A DNA stretch of 64,000 nucleotides from Sphaerodactylus townsendi (lineage: Eukaryota): the NCBI RefSeq assembly GCF_021028975.2, contig NC_059437.1:58094001-58158000 (forward strand). The letters run 5' to 3'. Under the pieces are notes generated by a model. It worked only from the letters and a program-made list of their open reading frames with translations. It ran no database searches and was not told where the DNA came from. How positions within the stretch are numbered: the first letter of the stretch is position 1; every line of letters starts with the position of its first letter. Below, in pieces: positions 1 to 64,000 of this stretch. The position numbers and the translations under genes were made by a program.

Positions 1-312
1 ACAACTGCAGGCCTGCTTACTCCGAGATGGCCTGGGACGTTTTCACAAGCAACACCTTCCGGATCACTGGTTCAACATCCTGCTTCACGAAATAGGTGTT
101 GCCTGGAGGGCCCACAAACAACGTCCTCTCCTGATACAGACTCCCAGTACCAGCAGACAGTGATTGGCTGCATATGGAAAATGAAAGACAAGCACAGAAG
201 CACCTTAAAGACCAACCGAATTTCCCAGGGCATCTGCTTTCCTGGGTCAAAACTCACTTTGTCAGATAGAAACAGGAATGAAGATCCATCAGCCCCTATC
301 TCCAGATCACAG

Positions 313-503
313 NNNNNNNNNNNNNNNNNNNNNNNNNNNNNNNNNNNNNNNNNNNNNNNNNNNNNNNNNNNNNNNNNNNNNNNNNNNNNNNNNNNNNNNN
401 NNNNNNNNNNNNNNNNNNNNNNNNNNNNNNNNNNNNNNNNNNNNNNNNNNNNNNNNNNNNNNNNNNNNNNNNNNNNNNNNNNNNNNNNNNNNNNNNNNNN
501 NNN
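313..503. other. Assembly gap (191 N)
   Basis: Run of n from 313 to 503. Confidence 1.
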
Positions 504-2359
504 AGGGCTCAGGGTGGCAAACATCAATAAAAACCACACAATAATCATACAATATGAAACTAATACTGATACAACGGTATAATTTAAAAACATTCACAAT
601 AAACAGTAAAAAAGACAGATGGCGATAGAACCCTAACCAGACACTCATGGGAGGCAGCGACATTCCGGTCAGGCCGGCTGGCACGGTATAAAAGCCCAGC
701 GGAAGAGCTGGTCTGATCCAGCAGGGTTCTTCTTATGTTTTTGTTGTTGATCTACTAACCATAGGTTGTCACTAAAATTGGCCTTCATGCTAGAGTACTG
801 AACAGTGGCAGGTACGCTATTCCATAAGATGGCAGTCACCATGGAGAATTCGGACAGATCCCAATCTTACCCGTCCGCAGGGTGGCATGCTCCGAAGGGT
901 TTACTCAGGTGAGCAAATGTCATGGGAGAGTGTAGCAGGAGAGGCCATCATGCAGGGAAGAGGATTTAAGGCTGCTAAGGTGCTTGTGAAATTCCCCATG
1001 GCGCCCATCCTGACAGGGCTAATACTTTGACCTGAAGACAGTAACCTGAAGGCTCCACAGCAGAATAGGTGTGACACATTTGTCTTGGATCTGTCGTGGA
1101 TCCTGAGTTTTATCAGGAGGAAGGCAGGCAAGACCAGCAGCGGGCAGTTGGCAGATTCAATCCAGCCCAATATCCAGTGACGTGTGTCCGAAGTCAAGGC
1201 AGCCCAAGAGCCAAGTGCGAAGGAGGTTTTTCTTTCACAGTCAAGTCCCCAGCAGTCCCTGATCACTTTGGGCCAGGCTCATTTCAGGCCCTGCCTGGCT
1301 CCTGAACACCAGGATGTGTCTTTATCTTCAGGACTTTTGGAGAACTGATTGCAGAGACATCCACTGGAGATTTCCCTTCCTGATACAGGCACAGGAGAAC
1401 TCTGAAAGCCAACAGAATGGCCTCTCCTGCCCCAGCCATACGAAAAGCCCTCCCAGAGAGTGGAAGGCCAGGCATGTTGGCCTCTCTGCAATACGGGTCA
1501 AAGTTCTGAAGAGCAGCCTGGCCTTGCTTAGACAACAGTGCCCGGAAGGCCAGGGCCTCCTTCCGAGCCACCTGCCAGGTGTCTCCCCCTTCACCTCTAC
1601 TCAAGAACAGGGTGGGCAGCGCAACTCCGCTTCAAGGCCAGCTGGTTGCTGCAGTGACTCTGCAGTCTCAGCAAGAAACACCAGGGGGCGCGCTCAGCCA
1701 CGAAATGCTGAGCTGCTTCACCATCAGCAAACCCCCTCATTTCACTCAGATTTCACTCACACACACTCCGTCCATTCCATCACAACCTACCACCACCACT
1801 ACAATAAGGTGTATCTTCGTGCAACACTTTAAACAAACACTGCAGTTTATTCAGGATCACCAGCAAGAATACAGGATCAAACTGCTAATCATCTTAGCTT
1901 CTCTAACAAATGAAGCAAAGGAGCCAAGAAAGGTGTTCTGGAAAACAGCAAAAGCAGAACCCAACATCTGCACGGAAACAGTCAGACTTACAAACAAACT
2001 GGCTCTTCTACATTTATCTGGCAGTCCAGTCGATCTCAATCCAGACATAGGGCAAGGCTTCCGGAGGGCTCATCCCTCCAGTCAAGGCGCACATCAGAGC
2101 CAAAGCACTGGACACCTCCAGAGGCTAATCAGCCATGGCCACGGGTGACAGCGTGGCTGTTTGGCCACCCACCCACCCACCCACCGCTCACCCCACCCAC
2201 AGAAGGCAACATCTTTCATCCTTAGTCAGGAAACATGCTGCTGCTGCTGCTGCTGCTGAGTGGGAAGGGAGACATCGCTCTCAGCAGAAAAGGCCTGTAA
2301 GCACCCTCTCACCCCTTGCAGCTACAGATACGTCCAGGGTCAGGGGCTTCTCTGCTGAT

Positions 2360-4100
2360 TTTTAAAAAATTTTATCACACAGAAGACACATAAAGCATAT
2401 GTAGACACCAACAACAGCAACAACAAATATGAAGGGGAAAAAACAATTAAAACCTAACAAAATACTACCCATTACTTACCCTACAAGTTTGGGACTGCAC
2501 CATTATTGGGACTGCAACTACATCTATTATTTTTGTTTTACTATTCTAATACATTGCGCTGTTTTCTTTTACATTTCAAATCCTGCTCTTGCTTCGCTGT
2601 ATGCACAAGCTCTCAAAACAGCCTATAAAAGAAGTCAGTTTTGCCATTTCTGAATATTTCATGACTTTCAAAATCCAGAGCTCCTTTGTTGGTATTTCTT
2701 TATCCCTCCATTTTCGTCCATATAGAGTTCTTACAGCAGTAGTTATATACATAAAAAATGTTCTGTATTGTTTTGGAGTTTCACCTCCCAAAAGTCCCAA
2801 CAGAAAAGCCTCAGGTTTTTTCATAATTGTTATCTTCAGAATTGTGCGTATTTCTTTTAATGTCATATCTCAAAAACATTTAACTTCTTTTCACATCCAC
2901 CATATATGAAGAAAAGACCCCTCTTATTGTTGACATTTCCAGTAAATATTTGACTTACCTTTATACAACTTTGCCAAAAAAAATTGGTGTCAAATACCAT
3001 TTATACATCATTTTATAACAATTTCCTTTTAAATTATAACATGATGTGCACTTTAAATCTTTCTTCCACAATTTCTTCCACTGTTCCATCGGTATATTTC
3101 TACCAAGATTTCTAATCAATTTAATGTCATCTTGGAAATTCAGCAACTTTCTGTAAGTAGGCCATTTTTCTTGCATAAATACTTCTTAGATTTAAAAAAA
3201 AATCTTTATGCATTTCCCCCTTATCATACCACAAATAATCATGCCATCCTAATCGCCTATCAAAACCCTCCATCCCAGTATTCTTCAACATCATCCATTC
3301 CCTTATCCATACCAGGGAGGCAGCTTCAAAATAGTGTTTTAAAATTGGCAATGAGAAACCCCTCTTTCCTTTGTGTCTTGAATATTTTTATTTTTAATTC
3401 TTGGCTTCTTGCCTTGCCAAATAAAACTATATCATTCTTGCCATTGTTTGAAACATAATGCAGAGTTAATTATTGGATCAGCTTGGAGCAAAAATAACAT
3501 TCTTGGATATACACTCATTTTTATTATCACTGATATCCTCCCCAAAAAGGACAGGTTAATTCTAGTCCCTCTCAACAGACCATTCTTCACATCATTCCAC
3601 ACTTTAACATAATTATTTTGGTATAACATCCAATTCGTATTCATCAGCCACACTCCCGAATATTTTATTTTTTAACCACCATTAAAACAGATATTTGAGT
3701 TACTCCTTTGTGCTTTTTGGTCCATATTTTAGTCAGCATTTTGGTTTTAGTTGATTCAATTTAAACCCCACCAAATCTTCAAAATATTATTTTGTTTAAC
3801 AATCTTTCCACATTTTGAATGGGCTCTTCCAATATAAATACCACATCATCCACAAAAGCCCTCAGTTTACATGACTGTTTACCTACTTTCAGAACTCCTA
3901 TTTGATCTTCACTATTTCTATTAAGTATCTTTAAAGTCAATATGAAAAACAATGACGAGAGCGGGGAACCTTGTCTTGTTCCCTTTTGTAGCTCACGTTT
4001 TTCAGACAATTCACTATTTACAATTATTTTAGCATCCTGTTCAGTGTATATTGCCTCTATACCATTCAAAAAGTTATTTCCAAAACCCATTTTTTCCTAA
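2360..4100 (-). mobile_element. L1/Tx1-clade LINE, degenerate 3' ORF2 fragment
   Basis: MGFGNNFLNGIEAIY...KGTRQGSPLSSLFFIL...LRAFVDDVV, LGRISVIIKMSVYPRMLFLLQ, YKMMYKWYLTP. Confidence 0.85.
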
Positions 4101-4297
4101 CATAAACAGCCAAGAAATGCTGTCAGAAGCCTTCTCTGCATCCAAAAAACCCAAGGCTGCCGGTCTGTCAGGTTCAGGAGCTTCTCAAGAGAGAACTTGT
4201 GGGGATGCTCCACCCCTCACCAACACTCAAGCCGGCCAGCTACAACAACTTTCTGTGCAACATCTTGCAGGCACGTTTCCATGAGGAAGCACATCAC

Positions 4298-4334
<37 letters not shown>

Positions 4335-4970
4335 CCTCCCAACACATTTGAGTTCCAATACTCAGGCAGGGGTGGCCTTTTGGACACTAAGAGAGCTCAA
4401 TTAATAACCAAGATGCCAGGAAAGGGTTTCACGCGCAGCCGTTCAACAAGACCTCTGGGGGGCCTGCACTAGCACAGGACACTTCACCAGCTGAGCACAG
4501 AGATCAGAAAACTTGAGAGCTTTCCTGAAATCAGGCATCAAACAGTTATCACCTCAAAAGAAGCAGGAGCAGCAGCCCTGCCAGTTGCATGGGGCGGGGA
4601 ATACAGCCCACCTGGGGATTAGTGGTGACGCACGTGCGCTCTCAGGGAGGCCAGCAGGACACCCAGTGCCAACCAGCCTACACCCCAAGAGGGTGTGGGC
4701 AGCATCTGACAAAGGCTCAGGCAGGTGAGACTGGCCAGCCCCCTCCGCGATCAGGGGCAGGTGCAGGGGGATCCGCCTTCTCTTGATGTAGCCAGAACAC
4801 ACAGCCCTTCTCCCCGCCCCCCACTGCTACAGAGGCAGGCCAGGTCAGCCTGAAAAGCCTGCAGGCACAACGTCACACACCCCACTCCTCATCCATCACG
4901 AGGAATTTGGCCCATCATGGCCGCTGTGCACCCACGGCCACGCCCAGAAGAGACTGCGAGACTTCCCTAC

Positions 4971-5249
4971 CTTGGGCCATTTGGGATTCAGGAGTCGGGC
5001 CTTGATGGCATCATCTAGAGCTTTGTCATATTGCTGCGTCTTCATGTAGGCTGCAGAGCGATTGCTATACAAGATGCAGTTCTGAGGATCAGCTCCCAGA
5101 GTTTCACTGTAAAGGGCAACGGCCTTGTGGAAGTCCCCATCATGGCAGGCCTGGTTACTCTGGCGAACCTTCTCAACAAACTCTGCTTTGCTCAGTGGGG
5201 GGGCCTCTGGGCTGGTTCCTTCAAAGGTTCTGGATCCAAGCAACGGAAT
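4971..5249 (-). CDS. TTC28: TTC28 coding exon 2 (TPR repeats)
   Basis: 279 nt, acceptor TTTGCAG|ATT, donor AAG|GTAGGG, phase 0/0. Confidence 0.96.
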
Positions 5250-8200
5250 CTGCAAAGAGAAAAGAACAATTAACTCCAAGGCATTCATAATTTCATTTAT
5301 TTCAGGGGTGTTCACGGCCATTGTTGGCCATAACACCACCCTAGCAAAATCATGTGGCCGTAGGTGAAGATGTGGTTTGTTATTAACTTATCTGCATCCC
5401 TCTTGAAAGTGCATCTAGGCAGTCGTGAAGCACGGGAACTACAGCAAAGTTGTTTTGCTTCATGTGTGACACCAGTGTGAGGAGCGGCAAGCAGGAAATC
5501 CTCTCAGCCACCTCTCTGGGAGACCCAGCAGAGGTCTTTTCTTGGTCAGATCAAAGTCAGAGAGTTGAACATGTAAGACTGGCCTTCTCTGAACAAAACA
5601 CAGGCTGACTGTTCGACCTACAGAGACATCAACTCCTTTGTCCTGGACCTCTGGCCCAAAGGACCGTCTCCCCATTTCCCATGAGGCGAGGCGAGCCTCT
5701 CCTTCCCCTGCCCAGGACCAACATCTGCCTTGCATAAAGACTCTCGAAGCAGAACAAGTTCCTCCAAGGGCAGCACTGCCATCCCACTCCACAAAGTCAC
5801 TTGCATGTGACTAAACGTAAGGAAAGCCAACTGTTCTCCTCACACAAAGGCAAACCTCAGCAAGTCATACCTCTCCTCTACTCACTGCCCAGCAGGGTGC
5901 TGCCATTCATGTCCCAGATTTACGGTTGAGGCCTCAGGAAAAGGGCAGGAACTAACAAAGTGGCAAATTCCGATCACATTTTGTCCACAGTGCATGAAGA
6001 AAGGGCTTCCCCAGCCATTGCAGGCAAGCACCCTTCTACACAACTGCCCAGTCGGAAGGGCACAGTCACCCTACCCTGCACACGCATCCTGCCCATTTCC
6101 CAGGCCCCAGCCCTGAAGCCTGACACCTCAGGGCCACCAGCAAGAGCCACTGCTGGGGCCCAGCAGCCCTCAAGGTTTGCCCAGCTGCCCCTTGGCCTAC
6201 TCCTCTCCTCAGTCCCAAACCAGCCTTGGACCAGTGTCTTTATGCTGAGGGATAACCAGCAGCCCGGAGCCCCTTTGGCCTTCGCCATGATGACATCCAG
6301 CCGTGTCATTGACGGCCCTGGCGGACACGCCTCCTCCTCACACAAAGAGCTGCTTCTGGAAGAGAGGGTTGCTGATCATGCTACTGCCAACCACGTCAAT
6401 ATTTCCATGTGTTCCAATGAAGACTGGCTAGCGAGGCCTCTTGCTCCGACCCCGCCTAGCCCCACCCCCTCTTGGAACCTAGGCAAGGTTGGCACTTGGA
6501 TGGGAGACCACCAAGGAAGCCCAGGGTCGCCGTGGCAAAGCAGGCCATGGCACAGAAGAGCTTGAATGTATGCCCCACTTCTCTCAAAGCAGCTGACAAA
6601 CTCCTTCCTGTCCTCTCCCCACAGCAGACTCCCTGTGAGGCAGGTGAGGTGCAGAGAGTTCTGCTAGAACCGTGACTGGCCCAAGGTTACACAGCAGAGG
6701 GGTGGGAAAACTACAGTTCAGCAGATAAAGAGTCTGCCACTCATGTGGACGAGTGGGGAATCAAACCGGGCTCTCCAGATTAGAATCCACCTGCTCTTAA
6801 CGCCTACACTATACTGGCTCTCTATGTCTTTTGTCCCAACCTGAATGGCCCGGGCTACTCTTATCTTGTCAGACCTCAGAAGGTAAGCAGGGTTACCCTG
6901 GTTGGTACTTGGGTGGGATATCATCCAGGAAGTCCACGATGGCTACACAGAGGGAGGCAGTGGCAAAACAGTTCCAAAGTTTTTTCCCCAGAACCCCTAC
7001 AGCATCACCATTTTGCAAAAAAACCCCAAAAGCTAGGCCGCTTGCTGCCCCACGTATTGCTCAGACCACTGACCAGAGGATGTGGTGATGCCGCAGGACT
7101 ACGACCGTAGAAGACTCTCCGGCTCTCTTGCAGTCCTTCCTCAAGTGCAGTAAACAACAGAGCCGAGCACTCCGCCCCCCCCCCCCTCACTCCCCTGCTC
7201 CAAAGACGAAGCTCACAAGCCAGACTCGAGAAAGACGCTTCAATTCGGGCAGCACAGCTGAAGAGAGACCTCGCTGGCAGAGGAGCCTACGACTTTAGCA
7301 TCACCGAGCAACTCTGGCCTTCAGTGCTCGAGCAAAACCCATGAAGCTAAAAAACCCCACCCCACCCCCACCCCCGCGCTTGTCAGGGGACCAGCTGACT
7401 GTGAGAGCAGCAGAGCGGGCAAGGAATGATGGGCCTCCATTTCTGAAACGGAAAGCCACGCTAAAGACAGGGGGCGATTAGCCCTTCACAAAACCTCTGC
7501 TGACAGGATAAGCAGGTCGTCCCTGAAAAGGGCAGATTCCACGCTGCTGGTCTCACCCGTTCTTAGGGCAGCACCTCTTCTTTGGTGTGAAGTCAAGAGC
7601 TGCCAACGTTCAGCTTCTCGACAAACAGGCAGTCCTGCCGCTGAATAACAACCAATACCTGCGTGGTGATCGACAGCACAACTGCAGAACTGGTGTGACT
7701 GGATCCCAACCACCAACAAAGGAGGTGACCATCTCTGGCTGCCCCCTCTGGGCTGACAAGCTCCTCATTGGAAGGACTCCCAACAGGACTAGGTCAACCA
7801 CCCACTCCCTCTAGCGGACAGAGGAAGAAGCTGCTGCTCCGCCAACGGGAGCGCCTGCAGCACATCCCCAGCTCTGCTGCCGAAAGAGCACAATTCTCTC
7901 ACTAGTCTGTGATGGGAGAGAGAGAAGAGCCAGTTGGTTCCCCTCCCCTGCCTTGGGGCTGCTGGGCACTGCGACTGGGCCCAACAGTGTGCTCCCCCAG
8001 GGCACCGATTCCACAGCCTGGCCTGTGGCACTAGAAATCCTGCCCAGTCCTGGAATTGTCACAGTGAGAATCTGACAGAAAGCCATTCAAAAGGAAAGGC
8101 AGAACTGAGACTTCTTTTCTAATCCCCCTCCTTCCTTTTCAGATTTTCTACTGGAAATTAAGGGATGCAGTCCATGTTTCATTTTAGCATCACGATTGCA

Positions 8201-10294
8201 ATTCTTTTAAAGAAAAGTTCATAAGTGGTTAGTGTTGCTGTGGTCTCTCCCCTCAAAACGCCTCTTGAGGACCCTGCGAAACATTCAGAACGGCAGTCCC
8301 CTCTCATCCCCTCCTGCAGACGCTCTCTTGCAAGCCTCTGATTCCTCAGTGTGGCCAAGCGAGCAAAACCAAACAGGACGCTTCTCCCCCCAACAGGCCT
8401 TCAGCTCCCTGACACGACTAGATGTAAAATCAGGAGCCCCAAAACGAGATCTGTCCGTAGCTGACTCTCGTGAGGAAAGGAACTTGATAGCCACCTTGAG
8501 TTAGCAAAGATAAGGCAGAGTATAAATATTTTAAATTAATTACATCAATAAGTAAAACTACATTTTCAAGGGCATATGAGACATTTTTCAAGTGATGCCA
8601 GATTGGGCTTAATGTAGAGAACTTTGTCCAAACTTGCCATGACGCATGTGACTGTGGTCCATTTGATATCGTAGATACATGATATGACTGTGTTTGTGTG
8701 GGTGTGTAAGTGCAATCAAGTCGATTCCAAGTTCCGGTGACCCTATGAATTAATTATCTCCAGAATGTCCTATTGTTATCAGCTTTGCTCAGGTCCTGCA
8801 AAAGGAGGGCCCAGGCTTCCTTTCTCATGGCGGGCTTTCCTCTTTTCCTGCTGCCTTCAACTGTTTCTACCACTACTGTCTTTGGCAGTAAGTCTTCTCT
8901 TCTTATAACATGGCCCAATGTATCTCACAATATTCATCTCACAATACTAGAACCAGGGGGCATCCGCTGAAAATGCTGGGGGGAAGAATTAGGACTAATA
9001 AAAGGAAACACTTCTTCACGCAAGGTGTGATTGGTGTTTGGAATATGCTGCCACAGGCGGTGGTGATGGCCACTAACCTGGATAGCTTTAAAAGGGGCTT
9101 GGACAGATTGATGGAGGAGAAGTCAATTTATGGCTACCAATCTTGATCCTCCTTGATCTGAGATTGCAAATACCTTAACAGTCCAGGTGCAGCAGAAGGC
9201 CATTGCTTTCACATCCTGCACGTGAGCTCCCAAAGGCACCTGGTGGGCCACTGCGAGTAGCAGAGAGCTGGACTAGATGGACTCTGGTCTGATCCAGCTG
9301 GCTTGTTCTTATGTTCTTATGGCCAAAGTATGATAGTCTCAGATTAGTCATTTTACCTTCTATGGAGAGTTCAGGCTTGATTTGATCTACAACCCAATGA
9401 TTTGTCTTTTCGGTAGTCCACAGGGTTCATAAAATTCTCCTCCAACACTACATTTCAAAGAAATCAACTTTCTTCCTGCCAGTTTTCTTCACTGTCCAAC
9501 TTTCAAAACCATATATAATAATGAGGCACGAATTATCTTGATCTTGGTCCCCAGTGACACATCCCTATACTTAAGAACCTTTTTCGGCTCCTTCATGACT
9601 GCCTTTCCCATTCTCTATCTACTTCTGATTTCTTAGTCACAGCCGCCCTTTGGGTTGATGATGGAGCCAAGAACTAGAAAGTCTTGAACAATTTCTCCAG
9701 CAGTCGTGACTTCTGCCTTCTTGATGTTCAGCTGCAATCCCACTTTGGCATTTTCTCCTTCAGTGGTAGCTATTTCAAGTCTTCACTGTGTTCTGTCATC
9801 AAGGGGTGTCATCTACATATCTCAAATTATTAATGTTTCTTCCACCAAATTTCACTCCATCTAAATCTAATCCAGTTTTCCTTATGATACATTCTGTATT
9901 GAGACTGAAGAGACAGGAAGACAAAACACATCCTTGTCTGACACCTTTGCCAACGGGAAACCATTCTGTTTCTCTATATTCTGTTCTAACAGTAGCCTCT
10001 AGACTAGAATACAGATTGAAAATCAAAAGAATCAGATGTTGTGAAACTTATAAATTTTTAAACTATCCATGGCTTCTCATGAGCCACAACACAGTCAAAA
10101 GCTTTGCTGTGATCTATGAATGCCTCAATGGATGGCTGTTGAAACTCTTGAAATTGCTAAAAGCAGGTGAGAAGCAAAAGTAAAAGGTCACAGAAAACAT
10201 CAATAGAAAGTTGAAAGACCAATTAGGCGGGCTGAAAGATCAACATGGGAATACAATAAATGAACAGGACAAAATCAACTAAAGGTGGGACAAT

Positions 10295-10377
<83 letters not shown>

Positions 10378-10505
10378 ACATTACAACTTCCTAGGCCTCT
10401 GGGTGAGGTTAGAATTCTAATGAATGGCCAACAACAGCTAAAGATCTGGCAGCTGTGAAATCTACAACAACAACAACAATAATATTTGTGCTGTGTTGTT
10501 ATGTG

Positions 10506-10587
<82 letters not shown>

Positions 10588-13298
10588 GAAGGCAGCCCTA
10601 CTGGGATCCGCATGAATACTATGTCGATACATTACAACTTCCTAGGCCTCTGGGTGAAGCTCGAATTGTAATAAAAGGCCAACAACCAGCTAAAGATCTG
10701 GCAGCTGTGAAATCTACCATAATAATAATGAAGAACTATACAGAAGAGATGAAAGGATTACAAATAACTTCAAAGAAATGTTATTGAAAAAGAACCTGCA
10801 ATGCTAGAAAATAAATTCAAAGCTGCACTGAAAGCAGTTAGAATAAACACATCATCAGGATTATTAATAGCCACAGAAACCGAGTCCGTAAAATTTTTAA
10901 CAAGATTATGCCAACAAATACGGATTACAAAACAACGGCCCATTGACTGAAGACACTGAATTTACCCTCCAGTTCTGAAAAAAAACTTCAACTATTGGAT
11001 CATCACATAAAGAGATGTTCAGAATCTTATGACAGACTGTTGCCATAGAGGAAATGAGAAAGGCCGGCTGTTTAAGAATGATCAGGAGAAGGAAGAGGCA
11101 CTAGAGATCATGTTTAAAATTTACAGTGGTTACAGGCACATTCTGAAAGAATTTCAGAAGAAAATCAGCTTGTGATTTGTAGATGCAGCAAAGCTTTTGA
11201 CTGTGTGGATTGTGAAAAGCGATGGTTGGCTTCAAGAGAAATGGGTGGGCCGCAATATCCGATTGTTTTGATGCACCATCTACACTCTGGACAGGAGGCT
11301 GCTGTTAGAACAGAATATGGAGACACGAAATGGTTTCCAATTGGCAAAGGTGTCAGACAGGGCTGTATTGATCTGCCTGTTTCTTCCACCTGTATGCACA
11401 TTGTATCATCTAGCTTTCACTGTGTTCTCTTCTGTCTTTTTAATCTATTGTCTGTATTGTTGATGGCATACCTTGCCTTAGGGGCCTTCAGTGTTTGCAG
11501 TGTTTTCTGCTCCTGCAAACCTAGTCCTATTGTGTAACAGACTTCCCTCTATGCTCCACCTCTGAAGATGCCAGCCACAGATGCAGGCAAAATGTTAGGA
11601 ACAAGATCCACCAGACCACGGCCACACAGCCCGGGAAACCCACCAGAACCACTAGTCCTATTGCACTGTTCACTTGATGCTTTGTGCTGTCTGACGGTTG
11701 GTATGTTTTGTAATCTGCCTCCAATCTCAGCAAGAAAGGCAGGCTGTAAATAAAGCAAATAAATAAATACATCCCAAGCGATGCCTGCCTGGTTAACTAC
11801 TCAGGTGCAGGAAACCCTACAAAGTAAATGGCTTCCTTTAAATGGAAGGTTTCCCTGATCAAGGAGACCGGAAACGAGCAGAAGTTCTAGCAAAGAAAGA
11901 AAAAGTTAGCTGACAATAAGAGGAGTAAAACGGGGGGGTTGAGAGGTGGGCGGCTGGAAACAGCCAGCCAAACTTCCAGCATTGCCCTCAAATATACGTC
12001 ACAGGAGCGGCGGCGGCGGCGGCGGCGGCAGCAGCAGAGTGGCCGGGAGGCGGCTGGACCTTCGGCTGACACTTGCGGAAGGCGGGCAGGCAGAGGGCCG
12101 AAACACGGCGGCGGCGGCGGCCGCATGGACGCGGGGGGGGGGGGCGGTGCGTGGGGGGAGGGCCCTGTGGAAAACGTGGGGCCGCCGCCGCCGCCGCCTC
12201 CCCGCCGGCCCCACTGCTTTCGGAAAGGGGGTCTGAAGAACGAGTCGGAGGATGCAGAGGACAGGCCATGAAGTCCGGCGGGGACTACCCGTCAAGGGGG
12301 AACTGCCCGACGCCGGAGGGAGGGCTCTGGAGGACGCCCACCCCCACCCCCACCCCCACCCCCGGCCCGGTGCAAGTGTCCAGCAGGCAGCTGCGCCCCA
12401 CAGTGAGGCCCTCCTGGGCACGACTCCAGCCGGCCTCTGTGGCGGCCGCCGGGTGGCTGCGGAACTCAGCCCCTCTGACTACACCGGCTTTGAAAAGGGC
12501 CCCCCGAGGTGAGCGAAGCCTCTCTTGGCTCGGCCCTGCCCGGCCTGGCCTCGGGGAATGTTTCTCGCGTTGGCCGGCGGGAGGCACTTCGGGGGCGGCG
12601 GCGGGGGCGGGAGGTCTTGCTGGACGGCGAAGAAGGAGCTGGCAGCCCCGGCCCGGCTGCAGCCACAGGGGGGCTCTTCCGCCTCGCCCTCTCCTCTCCC
12701 GCCACACAGGGGCCCCGGACGGACGGACGGACGGCGGAAAGAGCCGAGCGCCTCCAGCCCCCTCCTCCCCGGGGAGGCCGGCCCGAGTCCCTTCCCCACC
12801 GAGGTCGGGGCAGCCCTTCAGCGATGCCCGCCTCCTCCTCCGCCGCCGCCGCCGCCTCCTCCCCGCACCCTCGCGGCCCCTTTCTGCCGGCGCTCGGCCA
12901 AGCAGGGCGGCACAGTGGTGGGCAACCCTCCGGGCCCTCGCTAGCGACCGTCCGGGCCGGTCAAGGCCTTGGCCCCCACCAGGCGCCTCTTCCCCGCGGC
13001 AGGACGCGCCGTCGGAAGCCGCCGCCCGGGAGGCCGCCCGTGGCTCGCTTGCCCAGCGGCCGCCTGCAGACGGGGCGCCGCGCTCCCGGAGGTTGGGCCC
13101 GGGCTGCGGAGAGGTTGGGCGCGCGCGGCCCCGGCGGAGAGACGCGCGGGCCGTCCCGGGGGCCGGCAGGGGCCAGTCCCGACTCACCCGGCTCAGGAGA
13201 GGCGGACGCGGCGGGGGCTGCTCGGCGTCCCCTGCGCTGCCACGGCGCGGCCCCCGCCGGAGCCTCCGCGGAGCAGGAGGAGGCGCCTGTTGCTCCAT
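4971..13298 (-). CDS. TTC28: Tetratricopeptide repeat protein 28, 5' part; join(13188..13298,4971..5249); gene continues left beyond the window
   Basis: Exon 1 MEQQAPPPAP...PPLLSR (111 nt, donor GTGAGT) joins in phase 0 to exon 2 IPLLGS...LSKAEFVEKVRQSNQACHDGDFHKAVALYSETLGADPQNCILYSNRSAAYMKTQQYDKALDDAIKARLLNPKWPK, which closely matches the N-terminal TPRs of vertebrate TTC28 as recalled. Confidence 0.95.
6840..6970 (+). mobile_element. 5S rRNA-derived SINE head, degenerate (related pieces near 6485-6545 and 30810-30900)
   Basis: ATCTTGTCAGACCTCAGAAGGTAAGCAGGGT...CCTGGTTGGTACTTGGGTGGGA resembles the 5S internal promoter region, with many mismatches. Confidence 0.6.
8690..10130 (-). mobile_element. 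RTE/BovB-clade LINE fragment, interrupted by a CR1 3' end
   Basis: ATVRTEYRETEWFPVGKGVRQGCVLS...GGRNINNLRYVDDT. Confidence 0.85.
8935..9320 (+). mobile_element. CR1 LINE 3' end (young family)
   Basis: [11 protein letters not shown]...RKHFFTQ; GTTCTTAT terminal repeat; nearly identical to 48615-49011. Confidence 0.9.
10295..10377 (+). repeat. (GAT)n microsatellite
   Basis: Direct reading. Confidence 0.98.
10375..10730 (+). mobile_element. Two tandem 5'-truncated R4/Dong-like LINE 3' ends (about 10375-10482 and 10587-10730)
   Basis: About 90-bp near-identical duplication; the second copy reads KAALLGSA*ILCRYITTS*, resembling the C-terminus of R4/Dong ORFs; (AAC)/(AAT)n tails. Confidence 0.6.
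10508..10586 (+). repeat. (TAA)n microsatellite
   Basis: Direct reading. Confidence 0.98.
10740..11400 (+). mobile_element. RTE/BovB-clade LINE fragment
   Basis: SKAFDCVD...QEAAVRTEYGDTKWFPIGKGVRQGC. Confidence 0.82.
11530..11652 (+). mobile_element. Penelope terminal-repeat fragment with a decayed hammerhead
   Basis: Same family as 57700-57822, but CGAAACG reads CAAAATG (CpG-type transitions). Confidence 0.7.
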
Positions 13299-14480
13299 GC
13301 GACGGCCGGACCGGCGGCGACGAACGGAGCCTGGCCTGGCCCCGCCCGCACTCACGCCGCCTCCACGTCCTCCCCGGCCGCGCCGAGCCAGCCCCGCTCC
13401 CGCTCCCGCTCCCGCCCCGGCGCCATCTTCGGACTCCGGCCACCGCGCGGAGGGAGGGGCGCCTTGGCGCTGCCCCGCCCCGGAGGGGAGAAGGCAAGAA
13501 GGCGGGCGGCCGCCCCCTGCCCTGGCCTGCCCCGCTCTTGCCGCCTGCCGGGGCCCCGGGGCGTGCGGGCGGCCGGGCAACGGCGCGGCCAACTTTTCGC
13601 CCTGCGGCAAGTTGAGGCGGAGAGTTTGCCCAGCGGAGGCGCCGAGTCCGTCTCCCCCGGCGGCCGGCCCGAGAAAGGCCTCCGGCGCGCATCCCGCTGC
13701 AGCCTTCTGCGGGGACGCGCTGCCTCGGGGGGGTGGGGGGGGAGCGGCGGAACTGGGCAGCCCGGCCAGGGATTGTCCGGCGGGCAGAGGGGGAGCCGCC
13801 GCCGCCGCCGCCGGGATGGGGGGGGGGAGTTAGTTGCTGACCGACGGCGAACGCCGTCGACCAGGCCCGCGCGGAGCAGCTGCCGCCACCAGCGCCACGA
13901 ACAAGGCGAGCAAGATCTCCAGCGGCCCCGAAGAAGGGCGGGAGGGGCCCTCCGGGCGCTCTGCCACTGGCCCAGAGACGCGCTTCTGCATCAGCCCCCC
14001 CCCCGTCCTCGCTCCCTCCCGGCGCCGGGGGGGTCTGCGGGCGGAATGGGGGGAGCAGCCGGCAGTGGAATGAGACCGGCCCGCCGGCCAGCGCTGCAGC
14101 TCTTCTCCCGCCGCCCAGCACGGGGCGCCTCGCCTGCTCCCCCCGCCGTCGGTCCACTTCCAAAGTGCGGGTCCCTCCAAGACGAGGACAGCAGCTCCTG
14201 GCTGAGCCGGCCTTTAGTGGGTCTGGAAGGTGCCGCTGGGCTCCCCCGAGGCTGTCCCCCCCGTCCCCTGCTGGATCCCTTCCCACTCCGGGAGCCGCCC
14301 CGCCTTCCCCGAGCTCAGCTCCTCGGGTGAATTCGCGCAGCTCTCGGGTCCTTGCGCTGGGCTTTCCTGGCTCCCGTCCCCCACCCCCCCTCCGCCCCTT
14401 GGGCATTCCCGCGTCTCCCCCGTTGCTCCCTCCCAGTGGGCCATCCAGCCATTCCGTGGGGCAGGCAGGTGAGGGCTGCT
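11950..14480. promoter_or_regulatory. CpG island spanning the TTC28 promoter and exon 1
   Basis: Very GC- and CpG-rich, with (GGC)n/(GCC)n tracts, against a CpG-depleted background. Confidence 0.9.
13188..13298 (-). CDS. TTC28: TTC28 coding exon 1
   Basis: ATG at 13298 in a CpG island; 37 codons beginning MEQQAPPPAP (human MEQSPPPAP); donor CGG|GTGAGT. Confidence 0.85.
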
Positions 14481-14743
14481 GGAAGCAGAAACACATTGCA
14501 GGTGTCTCCATGCCAGTGCTAGAATTGGCCTCTGAGCCAAGGTGGGGCCACTGGAATGCTTTGTGCTCAGTGACCACTTAGATATAGCCAGTACCTCAGA
14601 AACATGGAGGAAAGGGGGGAATCTAGGGGATACAGTCATCCCTGGGTGCAGTCTCTGTAGCCAGGACAATGAGGGGTGGGGTGGTGAAGGTAGTGCCTTA
14701 TGCATCAAAGAGGGCACAGAATCCATGAGGCATAGAAAGCATG

Positions 14744-15002
14744 TGTAAGGAATTCCATAGAAGCAGAAATAAAAGGCTCTTCGGTGGAAAAAGACCGTTT
14801 ATTCAGACATCTTAGAAAGCTCAAGTACCAGCCTGGCAGGAATACTTCCGTAGAAGCACGGGTTAACAACTCTATCCATCATCCCCTCCATTACATGGAG
14901 ACGGAGACCTCATCTCCGGCGCGAGATGAGTCTCGCCGATGAGCTGTCGCCAGGGCTGTGTATGTACTCAAGATGTGCATCAACACCATTGAAACCTTTA
15001 CA
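14744..15002 (-). repeat. 3' LTR of the Gypsy element
   Basis: Direct repeat of the right-hand copy, adjacent to the PPT; AATAAA on the minus strand. Confidence 0.88.
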
Positions 15003-18000
15003 CTCTGCCTCCCTTAAAGAAGACCCCTCCCCAGGTTTATGCGGAAAGTGATTGGAAAGCAGGGAAATAAGGTTAAGGAAGTCAATATTTCGGAATAAAC
15101 CCATTGATTATACCCAGAGGAATATCCCACCCAAGGGCTAAATATTGCAAGCGTTTGGAGTGAGAGTCAGGATGAAGCGTCCAATTTCGTAGTGCTTGTA
15201 TTGCATCAATAATAGTGGGTGGGGGGTCTCTCCGTGGTCGTGCCAGACATCGAGGCGGGAGCCTCCTTGGAAGGTAAACTGGAATGGAAGACAGGATGAA
15301 TGTTACTAAGAGTTGAAGCCCAAAATCCAATGGGCAGTGACATCATTAATCACTTTAGTAATCTGTAAGAAAGGTCCTGAATCTTTTGCCTGGTTTGGAA
15401 AATTTATGCCGCGTCTCACAGGAATTTTGGTGAATAACAAATACACCCAAGCCCTGCATGAAATCCGGCGGTGCTTATCCGCTTACAGGCTTTGGGAGTC
15501 CTTAGCCTGTTGTAAAGAGGCGGTCTGGACCCGATTTCCACCCCTCGGCTAGGGATAGAAATCCATTGTTGAAACTCTGGAGGATCAAAGCTGTTGCGGT
15601 GAATTCGCGGCAGCGGAAAGGCGACAGACACAATTTCAAAGGGGTTTTCTTTGTACTGCTATGAACCGCATTGTTATAGGTACTCCGCCAAGCGGAATAG
15701 GCTTCGCGCAATTGTCTTGAGTGGTAGTTGGTGCTTTCGCGTAAATACTGCTCTAGAGGTTCTGTTAGTTCTCTCCGACTCACCGTCACTTTGAGCGTGG
15801 TAGAGGCGACGAAGTGACTAACAACCTAAAAAAGCAGAACTTTGAAATGAATTGGGGGCGTGGTGGGAGACCACCTTACTTGGCGGTGTAGGCGGTAAAC
15901 ATGTTGAATGAACAGCCGTGCTAACTTAGGCTTGGAGGGATGGAAGCACATGGAATAAAATAGGCTTGTTTAGAAAATAAGTCAACCACTACCCACTTGA
16001 ACCGTGTTGCCATGACTTTCCGGTAAATCTGTAATAAAATCCATGGAGATGACTTCCCAGAGGCGGGAGGCCACGGGAGAGGTTTCAACAGCCCATGGGG
16101 CTTTCAGAATGTTTTGGCTTCTGCACAAAACAGAGCAACCTTTAATATACGCCTCAATGTCCTTTAGCATTGCGGCGCCACGGGCAGCGAGGGCCAAATG
16201 CAGGAGTTTCAGAAAGCCAAAATGTCCAGCCGGCCGAGGGCATCGTGGCGAGCTTCAAGAACCTGCTTGCTTGGAGGCGCGTGCCAACACTCCCCCTCCG
16301 TAACTCCATTCTCCAAACGCAGTGGGGTCACCTTCCTCCGGCTGGAGGCTCATGCAGCCGCCTCCTCGAGTTCCCTTGGGAAAGGAGAGGCGAGAGAATG
16401 GGCGGTGAAGGGGAGTGGGCGTCTGGTCGGTGTAGCCCCAACTGGGAGGGGAGAGAACAGTGCGTGGAATGTCTCGTAAGGCAGCTCCACCCCCCCCCTC
16501 CCGAGATTGGTAGCGTCAGCCAGTTGTGGTTTTCCGGGGGGGAAAAATGGACTGTGAAAGAAGCGAGAAAGAAATCGGCATTGCCGGAGTTGTTTTGCGG
16601 ACATCTTGAAGTGGAAAAGAAGCGGCCAGGTTTTGTGATCCGACCAAACCTGAAAGGGGTGTTTAGCCCCCTCCAGCCAGTGGCGCCAAGTGGAGAGTGC
16701 TACTTTGATGGCGCGGTCTCTTTATCTCCACAGTCCAGTTGAGTTCAACACGGAGAATTTCTTTGACAAATAAGCACACGGAACCAGTCTACCATCTTTA
16801 TTTTTCTGCAACAGGGCTGCCCCAAGCGCTTTGTCCGAGGCATCCCGTGAACCACAAACGGGAGATCTGGGTCAGAGTGCTTTAGAATGGGTTCAAATTG
16901 GTAAAAGCAGACTTTAAGAGCTGAAAGGCTGTTTGACATTCTTCAGACCAGGAAAGGGGGCCCGGGCTTGGCCGGACAGTGGATCTTTACCCTTAGTGCG
17001 TAAGAGGTCTGTGAGAGGAGAGTCAGTTCAATGGGGGGTATGAAGTCCGCGATAGAAATTAGCAAAGCAGAAAGATTGGAGTTCTTCGGTTGGTGGGGGC
17101 AGGCCATTGGAGGACCAGCGTCAATTTTGCGGATCCATTTTTAAGCCCTGAGAATCCATTAACCAAATAGTCAATAGAGGTCTGGTGGAAACAGCATTTG
17201 GAGAGTTTGGCAAAGAGAGTTGTTGAGCAAAGCGTTTAATACTTCCCGAACCAATAGCTTCATGCTCTTCCATGGTTTGTGAATAAATTAAAAGCGTCAT
17301 CTAAGTATACCACAACTCCCTTGTACAATAAATCATGGAGAACCGTTGATAGGGGCCATACAAAAGCCCGGGGCTACCAACGAATGGCATTATTAAGTAT
17401 TCAAACTGTCCAAACTTTGTGTTAAGCAGTCAAGTGTTCATAGCCTTCAGCAATTCTGACCCTGTAGTAAGCTTCTCTCAAGTCCAATTTAGTAAAGATG
17501 TGCCCTTTGCCCCAATGCATCTAAGAGGTCCTTGATCAAAGGCAAAGGATATTTGATGGACAGGAGACTGCATTGAGACCTCGATAATCTGTGCAAAACC
17601 GTGAAGACCCATCTTTCTTTTTTTACAAACAAAAGCGGAGACTGGCGTGTGTGTTTGTGCTTCCGCCGTATGAACCCTTGGCGAGGTTCTTGTCCAGGCG
17701 AGAAGTTCCTTCTCCTCATTAGGACTCATCACGGTGGATTCTACCTTTGGGCAGTTAAGCCCCGGCTGTATAACGATTTGCAGTCAGTGTCTCTATGGGG
17801 TGGCAACTGATGCGCATTCTTGCTCCCTGAAAACTCTGGCTAAGATCTTGAAATGCGCCCACGATTGGGATGTAATAGAATCAGGAGCAATGGCTGATGG
17901 AAAGCCAGAGAGGGGGGTGTGTCAGGAGAAGTTGAGTTTTCCCCAATTCATGTGTTCACCTTGAGAGGGTCAGTGAATTCTAAGATCCTTTCTTTCCAAA

Positions 18001-20593
18001 TGAACTTTGGTTCATGTAACAATAACCATAGCATGCCCAGAACTGTAAGGTGTTTGGCCACTGGGCGCCAAAATAAAACTAATTTTCTCCCAATGGTGGT
18101 ATAGCGGAGAGAGCGGTTGTGTTTTGAACTGGGCGGTCCTTAGTTCGAGAGGGCTGCCCGTCCATTTGGGTGAATGGTATGGGCAACCAGGAATTTGGTC
18201 AGACCCTGGCTCCTCTGCCACCTGGGGCGCGTGGCAATGGGAGCAGCCAGAATCCACAGGCGAGGCTATAATGCGGTATGCTTAGGGTTGGCCAAGCGGC
18301 TTGGACAGTAATGGGGCGCTGCCTTCACTCACCAGCGTCGGGAGTCGGACCCATGTCCATGGGGGCTGAAGAAAGGCAAACAGCTGCTTCCCCTCCTCCG
18401 GGTGCGCCGATGACGCTTTAGATGAGCCCGTCGGCGGCCCGATTCGCGTGGTGGCAGCAGATAGGGGTGCTGGCGTGGCTGGAGCGGTTGGTTTGTTCTT
18501 CGGACAGTTGGCGGCTAGATGACCTGGTCCTCCGCGAGTAAGGCAACAATCCCAGTCGGCCCAGCTCAGGAAGTGGTCAGGTAGGCGGCTGGGCTTGGCA
18601 ATTGAGCAGTGATGGCAGGTTTTGGTAGGCTGACCTCCACGGCCTGGCGTATTCCAGCGAAGGCGCCACCTGGGATCCCCAACTGGATCCAATCAGCAAT
18701 AGTCACGAGGAACCCGAATTAAAACACCGTTTCCGCGCGGCTTACCGTCAACAGCATCCGAGAAGTATTAGGCATTTCATGCGTTCAGGCCACTCAGGAG
18801 GAGTCGACGCCGCGAAATTCACCGGGTAAATTCTGCAAGCGGCGGTTGCTGCCCTGCTGGAATGGATTTGATGGTAAGGATAGCTTCATTTTCGGCGCCC
18901 AGGATCTTGGAAGCGGCGCTCTTAAGAGCTTGGAGGAATCTCGGGCACCCATGCGTAGAGAGTCTTCATCTTGCAAAATCCAAAAAAAGTCACAAAACCC
19001 AGTCGGCTGCTGCCCCATCAGGACTAGGCGATGTCCATATTACACCGGCGCTCGGAGCCATTTATAAATCATCGCAGTCCTCCATGGTGGGCATCGAGGT
19101 TGTAATACCAAGATGAAGTAGGGGAGTTTGGAAGCGGTCCCCATCAGCAGGCAGGTATCGGAGGGGCCTGTAGTAACCCCTTTCCATGGCTCTTAGAAGC
19201 CTGCAGGATGCGCAGGAGTTGAGCAGGTTAGGCGGTGAGCAGCGGTGCACGCGCCGGAATGTCGGGTGGCGGTATTAAACGTATGCGGTGCGGCTGGCGT
19301 TCCGGTGGGAACTGAGCTGGTCGTGGAAGGTGCTTGGGGCGGCTAAGCGTTGCCCCTCTGAAGCCCGGCAGTATCAGTGAACAGCGTAGACTCCAACTTG
19401 GGGCTTCCTGGTCTGCTTTCTGCTTCCCTCAGTTTGTCCCTCTCCAAGGCAATAGCCAGCTCTCTCCTTACCTTGGTCAATGCATCCTGAATTAAGCATG
19501 CAGAGCTGCTTTCTACCGTTCCAATTTAGCCAATTCGTCCCGGTTTAATAGCTGCGAAGTAAAGCTCACTTTCGTCGCGCATAAATGCGCCTGAGCTTTG
19601 GCGTTGCCGCTGCCGTAAATCCAGTTTAGGAGTGTTCCAGGACCTTATGCATGGACTGACTTGAGAATTCTCGCATATTGCCGTTACAGGCGCGTGCATC
19701 TTTGGCTTGCGGTCCAACTTTCGAGTTGGACTTCTTTCGCGTTGCTGTTCCCCGGTCCCTCTGCAGGTTTCAAAATGGCGCTTGCTGCACGCCTGTGCCC
19801 GTTCCTCCTCTCCATAGCTGGCGTTCCACGGGTCCATAGCTTCTTGGGCATCTACGCCCAGTCGGCCGCACTTCCTCATCCCAGTTCTCTTTTCGATGGG
19901 AGAGGGAACAGATCCGGCTGGAGTGCAGGCTTTCGCCGGACTCTTAAATTACCGATCTGGAAGCCGAGACATCGGAGACACACCGTAGCCACCGGTGGCT
20001 CCTGGGGCACCTCAGGTGCAGCCGCTGACCGGGATCCAGGGGAGGTCCCGATCGGGAAGGCGATGCGGATACCCTCCCAATCAGGTTTAGTCCCAGTGTC
20101 GCCCGGACAGACTGATCGCTGTGCCCGCGGTGGTTCTTTGGGAGCATCACCAAAATCACGAGGTCAGGAATCGTTCAATGGACTCCTGGGTTGCCGCTGA
20201 TGAAAGGTGGTCCGGAGCCATCTCCTCCACTGACAGGCAGTTGCATCTGAGGTTTTGTAATCCATACGAAAGCGGGTAGAGAATCCGATCCACGAAGGCG
20301 CTCGATCCATAGGCACAGCGCCCCAAGCGACTCATGTAACCATCCCATATTAGGTACCGTCATCACGTCCCTCATTCCAATGGAGTAAAGGAAGACCTTC
20401 GTGCTGATCGAGGGCGGGAAAAGAAGTCACCAGCGAGACCGTTCTCCGCCGGTTCACTCCAGATCCAGAAGGAAAGGTTGGAGCCCTCTTTGGGAGCTTC
20501 GCACCTTCCCCGAAACATTTCCAACCTCTCCGTGCCGAGAAACCAGAGGGCCACTGCACTAGGGATATAGATGAAGTAAGATTCCTGCCACAA

Positions 20594-20891
20594 TGGTAAT
20601 TCCAGTAGAAGCAGAAATAAAAGGCTCTTCGGTGGAAAAAGACCGTTTATTCAGACATCTTAGAAAGCTCAAGTACACGCAGTGGCAGGAATGACACTTC
20701 CGCCAGAAGCACAGGTTATAACTCTATGCAATGCATCCCCTCCACGGCTTCCCATGAGACGGAGACCTCATCTCAGCGCCAGAGATAAAGTCTCTCATGG
20801 TAAAGCCTGGCCATCGCCAGACTGTGGGAATGATAATGTGCTCAAGGTTAAGTGACTTGCCCTTCCCATCAACACCATTGAAACCTTTACA
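20594..20891 (-). repeat. 5' LTR of the Gypsy element (inner boundary approximate)
   Basis: Shares AGAAGCAGAAATAAAAGGCTCTTCGGTGGAAAAAGACCGTTTATTCAGACATC and CATCAACACCATTGAAACCTTTACA with the left LTR. Confidence 0.85.
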
Positions 20892-23800
20892 GCATGAGGG
20901 GGTGAACTCCCCAACAGAAGTGATTTGGGCGGAAACACTGGATGATTTAGAAGAGGGGGTGCTCTGTCTCTTTTGAAGCAGATCTTGAGATGGAGGAAGC
21001 AATTAGGGAGGTGACGGAAGCAGATACTGTTGTGTTGCCGGGAGACGTCAACTGCCCGCCCATGGATTGGATAAACATGTGCTTGAGTAAGTTATGCTGT
21101 AAACATGAGATTCCCTCCCAGACATCATACATGACTACTGTGCACTCAGAAAGTTGGTCACGGAGCCGACCAGAAGGGAAGTGATCTTGGACTTGGCTCT
21201 GAGGGGGGCTCCAGACTAGGTGAGAGATGTAGCGGGTCTTGAACCATTTGGGAACAATGCTACGAAGTACGGTGTTCATGCCCATGGAAAGTTGTGGTGG
21301 GCACCAGAGTTGCTGGGGACCCCAGCACAATCCCGGAGCAATCTGAGCCTTGTGTTCGTTGCATGGACTGTCCATAGAGAACCAACTGTAGGTGCTGTTA
21401 GCAGACCACCCCCACTGCAGTGGGCCTCAGGATTGGCTGGCCATTTCTGTTTCCAGGGTTTTTTTTGGAGGGTCAGGACAGTTTTTCCAATGCCAAAATT
21501 GGGAGGGGGAGATCCTATGAGATATTTTTCTTTCTTAATAAGTGAAACCCTGCCTTGCAAAGCATTTCACTCATTCCAAATACACAGCATGAAAATGTCT
21601 GTGGGATTTATTAATGTTTCCCATGGAAATGTTGGGGGTTGAACACTGAGAAAAGGTTGAGGTGCTGCAGACATACAATATTTTCTTTTTTTGTTTGTTT
21701 AAATGTAAATAATTCTGACAGCAATTAAGTGCTCAAATGTGCTTAGAAGATTGAAAATACTGAACTCTTCAAAATATATATTATAAAATAAATGTAGTGT
21801 CATAAGTGTATCTTAATATCCAAACATCCTGATAATCCTTCCACTTCCTGTGAATCTCTATGTCAAGACCCGGTCAGTGCTGGCCACGTTTCCCGCAGGG
21901 GCTTCAAAGAGAGAGAGAGAGTGCAACTGTTGCTCTTTGTCTGGGAGCTGGTGCGGTTTGGGAGACAGCTGAATAAGAGGGGGCGGGGGGGTGGGTGGGG
22001 GGTGGGGTGGGGGGTTCACTGAGCAACAGGAGGAGGCCTGCAGAGCTGCATATCTTGGGGACTTGGGGGCCAAAAGGCAACCTTGTCGAGGATTCCTGCT
22101 GTGTCGCATTCCTGGGACCTGTCATTCAATAAAAAGGATTTCATTATTAAATGAGTCTCATTATTGGACAACCCAGGGCCACGACATTATAAGATGTGGG
22201 AATTTCCGTTCAGATAATACACTTGTTTATTTCAGAATTTGTTTCCTACCTTCAACTTTTATTTATTTATTTATTCAACTTAATATACCGCCCCATCCCC
22301 AGAGGGCTCTGGGCGGTGAACAACATCAAACAGCAAACATAAAATAATTAAAACATAATTATCATAAATATCAATTAAAAACAGCGAATACGTCCTAACA
22401 TAGGCATCCCACAAAAGTCAATGCTTACCATAACTAAATCTCTCCCAGAAAAAGAGGAGAGAGAAGAGATGATAAAACCTGATGATATAAGGGCTCACAT
22501 GGATCAAGACCCATATGGAACAGTGGGGGGGGGGGGCATGACCACAGACTCTTCCTTTTTAGCGTTTCGTACCTCTCAAATGGCCACAATGGATGCTGCC
22601 TGGCTATGGAAGCCCAAGGTGCAGCCCTACGCAACTGTTCACCAAAGTTTAGGTACACTTGCAGTATTTCTAACAGAAAATGAAGATCTTTATTGTTTTA
22701 AATTTTAAAAAAATATTTGTTAGCCACCTGTTTCCATTGCAGAACTCAAGGCAGCTTATAAATAAAACATTATAAAACATAAAAACACAATAAAAACAAC
22801 AATTATAAATCAGTCTCATTATTGGACGACCCAGGGCCACAACAATACAACAATTCACCTTCGACAATGCAACAATTATAAAATCCACAAAAAGTTAAAA
22901 GTTTTAAAACTCCAAAACTCCAATGCCAGGAATACATTTAATAGATATGCCCAATAGTACAATGTTATATGCTAAATAATAACGCACATTTTATGCTGTT
23001 CAGTCAGGAAAAGTTAGCATTGCAATCCCACCCACCCCCCCAATTTGTCCTTGCATGGTGTCAAAAGTTCCCATACGTTTCACATCTCTGGTCTGCACTG
23101 TCCTGAACTGTGTTCTTTTCTCTTGTGTTAGAGGTTGCTGGAGAATGCAAAGGGGCCATGCATGATTCCAAATTGTTCCCAGTTCTTCTCTTGCATTTCT
23201 GGGAGTTGGACGTGTGCCCGGTAGGAATTCTTAGCCCTCCCTCAGGGCTGGAGTTTATGGTTTAGTTCCAGTGCAATCCTTCTGGCCAGCATGCTAAATC
23301 AGAGTCAGATGAGGAGATCAGCCTCTTTCTTATTGGTGGTGAAACAGCTTAGATCAGAAGGTGGGTCTGTCTGCGGCTTTCACACTTGCAGATTCTATTA
23401 GCTACGCTCCTAACTTCACCACCCATGGAATGCTGTAAGCACCCTGCTGCCGCTGGCTCCAGGGCCAAGGGAAGGAAGAGGGCAAATCACAAGGTAATTG
23501 TCTCCTCACTCTGCTGCCCCCCCCCCCGCTCCCCCCCCCCCCCCCCCCAACTTGTGTGCAGTGTCTGGGGAGTAATTTCTGATAAAGAGCTTTTTCTTTA
23601 TGCTTTTCTCTGTGGTTCATTTGTTTCAGTTGTTCAGGGAATGTGCACATTAGTCTCCCCTTAGCTGTGAACTGTCACGAGGAAGCTTTTTGGAAAAGAA
23701 GCCCCCCCCCCCCCAGATGCCGTGACTTCCTTGGAGGCTATGGGGCAGATGGGGGCTACGTGTCACAGGGGGCTGGCAGGGCTGAGATGCTCTGGGATTG

Positions 23801-23914
23801 TCAGCAGCAGAAGGAAGAGCCTGTGGCCATTCCCCTCTCTGCTGGGCATCTCTCGCAGTCTGCTATTGTAGCTCAGTCCCCCGTTCTGAGAAAGCAAGCA
23901 GTCTGGTGCCGAAA

Positions 23915-23959
23915 ATGGAGTACCAGCCATTGCTGAAAGACGCTGGACACCGTCGCAAG
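23915..23959 (+). CDS. SLC2A11-like exon 1 ([15 protein letters not shown])
   Basis: AAAATGG start context, donor AAG|GTAAGC, phase 0 matches exon 2. Confidence 0.72.
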
Positions 23960-24727
23960 GTAAGCAACCCTCGCCCGAGAGGCAAAGGCATGTCTGTCTG
24001 CACAGTGAAGAGGGAAGGGGGCACAAATCCAGAGCGGTCCTGTGCAATCCCACTGGTTAGGAGGGCACAGCCCTCAGTGCATTTAGTCAGAAGAAGTTGG
24101 TGGACTCCAGTAGGACTTATTTGCAAGTAAACATGCAAAACTCAGGGAGATTTTTTAAAAGCTCGGACACCATTCCCCCTGGACTTGACCAAACCTCTTC
24201 AATGTTTGTTTACAAATCTCTCCTCCTTCCACAAGCTGACGGGGTGAGTGCTGCCATCAGAAAGTTCAGCTGTGGCTGAGGACTCCCAGTGGCTTCCCTG
24301 AAACTGCCTGTGATTTCTGGGGGAAGTCAAAGGGGGTCTCTTGCAACAGCAAATGCAGTTACTTGCTGGAGTTAGTAATTATTTTTGTTTTGTTCTTAAT
24401 CATACCTCCGTGTAGCCATCAGATGAGCTGCTCACAGGCAGAAGCGGTTTGAGGAGGCGCAGGGTGAGGCTGGCGAGGATGCAGTCTTTTCAGAGGGGCT
24501 CTTGTCTCTGGGCTTAAAGAAACCGGTTCACAGTTTGCTGACATTCCTATGTAGGTTCTTGGTTGGGATACAGAAGATGTGTGTATGTAACAGCACAGTC
24601 ATCCCAACGGCTCTTTGAATATCACCGTTCAGTTCTCTGCCTGCGGTGGAAGTGGCTGAATTTTTATGCTCAAGACAGTAAGCCCGGGCATTGTTTGTGA
24701 CTTGGAAAATGTGCACGCACACGCACG

Positions 24728-24766
<39 letters not shown>

Positions 24767-27700
24767 CAACCCCTGCTTCTTGTCCTGGGATGGGTACATT
24801 CTGTGTGCTGGCATTTCAGGGGTGTTTGGCATGCGGTTAGATCCACAGGGCAGAAAGGGGCAGAGTTGATGTGAGCTCATCCAACCCGGAGATTAGTCCC
24901 CCCCCCCGCCCCCTCTCTCTACAGCACCATCACAAGGTAGGAGTCATGGGTTCTTTTCAGCAGTCCTGGCTTAGTCATCTGAGAGCCCCCCCCCCCCTGC
25001 AGTGCTGGCCTCAGCTGTCTGCCCACCTGCCAAGCCCCAGCCTGTTGGGCATCTACTCAGAACGAAGTCTTGTTTGCCAGGCTGAAGGTTTGACTAGCAG
25101 GAAGGGGGGGGGGTGAAGTGAGAGACAGAGGCCTTTGCATCTGGACTCCTGGCATCCTTCCCAATCCGGGGTGTGTGAAGACACTGCAGTTAAGACCCTC
25201 CCTGTGTTCTGTGCAGCAGGTCTCTGCTCAGCCAGCCCCTGCGGTCACATGCGGAGGGATTATTCCTCAGGCCAAGAGGCCCAGCCGTCCTCTTTGCCGA
25301 GAGCCAATGCAAGGGTGGGACATGCAGGCAGGCATCCTCCTGGTGCTGCCCTCCCAGGTGCCCCTTTGCACAGGCCAATCTCCTGCAGAAGTGTCTGTCT
25401 GTCTGTCTGGTGCACCTGTGAGAAGACACTCTGGGCCAGCTCTCAAAACTGCCCAGGCCGAAGCAGTTGCCCTCTCCCTTGCTGTTAGAACTTGCTTTGC
25501 AAAGGAAGCGTGTGTGTGTTTGGGGGGGGGGGGGAGATGGGGATGTACTTCTGTATGCTTTATTTCCCCTCCCCAAGAATGACCCCGGTGACCGACATGG
25601 TTGCCCCAATGACTGATCGGCCTTGTTTCTTTCTGCAGCTCCCTACTTGGATGCTCTTTCTAGCCACGTGTGCTGCTGGGATTGGGGGGACCTTCCAGTA
25701 CGGGTACAATGTGTCTGTGATCAACGCTCCCACTGAGGTAAGCACCCAAGAAGTCAGGGGAGTCTCTTTGCTGCCTGCTGGCAGGAGGGGGATTATTTCT
25801 GGTTCTTGGGTGCTTTGGACCATTGAAAAGGATCGGCCACATGTGGCTTGCATGAAACTCTCCCCTGGGAAACTTCAAGCCTTGCAAACGGGGCAGGACT
25901 AAGTGTTCTTTGGAGATGCCTTTCACGGGGGCAGGTTGGGGAAGGTCAGACTGCTTGAGCGTCCCGGCTTTGTCCCACTCAAAATGCACCCCCCAGATTT
26001 GTGTTTATTTCCAAGAAACAAGGAACCTGTGCTTTGTCCTGGCCGCCCGTATCCCTCTTCTATGGGGGTGAGGAGGTCTTCCTTTCCTACATCATTCAGG
26101 GGATGGGAGCTCACCCGAAGGACTCTACTGCTCACGCTGGTGGAGCCTCAAGGGCTACTAATGCCCACAGAAACCAGGCCCTATGCAAACTAAACCCGGA
26201 CTGGGAGTGTTTGCCTGACTTCACCGTTGTTAATCAAAAGCGCTCTGATGTGGGCCGGGCAGATGTATCAGCTGATGATTTCTGTGATTAAACTGTGCAA
26301 ATAAGTTTACTGTAACATTTCATGCTTTTTAAGATGGTCAAAACCCAAATCACCGTGGAAAGATCAAAGCCCATGAAAGCAGAAGCTGGACCTAATCTGA
26401 CTTGGGGGGGGGGGGGGGGGAGGGGTGCTCTAGGCCAGCTCTGCAGCGGCCGGCCTTGTCTTTGGGTATATGAAGAAGGGAGGACGGCCCAGCAGGGAAA
26501 GGCGCCGAGGCCTCTTGCCTGGGACCAGCTAACTTGCCCAGCACCACCGTTGTAAGCCAGAGCCCCAGGCTGACTGCCACGGGTGCCACGGATGCCACAG
26601 GGCAGTGTGGACACGCTTGACGGGTTGCAAGAGCCTCACCCTGTCCCTTCGTGTGGCCCACTGTGTGCCCAGCTGCCCTCTGGAAAGGGGAGGGGGGAAT
26701 GGCATTGGGCTTGCCCAGGGAGGTCAGAGTTGCATTTTGCAGAGCCCCCCCCCCCCCCCCGCCCCCTGAGCCCGTGAACCAGGCTGCTCAGCCTGAAGGT
26801 GCCCTCTTTGCCCTTTCAGCACATCCACAAGTTCCTGAATGACACCTGGTGGGAGCGCTACCAGGCAGCCCTCAGCCCCGGCATGCTGACCCTGCTCTGG
26901 TCCACCGTAGCATCCATCTTTTCGCTCGGAGGCCTGTTTGGAGCACACTTGGGAGGCAGGTTGGCCATTTGGCTGGGGAGGTGAGTTCCAGCCTGGAAGA
27001 GGTGTATTTCTTATATTACTTTACTGGATCCCAAACAGTTAAGAGAGAAGCATCTTGGGGAAACCAGCACATTTTGTGAACCATAAGCCCTCCGGGGAAG
27101 AGGCGGCCTATAAATCTAAAATATAAATAAAAAATAAAATAAAAATAAATAACCCCACCCTTCCCCGTGGAGCTTGGGGAAATATCCCCCCCCCCGCCCC
27201 ACACACAAACACACTCCTATTTGCATAGCTTTGTGGAGTAGGTTAGAGTAAGAGAGGAATGACTGGTCTTAGGTCACCCAGTGAGTTTCAAGGCTGAGCA
27301 GAGATTTGAACCCATATCCTACAGCTCCAGGTTCACACTGTAAGAAGAAGAAGAAGAGTTTGGATTTATATCCCCCCTTTCTCTCCTGCAGGAGACTCAA
27401 AGGGGCTCCTTGCCCTTCCCCCCTCATAACAAACACCCTGTGAGGTGGGTGGGGCTGAGAGAGCTCCAAGAAGCTGTGACTCGCCCAAGGTCACCCAGCT
27501 GGCGTGTGCGGAAATGTACAGGCTAATCTGAATTCCCCAGATAAGCCTCCACAGCTCAGGCGGCAGAGCGGGGAATCAAACCCGGTTCCTCCAGATTAGA
27601 TACACGAGCTCTTAACCTCCTACGCCACTGCTGCTCTGGAAGAACATTTAGTGGAAGAAAGGTCCTTGAATTCAAGACATGCAGTCGGTCCAGTTTTAAG

Positions 27701-30700
27701 TTCTGCTGGCACTGAACACCTGCTAGCCATGCCGGGCACAGATGCAGCCTGTGTGTCAAATGGCAGTGGAGGCTCACACATCCAGCTATATGTCACTGAC
27801 ATGTGCCGGCCTGCCATGCCATGCCATCCATGCCCTGCCACCCATGCCATGCCAGCCCACCCTGAGGGCAAAACAGGCGATCCCTGGGGGTTCTCACCAA
27901 AGGAATTCTGTCTCTGCCCCCATGCTTGTCCTCCTGACAGGAAAGGAGGGCTTTTGATGAACAACTTCATAGCTGTCCTTGCTGCTCTTCTGATGGGCAT
28001 CAGTTCACCCACGGGGCTGTACGAACTACTCATCGCTGGGAGGTTCTTGATTGGCGTGAACACAGGTAAATGCCACGCAGAGCGTCCTTGTCAGGGGTGC
28101 TGATTAGCTGGGTCGCGTTGCTCTGACTGCCGGGCTTCCTCTGTGGACCTGCTGCAGCAGGGGATAGTGGTGCAAGACTGTGCTTCTGCTGGAGTCCTTG
28201 GACTGATTCTTCATGCATCGTAGTTCAGTTCAGTGCTGCTCATTCCACTTGGATAACCAAGTCCACCCAGACATGCAGCCTGTGTCAGAAAGGAGAGGTC
28301 ACCTGCCAGCACTAGGGAGAGGCCCTTGGGGGCTGCCGACGGTTCTCCCCAGAGACCCACTCAGAAGAGTCTGAGGCAAGCCTGCCGCTGGCTGATAAAT
28401 CCAGTCCCTGTGAGCTCAAGCCCACCTGGTGCGAGGGAAGGGTTGGTGGGTACACAGCACACCCGCTCTCTCTTGGTCCAGGAGCAGGTGGTCAGGGCTG
28501 GCTAGGAGGAAGTCTGTCCCCGCCCTCTCCCACTCTTGGTCTTTTTGCTCATAATGAACAAAATTGATTTGAAGTGCAGAGTGCAGTTTACTTCCAGATC
28601 CAGAAGGTGGTTCTGTTTTGAGAGAAGGCTGCCTCTCCAGGGTACCAGAAGGACAGATTTTGGTCCTGGGAGGAAACAGTTTATTCCCCTCCCCCACATC
28701 ACCCATTGCCATTGTGACACAAATGGGGACTGTAGTATGTACCCTCTACCCACCCCACCCCACACCCACCCCACCCCCCGCACCTCCACGGTGCAGAACA
28801 TGTGAAGGGGTCATGGGGCAACAATCCTACTTCTTTCTTTCTTTCCTCCTTTGGAATCATATTCCACACTTCGATCGCAGAGGTTTTTCGGAGCTTTTCA
28901 GAGACAAGGACTTGAGTCCCAGCAGGAAGGCAGCCTTGTCAGTCTGCTACTGCTGAAATAAACAGGAATCTTCTGGCACCCCAGAGCCCAACAAGACTTT
29001 AGTGTCACTTTTTCAGCTTTTGGACAGTTCGAACATCTAACCACGTTTTTTGCAATGGCAAATAAAAGCAAGGCTACATCCAGAGGGGGTCTCTGGTAGC
29101 CGCTCCCTTGCTCTGTCACACCGAGCACTAGAAAGGAGGGGCATAAACAGTTGCAATGATAAAATAAAATGCCATTTACTCAGCAGTAAGGGGCACGGGG
29201 GGGGGGGGGTTGGTGGTGGTGGTAAAGTAGCCGTTGTGTGCTAGGCTGAAAAGCTCTATTTCCTTGGCAGGGATTGGGCTGTGCCTGCAGCCTCTCTACA
29301 TTGGAGAAGCTGCCCCCAAACACCTGCGAGGGGCGATGACCATGGGCAGCTCCATATTTTTGACCGGGGGGATTCTGACAGGACAAATCATTGGCTTAAG
29401 GTGAGTGTCAGAGTCTCTTTGCAATGGCTGAGGGGGCCGAGGGGAGGCTGTGCAGCAGATGCTTAAAGCCTTGAAGGGTGGACTATGCTTCTGCACAGGG
29501 GCTGAGAGGGACCCTGCAGGATCCAACCCATTTGGGTTCATTCAGGTCAGCATCCTGTTTCCCTTGACGAGTCAGGATGGGAAAGCACAAGCAGGCTGAC
29601 CTCCTTTGTACCTGGCGGCCCCAATTAACCATCCTGGCTGATGGCTGTTGAGTGCCCGTCTTCTCTCTCTTTGAAGCCATGCAGAGATCACCATATCTTG
29701 GTGGCAGTGAGTTTCCAAAGTGATAATCTGTTCGTGCAATCAGTGTTGCCAATCTGCAGCTGGGCCTGGAGAACCTGGTACCTCACCAAACACTCCTGAG
29801 TAGACTTAGCAGGCAGAACATATGGACTGAAACTGGCGAAATGGCAGGCAGAAAAGCGTAGGACTCAACGGACCATTCTTGCAATAGATGGAAAGGAGCA
29901 GTGCGGTCCTACAAGGACAAGTACTGGGGCTCGTACTACTTAATTTGTTCATGAGTGATCTGGAAGAAGGGATGCGTCATGTTGGGGCCAAGTTTGCAGA
30001 TGACACAACATTTTTCATGATGGTGATAAGCAAGGAGGATCCCGACAAATTGAGCAAGTGAGCGACAATGTGGCATTGAGTGAGTGGGCGACCAGCTAAG
30101 CTGATCAGCACTGGGACAAAATTTCCCCCACCCCCCACCCACTACAAGGTTAGGTTACTGGGGTTTGAACTTGTTGAGGCTGAGAGGGGGAAAGAACTTG
30201 GGGTTGTAGCAGGTAGCTCTATTAAAGTGTCCCCCCCCCCAGTGTTCCACAGCTGTAGAAAAGGCAAACTCTGTGTTAGGGGTTATTGGGAAAGGGGTTG
30301 AAGATAATGCAGCCGGTATGGATGGATGGTGTGGCCTCATTTGCAATACTGTGTGGAGTTCTCTTCACCATATATTCAAAAGGACGCTACAGAGCTGGAA
30401 AACATTACAGAAGGACCACTAGGGCAACCCAGATGGTTGGGGGTCAGAGCACCTTCCTCAGGAAGAAAGGCTGCAGAGGCTGGGACTGCTCAGGTTAGAA
30501 AAGAGATGAGGAGGGAGACATGATGGAGATTTATAAAATAATTCATGCAGTAGAGAGATGACAAAGAGAACTTTTTCTCCTGCTCCCAAAATACTAGAAT
30601 TTAAGGACATCCAATGAAATTGATGGGCAACAGATTCAGGGAAAACAAAAAGAAATACTTCTTTACACAGCGAATGACTGAAATGTGAAATTTTCTGCCA

Positions 30701-33700
30701 GAGGATACAATGATGGCCACAGGGCATATGTGGGAGTGTAAAGGGCCGTCAAGCCACGGCTGATTTACGGCAACCCCACTGGTTTTTAAAGGCATAGTTC
30801 AACAGAGGAGGCTTTTCATTGCCTTCCTCTGCAGAGTCTTCCTCGGTGGTCTCCCACTGAAGTACCCACCCTGCATAGTTGCTGAGATCTGGTTGGGCTG
30901 CATTACACCGTATTCCACTTTCGTTGGACTCATTGAGGAAAGGTCCATCAGTGGCAACTACCCAGGGTGACTAAAGGGCAGTCAACTTCTGAATCCCCGT
31001 GCCAGCAGAAGAAGGAGAAGAGTTTGGATTTGTACCCCACTTTTCTCAACTGTTAGGAGGCACAAGTTGGCTTCCAAACGCCTTTCCCTTCCTCTCCCCT
31101 CAACACTTTGTGAAGTAGGTGGGGCTTAGGGAGTTTGGCCAGATCTGAGTTGGGTTCATGTGGAGGGCGGGGGGACAAACTCTCAGCTACCCCCACATCA
31201 CTCTGACAGCACCAGGGGGAGGTCTTGTCCTGGTGCTGGCCCTCCAGAGTCACGTGTTGGCCACTGTGTGAACTGTGAAGCAGGATGTGGGCTAGACGGA
31301 CCCAGCAAGGCTCTTCTGAGGTTGTTGTGATCTTTCAGAACGGCAACTGATCTTCAGCTCCTCTAGAGAAAGCCACAGCTTGGGGGGGGGGGGGGGCTGG
31401 ACTCTCTGGCATCACATCCCTCCCCAGACTTCACCCTCCCCAAGCTCCACTCCCAAGCTCCAGGAATTCTCCAATCCAGAGTTGGCAACCCTGGAAATGT
31501 GACGAAGACTGAGATTACTTCTGCCACTTCTTTTAATATCCTTGGAGGTGGTTCATCAGGCCATGGAGACTTGAATTTATTTAGAGCAGCCATGCATTCT
31601 AGTACTACCTTTATTCTGTGGTGGATGAAATGACAACTTGTACATCCAGACTTGTACTTCCAACCCAGAGCATCATAATCCCAAGTGATATCCTGGAAGC
31701 CACGTCTTGCAGTGTCACGGGTTCCCATGTGGACCAAAAGGAACGTGTAACAGTCAGTGGGCTTGACGAGTCTTGTCAGCCACTCTGTTACACCATGGAT
31801 TTTTGCCCCAGGGTGACAGCAGCACACCTCTTGAGACAACCTGTCAGGCCTACACATCAGTGCTTCTGTCCCCTCAGCAATGAATCCCCTACCACCACCA
31901 CCGCCACCACCGCCACCACCACCTGTCCCCAGATTAGCATGGGCCATTCCTTGTGCTGAATCTTCCAAGGTCACCTGCACGTTCTCTGAGGACTGTCTCT
32001 GTTCCTCATTATTATCACTGAGAAGGGAGAGAGCTTCAGATGGGCAGTGGCTCTCAAGCAGAGAAAGCTCTTTCCCAAGATCTGCCCAGGGAGGTGCCTT
32101 AGCAGGACATGCTAGCGATAGAAGAACCTGGGACTTTCTGCATGTGAGGAGGACGTCTCCCTTTAGTGTGGAGTAGAGGGCTGCTTGCTGACTCTGTTAA
32201 GGACACGTTAGATAGCATATAATGTTTGCATAATTCACTGTTCACCTTCCTCCATTTACTCCCACTCCCAGCTTCCTGTTCTTAACTCATTTCTGATCCA
32301 TATCTGTGCTTATATCCCATGACTGCCAAAGTTTACAAAAACAGAACAAAAAAACAACTGTTTTGTCTGGTAGCGCCCTGAAGACTCACACACTCGGCTG
32401 GATGACTGTCTCTGTGGGGCTGCCCCCGAGGAGTGCCTAGAAAGTTCAGCACAGAAAACTGAGGGAAAAGCTACTGACTGGGGTGGGCAGCACAGACTTC
32501 CTCACTCCAGCTATGCTGGTTCCCTGTATGGTTACCTTTTGCTGCGGGCAAAGACTTCTCTGGTTAACTTGGTGTTCCTTTACTTGCCTTTCTTCCCGTT
32601 TATAGACATATGGATAGATAGGTATGGATGGATCAGTGCAGATATAGATATGGACGTATGTGTTGTCTCCAAAGTTGATTTTAAAGCCTTCTTTGTTGTT
32701 TGCCAACTTGAGGGCGTGTAAAGCAGAATAAATTTAAAGTGTTTTAAATGAAATGAATAAATTAAATATTTATTGCAGCTTAAGTAAGCTCTCGCTCACA
32801 AAATTTCCTGCTATTATGAATTGGTTTAGCCCAATTTGTGTAATGCAAAGTCCATGTGGGCTTTTGACATATCCTGGGACTTTTTCCCAGAACAGTGGTG
32901 GCCCAATTTGGACGGGGAGCATTATGTGCGACACTTAAATCTTTTCCCTCCATCCACACCCTTTTGCTGACCTGAGACAGCTCCACAGAGCCACTGTTTG
33001 CCCATTGGAAATATGTATATGTGCATGTAGAGTTCCCCAGTGTGGCAAACATTGGCCCCCTTTGACAGTGTTGGGAGGGAGACTTTTGCCTCTCTCCATT
33101 TGCCAGCGGTCGCAGTGCAGGTCAGACCCTGCAAGCCTGGGAATGACGTTCCCAGTGAGGAATTCCCCACATCTGTCTGACTGGATGTCTTCATGGGGGC
33201 CACAGAGAAGATGCCAGGATCAGCCCTTCTCCTTGTTTTTGCTGAGGTCAACTGACATGGCTGTTGCATTTCAAGTTAACTCAAGGGGCCGCCTGAGCTG
33301 TGGAGGCTTCTCTGGGGAATTCAGATTAGCCCGTGCACTCCCACACACGCCAGCTGGGTGACCTTGGGCTAGTCACAGCTTCTTGGAGCTCTCCCAGCCC
33401 CACCTACCTCACAGGGTGTTTGTTGTGGGGGGGAAGGGCAGAGGCGTAGCTAGACCAGAGTGTGCCCAGTGCACACTCTGGCTTTCTCGCCCCCACGGCG
33501 GCACCCCCCACAGCGACCCCCGCAGCACCCCACCCTACCCCACCCACTTTTAGGAAAGTACCAGGCCGGAGAAGGCCAGAGCCCCTGGGAAATGTAGTTC
33601 CCACCAGGCCCAGGCAATGCAAGCAGGCTTCTGGCCTGCTCCACTCCTCAAAGAAGTGGGGTGGTGCGCTGCGGGGGGGCCAGGGGGCCAAGGGGGGATT

Positions 33701-36700
33701 TTTCCACCCCCCACATGACTAGAAATGGTGCGCCCGGTGCATCACGCCCCCCGTCCCCTGGTGGCTTCGCCACTGGGGAAGGGCAAGAAGACTGAGTCTC
33801 CTAGAGGAGAGAAAGGGGGGGGGTGTAAATCCAAACTACTCCTCCTCCTTCGAAGAGGGAATTACTTTCAAAATCCCAGTTTTTAATGGCTGCCAGATTG
33901 CCACAGCCACATTCTTTTGGCCCCTCTCAAGGAATTCCAAGAGGTGTTGTGGGGTTTCCGGGCTGCATGGCCGTGTTCCAGTAGCATTTTCTCCTGACGT
34001 TTCGCCTGCATCTGTGGCTGGCATCTTCAGAGGATCTGATGGTAGTAAAGCAAGTGGAGTATATGTACCTGAGGAATGTCCAGGGTGGGAGAAAGAACCA
34101 TTTGCCTGCTTTAACAAGTGTAAAGGGTGCAGTCAGCAAGCTTGATTTGCATGTGTTGAGTGGGATCCACCCATTTTAGCAGGTGAGTAATCTTGAAGAG
34201 AGCATAATCAATTAGTGAGGGCATCTGCATAGTAGTAGCCCGGCCTTTTGATCCCTTGGATTGCTTACTGCCTAGAGCAGGGGTCCCCAAACTTTTAAAA
34301 CAGGGGGCCAGTTCACTGTCCCTCAGACTGTTGGAGCGCCGGACTAAAAAAACCTATGAACAAATTCCTATGCACAAATGATTGTAAAATGTTTGATTTC
34401 ACCTTTCAGCCTTTCTGTCATGGTCTATTTTTAGAACAGTGACCAAAGTATGTCAAGTACAGGGTGGGCTCCAAATATTGTTGGGGAGGCTGTGGAATAC
34501 CTTCCCCTGTTAAAAAAAAAGCAGAACTTTCCCAATGAAGCATTCCATCTAACCCAGGATCAGGTATCTTCCTGGGTTCTTTCCTCCCTAGCAGCCAGCG
34601 AGCGATTCGCCAGCCTGGCTGATGCCAATGGGAGTGAGGCGGAACAGAAAGCCTGAGAGCAACACATGGAGTAGCTGAGAGGGAAGGGCGGAGCAGGCGT
34701 TGCCACATGTAAGGTTTCCAACTCTGGGTCAGAAAATTCATGGAGATTTGGGGGTGCCATCATGTAACTGCAATCAACAGCTGTTGGAGCCAGTTCCTCC
34801 TCTCCCTCGAGCCCCCACTGCACATGAATGGAGCCATCACCGCCATGCCTGGCGGGCCGGATAAATGCCTTCAGGGCCCCCGGGCCGTAGTTTGGGGACC
34901 CCTGGCCTAGAGGCATCCTTTATCTGGGTGTTATTCAATAGCCCTTTGACTGTTTACTGCCTGGAGAAATCTTGTGTCTGGGTGGGGTTCATTAGTCACT
35001 GTCTTGATTCCAGTGTTTTTCAGTACTGATAGCCACATTTCATGGTTTCTTCCTTTCTGTTGAAACTGTCCATGTGCTTGTGGATTTCAATGGCCATGAA
35101 AGCCTTCGACAATACGTTGAATCCCAAGAGGCCGATGAGGCAGAACTTCCCAGTCCTGAGGTCGTGTTGAGGTAGACTTAGAGAGCTGCTACCTCAGATT
35201 AACAAGGCTTATTCTTCTATCTGCTTCACGTTTCTAGCTTTAGTAATAACTCCCTTCTCACAGGGAGTTACTTGGTGAAGACAAGTACTGGCCTTTTCTG
35301 CTTTCAAGCTGCTGCTTCCCGGCCTTTTTCCAACTCCTGACTCTTCCCTGGTTTCCAGAAAGTCCCCGGTATCTATTCATTGACAGAGGGGATGAGATGA
35401 AATGTCTCCAAGGTAAGTCACACCTGACATGTGTCCTTCTGCATCGTTAGCGAGAGAAGGAGGAGCCCCTGGAGCTCTGCAACAGCCTCGGGGCCCTTCC
35501 AACACCCACCATCACTTCCTGTGCCAAGTGACTCTTGATGGCTACTGGCCGTTTCCTCCCAGGCCTCTTGCCGGGTCATGCCAGCCACGTCCTGCAGGAA
35601 GAAGTGGGACCCAGCCAGGAGGAAGGGTTGCCCAAGCCTTCTGTTCACTGCCGCTGATTCATTGTGTGGCCTCCTGGGCCAGTCAGTTGTCTCCCCACCC
35701 CAGAAGTGTCCCACCTGTGCAGGGTGCTGAGGTGGAAAGAAGAATGACTGACCGAAGGACAGCCAATCTGAATAACAGTGACCTATCCGACCACTTTCTC
35801 GGACCTCTGGGAGGGTTCACGTGGCCCAGACTGGGCTGCAGTGGCAGGTTTGCCTGCCCTCTTGGGGGGAAGGGCCGGGGTCAAGGGTTCTGCGCTCCAA
35901 GTTCCACCTGGGCTCTGTGTCTTGCCTTGTGCCCTCTCAGCTCTGAAGTGCTTTCATGGCCCTCACCAATACCAGATGGAAATGGAGGATATTCAGCAAG
36001 AGCGCGCTGCCCTGGGGGGTGAGAAGCCCAAGAAGCCCTGGGAACTTTTCACCGACCGCAGCGTCAGGTGGCAGCTCATCACCGTCATCCTCATGCCAAT
36101 GGGCCAGCAGCTGAGTGGCATCAATGCGGTGAGAACGAGCCCAGCTTTGCTCCAACAACTTCTCTGCTAGCCACAAAGCCCAGCAAGCAAGAATCAGGGC
36201 CCCTTCTCATTTAGCAGTTTCCTGAATGTAAACGAACATGGAACTGAGTGAACTGTCAACCCTTTCCTCAAAGAATCCTGGGAACTCAGGCCTTGCAAAG
36301 GTGCTGAGAAAAGGCAGGTTTCTTATGTTCCTCTTTGGTGGGACCACAGGAAACTTTAGTGAGTTCCCACAATAGCAAAATGGTGTGAAAACAGTTTAGA
36401 GTAGTGCAGACAAGACCTAGAGAACAACACAAAGGGGAAAAGGAGGACCCACTCTCTAATAGGGAATTGTTTACGTTGGCAGCACTCAAAGGCAGAAAGA
36501 CCAGTCTGATGGTAGATCAGACTTTTTATGAACCGGGGCAGAAGTCTTGCCTCTGAAACATCACTTAAAATAAGTAAATCACCAGCCCCGCCCTCGTTCC
36601 AAAGTGAACACCAGGAGACCAGTTGGGTTGCCCACCTTCCCTTTTCATGGTCGAAATGGCCAGCACGGCAAGCGGTCCATCTGGCAAGTGGGTGCCTTTG

Positions 36701-39700
36701 CATTTGGCTTCACTAGTTGGCACCACACTTGCCCACTGGCATCCTCTCACCGTCCCACTGGCAGCCCTGGCTGCCTTAAGGATGTGTTGCTCATGCAAGG
36801 CTCCTGCCGGAGCTGCTGCCTCCCGAGGCACCCGCCACACTCTGTGCTTCTGATTCCTCCCCACAGATTTATTTTTATGCAAGCTACATTTTCACAGAAG
36901 CTGGAATCCCCGCAGCCAAGATCCCCTACGTGACGCTGGGGACAGGGGTGTGTGAGTGCCTCACCGCCCTCACCTGCGTAAGTGGCACCCATTCCGATTT
37001 GGCTTTTCTGAGGGAGAAAAGAACAGTTTGGGTGCTGAGACCAAAAGGTGTTTCCTCCCTGCAGGGTCTGCTGATCGAGTCTGTGGGGAGGAGGCGCCTC
37101 ATCCTGGGTGGCTACTCCCTGATGACTGTTTGGTGTGTAGTCTTGACCTGCTCCCTGACGTACCAGGTAGGCTGATGAACACTCTGCCACAGAAAAAGGT
37201 GTGGAACCTCCTCCCACCTCGCCCTACGGAGGGTTTTCCCCTTGCTGAGGGTTGTCTTAATGATCATCTGCATACCCACAGTCTGTGAGGCTGCGAGAGG
37301 ATGGGAAGACACATGGCTGTCATGCCAGGAACAGCTGGACAGACTCTGAGTCTTGCGGGTCATGTCATGGATAGCAAAATGCAGCTTGTACTGGGAGGGG
37401 GAGGCCGCGGCGAACAGGAGAACTTCAGTCTGGCTCAGCTTCCTGGGAGTCTCTTGCTGGTGCCCTTGCTCAGTGCTGGGGTGGGTGATGCTGGAGGTAC
37501 TCACATGTATGTGTTCCTCTTCCAGGCGAACACCTGGGCACCATATCTGAGCATGGCTTCGATCTTCGCTTTCATCCTGAGCTTTGGCCTTGGACCAGGT
37601 ACCTCTTTCCTGTGTTTGGCTTTGGGATGGCCTTTTGCTGCCACCCAGCTGAGTATCTTCAAGGCCCCGGCTGGTATTTCCCATCCTTCTACAAAGCACT
37701 CACCAGTTTACTAAAAAAGTTCCTAGCAATGAACACAAAGAAGGACTGTGGGGACAGAACTCCTGTGCCTCCCTGCCCCCCGCCCCCCCCCCCCCGATCT
37801 AGACTGAGGGCACAGGGTAGCAAAATGCCCAAGCACAAGCCAAGCTCTACAGGTCGTGGCAACGTGGCCAGCAGCAGCAGTGGCCACTTAACTCTCTTAT
37901 TGTTTGAAAAAGTCATATCTCTCTTCATCTTCTTAGCCTCAAGGTGGCCAAGAACACAAGAACAAGTGGCAAGGAGAGAAAAACAACATATTTTAAAACT
38001 GCCAAAAGAAGAAATGTGTCTTGATTTGCTTTCTGTAGGCACTTACTTGTTTCCTGCTGGGATGTGTCATTATCAGCCACACCGGGCAGAGGGGAACAAT
38101 TTCCAGCTGTCCTCCCCCACCCCGCCCCCCACATCCAGCTCTGCGTTAGCTGAACAGGCGAGACTATATTGGGTGCCCTTTTCTATTATCATTTCACCGA
38201 AGTCCTAAATAGAAAAAGCTGTTCATTATTTTGTTTTAGAGTCAAAACAGGCTGCAAGTAGCCTTTCGTGCCTAACACCAGTTCCCACGAACCTCCTCCC
38301 AGACCCCACAGAGACAGACGAGCAACTCGCATTTGCAAGCAGTTTTCGTTTGTGCTTCTTGAAACAGCTCCAGGAAAACTGATGTCTGATGTTCTTGCTG
38401 TAACTAGGTGGGGTGACAAATATCCTGACGGCCGAGCTGTTCACTCAGTCTTCACGCCCTGCGGCTTACATGATAGCAGGATCCATGAGCTGGCTCAGCT
38501 TCTTCACCATTGGGATGCTCTTCCCTTTCATAGTGGTACGTAGACCCCAGTGCCCTCCGTCCGTCCGTCCGTCCGTCCGTCCGTCCGTCTTCTGCCAAAG
38601 TCACAGCCTGCTTGTTCAGCATCACTGGCTCTCAGCAAGTTCTTTCTTTCAGCCCAGCCCCCTTCCAAACCGACAAAATACACAAAGGTACACAAAGGGA
38701 AGCTGCCCGAGCAACCCACGGCAGTCGCCAATGGCAGCAAACGTCCTACCCAGATGAGGCATTCTTCACAATGGCAGGGTAGGGCCCGTGCTGGTGCGTC
38801 TTTGTGAAATAAGACAAAAGTCCAGAGCAGGGCCATCTTCCTTTCACATACCTGCAGAACTGGGTTGTGGTTAGTCTTGAAGGTGCCCTGGGCCTTTTGC
38901 TTAAGGAGTTCTTTGCGCACCCTCCATCCCCTTTTCAGTGAGACGTGGTTAGAGGCCCCAAGTCAAACCCTATGAAGCACAGAGCTCAAGTTGCTGATCA
39001 AGGCAAAGGTTAAGTTTGGCCAGTTTCTTTCTGCGCTACTTCGTTTAGAAGCCACCTTCCTTTTCCAGGAGGCATTTGGCAAGTATAGTCACAAGAACAG
39101 CTGCTGAATCCAGACGTTCATCTGCATGAGGTTTTCTGACACTTTAACAACCTTCAGTAAATCAGTCTCTTGCATTCACATGCACCCTGCCTGGGCACAC
39201 CAATACAACTAATTAGCATACCTAGAAAAATGGGTCCAAGGTAGTAAACAAGGGAGAACCCATCTGAGAGTGAAGCCACCGAGCCGTGAAAAGAGCCGGG
39301 GTCCAGAGGAGCATCCATCAGAAGTGGGGCACAGGGCAAGCACTATGGCTCATCCTGCCCCCACCTCCATGTGGGGTTCAGGGACAGGCCCCCTGCTCAG
39401 TGCTGGCTCTGCCAGGCCCAGCTTGAAACTGCAGGCTTCCAGCCTGTGTCAAGCCTGGCTGAGCTCTATACTCAGGCTTGAAGCCTGCCATTTAAAGCTG
39501 GGCCAGGCTGAGCCTAACCTCGAACAGGCATGCGCTGCCCCTCATTCCTCATGGAGTTCAGGGATGGAGCTTGCACACCTTGAGGAGGGGCTAGGGCATG
39601 TGCCCTCTCTTGCCCCACCATAAATACCCCTCTGCCAGGGCCTACCCCACCCACTTTGTCTTGGAACACAGGGCGAGTCAGAAAGATCGGCTGAGCTCCA

Positions 39701-40370
39701 ATCTCACTATGCATGCCCATCAGAGCATTCAAAAGGCCGGCCTGCCAGCACTGCAAGAGGCACCCGCGGTCTCTGCAGCTTGTCTGGAGTGGCTCCTTCT
39801 GAGGGGGGGAAGCCTGCCGATAAAGCCAGGTGGGACCAATAGTACCTGACACAGCTGGACCTGGAAGGTCTCCGTTGCTGGCTCTGAGATGCCCCTGGCC
39901 TCCCGTTGTGTTCAACTGGAGAGTGTGCTGACCTTCTCAGGGGCCTCCATTTGGGAAATGTGTGGGGTATAAAATAAATTGTAATGTAAAGAGTGGTGCA
40001 AGTAAATACGCATGACAAGACAAGACAGCTGGCATTTTCCTCATCCAGTGTACTTGGGTGGGGAAGCCTTTGATCGACACGGGAAGCCCTCTCTGTGCCA
40101 GAAAATGCAAGATACTCAGTTGCACTTAGTGAAGATTCATTCCAAATTAATACCTTTTCTCAAATTTTCAATTTTGTTTTCCAGAAAGGTCTCAAACAGT
40201 ACTGCTTTGTCGTGTTTTTGGTGGAATGCTGCCTGGTTGCCATTTTCATCTACTTTGTTATTCCTGAGACAAAGAATAAAACCTTTCTGGAAATTAAGAG
40301 AGAATTTCACAAGCACAACTTTGGCAGAAGACACCCAGAGCACAATGGAGCACAGCAGCTTCTGCCATGA
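23915..40370 (+). CDS. Class II facilitative hexose transporter, SLC2A11 (GLUT11)-like paralog, 498 aa; join(23915..23959,25639..25737,26820..26980,27941..28065,29271..29400,35264..35412,35941..36128,36867..36977,37065..37166,37526..37598,38408..38535,40185..40370)
   Basis: All 11 introns GT-AG and phase-compatible; 1497 nt with no internal stop. GLUT signatures: [61 protein letters not shown] (no Trp, class II), [15 protein letters not shown]. Exact orthologue within class II not resolvable without a tree. Confidence 0.92.
24714..24764 (+). repeat. (CACG)n(CA)n microsatellite
   Basis: Direct reading. Confidence 0.95.
25639..25737 (+). CDS. SLC2A11-like exon 2 (TM1)
   Basis: [33 protein letters not shown]; CTGCAG| and |GTAAGC. 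Confidence 0.93.
26820..26980 (+). CDS. SLC2A11-like exon 3
   Basis: [10 protein letters not shown]...[16 protein letters not shown]...LG; 161 nt; TTTCAG| and |GTGAGT. Confidence 0.93.
27342..27636 (-). mobile_element. tRNA-derived SINE (Squam3-like)
   Basis: A box TGGCGTAGGAGG and B box GGTTTGATTCC on the minus strand; (CTT)n tail; near-identical copy at 53495-53797. Confidence 0.82.
27941..28065 (+). CDS. SLC2A11-like exon 4
   Basis: [15 protein letters not shown]...[14 protein letters not shown]; 125 nt. Confidence 0.93.
29271..29400 (+). CDS. SLC2A11-like exon 5
   Basis: [25 protein letters not shown]...GQIIGL; 130 nt. Confidence 0.93.
29800..30760 (+). mobile_element. Degenerate CR1 LINE fragment
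   Basis: KFADDT-encoding [31 protein letters not shown]1-type 3' region. Confidence 0.78.
31500..31870 (-). mobile_element. CR1 fragment (ORF1 esterase-like region)
   Basis: [12 protein letters not shown]...PGAKI...LLVHMGTRD, followed by [16 protein letters not shown]. Confidence 0.65.
33439..33775. mobile_element. Non-autonomous hAT-type MITE inserted in a SINE
   Basis: Imperfect TIRs CAGAGGCGTAGC / GCTTCGCCACTG; 8-bp TSD GGGAAGGG at 33431-33438 and 33776-33783. Confidence 0.8.
33993..34033 (-). ncRNA. Minimal type I hammerhead ribozyme (Penelope-associated), intact core
   Basis: CCU-CUGAAGA-U-GCC(AGCCACAGAUGCA)GGC-GAAA-CG-UC-AGG. Confidence 0.75.
34278..34904. mobile_element. Non-autonomous hAT (Charlie-like) MITE
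   Basis: TIRs CAGGGGTCCCCAAACT / AGTTTGGGGACCCCTG; 8-bp TSD GCCTAGAG at 34270-34277 and 34905-34912. Confidence 0.92.
35264..35412 (+). CDS. SLC2A11-like exon 6
   Basis: [13 protein letters not shown]...[18 protein letters not shown]; 149 nt. Confidence 0.93.
35941..36128 (+). CDS. SLC2A11-like exon 7
   Basis: LKCFHG...EMEDIQQE...RWQLITV...GQQLSGINA; 188 nt. Confidence 0.93.
36867..36977 (+). CDS. SLC2A11-like exon 8
   Basis: [37 protein letters not shown]; 111 nt. Confidence 0.93.
37065..37166 (+). CDS. SLC2A11-like exon 9
   Basis: [17 protein letters not shown]...LTYQ; 102 nt. Confidence 0.93.
37526..37598 (+). CDS. SLC2A11-like exon 10
   Basis: [24 protein letters not shown]; 73 nt. 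Confidence 0.92.
38408..38535 (+). CDS. SLC2A11-like exon 11
   Basis: [24 protein letters not shown]...GMLFPFIV; 128 nt. Confidence 0.93.
38556..38588 (+). repeat. (CCGT)n microsatellite
   Basis: Direct reading, about 20 nt into SLC2A11-like intron 11. Confidence 0.9.
40185..40370 (+). CDS. SLC2A11-like exon 12 (last coding)
   Basis: KGLKQYCF...[12 protein letters not shown]...QQLLP then TGA. Confidence 0.93.
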   Translation, partial: KGLKQYCFVVFLVECCLVAIFIYFVIPETKNKTFLEIKREFHKHNFGRRHPEHNGAQQLLP

Positions 40371-40516
40371 GCTCTACGGGCGAGGCCGGCCAGCCAGCGG
40401 AGCCCTCCGAGTCGAGTCTGCTGGCATCGTGATGACCTGCGTGGAACTCTGCTGCCAGCGTTTGTATGCTTGGATTTCCTCAGTACTCAGTTGTAGTCTA
40501 CACTAGGTCTCAGTTA

Positions 40517-40522
40517 AATAAA
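40517..40522 (+). terminator. Candidate polyadenylation signal of the SLC2A11-like gene
   Basis: AATAAA about 150 nt after the stop codon. Confidence 0.55.
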
Positions 40523-41531
40523 AACCCACTCTTCCTAAACGTAGCTGTGGTCCTCCTGTCAAGAGAGCAGTTCTTTCTGAGCCACAGGCAAGGGGCAGGC
40601 CCCAATTCTTGACGCAGCTGAGCCAGCAGCAGATGAGGAGGGCAAAGGTGAAGTTGCCAGCTCAGCAGAGACAAGAGTGGATTTCAGGGGTTCTGGGAAG
40701 ATCCACATTCTGTGCTAAGAACTGATTTAAATTTTGAACATGTGCATAAAGAGATGGGGCAGTTTGAGTCAACAGCTGGTCTAGACAAGGAAGGAAACAG
40801 CAACAAAATTCTTCAGTGGGAACAGGGCTTACTATCTCTGGAACTAACACTCTTATTGCTGCTGGTCTGGATATGTGAACATTCTGCTTGATCTGTTAGT
40901 GATAAAAGTCTAGCTGATCTGATCCAGTTTGGGTTCCAGTTTAGATCTGGTGCTGGGGATGTGGGTGGAAACCACTTCCTGAAATTCTGCTGGCAGCTTC
41001 GATGTGGACAGTGTTTGTGCTGGTGGAGGCCACTTTTTGAAACTTGGATTCTTGGCTATTCAGCTATGAAAATCTTATCAGGCGGGAGTGGCATGGGAAC
41101 CATTAACTTGACCTCCTGCAAGATGTGCTTCCTCCACAGCTGAATGAAGGCCCAATTAGTAAGAAATCATCCTTGAATAAAGAGGGATAGAGGCAATAGT
41201 CAGCCTGTTCCTAACCTCCTTGTCCCGGTTGCAGCAGAGCGCCTGCAGGCACCTTGGCCTGGAACAGCAGCCCCCAACACCGTTCCTTTGGGCTTCAGAC
41301 CTGCCCTCTGGACAGAAGCAGCATTATGGGCCTCAGTTGATGATCTCTGGTTACAACCGGATTAGGGCAATTTCTATATCTGGAAAAGTTATATGCCAGT
41401 GATGGCGAACCTTTTTGAGACCGAGTGCCCAAATTGCAACCCAAACCCCATTTATTTATTGCAAAGTGCCAACCCGGCAATTTAACCTGAATGATGAGGC
41501 TTTAGTTTAGAAAAAAAACGGTTGGCTCCCT

Positions 41532-41830
41532 TGGGTGCTGTGTGGTTTCCGGGCTGTTTGGCCGTGTTCTAGCAGCATTCTCTCCTGACGTTTCGCCTGC
41601 ATCTGTGGCTGGCATCTTCAGAGGATCTGATAGTAGGAATGGAAAGCAAGTGGAGTATATATATCTGTTGGAGTGTCCAGGGTGGGTGAACAAACATTGT
41701 CTGTGAGTAACAAAGAAGGCAACCAGGTCAATAGTTGAGGGTCAGGAGAGAATGCTGCTAGAACACGGCCATGCAGCCCGGAAACCACAAAGAACCCAAG
41801 TGATTCCGGCCGTGAAAGCCTTCGACAATA
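41532..41830 (-). mobile_element. Short Penelope-like element with inverted terminal segments, nested in a hAT MITE
   Basis: Same terminal repeat in both orientations; 12-bp direct repeat GGTTGGCTCCCT at 41520-41531 and 41831-41842. Confidence 0.8.
41584..41624 (-). ncRNA. Minimal type I hammerhead ribozyme (Penelope-associated), intact core
   Basis: Identical 41-nt motif to 33993-34033. Confidence 0.75.
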
Positions 41831-42239
41831 GGTTGGCTCCCTCTTCCTACGCCCCACCCGCTCGAGCAGGGGCCAGCCTGCTCTAGCCTGCAGCAAGTCC
41901 CGCACACGCTATTCTGCGCCTCTCTAGCATCTCTGCCTCCTCTGCCCCCCCCCCCGCCCCGGGCAGCAGCCACCTGGAGCACAGGCACCAGGCCCGCCAG
42001 CCGAGTCCTCCCTGCTCACCGCAGTGCACGCACGTCATGCTCAGTGGCCCAGCCCAGCCCAGATGTGTGTGAGTGGGGGTGATTTTCTGCCCCCCACATG
42101 ATGAACTCTGTGTGGGCGTGCCCACAGAGAGGGCTCCGAGTGCCACCTCTGGCACCCGTGTCATAGGTTCGCCATCACTGTTATATGCCATCTCTCTGGA
42201 GTCCCATTCGAGGAGGCCTACAAGTGAAAACATAAAAAC

Positions 42240-42960
42240 ATAGAGCTGGAAGAGATCATAAGGGCCATCCAGACCAACTCCATGCCATGCAGGAATGCAC
42301 AATCAAAGCACCCCCGACAGATGATCATCCAGCCTCTGTATAAAAACCTACAAAGGAGATTCCACCACCTTCTAAGGCAGTGAATTCCACTGTTGAACAG
42401 CCCTGACTGTCAGGAAGTTCTTCCTAATATTTAGGTGGATTCTCTTTTCCTGAACCTTGAATCCATTACTCCTTGTCCTAGTCTCTGAGGCAGCAGAAAA
42501 CAAACTTTCTCCCTCTTCAACATGACATCCCTTCAAGAATTGAAACATGGCTATCATGTCACCCCTTAACCTTCTCTTTCCCAGACTAAACCTACCCAGC
42601 TACCTAATTCTCTCCTCATAGGGAATGGATTCCAGACTGTTTACCAATTTGGTCACCCTCAGGAAATGCCTTAACTTGTCAATATCCTTGAATTGCTGCA
42701 ACCAGGACACAGTATTCCAGGGGAGATCTGACCAACACAAAATAGAGTGGTACTATCACTTTGCTTGATCTAGACACTACACTTCTATTGATGCAGCCCG
42801 GAATAATATTGGCCTTCTTGGCTGCCACATCACCCTGGAGACTCATGTTCAGCCTGTGGTCTACCAAGACTCTCAGATCCTTCCACATGTACTGTTGTTA
42901 AACTAGGTGTCCCCCATCCTATATCTGTGTATTTCATTTTTTGTGCCTAAGTGTAGTAAC
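42240..42960 (-). mobile_element. CR1 LINE 3' fragment
   Basis: KDLRVLVDHRLNMS...LVRSPLEYC; TRTRSNGFK...NIRKNFLTVRAV. Confidence 0.85.
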
Positions 42961-43499
42961 TAACATTTCTCATGTATAGTCCTCCATGTACAGAAGTCTA
43001 AAAAGAAGCATTTTACAAAACCTTTTCAAGTGATATCTTGCTCCAGAGGCAAAATAAAATATGAATTTTGAATGCTGGAAACATTTTGCCCATTATGCAG
43101 ATTTTTGGTGTCTTGCCTGAACATTCCCAGTATTTGTTACCAACTCTAACAATTATATACACAATCTAGGTGGTGGGGAGGGGATTAGGCTGCCCCCTAG
43201 CCCTAGGGTGGGGCGTGCTGCATGCCCAAGTCAGTATTAACCTGTTAACCACAAGTCTTTCGTGAGCTTAAAACACTGTCCAGGTAAAACTATTATTAGG
43301 AACTTTCTGTATCCTTGATCCAGAGATGGCTTAGTAAGACCATGGACGTTACACTCACAGATAAACTATCCGAAAAGGTTCGTTTGGTGTAGGAGTGCTC
43401 TCCTCAATTACTTTTCAAGAAAAGCAAGAATAATGCTTTGATTATTAGAATGAGTATCCAAAGTGTTTAATCTTGCTAGTAGAAATACTAGCAAGGATT

Positions 43500-44000
43500 G
43501 TTTTTGAAGGTCGTTGTTGTTTGTTGGAAGCCATTCTTTCAAGTAAATCTAGTTTGCAACCTGACCCTTTATGAAGAACCTGCTGATCTTGGTACACTGA
43601 CTCATAATGCTGCCATAATTCCTAGACAGGACTACTGCAACACATTCTGTGAACGGCTGTTTCTGAAGATGTCAAGGCACTTCCAAAGAGTACAAAATGC
43701 AGCAGCAAAACTACCTGTCCTTGGTCAGCTGACTGGAACATGAAATTGCAGTGCTCTGTCAATTGCTCCAGTTACCTATCTGCTCTCAGCAAAGTGCTGA
43801 TCACTGTTACCTTTAAAGCTGTCAGCTGGCCAGGGCCTTCGCACTTACCAAGCAACATCTCCTGATATGCTCCTATATGCTAGTGTCATTCTTCTGACCA
43901 CTTTTCCCTCGTGGGGTTCTTGTTTAGGACTGTGCTCAACAGCAGGCAGCTCACAGACATTGTTTACGTCATGACCACCCTTTTTGAATGACTAATCAGA
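43500..44000 (+). mobile_element. L2 LINE fragment
   Basis: RQDYCN...QRVQNAAAKL. Confidence 0.65.
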
Positions 44001-44559
44001 AGAGGTGTGGAGGGTGCTTTTGCCTCAAAAGAGGCAAAACAGCTTTGTTTCAGGGGGCATCTGTTGGAGGATAAAGTGTTATTGCAGATCTGGCTGTACT
44101 ATTTTCACCTTGTATGTTGTTGTTCTCTTGCTGTTTGATAATGCTTTATGCACCTACAACACTGGCACTTTGTTAGCTTCCTTGAGTCTCAGAAGTAAAG
44201 GCAGAATACAAATGGGTCAAGCTAAATCAATCCAGACTCCTTCCCCAATCAGCTTGAAGACTTAACTGGTGTCAGCATCAGAGAAACACTAGCAGTGCCC
44301 GTGGCAGGGCAGATAAACTACCCACAGACACAGTCCCTCAGACCTCAACTGGCCGGATGTGCGTCCACATACACAGAGAGCCCCTGCACTTGGGCCACGG
44401 TCAGCATCAAAGTCACACTCTTGACTGTATCCAGAATTAATACATTTCCTAACCCACTCGATCTGACTTCCCTGGATCGGCTGCAGACCGCGATTAGGAT
44501 GACCTGCGGCTGCACTTTGCAAGTCGTCCTGAAGAGCCAGCCATCGACCTTTGTAACTG

Positions 44560-44990
44560 GCCTTGTAGAACACAAACCCATTTTGCCTGGAAAGGATTAC
44601 AAGATGGGGGCCAGATTTCAAAAACAATATTGCAGAGGTGGATAAAATGCAGCGGAGGGCAGCCAAGATTATTAGCAAGCTGGAGAACTTTCCCATGAGG
44701 AAATGTTGAAGAGTCTGGGACTTTTCATTCTCAAAAAAGACAGCTAACGGGAGACATGATAGATGCTTATAAAATTATTGATGGGGCAAGGAAAGTGGAT
44801 GAAGAGATTTTTTCTTCATCTCCCATTGAACCAGAATTCAGGGGCATCCTGTGAAAATGATGGCCAATAGAAGCAGGATAGATAAAAGGAAATGCTTCCT
44901 TTCTCAATGAGTAATTATGTTATGGAATTCGCTGCCAGATAGTGATGGCAATGAAATGGCTTTTAAAGGGAGATATCTAGATCCATGAAG
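44560..44990 (+). mobile_element. Degenerate CR1 3' fragment
   Basis: KMQRRAAKI- and GDMIDAYKI-type CR1 C-terminal remnants. Confidence 0.65.
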
Positions 44991-46496
44991 CATAGGCAAG
45001 AACGGAGCGAGGGAACTGTGCCCGGGGAACGCATGCGCCCGGCACACCTGCCACACCCCCATCCCACAACACGTTCATCACGCTCCTGCAGAAGTGCGCA
45101 CCTGGTGCGTTGCCCCCCTCCCCCCCAGCACGCTACACCACTGAGCATTGGTCCCTCAGTGGTGACTTGTCACAATAAGTAAACACAGCCTTCATACACA
45201 AATGCAATAAAGCTCTGAACCTCAGGGCTGCTCTGTGTCCTGTTCCCCCCCTCACCCCCCCGCCCCCCGGCCAACTGGATGGCCTCTTAATGCAGGAGGC
45301 TGAACTAGATGGCTGACATGTCTGGCCCAGCAGGACTCATGTTCTAATGCGATTTAGTAGTGATTTCTATACAAACCCCAGCCTTGTTGTCCCTCACCCG
45401 AATGAAACAAATGACTATTTAGAGGGCATTCACCATCTATTTTAATCACCTGTCTTTTATACACTTAACCTGAGACAAATCCAGTTGGCTACATTATTTT
45501 GATTTCTACCAGCCTCATCTCAAGGGTTCAAAAATACACTGCTTCCCAAGGCCAGTCAGAACGCTGCCCACCTGGTCCCCAGCTTCAGCAGAAACCCCAC
45601 AACAGTACAATGATCAGACCAGGTCACTACAGCCAATGCACAACATGTCAAATACTGGCAGTTTTGCCTCGCATGTGGAGGCAGGATCTGTGCTGATTAA
45701 GAATGGAAAAGCGATCCTCCCACAAGACTATGAACAGCCATTCAAAACAATCTTTTCAAGGGAAATATCCAACAGATGCCAATTTCAAAAAGGGGGTGGG
45801 GGTCAAGAGACCAACTTAGAGCCAATCAGCCCAACTTGTGACCCTCCAAGGTGAACTGGGAGAGCGTTCTTAGAAAGAGAGATTAGAGGCACACAAAGCA
45901 GAACCAAGGCGCCACAGCAGCCACCAGCAGCCCCTCCAAAATCAAAGGCCACTGCTGGTCGAGCAGATGAATCTGGCTAACAAGGTGTCCCCTACAAGCA
46001 CTGCATAGGGAGCTTGCTGGTAAATTATTATGCTCCAATATTCAAACTATTAGACAGGTTTTAAATGCTCTCCCCAGACTCCTGAGTAAACCTGGCAGTC
46101 GTAAGGAAAGAGCACTGCAGGGCAAGGGGGCAGGCCACTGCCCCTGGCTGGGGAGGCTTTCAAGCGGTCATCCACGGCAGCACAAGCAAAGAGGACTCTT
46201 GCAGCAGCTGAGAGTCGTTCTGCTGCCTCTGCTATAGGTCCCTGTTCTTTTCGGCCTGCCCATGGCTATCAGTGGCAGTGCCCCCTGGAGCCTCCAGTTC
46301 CAAGACACCTGCTGGGGTGGCTGTGGAAAGAAGCAAGGATGTCTTGCATGGGGGCAGGATGCTGAACTCGTGGTCTCATCCAGCAGGGCTCTTTGTATTT
46401 TCCAAGGAGCAGAAAAACCGAGAGCTGCACACAACGGTTCAGTTACCAGGGAACCGTCATCATGATAAAAATCCCTTCCTGATTAATAATGTGATG

Positions 46497-46588
46497 TTAG
46501 GAAGGGATCTTTTTACTTTTCACCTTTTCTTCCAGGTTGGCAAAATATTTCATTTTGGCCAGGACTCTTTTTGCTTTCTGAAGATCGT
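46497..46588 (-). CDS. HSCB: HSCB exon 6 (last coding)
   Basis: [29 protein letters not shown] then TAA. Confidence 0.94.
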
Positions 46589-49500
46589 CTGCAATCCAAA
46601 GAAAGAAAAGGCATGTTTATAGTGTACTTTCATTTATTTATTTTAAGCATATGTCCTTCCACAAGTTTGCCACAGGGTGGCAAACATTCAAAACATCACA
46701 ATTTGGAAATGGAAATATATTAAAAGCCATTTAAAAAATACAGCAAACACGAACATATAACTAGGAAGGAGCACCAACAGTGGAATGTCTAACCCAACAC
46801 CCACTGATGCGAAACTGTGGTGGAGAGAAACAGACAAATTTATCTGGTTTTAGGACGCTGCCTGTCTAACCTCCGACTGCAGAGGCAACCAGAGCAGGGC
46901 CTTCAGAAAGAGTGGAAGGGCAGGTTCACATTTAATCCAAACAGCAGCCAGCTCCAATGAAGCAGTTCAAATGCCTCTGGGAATTGGCCGCTCTGGCCAG
47001 GAGGCATTCCTTTAAAAACATACCCCTACATCTAATACGACTAGCTAAAATGTGTCCTGTCATAAGCATCCACAGCAGTAAGGCACAAAAAGACTAGAAA
47101 AATTGCTAGTAGATTGAATATTTCCAAGTCAGAGGCTCTCAGGAGTTTCTAAGAAACTGCTGCCTGAATTCCAAATAAGTCCTGTGAATGAAACATGGCA
47201 GGGGAGAGAACATCTGACAAGTGCTGCTTGGAACCCCAACTGAGGGCCCTGCTGCAGGCCATCTGCAACCAACCGTGGCACAAGAGAGGCAGGAGCCTAC
47301 CTTGATCAAAGGCCTGGGCCACATCTTTGGCCAGCTCCTCTTGTTTGGCTAGAAGGGAAAGAGATCGAGTTCAGGTTATGCAATATGGGATAATATGCGA
47401 AAAGCTTTATCCCTGGAATCCGGAGAAGCTCCCATCCCTGAAGACTTCCGGAAGATGGCCAATGCTCACAATCTTCAATCTTTTTTAAGAAAGGATCTAG
47501 GGGGGGACCCGGGAAATTACAGGCCAGTCAGTTTGACATCTGTTCCTGGTAAATTAGTAGAATCTATCATTAAAGATAAAATTATTAAACATGTAGAAAA
47601 GCAAGACCTGCTGAGGAAGAGCCAGCATGGCTTTTGCAGAGGCAAGTCCTGTCTTACAAACTTACTAGAGTTCTTTGAGGGTGTAAACAGGCATGTGGAC
47701 AGGGGGGGTGAAGGTGACGAAAGTGGGACACTTGGGTCTACTTGGATTTCCAAAAGGCTTTTGACAAAGTTCCTCACCAGAGACTGTTGAGAAAACTCAG
47801 CAATGAAAGAATAAGAGGGGAAGTCCTCCTATGGATTAAAAACTGGTTGAGGAACAGGAAACAAAGGGTGGGTATAAATGGGAAGTTCTCACAATGGAGA
47901 GATGTAGGGAGTGGTGTCCCCCAAGGATCCGTTTTGGGACCAGTGCTCTTTAACCTATTCATAAATGACCTGGAAGTAGGGGTGGGTAGCGTGGTGGCCA
48001 AATTTGCGGATGATACCAAATTAGGTAGGATGGTGGGAACCACAAAGGTTTGCGAAGAGCTCCAAGCGGACCTTGATAAATTAGGTGAGTGGGCTAAGAA
48101 ATGACAAATGCAGTTCAATGTAGCCAAATGTAAAGTGATGCACATAGGGGCAAAAAATCCAAACTTCACATACACGCTACAGGGGTCAGTGCTATCAGTC
48201 ACAGACCAGGAAAGGGATTTGGGCGTCTTAGTTGATAGTTCCATGGGAATGTCAACTCAATGCACGGCAGCTGTGAAAAAGGCAAACTCTATGCTGGGGA
48301 TAATTTGGAAAGGAGTTGATAATAAAACTGCAAGGATTGTCATGCCCTTATATAAAGCCGTGGTGCGACCGCACTTGGAGTACTGTGTTCAGTTCTGGTC
48401 GCCACATCTCAAAAAAGATATCGAAGAGATAGAAAAAGTGCAGAGAAGGGCAACGAGGATGATTGAGGGACTGGAGCACCTTCCCTATGAGGAGAGGCTG
48501 CAGCGTTTGGGACTCTTTAGTTTGGAGAGGAGGCGGCTGAGGGGGGATACGATTGAAGTCTATAAAATTATGCATGGGGTAGAAAATGTTGACAGAGAAA
48601 TTTTTCTCTCTTTCTCACAATACTAGAACCAGGGGGCATCCATTGAAAATGCTGGGGGGAAGAATTAGGACTAATAAAAGGAAACACTTCTTCCCGCAAC
48701 GTGTGATTGGTGTTTGGAATATGCTGCCCCAGGACGTGGTGATGGCCACTAACCTGGATAGCTTTAAAAAGGGCTTGGACAGATTGATGGAGGAGAAGTC
48801 GATCTCTGGCTACCAATCTTGATCCTCCTTGATCTGAGATTGCAAATGCCTTAACAGACCAGGTGCTCAGGAGCAGCAGCAGCAGCAGCAGAAGGCCATT
48901 GCTTTCACCTCCTGCATGTGAGCTCCCAAAGGCACCTGGTGGGCCACTGCAAGTAGCAGAGAGCTGGACTAGATGGACTCTGGTCTGATCCAGCTGGCTT
49001 GTTCTTATGTTCAGGTTGGTACTGGTTTAAACCTCTGCTCACACCAGCAGGCCAGCAATTTTTTGGGACAACACGTAGGGAGCTTTAAAGAAGACTGGAA
49101 CAGACGTACTTTGAAGATGAAAGAGGCAAGTGTGCTTTAACAAGCTGCAGCTCTCTTTGACAAGTAGGAGCATCTTGCTTCATTAGGAATGAAAACATTC
49201 TCTGATCACCTGACACTGTGACACTCGCTCCCTGCAGTGGCATCAGCTCACGCAGAGTTCTTTCCCGCTGGATCAGGCTGGTGAGGTCCATCTAGCCCAG
49301 CATCCTCTCATCTCACAGTGGCCAGTCAGTTCCTCTGGAAGTCCAGCAACAGGCTTTCCCGATACTGGCACTGGGATCCAGAGGTTGGCAGCTTCTGAAT
49401 GCACAGGTTCCCTTCAGTCTCCAGGGCTGGTAGCCACTGATAGACCTGCCCTCCGTGGATCTGCTTCGTGCCCCGTTAACCTGCCTAGCCTTGTGACCAT

Positions 49501-50722
49501 TAGTACTACCTGCTTTGGCATTCCACATTTAAAATAAATACGTGTTTCCTGTGGTCCATCTGCCGCCTGTTGCATTAGGTGCCCCAACCAGCCCTGCCTT
49601 CCTCTCCCGGATGCGCCCGACGCCAAACCTGCGATGTGGACTTCCAGCTCTGCCCTGGCGTCTTCCTGGTCTGTCGCTGCCAGTTTCTCGTTGATCTCCA
49701 TGATTTCTGAGAGGAACTCCGGGTCTGCCTCGCTGTCGGCCCCCGTCTGCAACTCCACCCCACGCAGCTGCAGCTGGACACGAAGAGGAACACGGCTGGG
49801 CTGAGAGCGGTGGGGCTGCCTCGTGGGGGGGGGGGGGGCGGACGACGGCGACACTCTCCCCAGGCAGGGGTCCAGGTGGGGGCTGGGGGGCCCTATGTGG
49901 CCGGGGGTGGGGGGACGCCGCTTACCGCCAGAGAGGAGCTGCTGCTGGAGCGCCTCCCCCCCGCCCGCCCGCCCCCTCCCTCGGTGCTCCCGGGGAAAGG
50001 GGGGCTCTGTCGGCCCTGGGGGGAGCGGGGCGGTGCTGCTGCGGGCCCGGAGGCGGCGGCGGCGGCAGCACCAAGGGCAGCTCCCAGGGCGGGCGGGCGG
50101 GCGCCGTTCCCTTTGGCTGACTCACCAGGTAGAGCCCGCGGCTGAGGGGGCGCCGGAGGGTGTCGTAGGCCTCGTTCACCAGCGCCGAGTGCTGCTCCGA
50201 GAACTCCCGCTCCGCCTGCAGCGGGAAAGGGGGGGGGGGGGGGGGGGGTCAGTGCCGGGAGGGAGGGAGGGGGGGCCACCTTCTCCTCCTCCTCCTCCCC
50301 CCCCGCCCCTCCCTCCCTCCCTCCCTACCTGGCTGCTTTGGCCGAAGCCGTCCGGGTGGAGGCGGCGCTGGAGGCTCCGGAAGCGCCGCTGCAGCTCGGC
50401 CTGGTCCAGCCGGAAGGTGCGGGGGCTGCGGGGAAGGGGCGGAAGCAGAGCGGGGGGGGTCACCGGGCCGGAGGGGGAGGGGGAAGGCAGCCCCCCCCCA
50501 CCCCCGGCCACCCCCCCCCACCCACCATCCGAGCAGGCGGAAGCAGTCGGCGCCGCGGTCCGGGGGCTGGAGGGCGCGGCAGGCCGGGCAGAAGCGGCAG
50601 GCGGCGGCGTCGTGGAGAGCCAGGCCGCAGCTCCAGCAGGCGCCCGAACCGCGCGCCCGGCAGCCGGCGGGGACCGCCCTCCAGAAGCCGCCCCGCCACC
50701 CCCGCCACCGCCACCGCCACAT
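46497..50722 (-). CDS. HSCB: Mitochondrial Fe-S cluster co-chaperone HscB (HSC20), 222 aa; join(50526..50722,50329..50425,50126..50215,49629..49773,47301..47348,46497..46588)
   Basis: Arg/Trp-rich presequence, CWSC and CPAC metal-binding motifs, J-domain HPD ([10 protein letters not shown]), NEAYDTL...[20 protein letters not shown]-terminal [11 protein letters not shown]. 669 nt, all GT-AG and in phase. Confidence 0.96.
47301..47348 (-). CDS. HSCB: HSCB exon 5
   Basis: [15 protein letters not shown]; 48 nt; TTCTAG| and |GTAGG. Confidence 0.93.
47378..49011 (+). mobile_element. Young 5'-truncated CR1 LINE (RT to 3' end) in HSCB intron 4
   Basis: [57 protein letters not shown]; candidate TSD GTTCAGGTT at 47369-47377 and 49009-49017. 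Confidence 0.93.
49629..49773 (-). CDS. HSCB: HSCB exon 4
   Basis: LQLRGVEL...[16 protein letters not shown]...HIA; 145 nt. Confidence 0.95.
50126..50215 (-). CDS. HSCB: HSCB exon 3
   Basis: [30 protein letters not shown]; 90 nt. Confidence 0.95.
50329..50425 (-). CDS. HSCB: HSCB exon 2 (HPD motif)
   Basis: [32 protein letters not shown]; 97 nt. Confidence 0.95.
50526..50722 (-). CDS. HSCB: HSCB exon 1
   Basis: [10 protein letters not shown]...CWSC...[11 protein letters not shown]...; 197 nt; donor TG|GTGGG. Confidence 0.9.
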
Positions 50723-50834
50723 GGCGCCGCCGCCGCCGCGCCTACAGCTCCCGGCAGCCCCTGGCGCGCCACGCCCCCTTCCCGGCGCCCCTCGCGCGCC
50801 GCGTGTGCCGAAAGCGCGGGAAGGCAGGGGCGCC

Positions 50835-51021
50835 ATGGCCGGGCGGGAGGAGGGGGCCGTCGCCTGCTCTTCCTCCTCCTCCTCCTCCTCGCTGAGCTCC
50901 CTGGAGACGCTGCCCGCGCAGGAGACGCCGCTGCTGCCGCCCATCGCCGAGGAGGAGGAGGAGCCCCCGCAGCCGCCCTGGGGCCGCCTCTTCGCCCTGG
51001 CCCCCGGGTTCCGCCCCTTCG
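50835..51021 (+). CDS. CHEK2: CHEK2 coding exon 1
   Basis: GCCATGG start; MAGREEG...[12 protein letters not shown]...[15 protein letters not shown]; 187 nt. Confidence 0.88.
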
Positions 51022-54000
51022 GTACGCCTCCCCGCGGTGGGGGTGGGGGGGAGGGAGGGAGGGAGGGGGGCGACACGTGCCCTCGGGCAACCTCCAGCCT
51101 CACCGGCGCTCCCGGCCCGGGGGCGGCGCCCGCAGCAGGCGAGGAGATGGACTGCCCCCCCCCCCCCCCCGCAGAGTGCGCGAGCGCGGAGTGCTGGTTC
51201 GGCAGAGACCCCGGCTGCGGCTACAGCTTCTGCGGGCCGGACCTGGCGCAGACGGAGCTCTACCGGCAGTACAGCAAGAGGCACTTCCGCCTCCTCAGGG
51301 TGAGCGCCGCGCGCAGGAGGGCCGCGCCTGTGGTGGGGGTGGGGGTGGGGGCGCGCGCCCGGCGCCTCTGGTGACCCGCCCTCTCTCCAAGGAACCCGGA
51401 CCCAGGAACTCCCACGTGGCGTACCTGGAGGACCACAGCGCCAATGGCACCTTCGTCAACGACCGTCTCGTCGGGAAGGGAAAGAGGCTGCCCTTGACGC
51501 ACAACGCCCACATCGCCCTGGCGCTGCCCCGGAACAAAGGTGAGGCTGCGCTTCCCTGATGCGCTCCCGTTATCAGTGCTCAACTAGTTTAACAAATAAA
51601 GTATAATGTCAAGGTATTCCTACCTCCTCCGTCACTCCCTTCCCTCCCTGGAACATACAATTGGAGACCCTTATGCTTGCTATATTAAAAACACCGGATA
51701 CATGTACAGGGAGCAATAACCTTCCCTCCTCCTTCCTCCCTCTCACTACAACCCCCTGTACTAACCCCCCCCCCCCGACAGATAATTATGGATGACTTAG
51801 AAGTTGCTCAAGTGTTCAGACCCCAACTGATCTGCAGCTGCTGAGTTCCTGAAATTATTGACACCCCCCCCCCTTGTAGTGGTGGCTGCTGGATTAGTGA
51901 AATGGGAGCCAGAGTGTCCATAACCACAAAGCTGCCCTCTTCATTTATTTTTCCAGTGTTTGTATTTTCTGACCTGACAGTGGACAGTCAGTTAGAGTAT
52001 CCCAAGGAGCTCAGAGAGAAATACATCATCTCAAAAACTTTGGGAAGGTAAGTGAGAGAGGTGTTCATTTTGCAGGATGCATTTTAGCAAGAGTTTGTTT
52101 TTCTTGCTACATTCCCTGTGTGGTGCAGTACGTAGCAAAGCAGTTCCAAAAGCATTTTTATTCTCTTTCATGGGGTTGACTGTGGAGGGCAAACCCATCC
52201 AATGGGCCACTGTGAGAGCACTGCTGGTCTGTTCCCAGGTAACATACCACCGGGGGTGGGGGGGCATGCCTCCCTCTGTGAGGTTCAGTCTGCACTCAGA
52301 GTGTGCTGGAGCCCCTGGCAACACCCACCATTCAGGCAGTGGTGCCTGATGATGTCCCTCTGAGGGGTAGATCCGTGTGCATCCAACCGCTGCCTGCTGG
52401 TGTAGCCCTTGTACCATTCCTGCCCGCCTCCCCACCCCGCAGCTGAGTGCCAGGGGTCAGGTAGAAAAGGCCCATCAGCAGCCTCAGTAGAGTCACATGG
52501 CAGGAGCCCTGGAGCCAGCACACTTCAGGGCGCCCCACTGACAAGTGCCTGAGCCTCAACTCGTAGCCAACTTGCTGCTTGCCAGGCGGAGGGCAGGGAG
52601 CAGAGCTCCCAGCAAAGGGGCTTCGCACACCCCTCCATAGCCTGCTTGGGAAGGGAGCTCTGATGCCCTCACCAGCTACGTGTGGCCAGCCTGAGAGCAT
52701 TGGACAGGTGGGCATGATCTGGCATTGCCAGGGCTGCAGGTTCAGTCCCCACACAGGAAGAGGCAAACCACGAAGCGGGGGATGGCATCACAGATGGGCT
52801 GCCCCAGACACTTTATTGGTTTCTTTAAAAGGTTTCTGTGCTCCTTTGCCACCCAGTTTAGCACATTCTGAGGTGGAGCAAGGCCAGCCAGAGAGGGGGG
52901 CAGCTCTAGGCCCTTTGCAGCAGGAGGGGGACAGAAGTGAGGTCCAGTGAATGGGCTTGCAAGTCAAGGGACAGGGTGCGAGCTGCGGGGGGTGGGGGGA
53001 TGCCACTAGTTGCCCCCCTTGCTTGCACACATGCGCACTGATGTCTTTGGCTGTGAGCAGTCTGCCTTGTTGAGATGGCCCCTGGGACAGGCGGAGGCAG
53101 CTGGATCCGGTCCAGGAGTCAGGCGTGGTGCTCTGGCTGCAGGAGTCATCTGACCCCTTGGGTGGTGAGCATCTGAGGAGTCAGGGTGTCTTTAAGCACT
53201 GCACACGCTGTGACTCTTGTGACCTCTCCCTCACTGTCTTTTGTGTGGCTCTGTTGTTGAAGATTTCTGCGTTCCCAGCGAGCTGTTCTTTATGTTTCCT
53301 GCCCCCCCCAGCACCTAGCAGGCCACCCTTGCTGCTCAGCCCCCTCTTCAATGCTATTGCCAGCTTCTCCCTTCGGCCCACTGCCCCCACCTCTGACACG
53401 CTGACCAGTTTGGTTCCATAAGGAGCATCCAAGCCAGGGCTGCTTTGATAACTATTGTGATGTGTAGTAGGAATCAAGACAATTACTCTCTCTTAGAAGA
53501 AGAAGAAGAAGAGTTTGGATTTATATCCCCCCTTTCTCTCCTGCAGGAGACTCAAAGGGGCTGACAATCTCCTTGCCCTTCCCCCCTCACAACAAACACT
53601 CTGTGAGGTGGGTGGGGCTGAGAGAGCTCCGAGAAGCTGTGACTAGCCCAAGGTCACCCAGCTGGCGTGTGTGGGAGTGTACAGGCTAAACTGAATTCCC
53701 CAGATAAGCCTCCACAGCTCAGGCGGCAGAGCTGGGAATCAAACCCGGTTCCTCCAGATTAGATACACGAGCTCTTAACCTCCTACGCCACTGCTGCTCT
53801 TAGAACAAATACAGGCATTATTCTACTGGCAAAACTCTAAAATACAGACTGAAGCACTAGGGTTGCCGGACAATAAAAAAAAAGAAACAGAAAGAGGACC
53901 GACTTAGGTTGAAACTTGCCAGTCCTGAGCCTCTCAACTTCCCTCCCCTCTGGAATGTTCAAACCAGTGCGTCCTTTGCACGGTCACACATTTATCCACA

Positions 54001-54982
54001 GAAGGAACAGTTCCTTTTCAGTCTGCCCTCCCCCATGCATGAAAGGGGGAGGGCTGGTCTTGCCTCATTTGGGCCTTGAGTTCTGACAGTAACATCCTGC
54101 CAGCACCTACTCAGCCCAATGGGGCGGGGGAGGAGAAGGAGAAGAGTTGGATTTATATCCCCCCTTTCTCCCTGTAAGGAGACCCAAAGGGGCTTACAAA
54201 CTCATTTTCCTTCCCTCCCTTTCACAACAAACACCCTGTGAGGTAGGTGGGGCTGAGAGAGCTCAGAAGAACGGTGACTAGCCCAAGGTTACCCAGCTGG
54301 TGTTGGTTGGAGAGTACAGGCTAATCTGAATTCCCCAGATAAGCCTCCACAGCTCAAGCAGCAGAGCAGGGAATCAAACCCGGTTCCTCCAGATTAGAGT
54401 ACACCTGCTCTTAACCACTACGCCACTGCTGCCCCTCGCATACCAAGGAGATCCAGGGTTTTAATTCCTGGTTGTGAACACCATGCCTGTCCTGGGCAGC
54501 TTCAGAGTGGCTGCCCCAGTAACTCCACCAGCATCAAGAAATCTCAGTCGTCTTTGGCTCTCATTCACGACCCCCCCAGATTTGATGAAACGTCCAATAA
54601 TGGCCGATGGGGAGTGCAGGAATTTTCACTGTCAGAAGGGGGATGCTGGACAGGTGGCTTTGAAGGTGTGTGAGAGCTGCTCGCACCTGCCCCTTTGCCT
54701 TTCCCTTCCTGGTTGGCCTGAGAGTAGCCAGGTGGCATTCTTTGTGGGGGAACTTAGTATGTCTTTTCTTCCAAAGATTCACCATCTAAAAAACCTTAAA
54801 TGTTTTGCTAGTGGCGCCTGTGGGGAGGTGAAGCTGGCATTTGAGAGGAGCACCTGTCGCAAAGTTGCCATCAAAATCATAAATAAGTCGAGGTTTATTA
54901 CAGATGCTTTGCCACAGATTGTAAGTATATACTAATTTATCATATATATTTATATACATACGTACATACATACATACATACA

Positions 54983-55014
<32 letters not shown>

Positions 55015-58000
55015 CTCACACACACTGAAATCTGTGGCTCCATCTGTGCAAACTTAAATCTGCACATTGGAGCCACAGAGGGAAAACAAATAGTTTTTCC
55101 TGCAAACTTGGACCCCACCAGGTTTGCAGAAAAGTCTGAAACTAAGGGCAGGAGGTCTGTAGGCACCAACAACACACCATTGCTCCTCCATTGACTGGCG
55201 GGGGCTGGGGGGGAGGAGCAAGAGTAGCAATTCTCCCTGGCCAAGAGGAACAAGCAAAAAGAGAACAAGGGAGGCAGCCATGGGAGAAATCAGGGCCTCT
55301 GTGCTCTCCCCCCCTGAAGTAAAGGTGCAAGCAGATGGGGAGGAGGAGGCATAGCTAGCTCCCCCCTTACCCCTGGACTGAAAATGCAAAGTCTGTTCCT
55401 GCGTTGACTTCCTGACTCTCAGGCACAGATTGGCAGTCACCGCCCAGAGCCCCTTGGGGATGGGGCGGTATATAAGTTCAAAAAATAAAATAAATAAATA
55501 AATAAATTGCCAGAGATGCCCCACAGCCAGTGCACGTGGACTCTCAACGCAGTGGTGTGCAGTTGGAGCCCAGCAGTCGATTGGAAACAAGAGGGAGCCC
55601 GTGACTGACAAAGAGCGGCAGACTCTGAGCGCCTGAGGCTGATGCTGCATTTGGTGCACTGACTGCAGCTGCCCAAGGGCAAAGTAGCCAGTCAGAAAGC
55701 ACTGGCAGATCCAAGAAAGCAAGGCACACTTCGGTGGACCAGCCCCTCCCCTACACAAAGGGCCTGTGGTTCCCCCCAATTAGGGAAATGAGCAGGCAAT
55801 AATAAGGGGGGGGGGGATAAAGATCAGTTTCCAGCTTGACATTGAAATTGCGCCTCTTTAGTGGCTCTAATTTGTTTTCGCTGGTGTGTCACCCTAGCCA
55901 AATGGAGCCCCTGTGAAGACTGGACAGGCCTGATTCCTGAGTGGTGTGAAGGCTCAGAAATTTTGGGTTCTTCTGGGTCTTCTGCTTTGAAATGTACCTC
56001 AGATCGCGTTGCCTTCTGCTCTGACTCCACGGGCGAGGGCTTCAGACTGGTCTTTGTGTGGTCTCAGCTTTCACACTGCTGCTCTCAGTGCTGCTCTTAG
56101 GTGGATGCGGCTGATCAGATGCTCTGCAAATAACTGGACGTTCTGCTTTTTGAAACCGGCAGGACAAGCCTTATAATGTGGAAACAGAAGTGGAGATTCT
56201 GAAGAAAGTTGACCATGTGAGTGTGTCCATAAAACTGTATCTACTTTGTTATTTGACTTTTGTTCGTCTCTTCCTCCTTATTGTCAATAAAGCCTTGGTT
56301 ATGGTTCTGAGAAATACTGTTTCAGTTTTCTTCTGTAAAAGTAATTGAAGAAGAGCTGATTTCATGCCCCACTTCTGTCTACCTCAGGGCGTCTCAAAGT
56401 GGCTGACAGTCACAGTCCCTCCTTCTCCCCTTGTGAGGTATGTGAGGCTGAGAGACTTCAGAGAACTGTGACTGTTCCAAGGTCATCCAGAGGCCCAGGA
56501 GTGGGGAACCCAACCTGATTCTCCTGATTAGAGTCCAGCTCTCTTAACGGTGACACCCTGCTGGCTCGCCAGTGATGCTTGGTTTACACAGCATAACGTG
56601 CCAGTTGTGTCCATGGTTCTTACGTTGGTGGTAACCTTTTCATTTGTATTGAGGTTAAGAACATGAGAAGAGTGCTGCTGGATCACACTCGGGGTTCATC
56701 TAATCCCGCATCCTGTTCTGCACACCAGCCAACCAGCTACCGTAGAGGCCAAACAAACAAGACACAGTTTCCCATATCCACTATAGACCTAAACAAGGAC
56801 ATTACCATATTGCCTGTCCAATTTTCAGTCCCTTCCTTCTTAATGTCTAGCCTGGAGTTGGCCTTTTTCACTGCTACCTCACATTTAGTGGACGTTTTCA
56901 TCAAGCTTTCTACTACAACCCCAAGGTTCAGCCAACATCATAATGTATCAAGGATTAGAATTTTTATTCCGATATGCATCACCTTCCACTGAACTCCACT
57001 TGCCTAGTTCAGAGAGGGATCCTCCTGTAGCTCTTTGTGGTTCACCTTGGGGTTTGTCATGCTGAATGATTTCCTATGATCTGCTAACCTGGCTACTTGT
57101 GAACAAATGAAATAGCACCAGTCCTTATGGGATCCCACTGCTTACTTCCCTCCACTGAGAGAACCGCCCAGGTATTGCTGCTTCCCGCTGTCACATTTTC
57201 TAATCTATAAAAGGGGTTGACCCCATGATTGCTGAGCTTAAGGGGAATCTTTGGTGAGGAGCCTTCTCAAAAGCTTTTTGGAAATCCAAGTAGAACACCC
57301 TTATCCACGTTCTTGCTCAAAGAACTCCAAAAAGTTGGTGCGTTCTTACAGAAGCCATCCTGAATTCCCCTCAGCAGGCCTCATTCCTCAGTATCCTTAT
57401 TAATTATTTAATAGTAGGTTCTGCTTATTTGCCTGGAAAGATGTAAGGCTAGTTGGCTTGTAAATCCCTGAATCTCATCTGGACTTCCTTTTTAAAAAAT
57501 TGGTGACATTTTCTCCTTTTCAGTCATTTTCTTTATTAAATTTAATAATCTGCCAGGGAGGCCAATTTTAGTGACAAGCTACATATTCTTGTTCACAGAT
57601 GAAGAGTTTCACATCTGAGCTACTTAAGAACCCTCAGGTATATGCCACTGGACCTGGAAGCTTATTAGTTTCCACTTTGCTCAGAGTTTGGTTGCATCAG
57701 TGTGTACAGACTTCCCTCTGTGATACACCTCTGAAGATGCCAGCCAAAGATGCAGGTGAAACGTTAGGAACAAGATCCACCAGACCACGGCCACACAGCC
57801 CGGAAAACCCACCAGAACCAATTAGTTGCCTCAATTTGACTCCGTTCTTCAGACATCCATGCCTAAAATAGTGGCCGTGGTGTGGATATATGCCTCACAT
57901 TTTTCACAAGTTCTCTGAAGAAAAGCTGCAAAAATGAAATCCATTTGTGGTTTCATCCCCTTGTCATTTTCTCTGAGGGTGACGTGGATCTCTTCCTGTC

Positions 58001-59301
58001 TTTGCTTTCTACAGCCCTGCCTGATAAAAATTATTGACTTCTTTGAAGGAAACGATTTTTACATTGTGTTGGAGTTGTAAGTAACCTATTTGAATGTGTG
58101 TTTCTGTATATTACTTCTGGGAGGGCACTCAAGCCCAGCAATTTAAATGCAGATGATTGAGGAGTTTTTCTGGGAATTTCTGACCTTGAATTGTGGTTTT
58201 AAAAAATCCTGCTTAGGCTGGCTTGTCCTGAGTCAGACCACCAATCTGTCAAAACCAGTCCTGTCTCCTTTGACTGGTAAGGATTCACATCATCCACTAC
58301 CTGATCCTTTGACTAAAGACAGCAGGAATTTAATTAGAAATCTTTTGCATGTAAACAGATACTGTACTGAAGAACTGTGGCCACCTTCCCTGGATTATTG
58401 GGGAGTAGGTTTAAAGAGAGGGAAATTATAAACAGCCTGTAGCGGGGTGCTTTTTAAGTTTGGTCCTTGGAAAAAACAGCCTTGATACAGATGTCACATT
58501 CCAATCATGGCTCAGTGTTACTTGGACAAAATTAAAGGGTCGTGTTTCCTTCTCTTGTTTGCAACCCTGTTTTTTGCAATTTCGGTGCAGTGTCAGAGGA
58601 GGAAAGGGGTTTTGATTGTTACAGCAAAATGTCGCTGTTCAGAGGGCTTTCCGTAAACAGGGTTTGCCTTTCTTCCTAACTGACTTCCAAGACTAGTTCC
58701 AGAGCCTTCTATGCTGCCTGAGGAGAAACAGATGAGATTTAAGCAAAGCAGTCTTTCAAGCCAAGAAGGGGGAGGCGGGGAAGAAGGCCCTTCCTCCCGC
58801 TCCTATCTTTGCTTGTGGTTATTTGTTCATAAACACTGATATGTTGCGTCTCAGGCCTGGCTTATATTTGGGTTGCAGAATGTTTAAAAATGCATCTAAA
58901 ATGATAAAACAATGAAATACCAACAAATTACGTTTGGAGTCAATACATTGGAAGCCATGATCAGATGAGGAAGATTTTCACTTAAATGCCACCCATGAAT
59001 GAAAATCTGAAAAGGGAACTTCCACTGAGCAGGGTCTTGTCCCTGGGACTCTTCTGGAGGGTGGGGGTCTCGGGGAAATGTCTTCACAGTCTTGTGGGTT
59101 AATATGGCTGCTAAAAGCTTCTCTAGGTTGAATCAGTGATCTGAATTGTTCTTGGGTACAAACTGCTAAGAAATGGGTCTTCCTCTGTTCTTGCTTTTCA
59201 GGATGGAAGGGGGGGAGCTATTCGATAGGGTTCTGCCCCCAGCAAGATTGAGTGAAGCGATCTGCAAGTTTTATTTCTACCAGATGCTGTTGGCTGTGCA
59301 G
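50835..59301 (+). CDS. CHEK2: Checkpoint kinase 2, 5' part; join(50835..51021,51175..51299,51392..51539,51957..52047,54812..54920,56163..56216,58015..58076,59202..59301); remaining kinase exons not found in the window
   Basis: FHA domain ([28 protein letters not shown]), then kinase N-lobe ([62 protein letters not shown]). All GT-AG and in phase. Confidence 0.96.
51175..51299 (+). CDS. CHEK2: CHEK2 coding exon 2 (FHA)
   Basis: [12 protein letters not shown]...[10 protein letters not shown]; 125 nt. Confidence 0.95.
51392..51539 (+). CDS. CHEK2: CHEK2 coding exon 3 (FHA)
   Basis: [23 protein letters not shown]...RNK; 148 nt. Confidence 0.95.
51957..52047 (+). CDS. CHEK2: CHEK2 coding exon 4
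   Basis: [29 protein letters not shown]; 91 nt. Confidence 0.95.
53495..53797 (-). mobile_element. tRNA-derived SINE (Squam3-like)
   Basis: Same family; flanking direct repeat CTCTTAGAA. Confidence 0.82.
54132..54432 (-). mobile_element. tRNA-derived SINE (Squam3-like); older copies also at about 6560-6820, 33283-33850, 56345-56565, 59845-60070
   Basis: Shared body and A/B boxes. Confidence 0.78.
54812..54920 (+). CDS. CHEK2: CHEK2 coding exon 5
   Basis: [25 protein letters not shown]...PQI; 109 nt. Confidence 0.95.
54954..55010 (+). repeat. (TACA)n microsatellite
   Basis: Direct reading. Confidence 0.95.
56163..56216 (+). CDS. CHEK2: CHEK2 coding exon 6
   Basis: [18 protein letters not shown]; 54 nt. 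Confidence 0.95.
56660..57690 (-). mobile_element. Degenerate CR1 fragment in CHEK2 intron 6
   Basis: CR1 3' terminus at the left end; reverse-strand YLDFQKAF remnant near 57270-57292. Confidence 0.7.
57728..57768 (+). ncRNA. Minimal hammerhead ribozyme variant in a Penelope terminal-repeat fragment (about 57700-57822)
   Basis: CCU-CUGAAGA-U-GCC...GGU-GAAA-CG-UU-AGG. Confidence 0.62.
58015..58076 (+). CDS. CHEK2: CHEK2 coding exon 7
   Basis: [20 protein letters not shown]; 62 nt. Confidence 0.95.
59202..59301 (+). CDS. CHEK2: CHEK2 coding exon 8
   Basis: [11 protein letters not shown]...[13 protein letters not shown]; 100 nt. Confidence 0.95.
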
Positions 59302-60129
59302 GTAATTCTCAGTTCCTCAAAACAAATGAAGGTGGCTGCCTTGCCTTGCCTTGCCTGTTCTCATTCCTGTTCACGCTGCTGGCTAATGCTGGCTGGTTGG
59401 TACCAAGTGAACGTGCCTGATGCCGTTGTGCTATTTCAAGGCAGCATCTTTTGTGGCCCTTCCAGGAAACCTGGAGATGAGCGAAGGTGTTTGCCTCAAG
59501 AAAAAACGTTAGGATGGGGGAGGGGGGTGATGATAAATTTTTGCAATATGAATTCCCACCGTAGAGTCTCAAAACATTTTTTGTTCTAAATTATTATTAG
59601 GCCAGAATTAGGATAGCTTACAATGATTAAAAATACAATAAATATTAGATAAAATGTATAACATTGATATCCATATATTGTGAACCTGAGTAAAAGATGG
59701 CACCTGTGCCTAATTTCATCTATAAGCATTATATATATATATAGTCGACTCAGTAAAACCCTTTACCATTCGTGGTTAAGCCTCTGCTTGACAGATATGG
59801 GACGGCCAGAGGAGGCACTTCAAATATAAGAGCAGCATGACTATTATTAGTGAGGTAGTTAAGAGCAGGGGGACTCTAATCTGGAGAACTGCGTTTGATT
59901 CCCCACTCTTCCACATGAGAGGTGGAGTCCTTTCTGGTGAACATCTGGGTGACCTTGGGCTGAACTCTCTCAGCCCCACCTACCACCCAAGGTGTCTGTT
60001 GTGGGGAGAGGAAGGGGAGTTTGCAGTCTCCTACAGGAGAGAAAGAGGGGTATAAATTCAAACTCTTCTCTAAAATGTGGGAATCCAAAGCAGGGTCCAG
60101 GGAGGCAGGGAGGGAGGCTGCTGCATATC

Positions 60130-61030
60130 ATCTTTGCCACCCTGAACCATAAACCTGGTGAAAGATCTCCAGCTTACAAGCCCTGCAAAACTGAGCCAAG
60201 TCCTGTAGGACTCGGATATCATTAGGCAGAGAGTTCCACCAGGCAGGGGCCTCCACCAAGTAGTCTGAGGCTGTCAAGGACAACTGGACATGGACCACCA
60301 GAAGATTGCTTCCAGCCAACCGCAAGGCTCTCTGGGGGACATACGAGAAAGACGGTCCTGCAAATATGAAGGCCCCAGATTGTTTCGGACTATAAAAAGG
60401 AGCACTAGCATCTTGAACATGACCTGGTACTTGAAGCCAGTGCAGCTGATGGAGAACCGGTCGTGTATGTGCTCTCCATGGAGTCCCTGTAACAACCACA
60501 CAGCTCCATTCTAGACCAGTTGTTATTTATGGAGCAGCCTCAGGGCAGTCCTGCACAGAGTGATTCACAATGAGGCATTTTATGGATCACAATGGCTAGA
60601 TCACAGCAGGACAGGTGAGGGATTAGATGCTGGACCTGGTGAAGATCTTAAAAAGGCATCCTAGCAACATTGGTGATCTGTACCTTTAATGAAAGGGAGT
60701 GATCACCCCCAAACTCTTGACTGAAACAAATGTTATTAGTTGTGCCCCATCAAGGGCTGGGAGCTGAATCTTCCATTCCAAACCTCCTTGCCCAGCCAAA
60801 GGACCTCCATCTCTGGTCGACTTTAACTTCATCTAACTGCTGCATCCATCTCATCATGATCTCCTACTACCCATCCAAAGTACCCAGGACAGCACGTGGC
60901 CCACTGGCCATTGATAGGTACAAGTGGGAGTCCTCTGCATTCTGATGACTCCCAAACTCTGGAAGAGGGGACACGCAGATGCTGAAGAGCACTGGGGAAA
61001 GGATCGCCCCCGAGGGGCCCCGCATTCTAA
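60130..61030 (-). mobile_element. L2 LINE fragment
   Basis: HTRPVLHQLHWL, APAWWNSLP, GAILSPVLFSI. Confidence 0.7.
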
Positions 61031-61127
61031 TGGGTATTGAGTAGAGACCCTTTCTGCCATCGACACCCTCTGTGTTTGTGTGAGAGAGAATAATATATTG
61101 AATTGGCAAGTCTTTCAGTCTTGAAAG

Positions 61128-64000
61128 GTTTTTTTAATTCTTTATCTTTATCTTTATTAACCTTTAATAGGCATAAATAGATCAAGATTTACACAGACAC
61201 ATTCTTCAGTCTCAAGTATAGTTCAGCAGCAAGGAAACAGACCACATAACCTGACGGTTGACCCCAAGGGGCTCAAATCACTTCAGATTCCTTTTTTTAA
61301 AAGAAACAATTTCTGACAAATGACAACAAATAATTCCCTACATCAGTTAAGTGCAGAAATACAATCCAATTGCAATATAAAATTACAATAAAAATAGATC
61401 TTGTTTAGTAGAAGTGGTTAAAAGCAAATGATGATACATGGCAATAGGTATCCCTACCATGCAGATTAAGACAGATTGGAGAGCGAATACCTATCTTTTA
61501 TATAAGAAGTTCTATCACGTTTGTCTTTATGTGTAATCATATCTTTATACTTTAAAAACTTTGGTCTCCCTGTACCAAATAATAAAAAACCAATTTGGTT
61601 TAGCAAGGTACTGAAGGTATAATTATATGTATATATTTAAAAAAATACACAGTTAAAAGTAATAAATATATGAGAATAAATTGAAGCACTTTCTAAAGTA
61701 GTTTGTCAGGAGTATAGAGCTGCGCCATAATGGTGTTGTATGAGTACGTTGTAACTCTCAAGAGAAAGCATGATATGGCAACTTAGTAGGGTTAGAAATT
61801 TTTCCTGCGCCACTAGTAGGCGCAAGTGTGAGTCAATCACAGAGGCCAACATCTGCATTTTATTTGTTCTGAGCACTCTAGGAGGGACATGGATAAAGAG
61901 GAGTCCAATGGAGCCACAACGACAGTGTCTTTGTTGTTTAGAATCTTGGTGGATACCCTTCCGTTGAAGGTAGGAGGCCTGAAGAAGGAAGACTGTTGAA
62001 TCCATGGCTAACATAAGTGACGGTGGGCAAGCGGTAAAAATGATAGCTGCTAGGTAATTGGCTAAAACTCCATACTCTGGGAAGCTGATGCCCAAAGCTT
62101 TGAGGAGGAACAGACTGGAATTTTGGATGAATGAGAAAGCCTACAAGTTCCATGGTCTTTCGGTCTATAGTCCGTCTTGGTTCTAACTTGAAGAGAAGAT
62201 AAAGTTCTCATTGCTAAGTTTTTGAAGGACAGTTTGGTCCTATTCAATGTCTCCTAATCTTTGTTGGTAATAGCCCTTGGACCCATTTGGAGCAGTAATT
62301 ATCTCTTTAAGTAGGTGTGTTGGTAATATACGTCATCCCTTGGATCTAAAAGTGGATCTTGAGCCAGAATTTTTTATTGTGAAAATCCAAGCTAGGGTTT
62401 TAGACTAATGGATCCAGTCCAATTCAAGACACAGGGAAGTGAGTGAAGGTGATACTTTCAATGAGGACTCCATTACTCCTTCCTCAGAAATGATGCTTGG
62501 ATTAGGATCAATTTCACAGGTTAGAAAGCATTGATCCATATGGGGATCCCAGTAAGGAGTCTCCCTTTGGAACTTCACCTTTGCTTGGAAAATCTCTCAG
62601 AAGGGCAAGCTTAATGATGGATTGAAAACCCTTCCCGTAAATAGGGTAAGAGGCATTACCTGATGGCAGCCTTTTTCGGAAGTTATGGAGCAAGATCTTT
62701 GTAGTGACCACTGGAAATTATAGTAAAATTTAGGGCCTAAATATTTAAAGATTTGACCTTGGATTAAGATGGATGTTATTGATTTTCCATGTCATCTGTT
62801 TCAGAGTTAGAAAGAAAACTACTTATTTTGGATCTTTCACTGTAGATTAACCTTCAGTTCCAGTTTCTATATCACAGTAGTTGAAGAATGCTTTTAAATA
62901 TCCTCATATAAGGCCGACTCTGGCTCTTCTGCGATAGAATAGGCAGTATCAAATTAAATACAAGTAGCAATGGAATAGGATGGCCTCACTGCTTTTCGGT
63001 GGATGTCCTTCCTACCGTGTTAGAGATAATGGTCTCTTGCAGGTCATTTATATATATAAGTTAAATAGGTGCTTGAGGGCAGCACACACCCTGTTGAAGA
63101 AACTCCCTCTTGGGGAAGGTGGGTATTTTTGTTGAGAGAGTGAGTCGAATGGTCTCCAACTTTTACCTGGCAGGAGGTTGCACTGTACAATTTCCGAATC
63201 TAGCATGAATAATAAGCGAGGTGGATCCATGTCCATTTGAATTCTAGCTTGGACCAGAGAAAGGGTCCTAGAGACACTGTGAAGGCATTACTCAGATCCA
63301 AAATGCACTACGTATAGTTCTCTTTTGTCCTTGGTTGGTATATTTGTCCACAAGAAAGAGAGAGAGGGGAATTAGAGACAGTGGTCAGTTGTGTAGATTT
63401 CCGGCTCTAAATCCACCCTGTTAATTGGACCTATAATCCCTGTTTTTATTTTGCCATATCATTAGCTTTGTCTATAAGATATTCTTTTGCATAGAGTTCC
63501 CTAAAGAGTTGATAAGAAGTAAGCTGATAGGTCTGGAAGTTCTCTGGTCTGTTACGTTGTGGTCCTTTCTTATGGATTTCACAAGCACACTAATTTATTG
63601 AGGAGCCAGGCTTCAGGAATTCATTCCATGCCTGGTCAATGAAGGAGAACAACTTGACTAAAATAGGGGTCCACCAGTCGGAGGTGTGTTCAAAGAATAC
63701 CTACTTGAGGATCCTGGATCCGGACCTAAGGGCCTTATTTTTTTTTCTTTAGTGATGAATTCAAATGATGCTGCATGTCCCTCTGAAAGTGTAGGAGGAT
63801 AGCCATGGCGGAATGTTGTCCCCTGGTCCAGCTTTCTCCCATATATCAGGATGTACTATGAGGATCCACGAAGAGAACTTCGAGAAATAGATTAGTCCAT
63901 TAGAGGTCTGGTTACATTTGCAGCAAGTAATGATGATTTGGAAGGTCCGTTCCACTCATTGCCCAGAAATTGTTCTGGGTGTTATTGATTTTAGGGCATC
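61128..64000 (-). mobile_element. Non-LTR retrotransposon RT region, heavily frameshifted (clade uncertain, possibly RTE-X-like)
   Basis: A-rich tail at about 61128-61160; reverse-strand remnants KAGPGDNIPP, TTDHCL, DLSNAF, LWSKLE. Confidence 0.55.

Follow-up and report, generated by a model that had tools for sequence, protein, structure and literature searches.

A gecko CHEK2 orthologue with Ala at the Thr68 position and no SQ/TQ motif before the FHA domain

The textbook first step in the activation of vertebrate CHK2 is the phosphorylation of Thr68 by ATM, which leads to FHA-mediated dimerisation. SQ/TQ cluster domains (SCD) are usually defined by at least three SQ or TQ motifs within 100 residues, and the FHA domain of Chk2 prefers Ile or Leu at position +3. 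The engineered human T68A protein keeps its kinase activity and shows a weaker response to irradiation (PMC2963420). In one complementation screen in yeast, single changes of T68 or of other SQ/TQ sites were tolerated (PMC11349238), whereas a second yeast map scores human T68A as a complete loss of function (PMC11639082). Orthologues from yeast, fly and worm lack a conserved Thr68 and have other SQ/TQ motifs (PMC11349238). CHK2-family kinases without an SCD exist, namely C. elegans CHK-2 and yeast Mek1, and the activity of C. elegans CHK-2 is independent of ATM and ATR (PMC10113158). Positive selection on chek2 has been reported in a study of the p53 network (PMC6406535), in line with the long squamate branches described below.

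The locus described here lies in a window of 64,000 nucleotides, which is the whole stretch of Sphaerodactylus townsendi DNA that was analysed (contig NC_059437.1, 58,094,001 to 58,158,000), and positions are counted from its first nucleotide. The features are as follows:

50329..50722, reverse strand: HSCB exon 1, with the zinc-finger region and the start of the J-domain in the minus-strand translation, head to head with CHEK2
Between the HSCB and CHEK2 start codons: shared GC-rich bidirectional promoter
50721..50834, forward strand: in-frame 38-codon extension, used by the NCBI models X1 and X2
50835..51021, forward strand: CHEK2 first coding exon, 62 residues, opening with ATG, its translation identical to residues 39-100 of the public protein P0183
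50916..50918, forward strand: Ala codon GCG at the human Thr68 position, in the codon run CTG CCC GCG CAG, from the alignment and the contigs
50925..50936, forward strand: Thr-Pro-Leu-Leu, with a gecko-specific Thr (ETL in other geckos) and a 6-nt insertion in S. townsendi
51022..51174, forward strand: CHEK2 intron 1, 153 nt, in frame and stop-free
51175..51299, forward strand: CHEK2 exon 2, start of the FHA domain, with WFGRD (Arg117) and YSKRHFR (Ser140, Lys141, His143)
51392..51539, forward strand: CHEK2 exon 3, FHA core, with NGT (Asn166, Thr168); Pfam FHA E = 1.2e-06
51957..52047, forward strand: CHEK2 exon 4, end of the FHA domain and linker
54812..54920, forward strand: CHEK2 exon 5, kinase glycine loop and the VAIK lysine (Lys249)
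56163..56216, forward strand: CHEK2 exon 6, helix C including Glu273
58015..58076, forward strand: CHEK2 exon 7, kinase N-lobe
59202..59301, forward strand: CHEK2 exon 8, hinge and helices D-E; later exons lie past position 64000

The first coding exon encodes the N-terminal disordered region, with a Ser run written as (TCC)n, the LSSLET motif, an acidic run and a PWGRLFAL motif. The eight CHEK2 coding exons of the window are all free of stops and bordered by GT-AG, and their peptides are exact ordered substrings of P0183, the public S. townsendi Chk2 protein. Eight coding exons were read in the window, the part of the gene past position 64000 was judged from the P0183 protein model, and the exons were searched singly and unjoined, so that whole-protein comparisons used P0183. 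This protein matches the Pfam FHA and Pkinase models (Pkinase E = 4.2e-72) and the human CHK2 chain 3i6w (E = 3.9e-194). Exon 1 searched alone against Pfam matches no family, and it gives a weak match to the human CHK2 chains 1gxc and 3i6w over its PWGRL part.

A homologue search with a turtle query returned the tuatara and no squamates among the best 120 matches listed, and the squamate homologues were found with the stop-free frame at 50169-51371 (residues 223-377) and then with P0183. In the gene tree P0183 groups with geckos inside squamates, and CHEK2 orthology is supported both by this tree and by the head-to-head HSCB neighbourhood, as in Heteronotia. No second S. townsendi cluster was seen among the P0183 homologues, and the gecko protein appears to be the product of the sole CHEK2 gene of the species.

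Other parts of the window carry features of their own. Intron 4 of CHEK2 contains two copies of a SINE-like element (53470-54400), visible as repeated open-frame peptides, and intron 5 has an (ACAT)n-type microsatellite at 54925-55050, just past exon 5. A run of 191 N bases occupies positions 313-503 of the window. A second very GC-rich block (77% GC) at 12001-14000 is probably another CpG-island promoter.

The gecko gene shares with human and amniote CHK2 its orthology, the exon structure across the eight exons seen, the head-to-head arrangement with HSCB, the FHA and kinase architecture, the FHA pocket, the catalytic residues and the activation-loop residues Thr383 and Thr387. It differs in lacking Thr68 and any SQ/TQ motif ahead of the FHA domain, where mammals, birds, turtles, crocodile and tuatara have 5-8. 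It also differs by a squamate-wide change of Pro to Leu in the catalytic loop: HRDLKLEN stands in place of HRDLKPEN in 18 of the 19 squamates sampled (about residues 348-355 of P0183, in an exon past the end of the window), and Phrynocephalus keeps the Pro, as do tuatara and every other tetrapod sampled.

A MAFFT alignment of 32 CHK2 proteins from tetrapods puts the S. townsendi Ala in one column with human Thr68, and the flanks of this column are invariant, with LSSL(E/D)T upstream and Leu71 downstream. The codon GCG differs from ACG by one transition, and it is followed by CAG, so that the position reads Ala-Gln (50916-50921) and not Thr-Gln. The preliminary description of this DNA had placed Ala at the Thr68 position through the LSSLET motif, with a codon one base from ACG, and had found no SQ or TQ before the FHA domain or in a 38-residue upstream extension, with the FGRD, YSKRH and NGT motifs and the splice sites intact. 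All of this holds: the translation of 50835-51023 matches the peptide it gave, the aligned column is that of Thr68, the codon is read at 50916-50918, and the motifs are present with GT-AG borders. SQ and TQ are absent from the 69 residues that precede WFGRD, from the 38-codon extension that begins at ATG 50721, and from the in-frame intron 1 kept by public isoform X1. S. townsendi CHK2 thus has no N-terminal SQ/TQ cluster domain. The numbers of SQ/TQ motifs before the FHA domain in the groups compared are:

Non-squamate amniotes: 5-8
Other lizards: 3-6
Snakes: 2
Other geckos: 1-3
S. townsendi: 0

The 6-nt insertion in S. townsendi creates a TP site with Leu at +3, and the Thr of Thr-Pro-Leu-Leu is, speculatively, a candidate for a substitute phospho-acceptor.

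Mammals, birds, turtles, crocodile and tuatara keep the Thr-Gln pair at the Thr68 position, and so do seven lizards and amphisbaenians (Hemicordylus, Zootoca, Rhineura, Varanus, Elgaria, Pogona and Phrynocephalus). Each of the five sampled gecko genera (Sphaerodactylus, Euleptes, Gekko, Heteronotia and Paroedura) has Ala, as Ala-Gln or Ala-Pro, and seven snakes have Ala-His. A caecilian and two amphibian-like sequences have Val or Ala at this position. Geckos branch first in the gene tree and snakes are nested among the lizards that keep Thr, so two independent changes from Thr to Ala, one in geckos and one in snakes, are the most parsimonious reading of the tree. The snake proteins share with the gecko protein the Ala and a reduced cluster, of which only TQPSQ is left. 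They differ in that the next residue is His and not Gln and in that two S/TQ motifs are retained, and their change is an independent event because the other lizards and amphisbaenians keep Thr-Gln.

Within geckos, the alignment shows that the change from Thr68 to Ala (ACN to GCN) predates the split of the sampled families. The Ala codon is GCG in S. townsendi and GCC in Gekko japonicus and Heteronotia, a difference that would be expected of an old fixed change. The preliminary description had tied the loss to this lineage and had proposed that CHEK2 N-termini be aligned across geckos and other squamates. That alignment dates the Ala to before the sampled gecko families, and a lineage-specific mutation is rejected, since Ala is gecko-wide and recurs in snakes. 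S. townsendi shares with other geckos the Ala, the inserted Thr in QETLPPI and the short N-terminus, whereas the loss of the 1-3 SQ/TQ motifs that they retain, together with the extra Pro-Leu that makes the TP site, distinguishes it. Only this final step in the loss of the motifs is peculiar to S. townsendi.

In S. townsendi the two SQ motifs seen in Heteronotia were lost through point substitutions and not through missing sequence, since MASQGSQAS in Heteronotia corresponds codon for codon to MAGREEGAV in S. townsendi and MASQGSQ and MAGREEG pair one to one. In Gekko japonicus, the genomic exon has two SQ sites behind an assembly gap. The NCBI Chk2 model of this species (L001, 3001-5300) opens with an 18-residue exon upstream of the gap; the exon that follows the gap carries an ATG itself (MAEKGPP...), besides the two SQ motifs, so that the published N-terminus of Gekko japonicus Chk2 is probably an artefact.

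CHEK2 has a 5'-to-3' gradient in GC3, with values of 0.98, 0.98 and 0.88 in exons 1-3 and 0.44-0.64 in exons 4-8, and exon 1 has 76% GC. Both ACN to GCN and CAG to CGG or GGG run in the weak-to-strong direction. Together with the high GC3 of exons 1-3, this makes GC-biased fixation a plausible, non-adaptive explanation for such substitutions in an exon so close to the promoter.

The remainder of the protein retains its functional residues. Arg117, Ser140, Lys141, His143 and Asn166, which are the five phosphothreonine-binding residues of the FHA domain, are all kept, as are the kinase catalytic residues Lys249, Glu273, Asp347, Asn352 and Asp368. The T-loop autophosphorylation sites Thr383 and Thr387 are Thr in 32 of 32 sequences. 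At near-invariant FHA and kinase columns S. townsendi has two unique substitutions, and other species have between zero and seven. Its root-to-tip length is 0.61, within the lizard range of 0.55-0.68, and root-to-tip lengths of CHEK2 in squamates are about twice those of other amniotes. Against Gekko japonicus, dN/dS (Nei-Gojobori) is 0.17 for exons 2-8 (225 codons, summed exon by exon) and 0.42 for exon 1, pairwise values that span both lineages since their split and could mask a recent relaxation on the Sphaerodactylus branch. Taken together, these comparisons show purifying selection on the FHA and kinase domains and on the T-loop sites.

A pseudogene or decaying gene is rejected by the intact exons, the GT-AG borders, the conserved residues and the dN/dS of exons 2-8. 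The view of the preliminary description that the gene does not look decayed is borne out by the same exons, residues and ratio and by the lack of excess unique substitutions. The sequence thus points to a kinase that works rather than to one in decay, and the DNA-damage response may be either rewired independently of Thr68 or weakened by a hypomorphic Chk2, the two options that the preliminary description offered. It had suggested dN/dS on the kinase exons as a check, for which the value for exons 2-8 now stands, and pseudogenisation of downstream exons as a sign against its reading; these exons are intact.

The explanation that we favour, with moderate confidence, is that S. townsendi has an intact CHEK2 orthologue whose N-terminal SQ/TQ cluster has eroded to zero, and that its product is a functional CHK2 without the route from ATM through phosphorylated Thr68 to the FHA domain. 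The kinase would still work, and ATM would be unable to prime it by the canonical trans-dimerisation of pThr68 with FHA. Activation would most likely still end with trans-autophosphorylation of Thr383 and Thr387. Motif inspection suggests two ways in which the molecules could be joined. One is an FHA domain that binds a phosphothreonine of another protein. The other is a threonine outside an SQ/TQ context in the conserved LSSLET...ET(P)L segment, the candidates being the invariant Thr of LSSLET and the gecko-specific Thr of QET, which is followed by Pro-Leu-Leu in S. townsendi.

The closest experimental counterpart is the engineered human T68A protein, which has the identical residue change at the same aligned position. 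It differs in keeping the other six SQ/TQ motifs, and the gecko protein had a long time for compensatory change. C. elegans CHK-2 and yeast Mek1 have FHA and kinase domains and no N-terminal SCD, as is the case in S. townsendi. They are meiosis-specific kinases of distant lineages, whereas the gecko protein has kept the conserved LSSLET motif next to the lost site.

A wider proposal, which we put forward tentatively, is that squamates uncoupled CHK2 from ATM priming twice, in geckos and in snakes, and that Sphaerodactylus completed the process. It would be a vertebrate with a single CHK2 that is activated without any N-terminal SQ/TQ phosphorylation of the PIKK type. Activation would instead use the conserved LSSLET/ET(P)L threonines as targets of some other kinase, or the docking of FHA to a second phosphorylated protein. 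If true, the case would serve as a natural experiment on how CHK2 is activated independently of Thr68.

A hypomorphic protein or one with a narrowed role is the strongest rival, although we consider it rather unlikely. Under such a scheme gecko CHK2, and that of S. townsendi most of all, would have lost ATM-dependent damage signalling and would be kept for ATM-independent meiotic or oocyte surveillance or for mitotic tasks, as C. elegans CHK-2 is, with somatic signalling running through ATM-p53 or ATR-CHK1. The absence of any ATM-consensus site before the FHA domain fits this scheme, as do the loss of function of human T68A in one variant map (PMC11639082), its reduced irradiation response in cells (PMC2963420) and the meiosis-specific, ATM-independent character of the SCD-less CHK-2 and Mek1 (PMC10113158). 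The roughly twofold faster evolution of CHEK2 in squamates and the positive selection flagged on chek2 in the p53 network study (PMC6406535) point the same way. The segment LSSLET...L around the lost Thr is nevertheless still invariant, which suggests that the region still has a function, and both the fully conserved phosphothreonine pocket of the FHA domain and the dN/dS of exons 2-8 speak against this scheme.

A relocation of the ATM wiring, in which ATM or ATR would act on S/TQ motifs elsewhere in the protein, for example in the C-terminal LLTQMND and KRATQTP, comparable in function to the second SCD of yeast Rad53, is improbable. TQ does occur at residues 494 and 532 of P0183, and KRATQ or KRSQ is present near the C-terminus in three of the five geckos and in no other group sampled. 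However, sauropsids with a retained Thr68 have variously Ser, Thr or Ala in LL(S/T/A)Q, Heteronotia and Paroedura lack the C-terminal motif, and neither of the two motifs has Ile or Leu at +3. The extreme C-terminal S/TQ reads KRATQTP in Sphaerodactylus and Euleptes and KRSQTPS in Gekko (P0183, P0184, P0188).

Still less probable is a gap in the annotation, by which the true transcript would include one more coding exon, upstream or alternative, that contains SQ/TQ motifs. Human CHEK2 has a separate 5' exon, and the reading frame in S. townsendi is open upstream as far as 50169. An open frame is, however, expected at 70-77% GC, and this one is free of SQ/TQ within the 38 codons to ATG 50721. 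The HSCB start codon (50722-50720, reverse strand) lies only 113 bp from the CHEK2 ATG at 50835, on the opposite strand, and the spacing is the same in Heteronotia binoei, where the HSCB and CHEK2 coding starts are 118 bp apart and the neighbour carries Pfam HSCB_C. ATG 50835 aligns codon for codon with the Heteronotia CHEK2 start and is the canonical start position of other geckos, and three independent public models are without such an exon. Any coding exon missed upstream would have to sit inside or beyond HSCB, a position that makes it unlikely.

The extension itself is probably noncoding and part of the 5' UTR or the promoter. Its ATG at 50721 shares bases with the HSCB start codon of the opposite strand, is absent in Heteronotia and has a weak context with C at -3, against G at ATG 50835; on these grounds its use as coding sequence is judged an annotation artefact. 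A third public model (UniRef, 498 aa) begins at 50835. Public isoform X1 (587 aa) is a product of retained intron 1, which adds 51 Gly/Pro-rich residues just before the FHA domain.

On the other side of the shared promoter, HSCB exon 1 is split by a 100-nt GC-rich GT..AG segment (50426-50525, reverse strand) that shifts the frame. Its excision joins DCFRLLG to CPRTFRLDQ, which we take to match a continuous motif of human HSCB. The segment may be a small intron without a counterpart in human HSCB, or an intronised insertion.

Three sets of contigs bear on the base itself, all of them Logan contigs and apparently of DNA, with joints that are low-complexity mis-joins and not splices. The contig of run X1 spans 50470-51150, its sole listed difference being a 3-nt insertion behind 50724; that of a second S. 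townsendi sample (run X3) covers 50915-50948 with the codon unchanged; and that of a relative about 5% diverged (run X6) covers 50794-51028 with only C>T at 50915, a synonymous change in the preceding Pro codon. A check of base 50916 in sequencing data, proposed in the preliminary description, therefore returns GCG in the contigs of X1, X3 and X6. Although the exon has 76% GC and a (TCC)n run where some contigs break, an assembly or sequencing error in GC-rich DNA is effectively refuted by the contigs of two S. townsendi samples and of the relative, which all read GCG, and by the Ala of four other gecko genera, encoded by GCC in Gekko and Heteronotia. Some variation is seen beside the codon: run X3 carries GAGGAGGAG inserted behind 50948, which gives three extra Glu in the acidic run, and the contigs of X1 and X3 have an additional CGC behind 50724 relative to the assembly.

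A full-text search of the literature found no account of Thr68 loss in geckos or snakes and no vertebrate CHK2 described without N-terminal SQ/TQ motifs, and searches on gecko and squamate CHEK2 and on amphibian Thr68 yielded nothing specific. The interpretation of clinical CHEK2 variants leans on the Thr68 step, and p.Thr68Ala is disputed between assays (PMC11639082 versus PMC11349238). Ala has become fixed here in two amniote clades that are old and rich in species, while the FHA pocket, the kinase and the motif beside the site stayed under constraint, which suggests that the Thr68 step is dispensable or replaceable in vivo. Caution is warranted with phospho-Thr68 antibodies and Thr68-centred models in squamate regeneration or cancer-resistance work. 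Geckos, with 0-3 SQ/TQ motifs, and snakes, with two, offer natural proteins for finding the alternative route, and the change would amount to a clean natural experiment on the activation step of CHK2, placed in a fast-evolving disordered segment.
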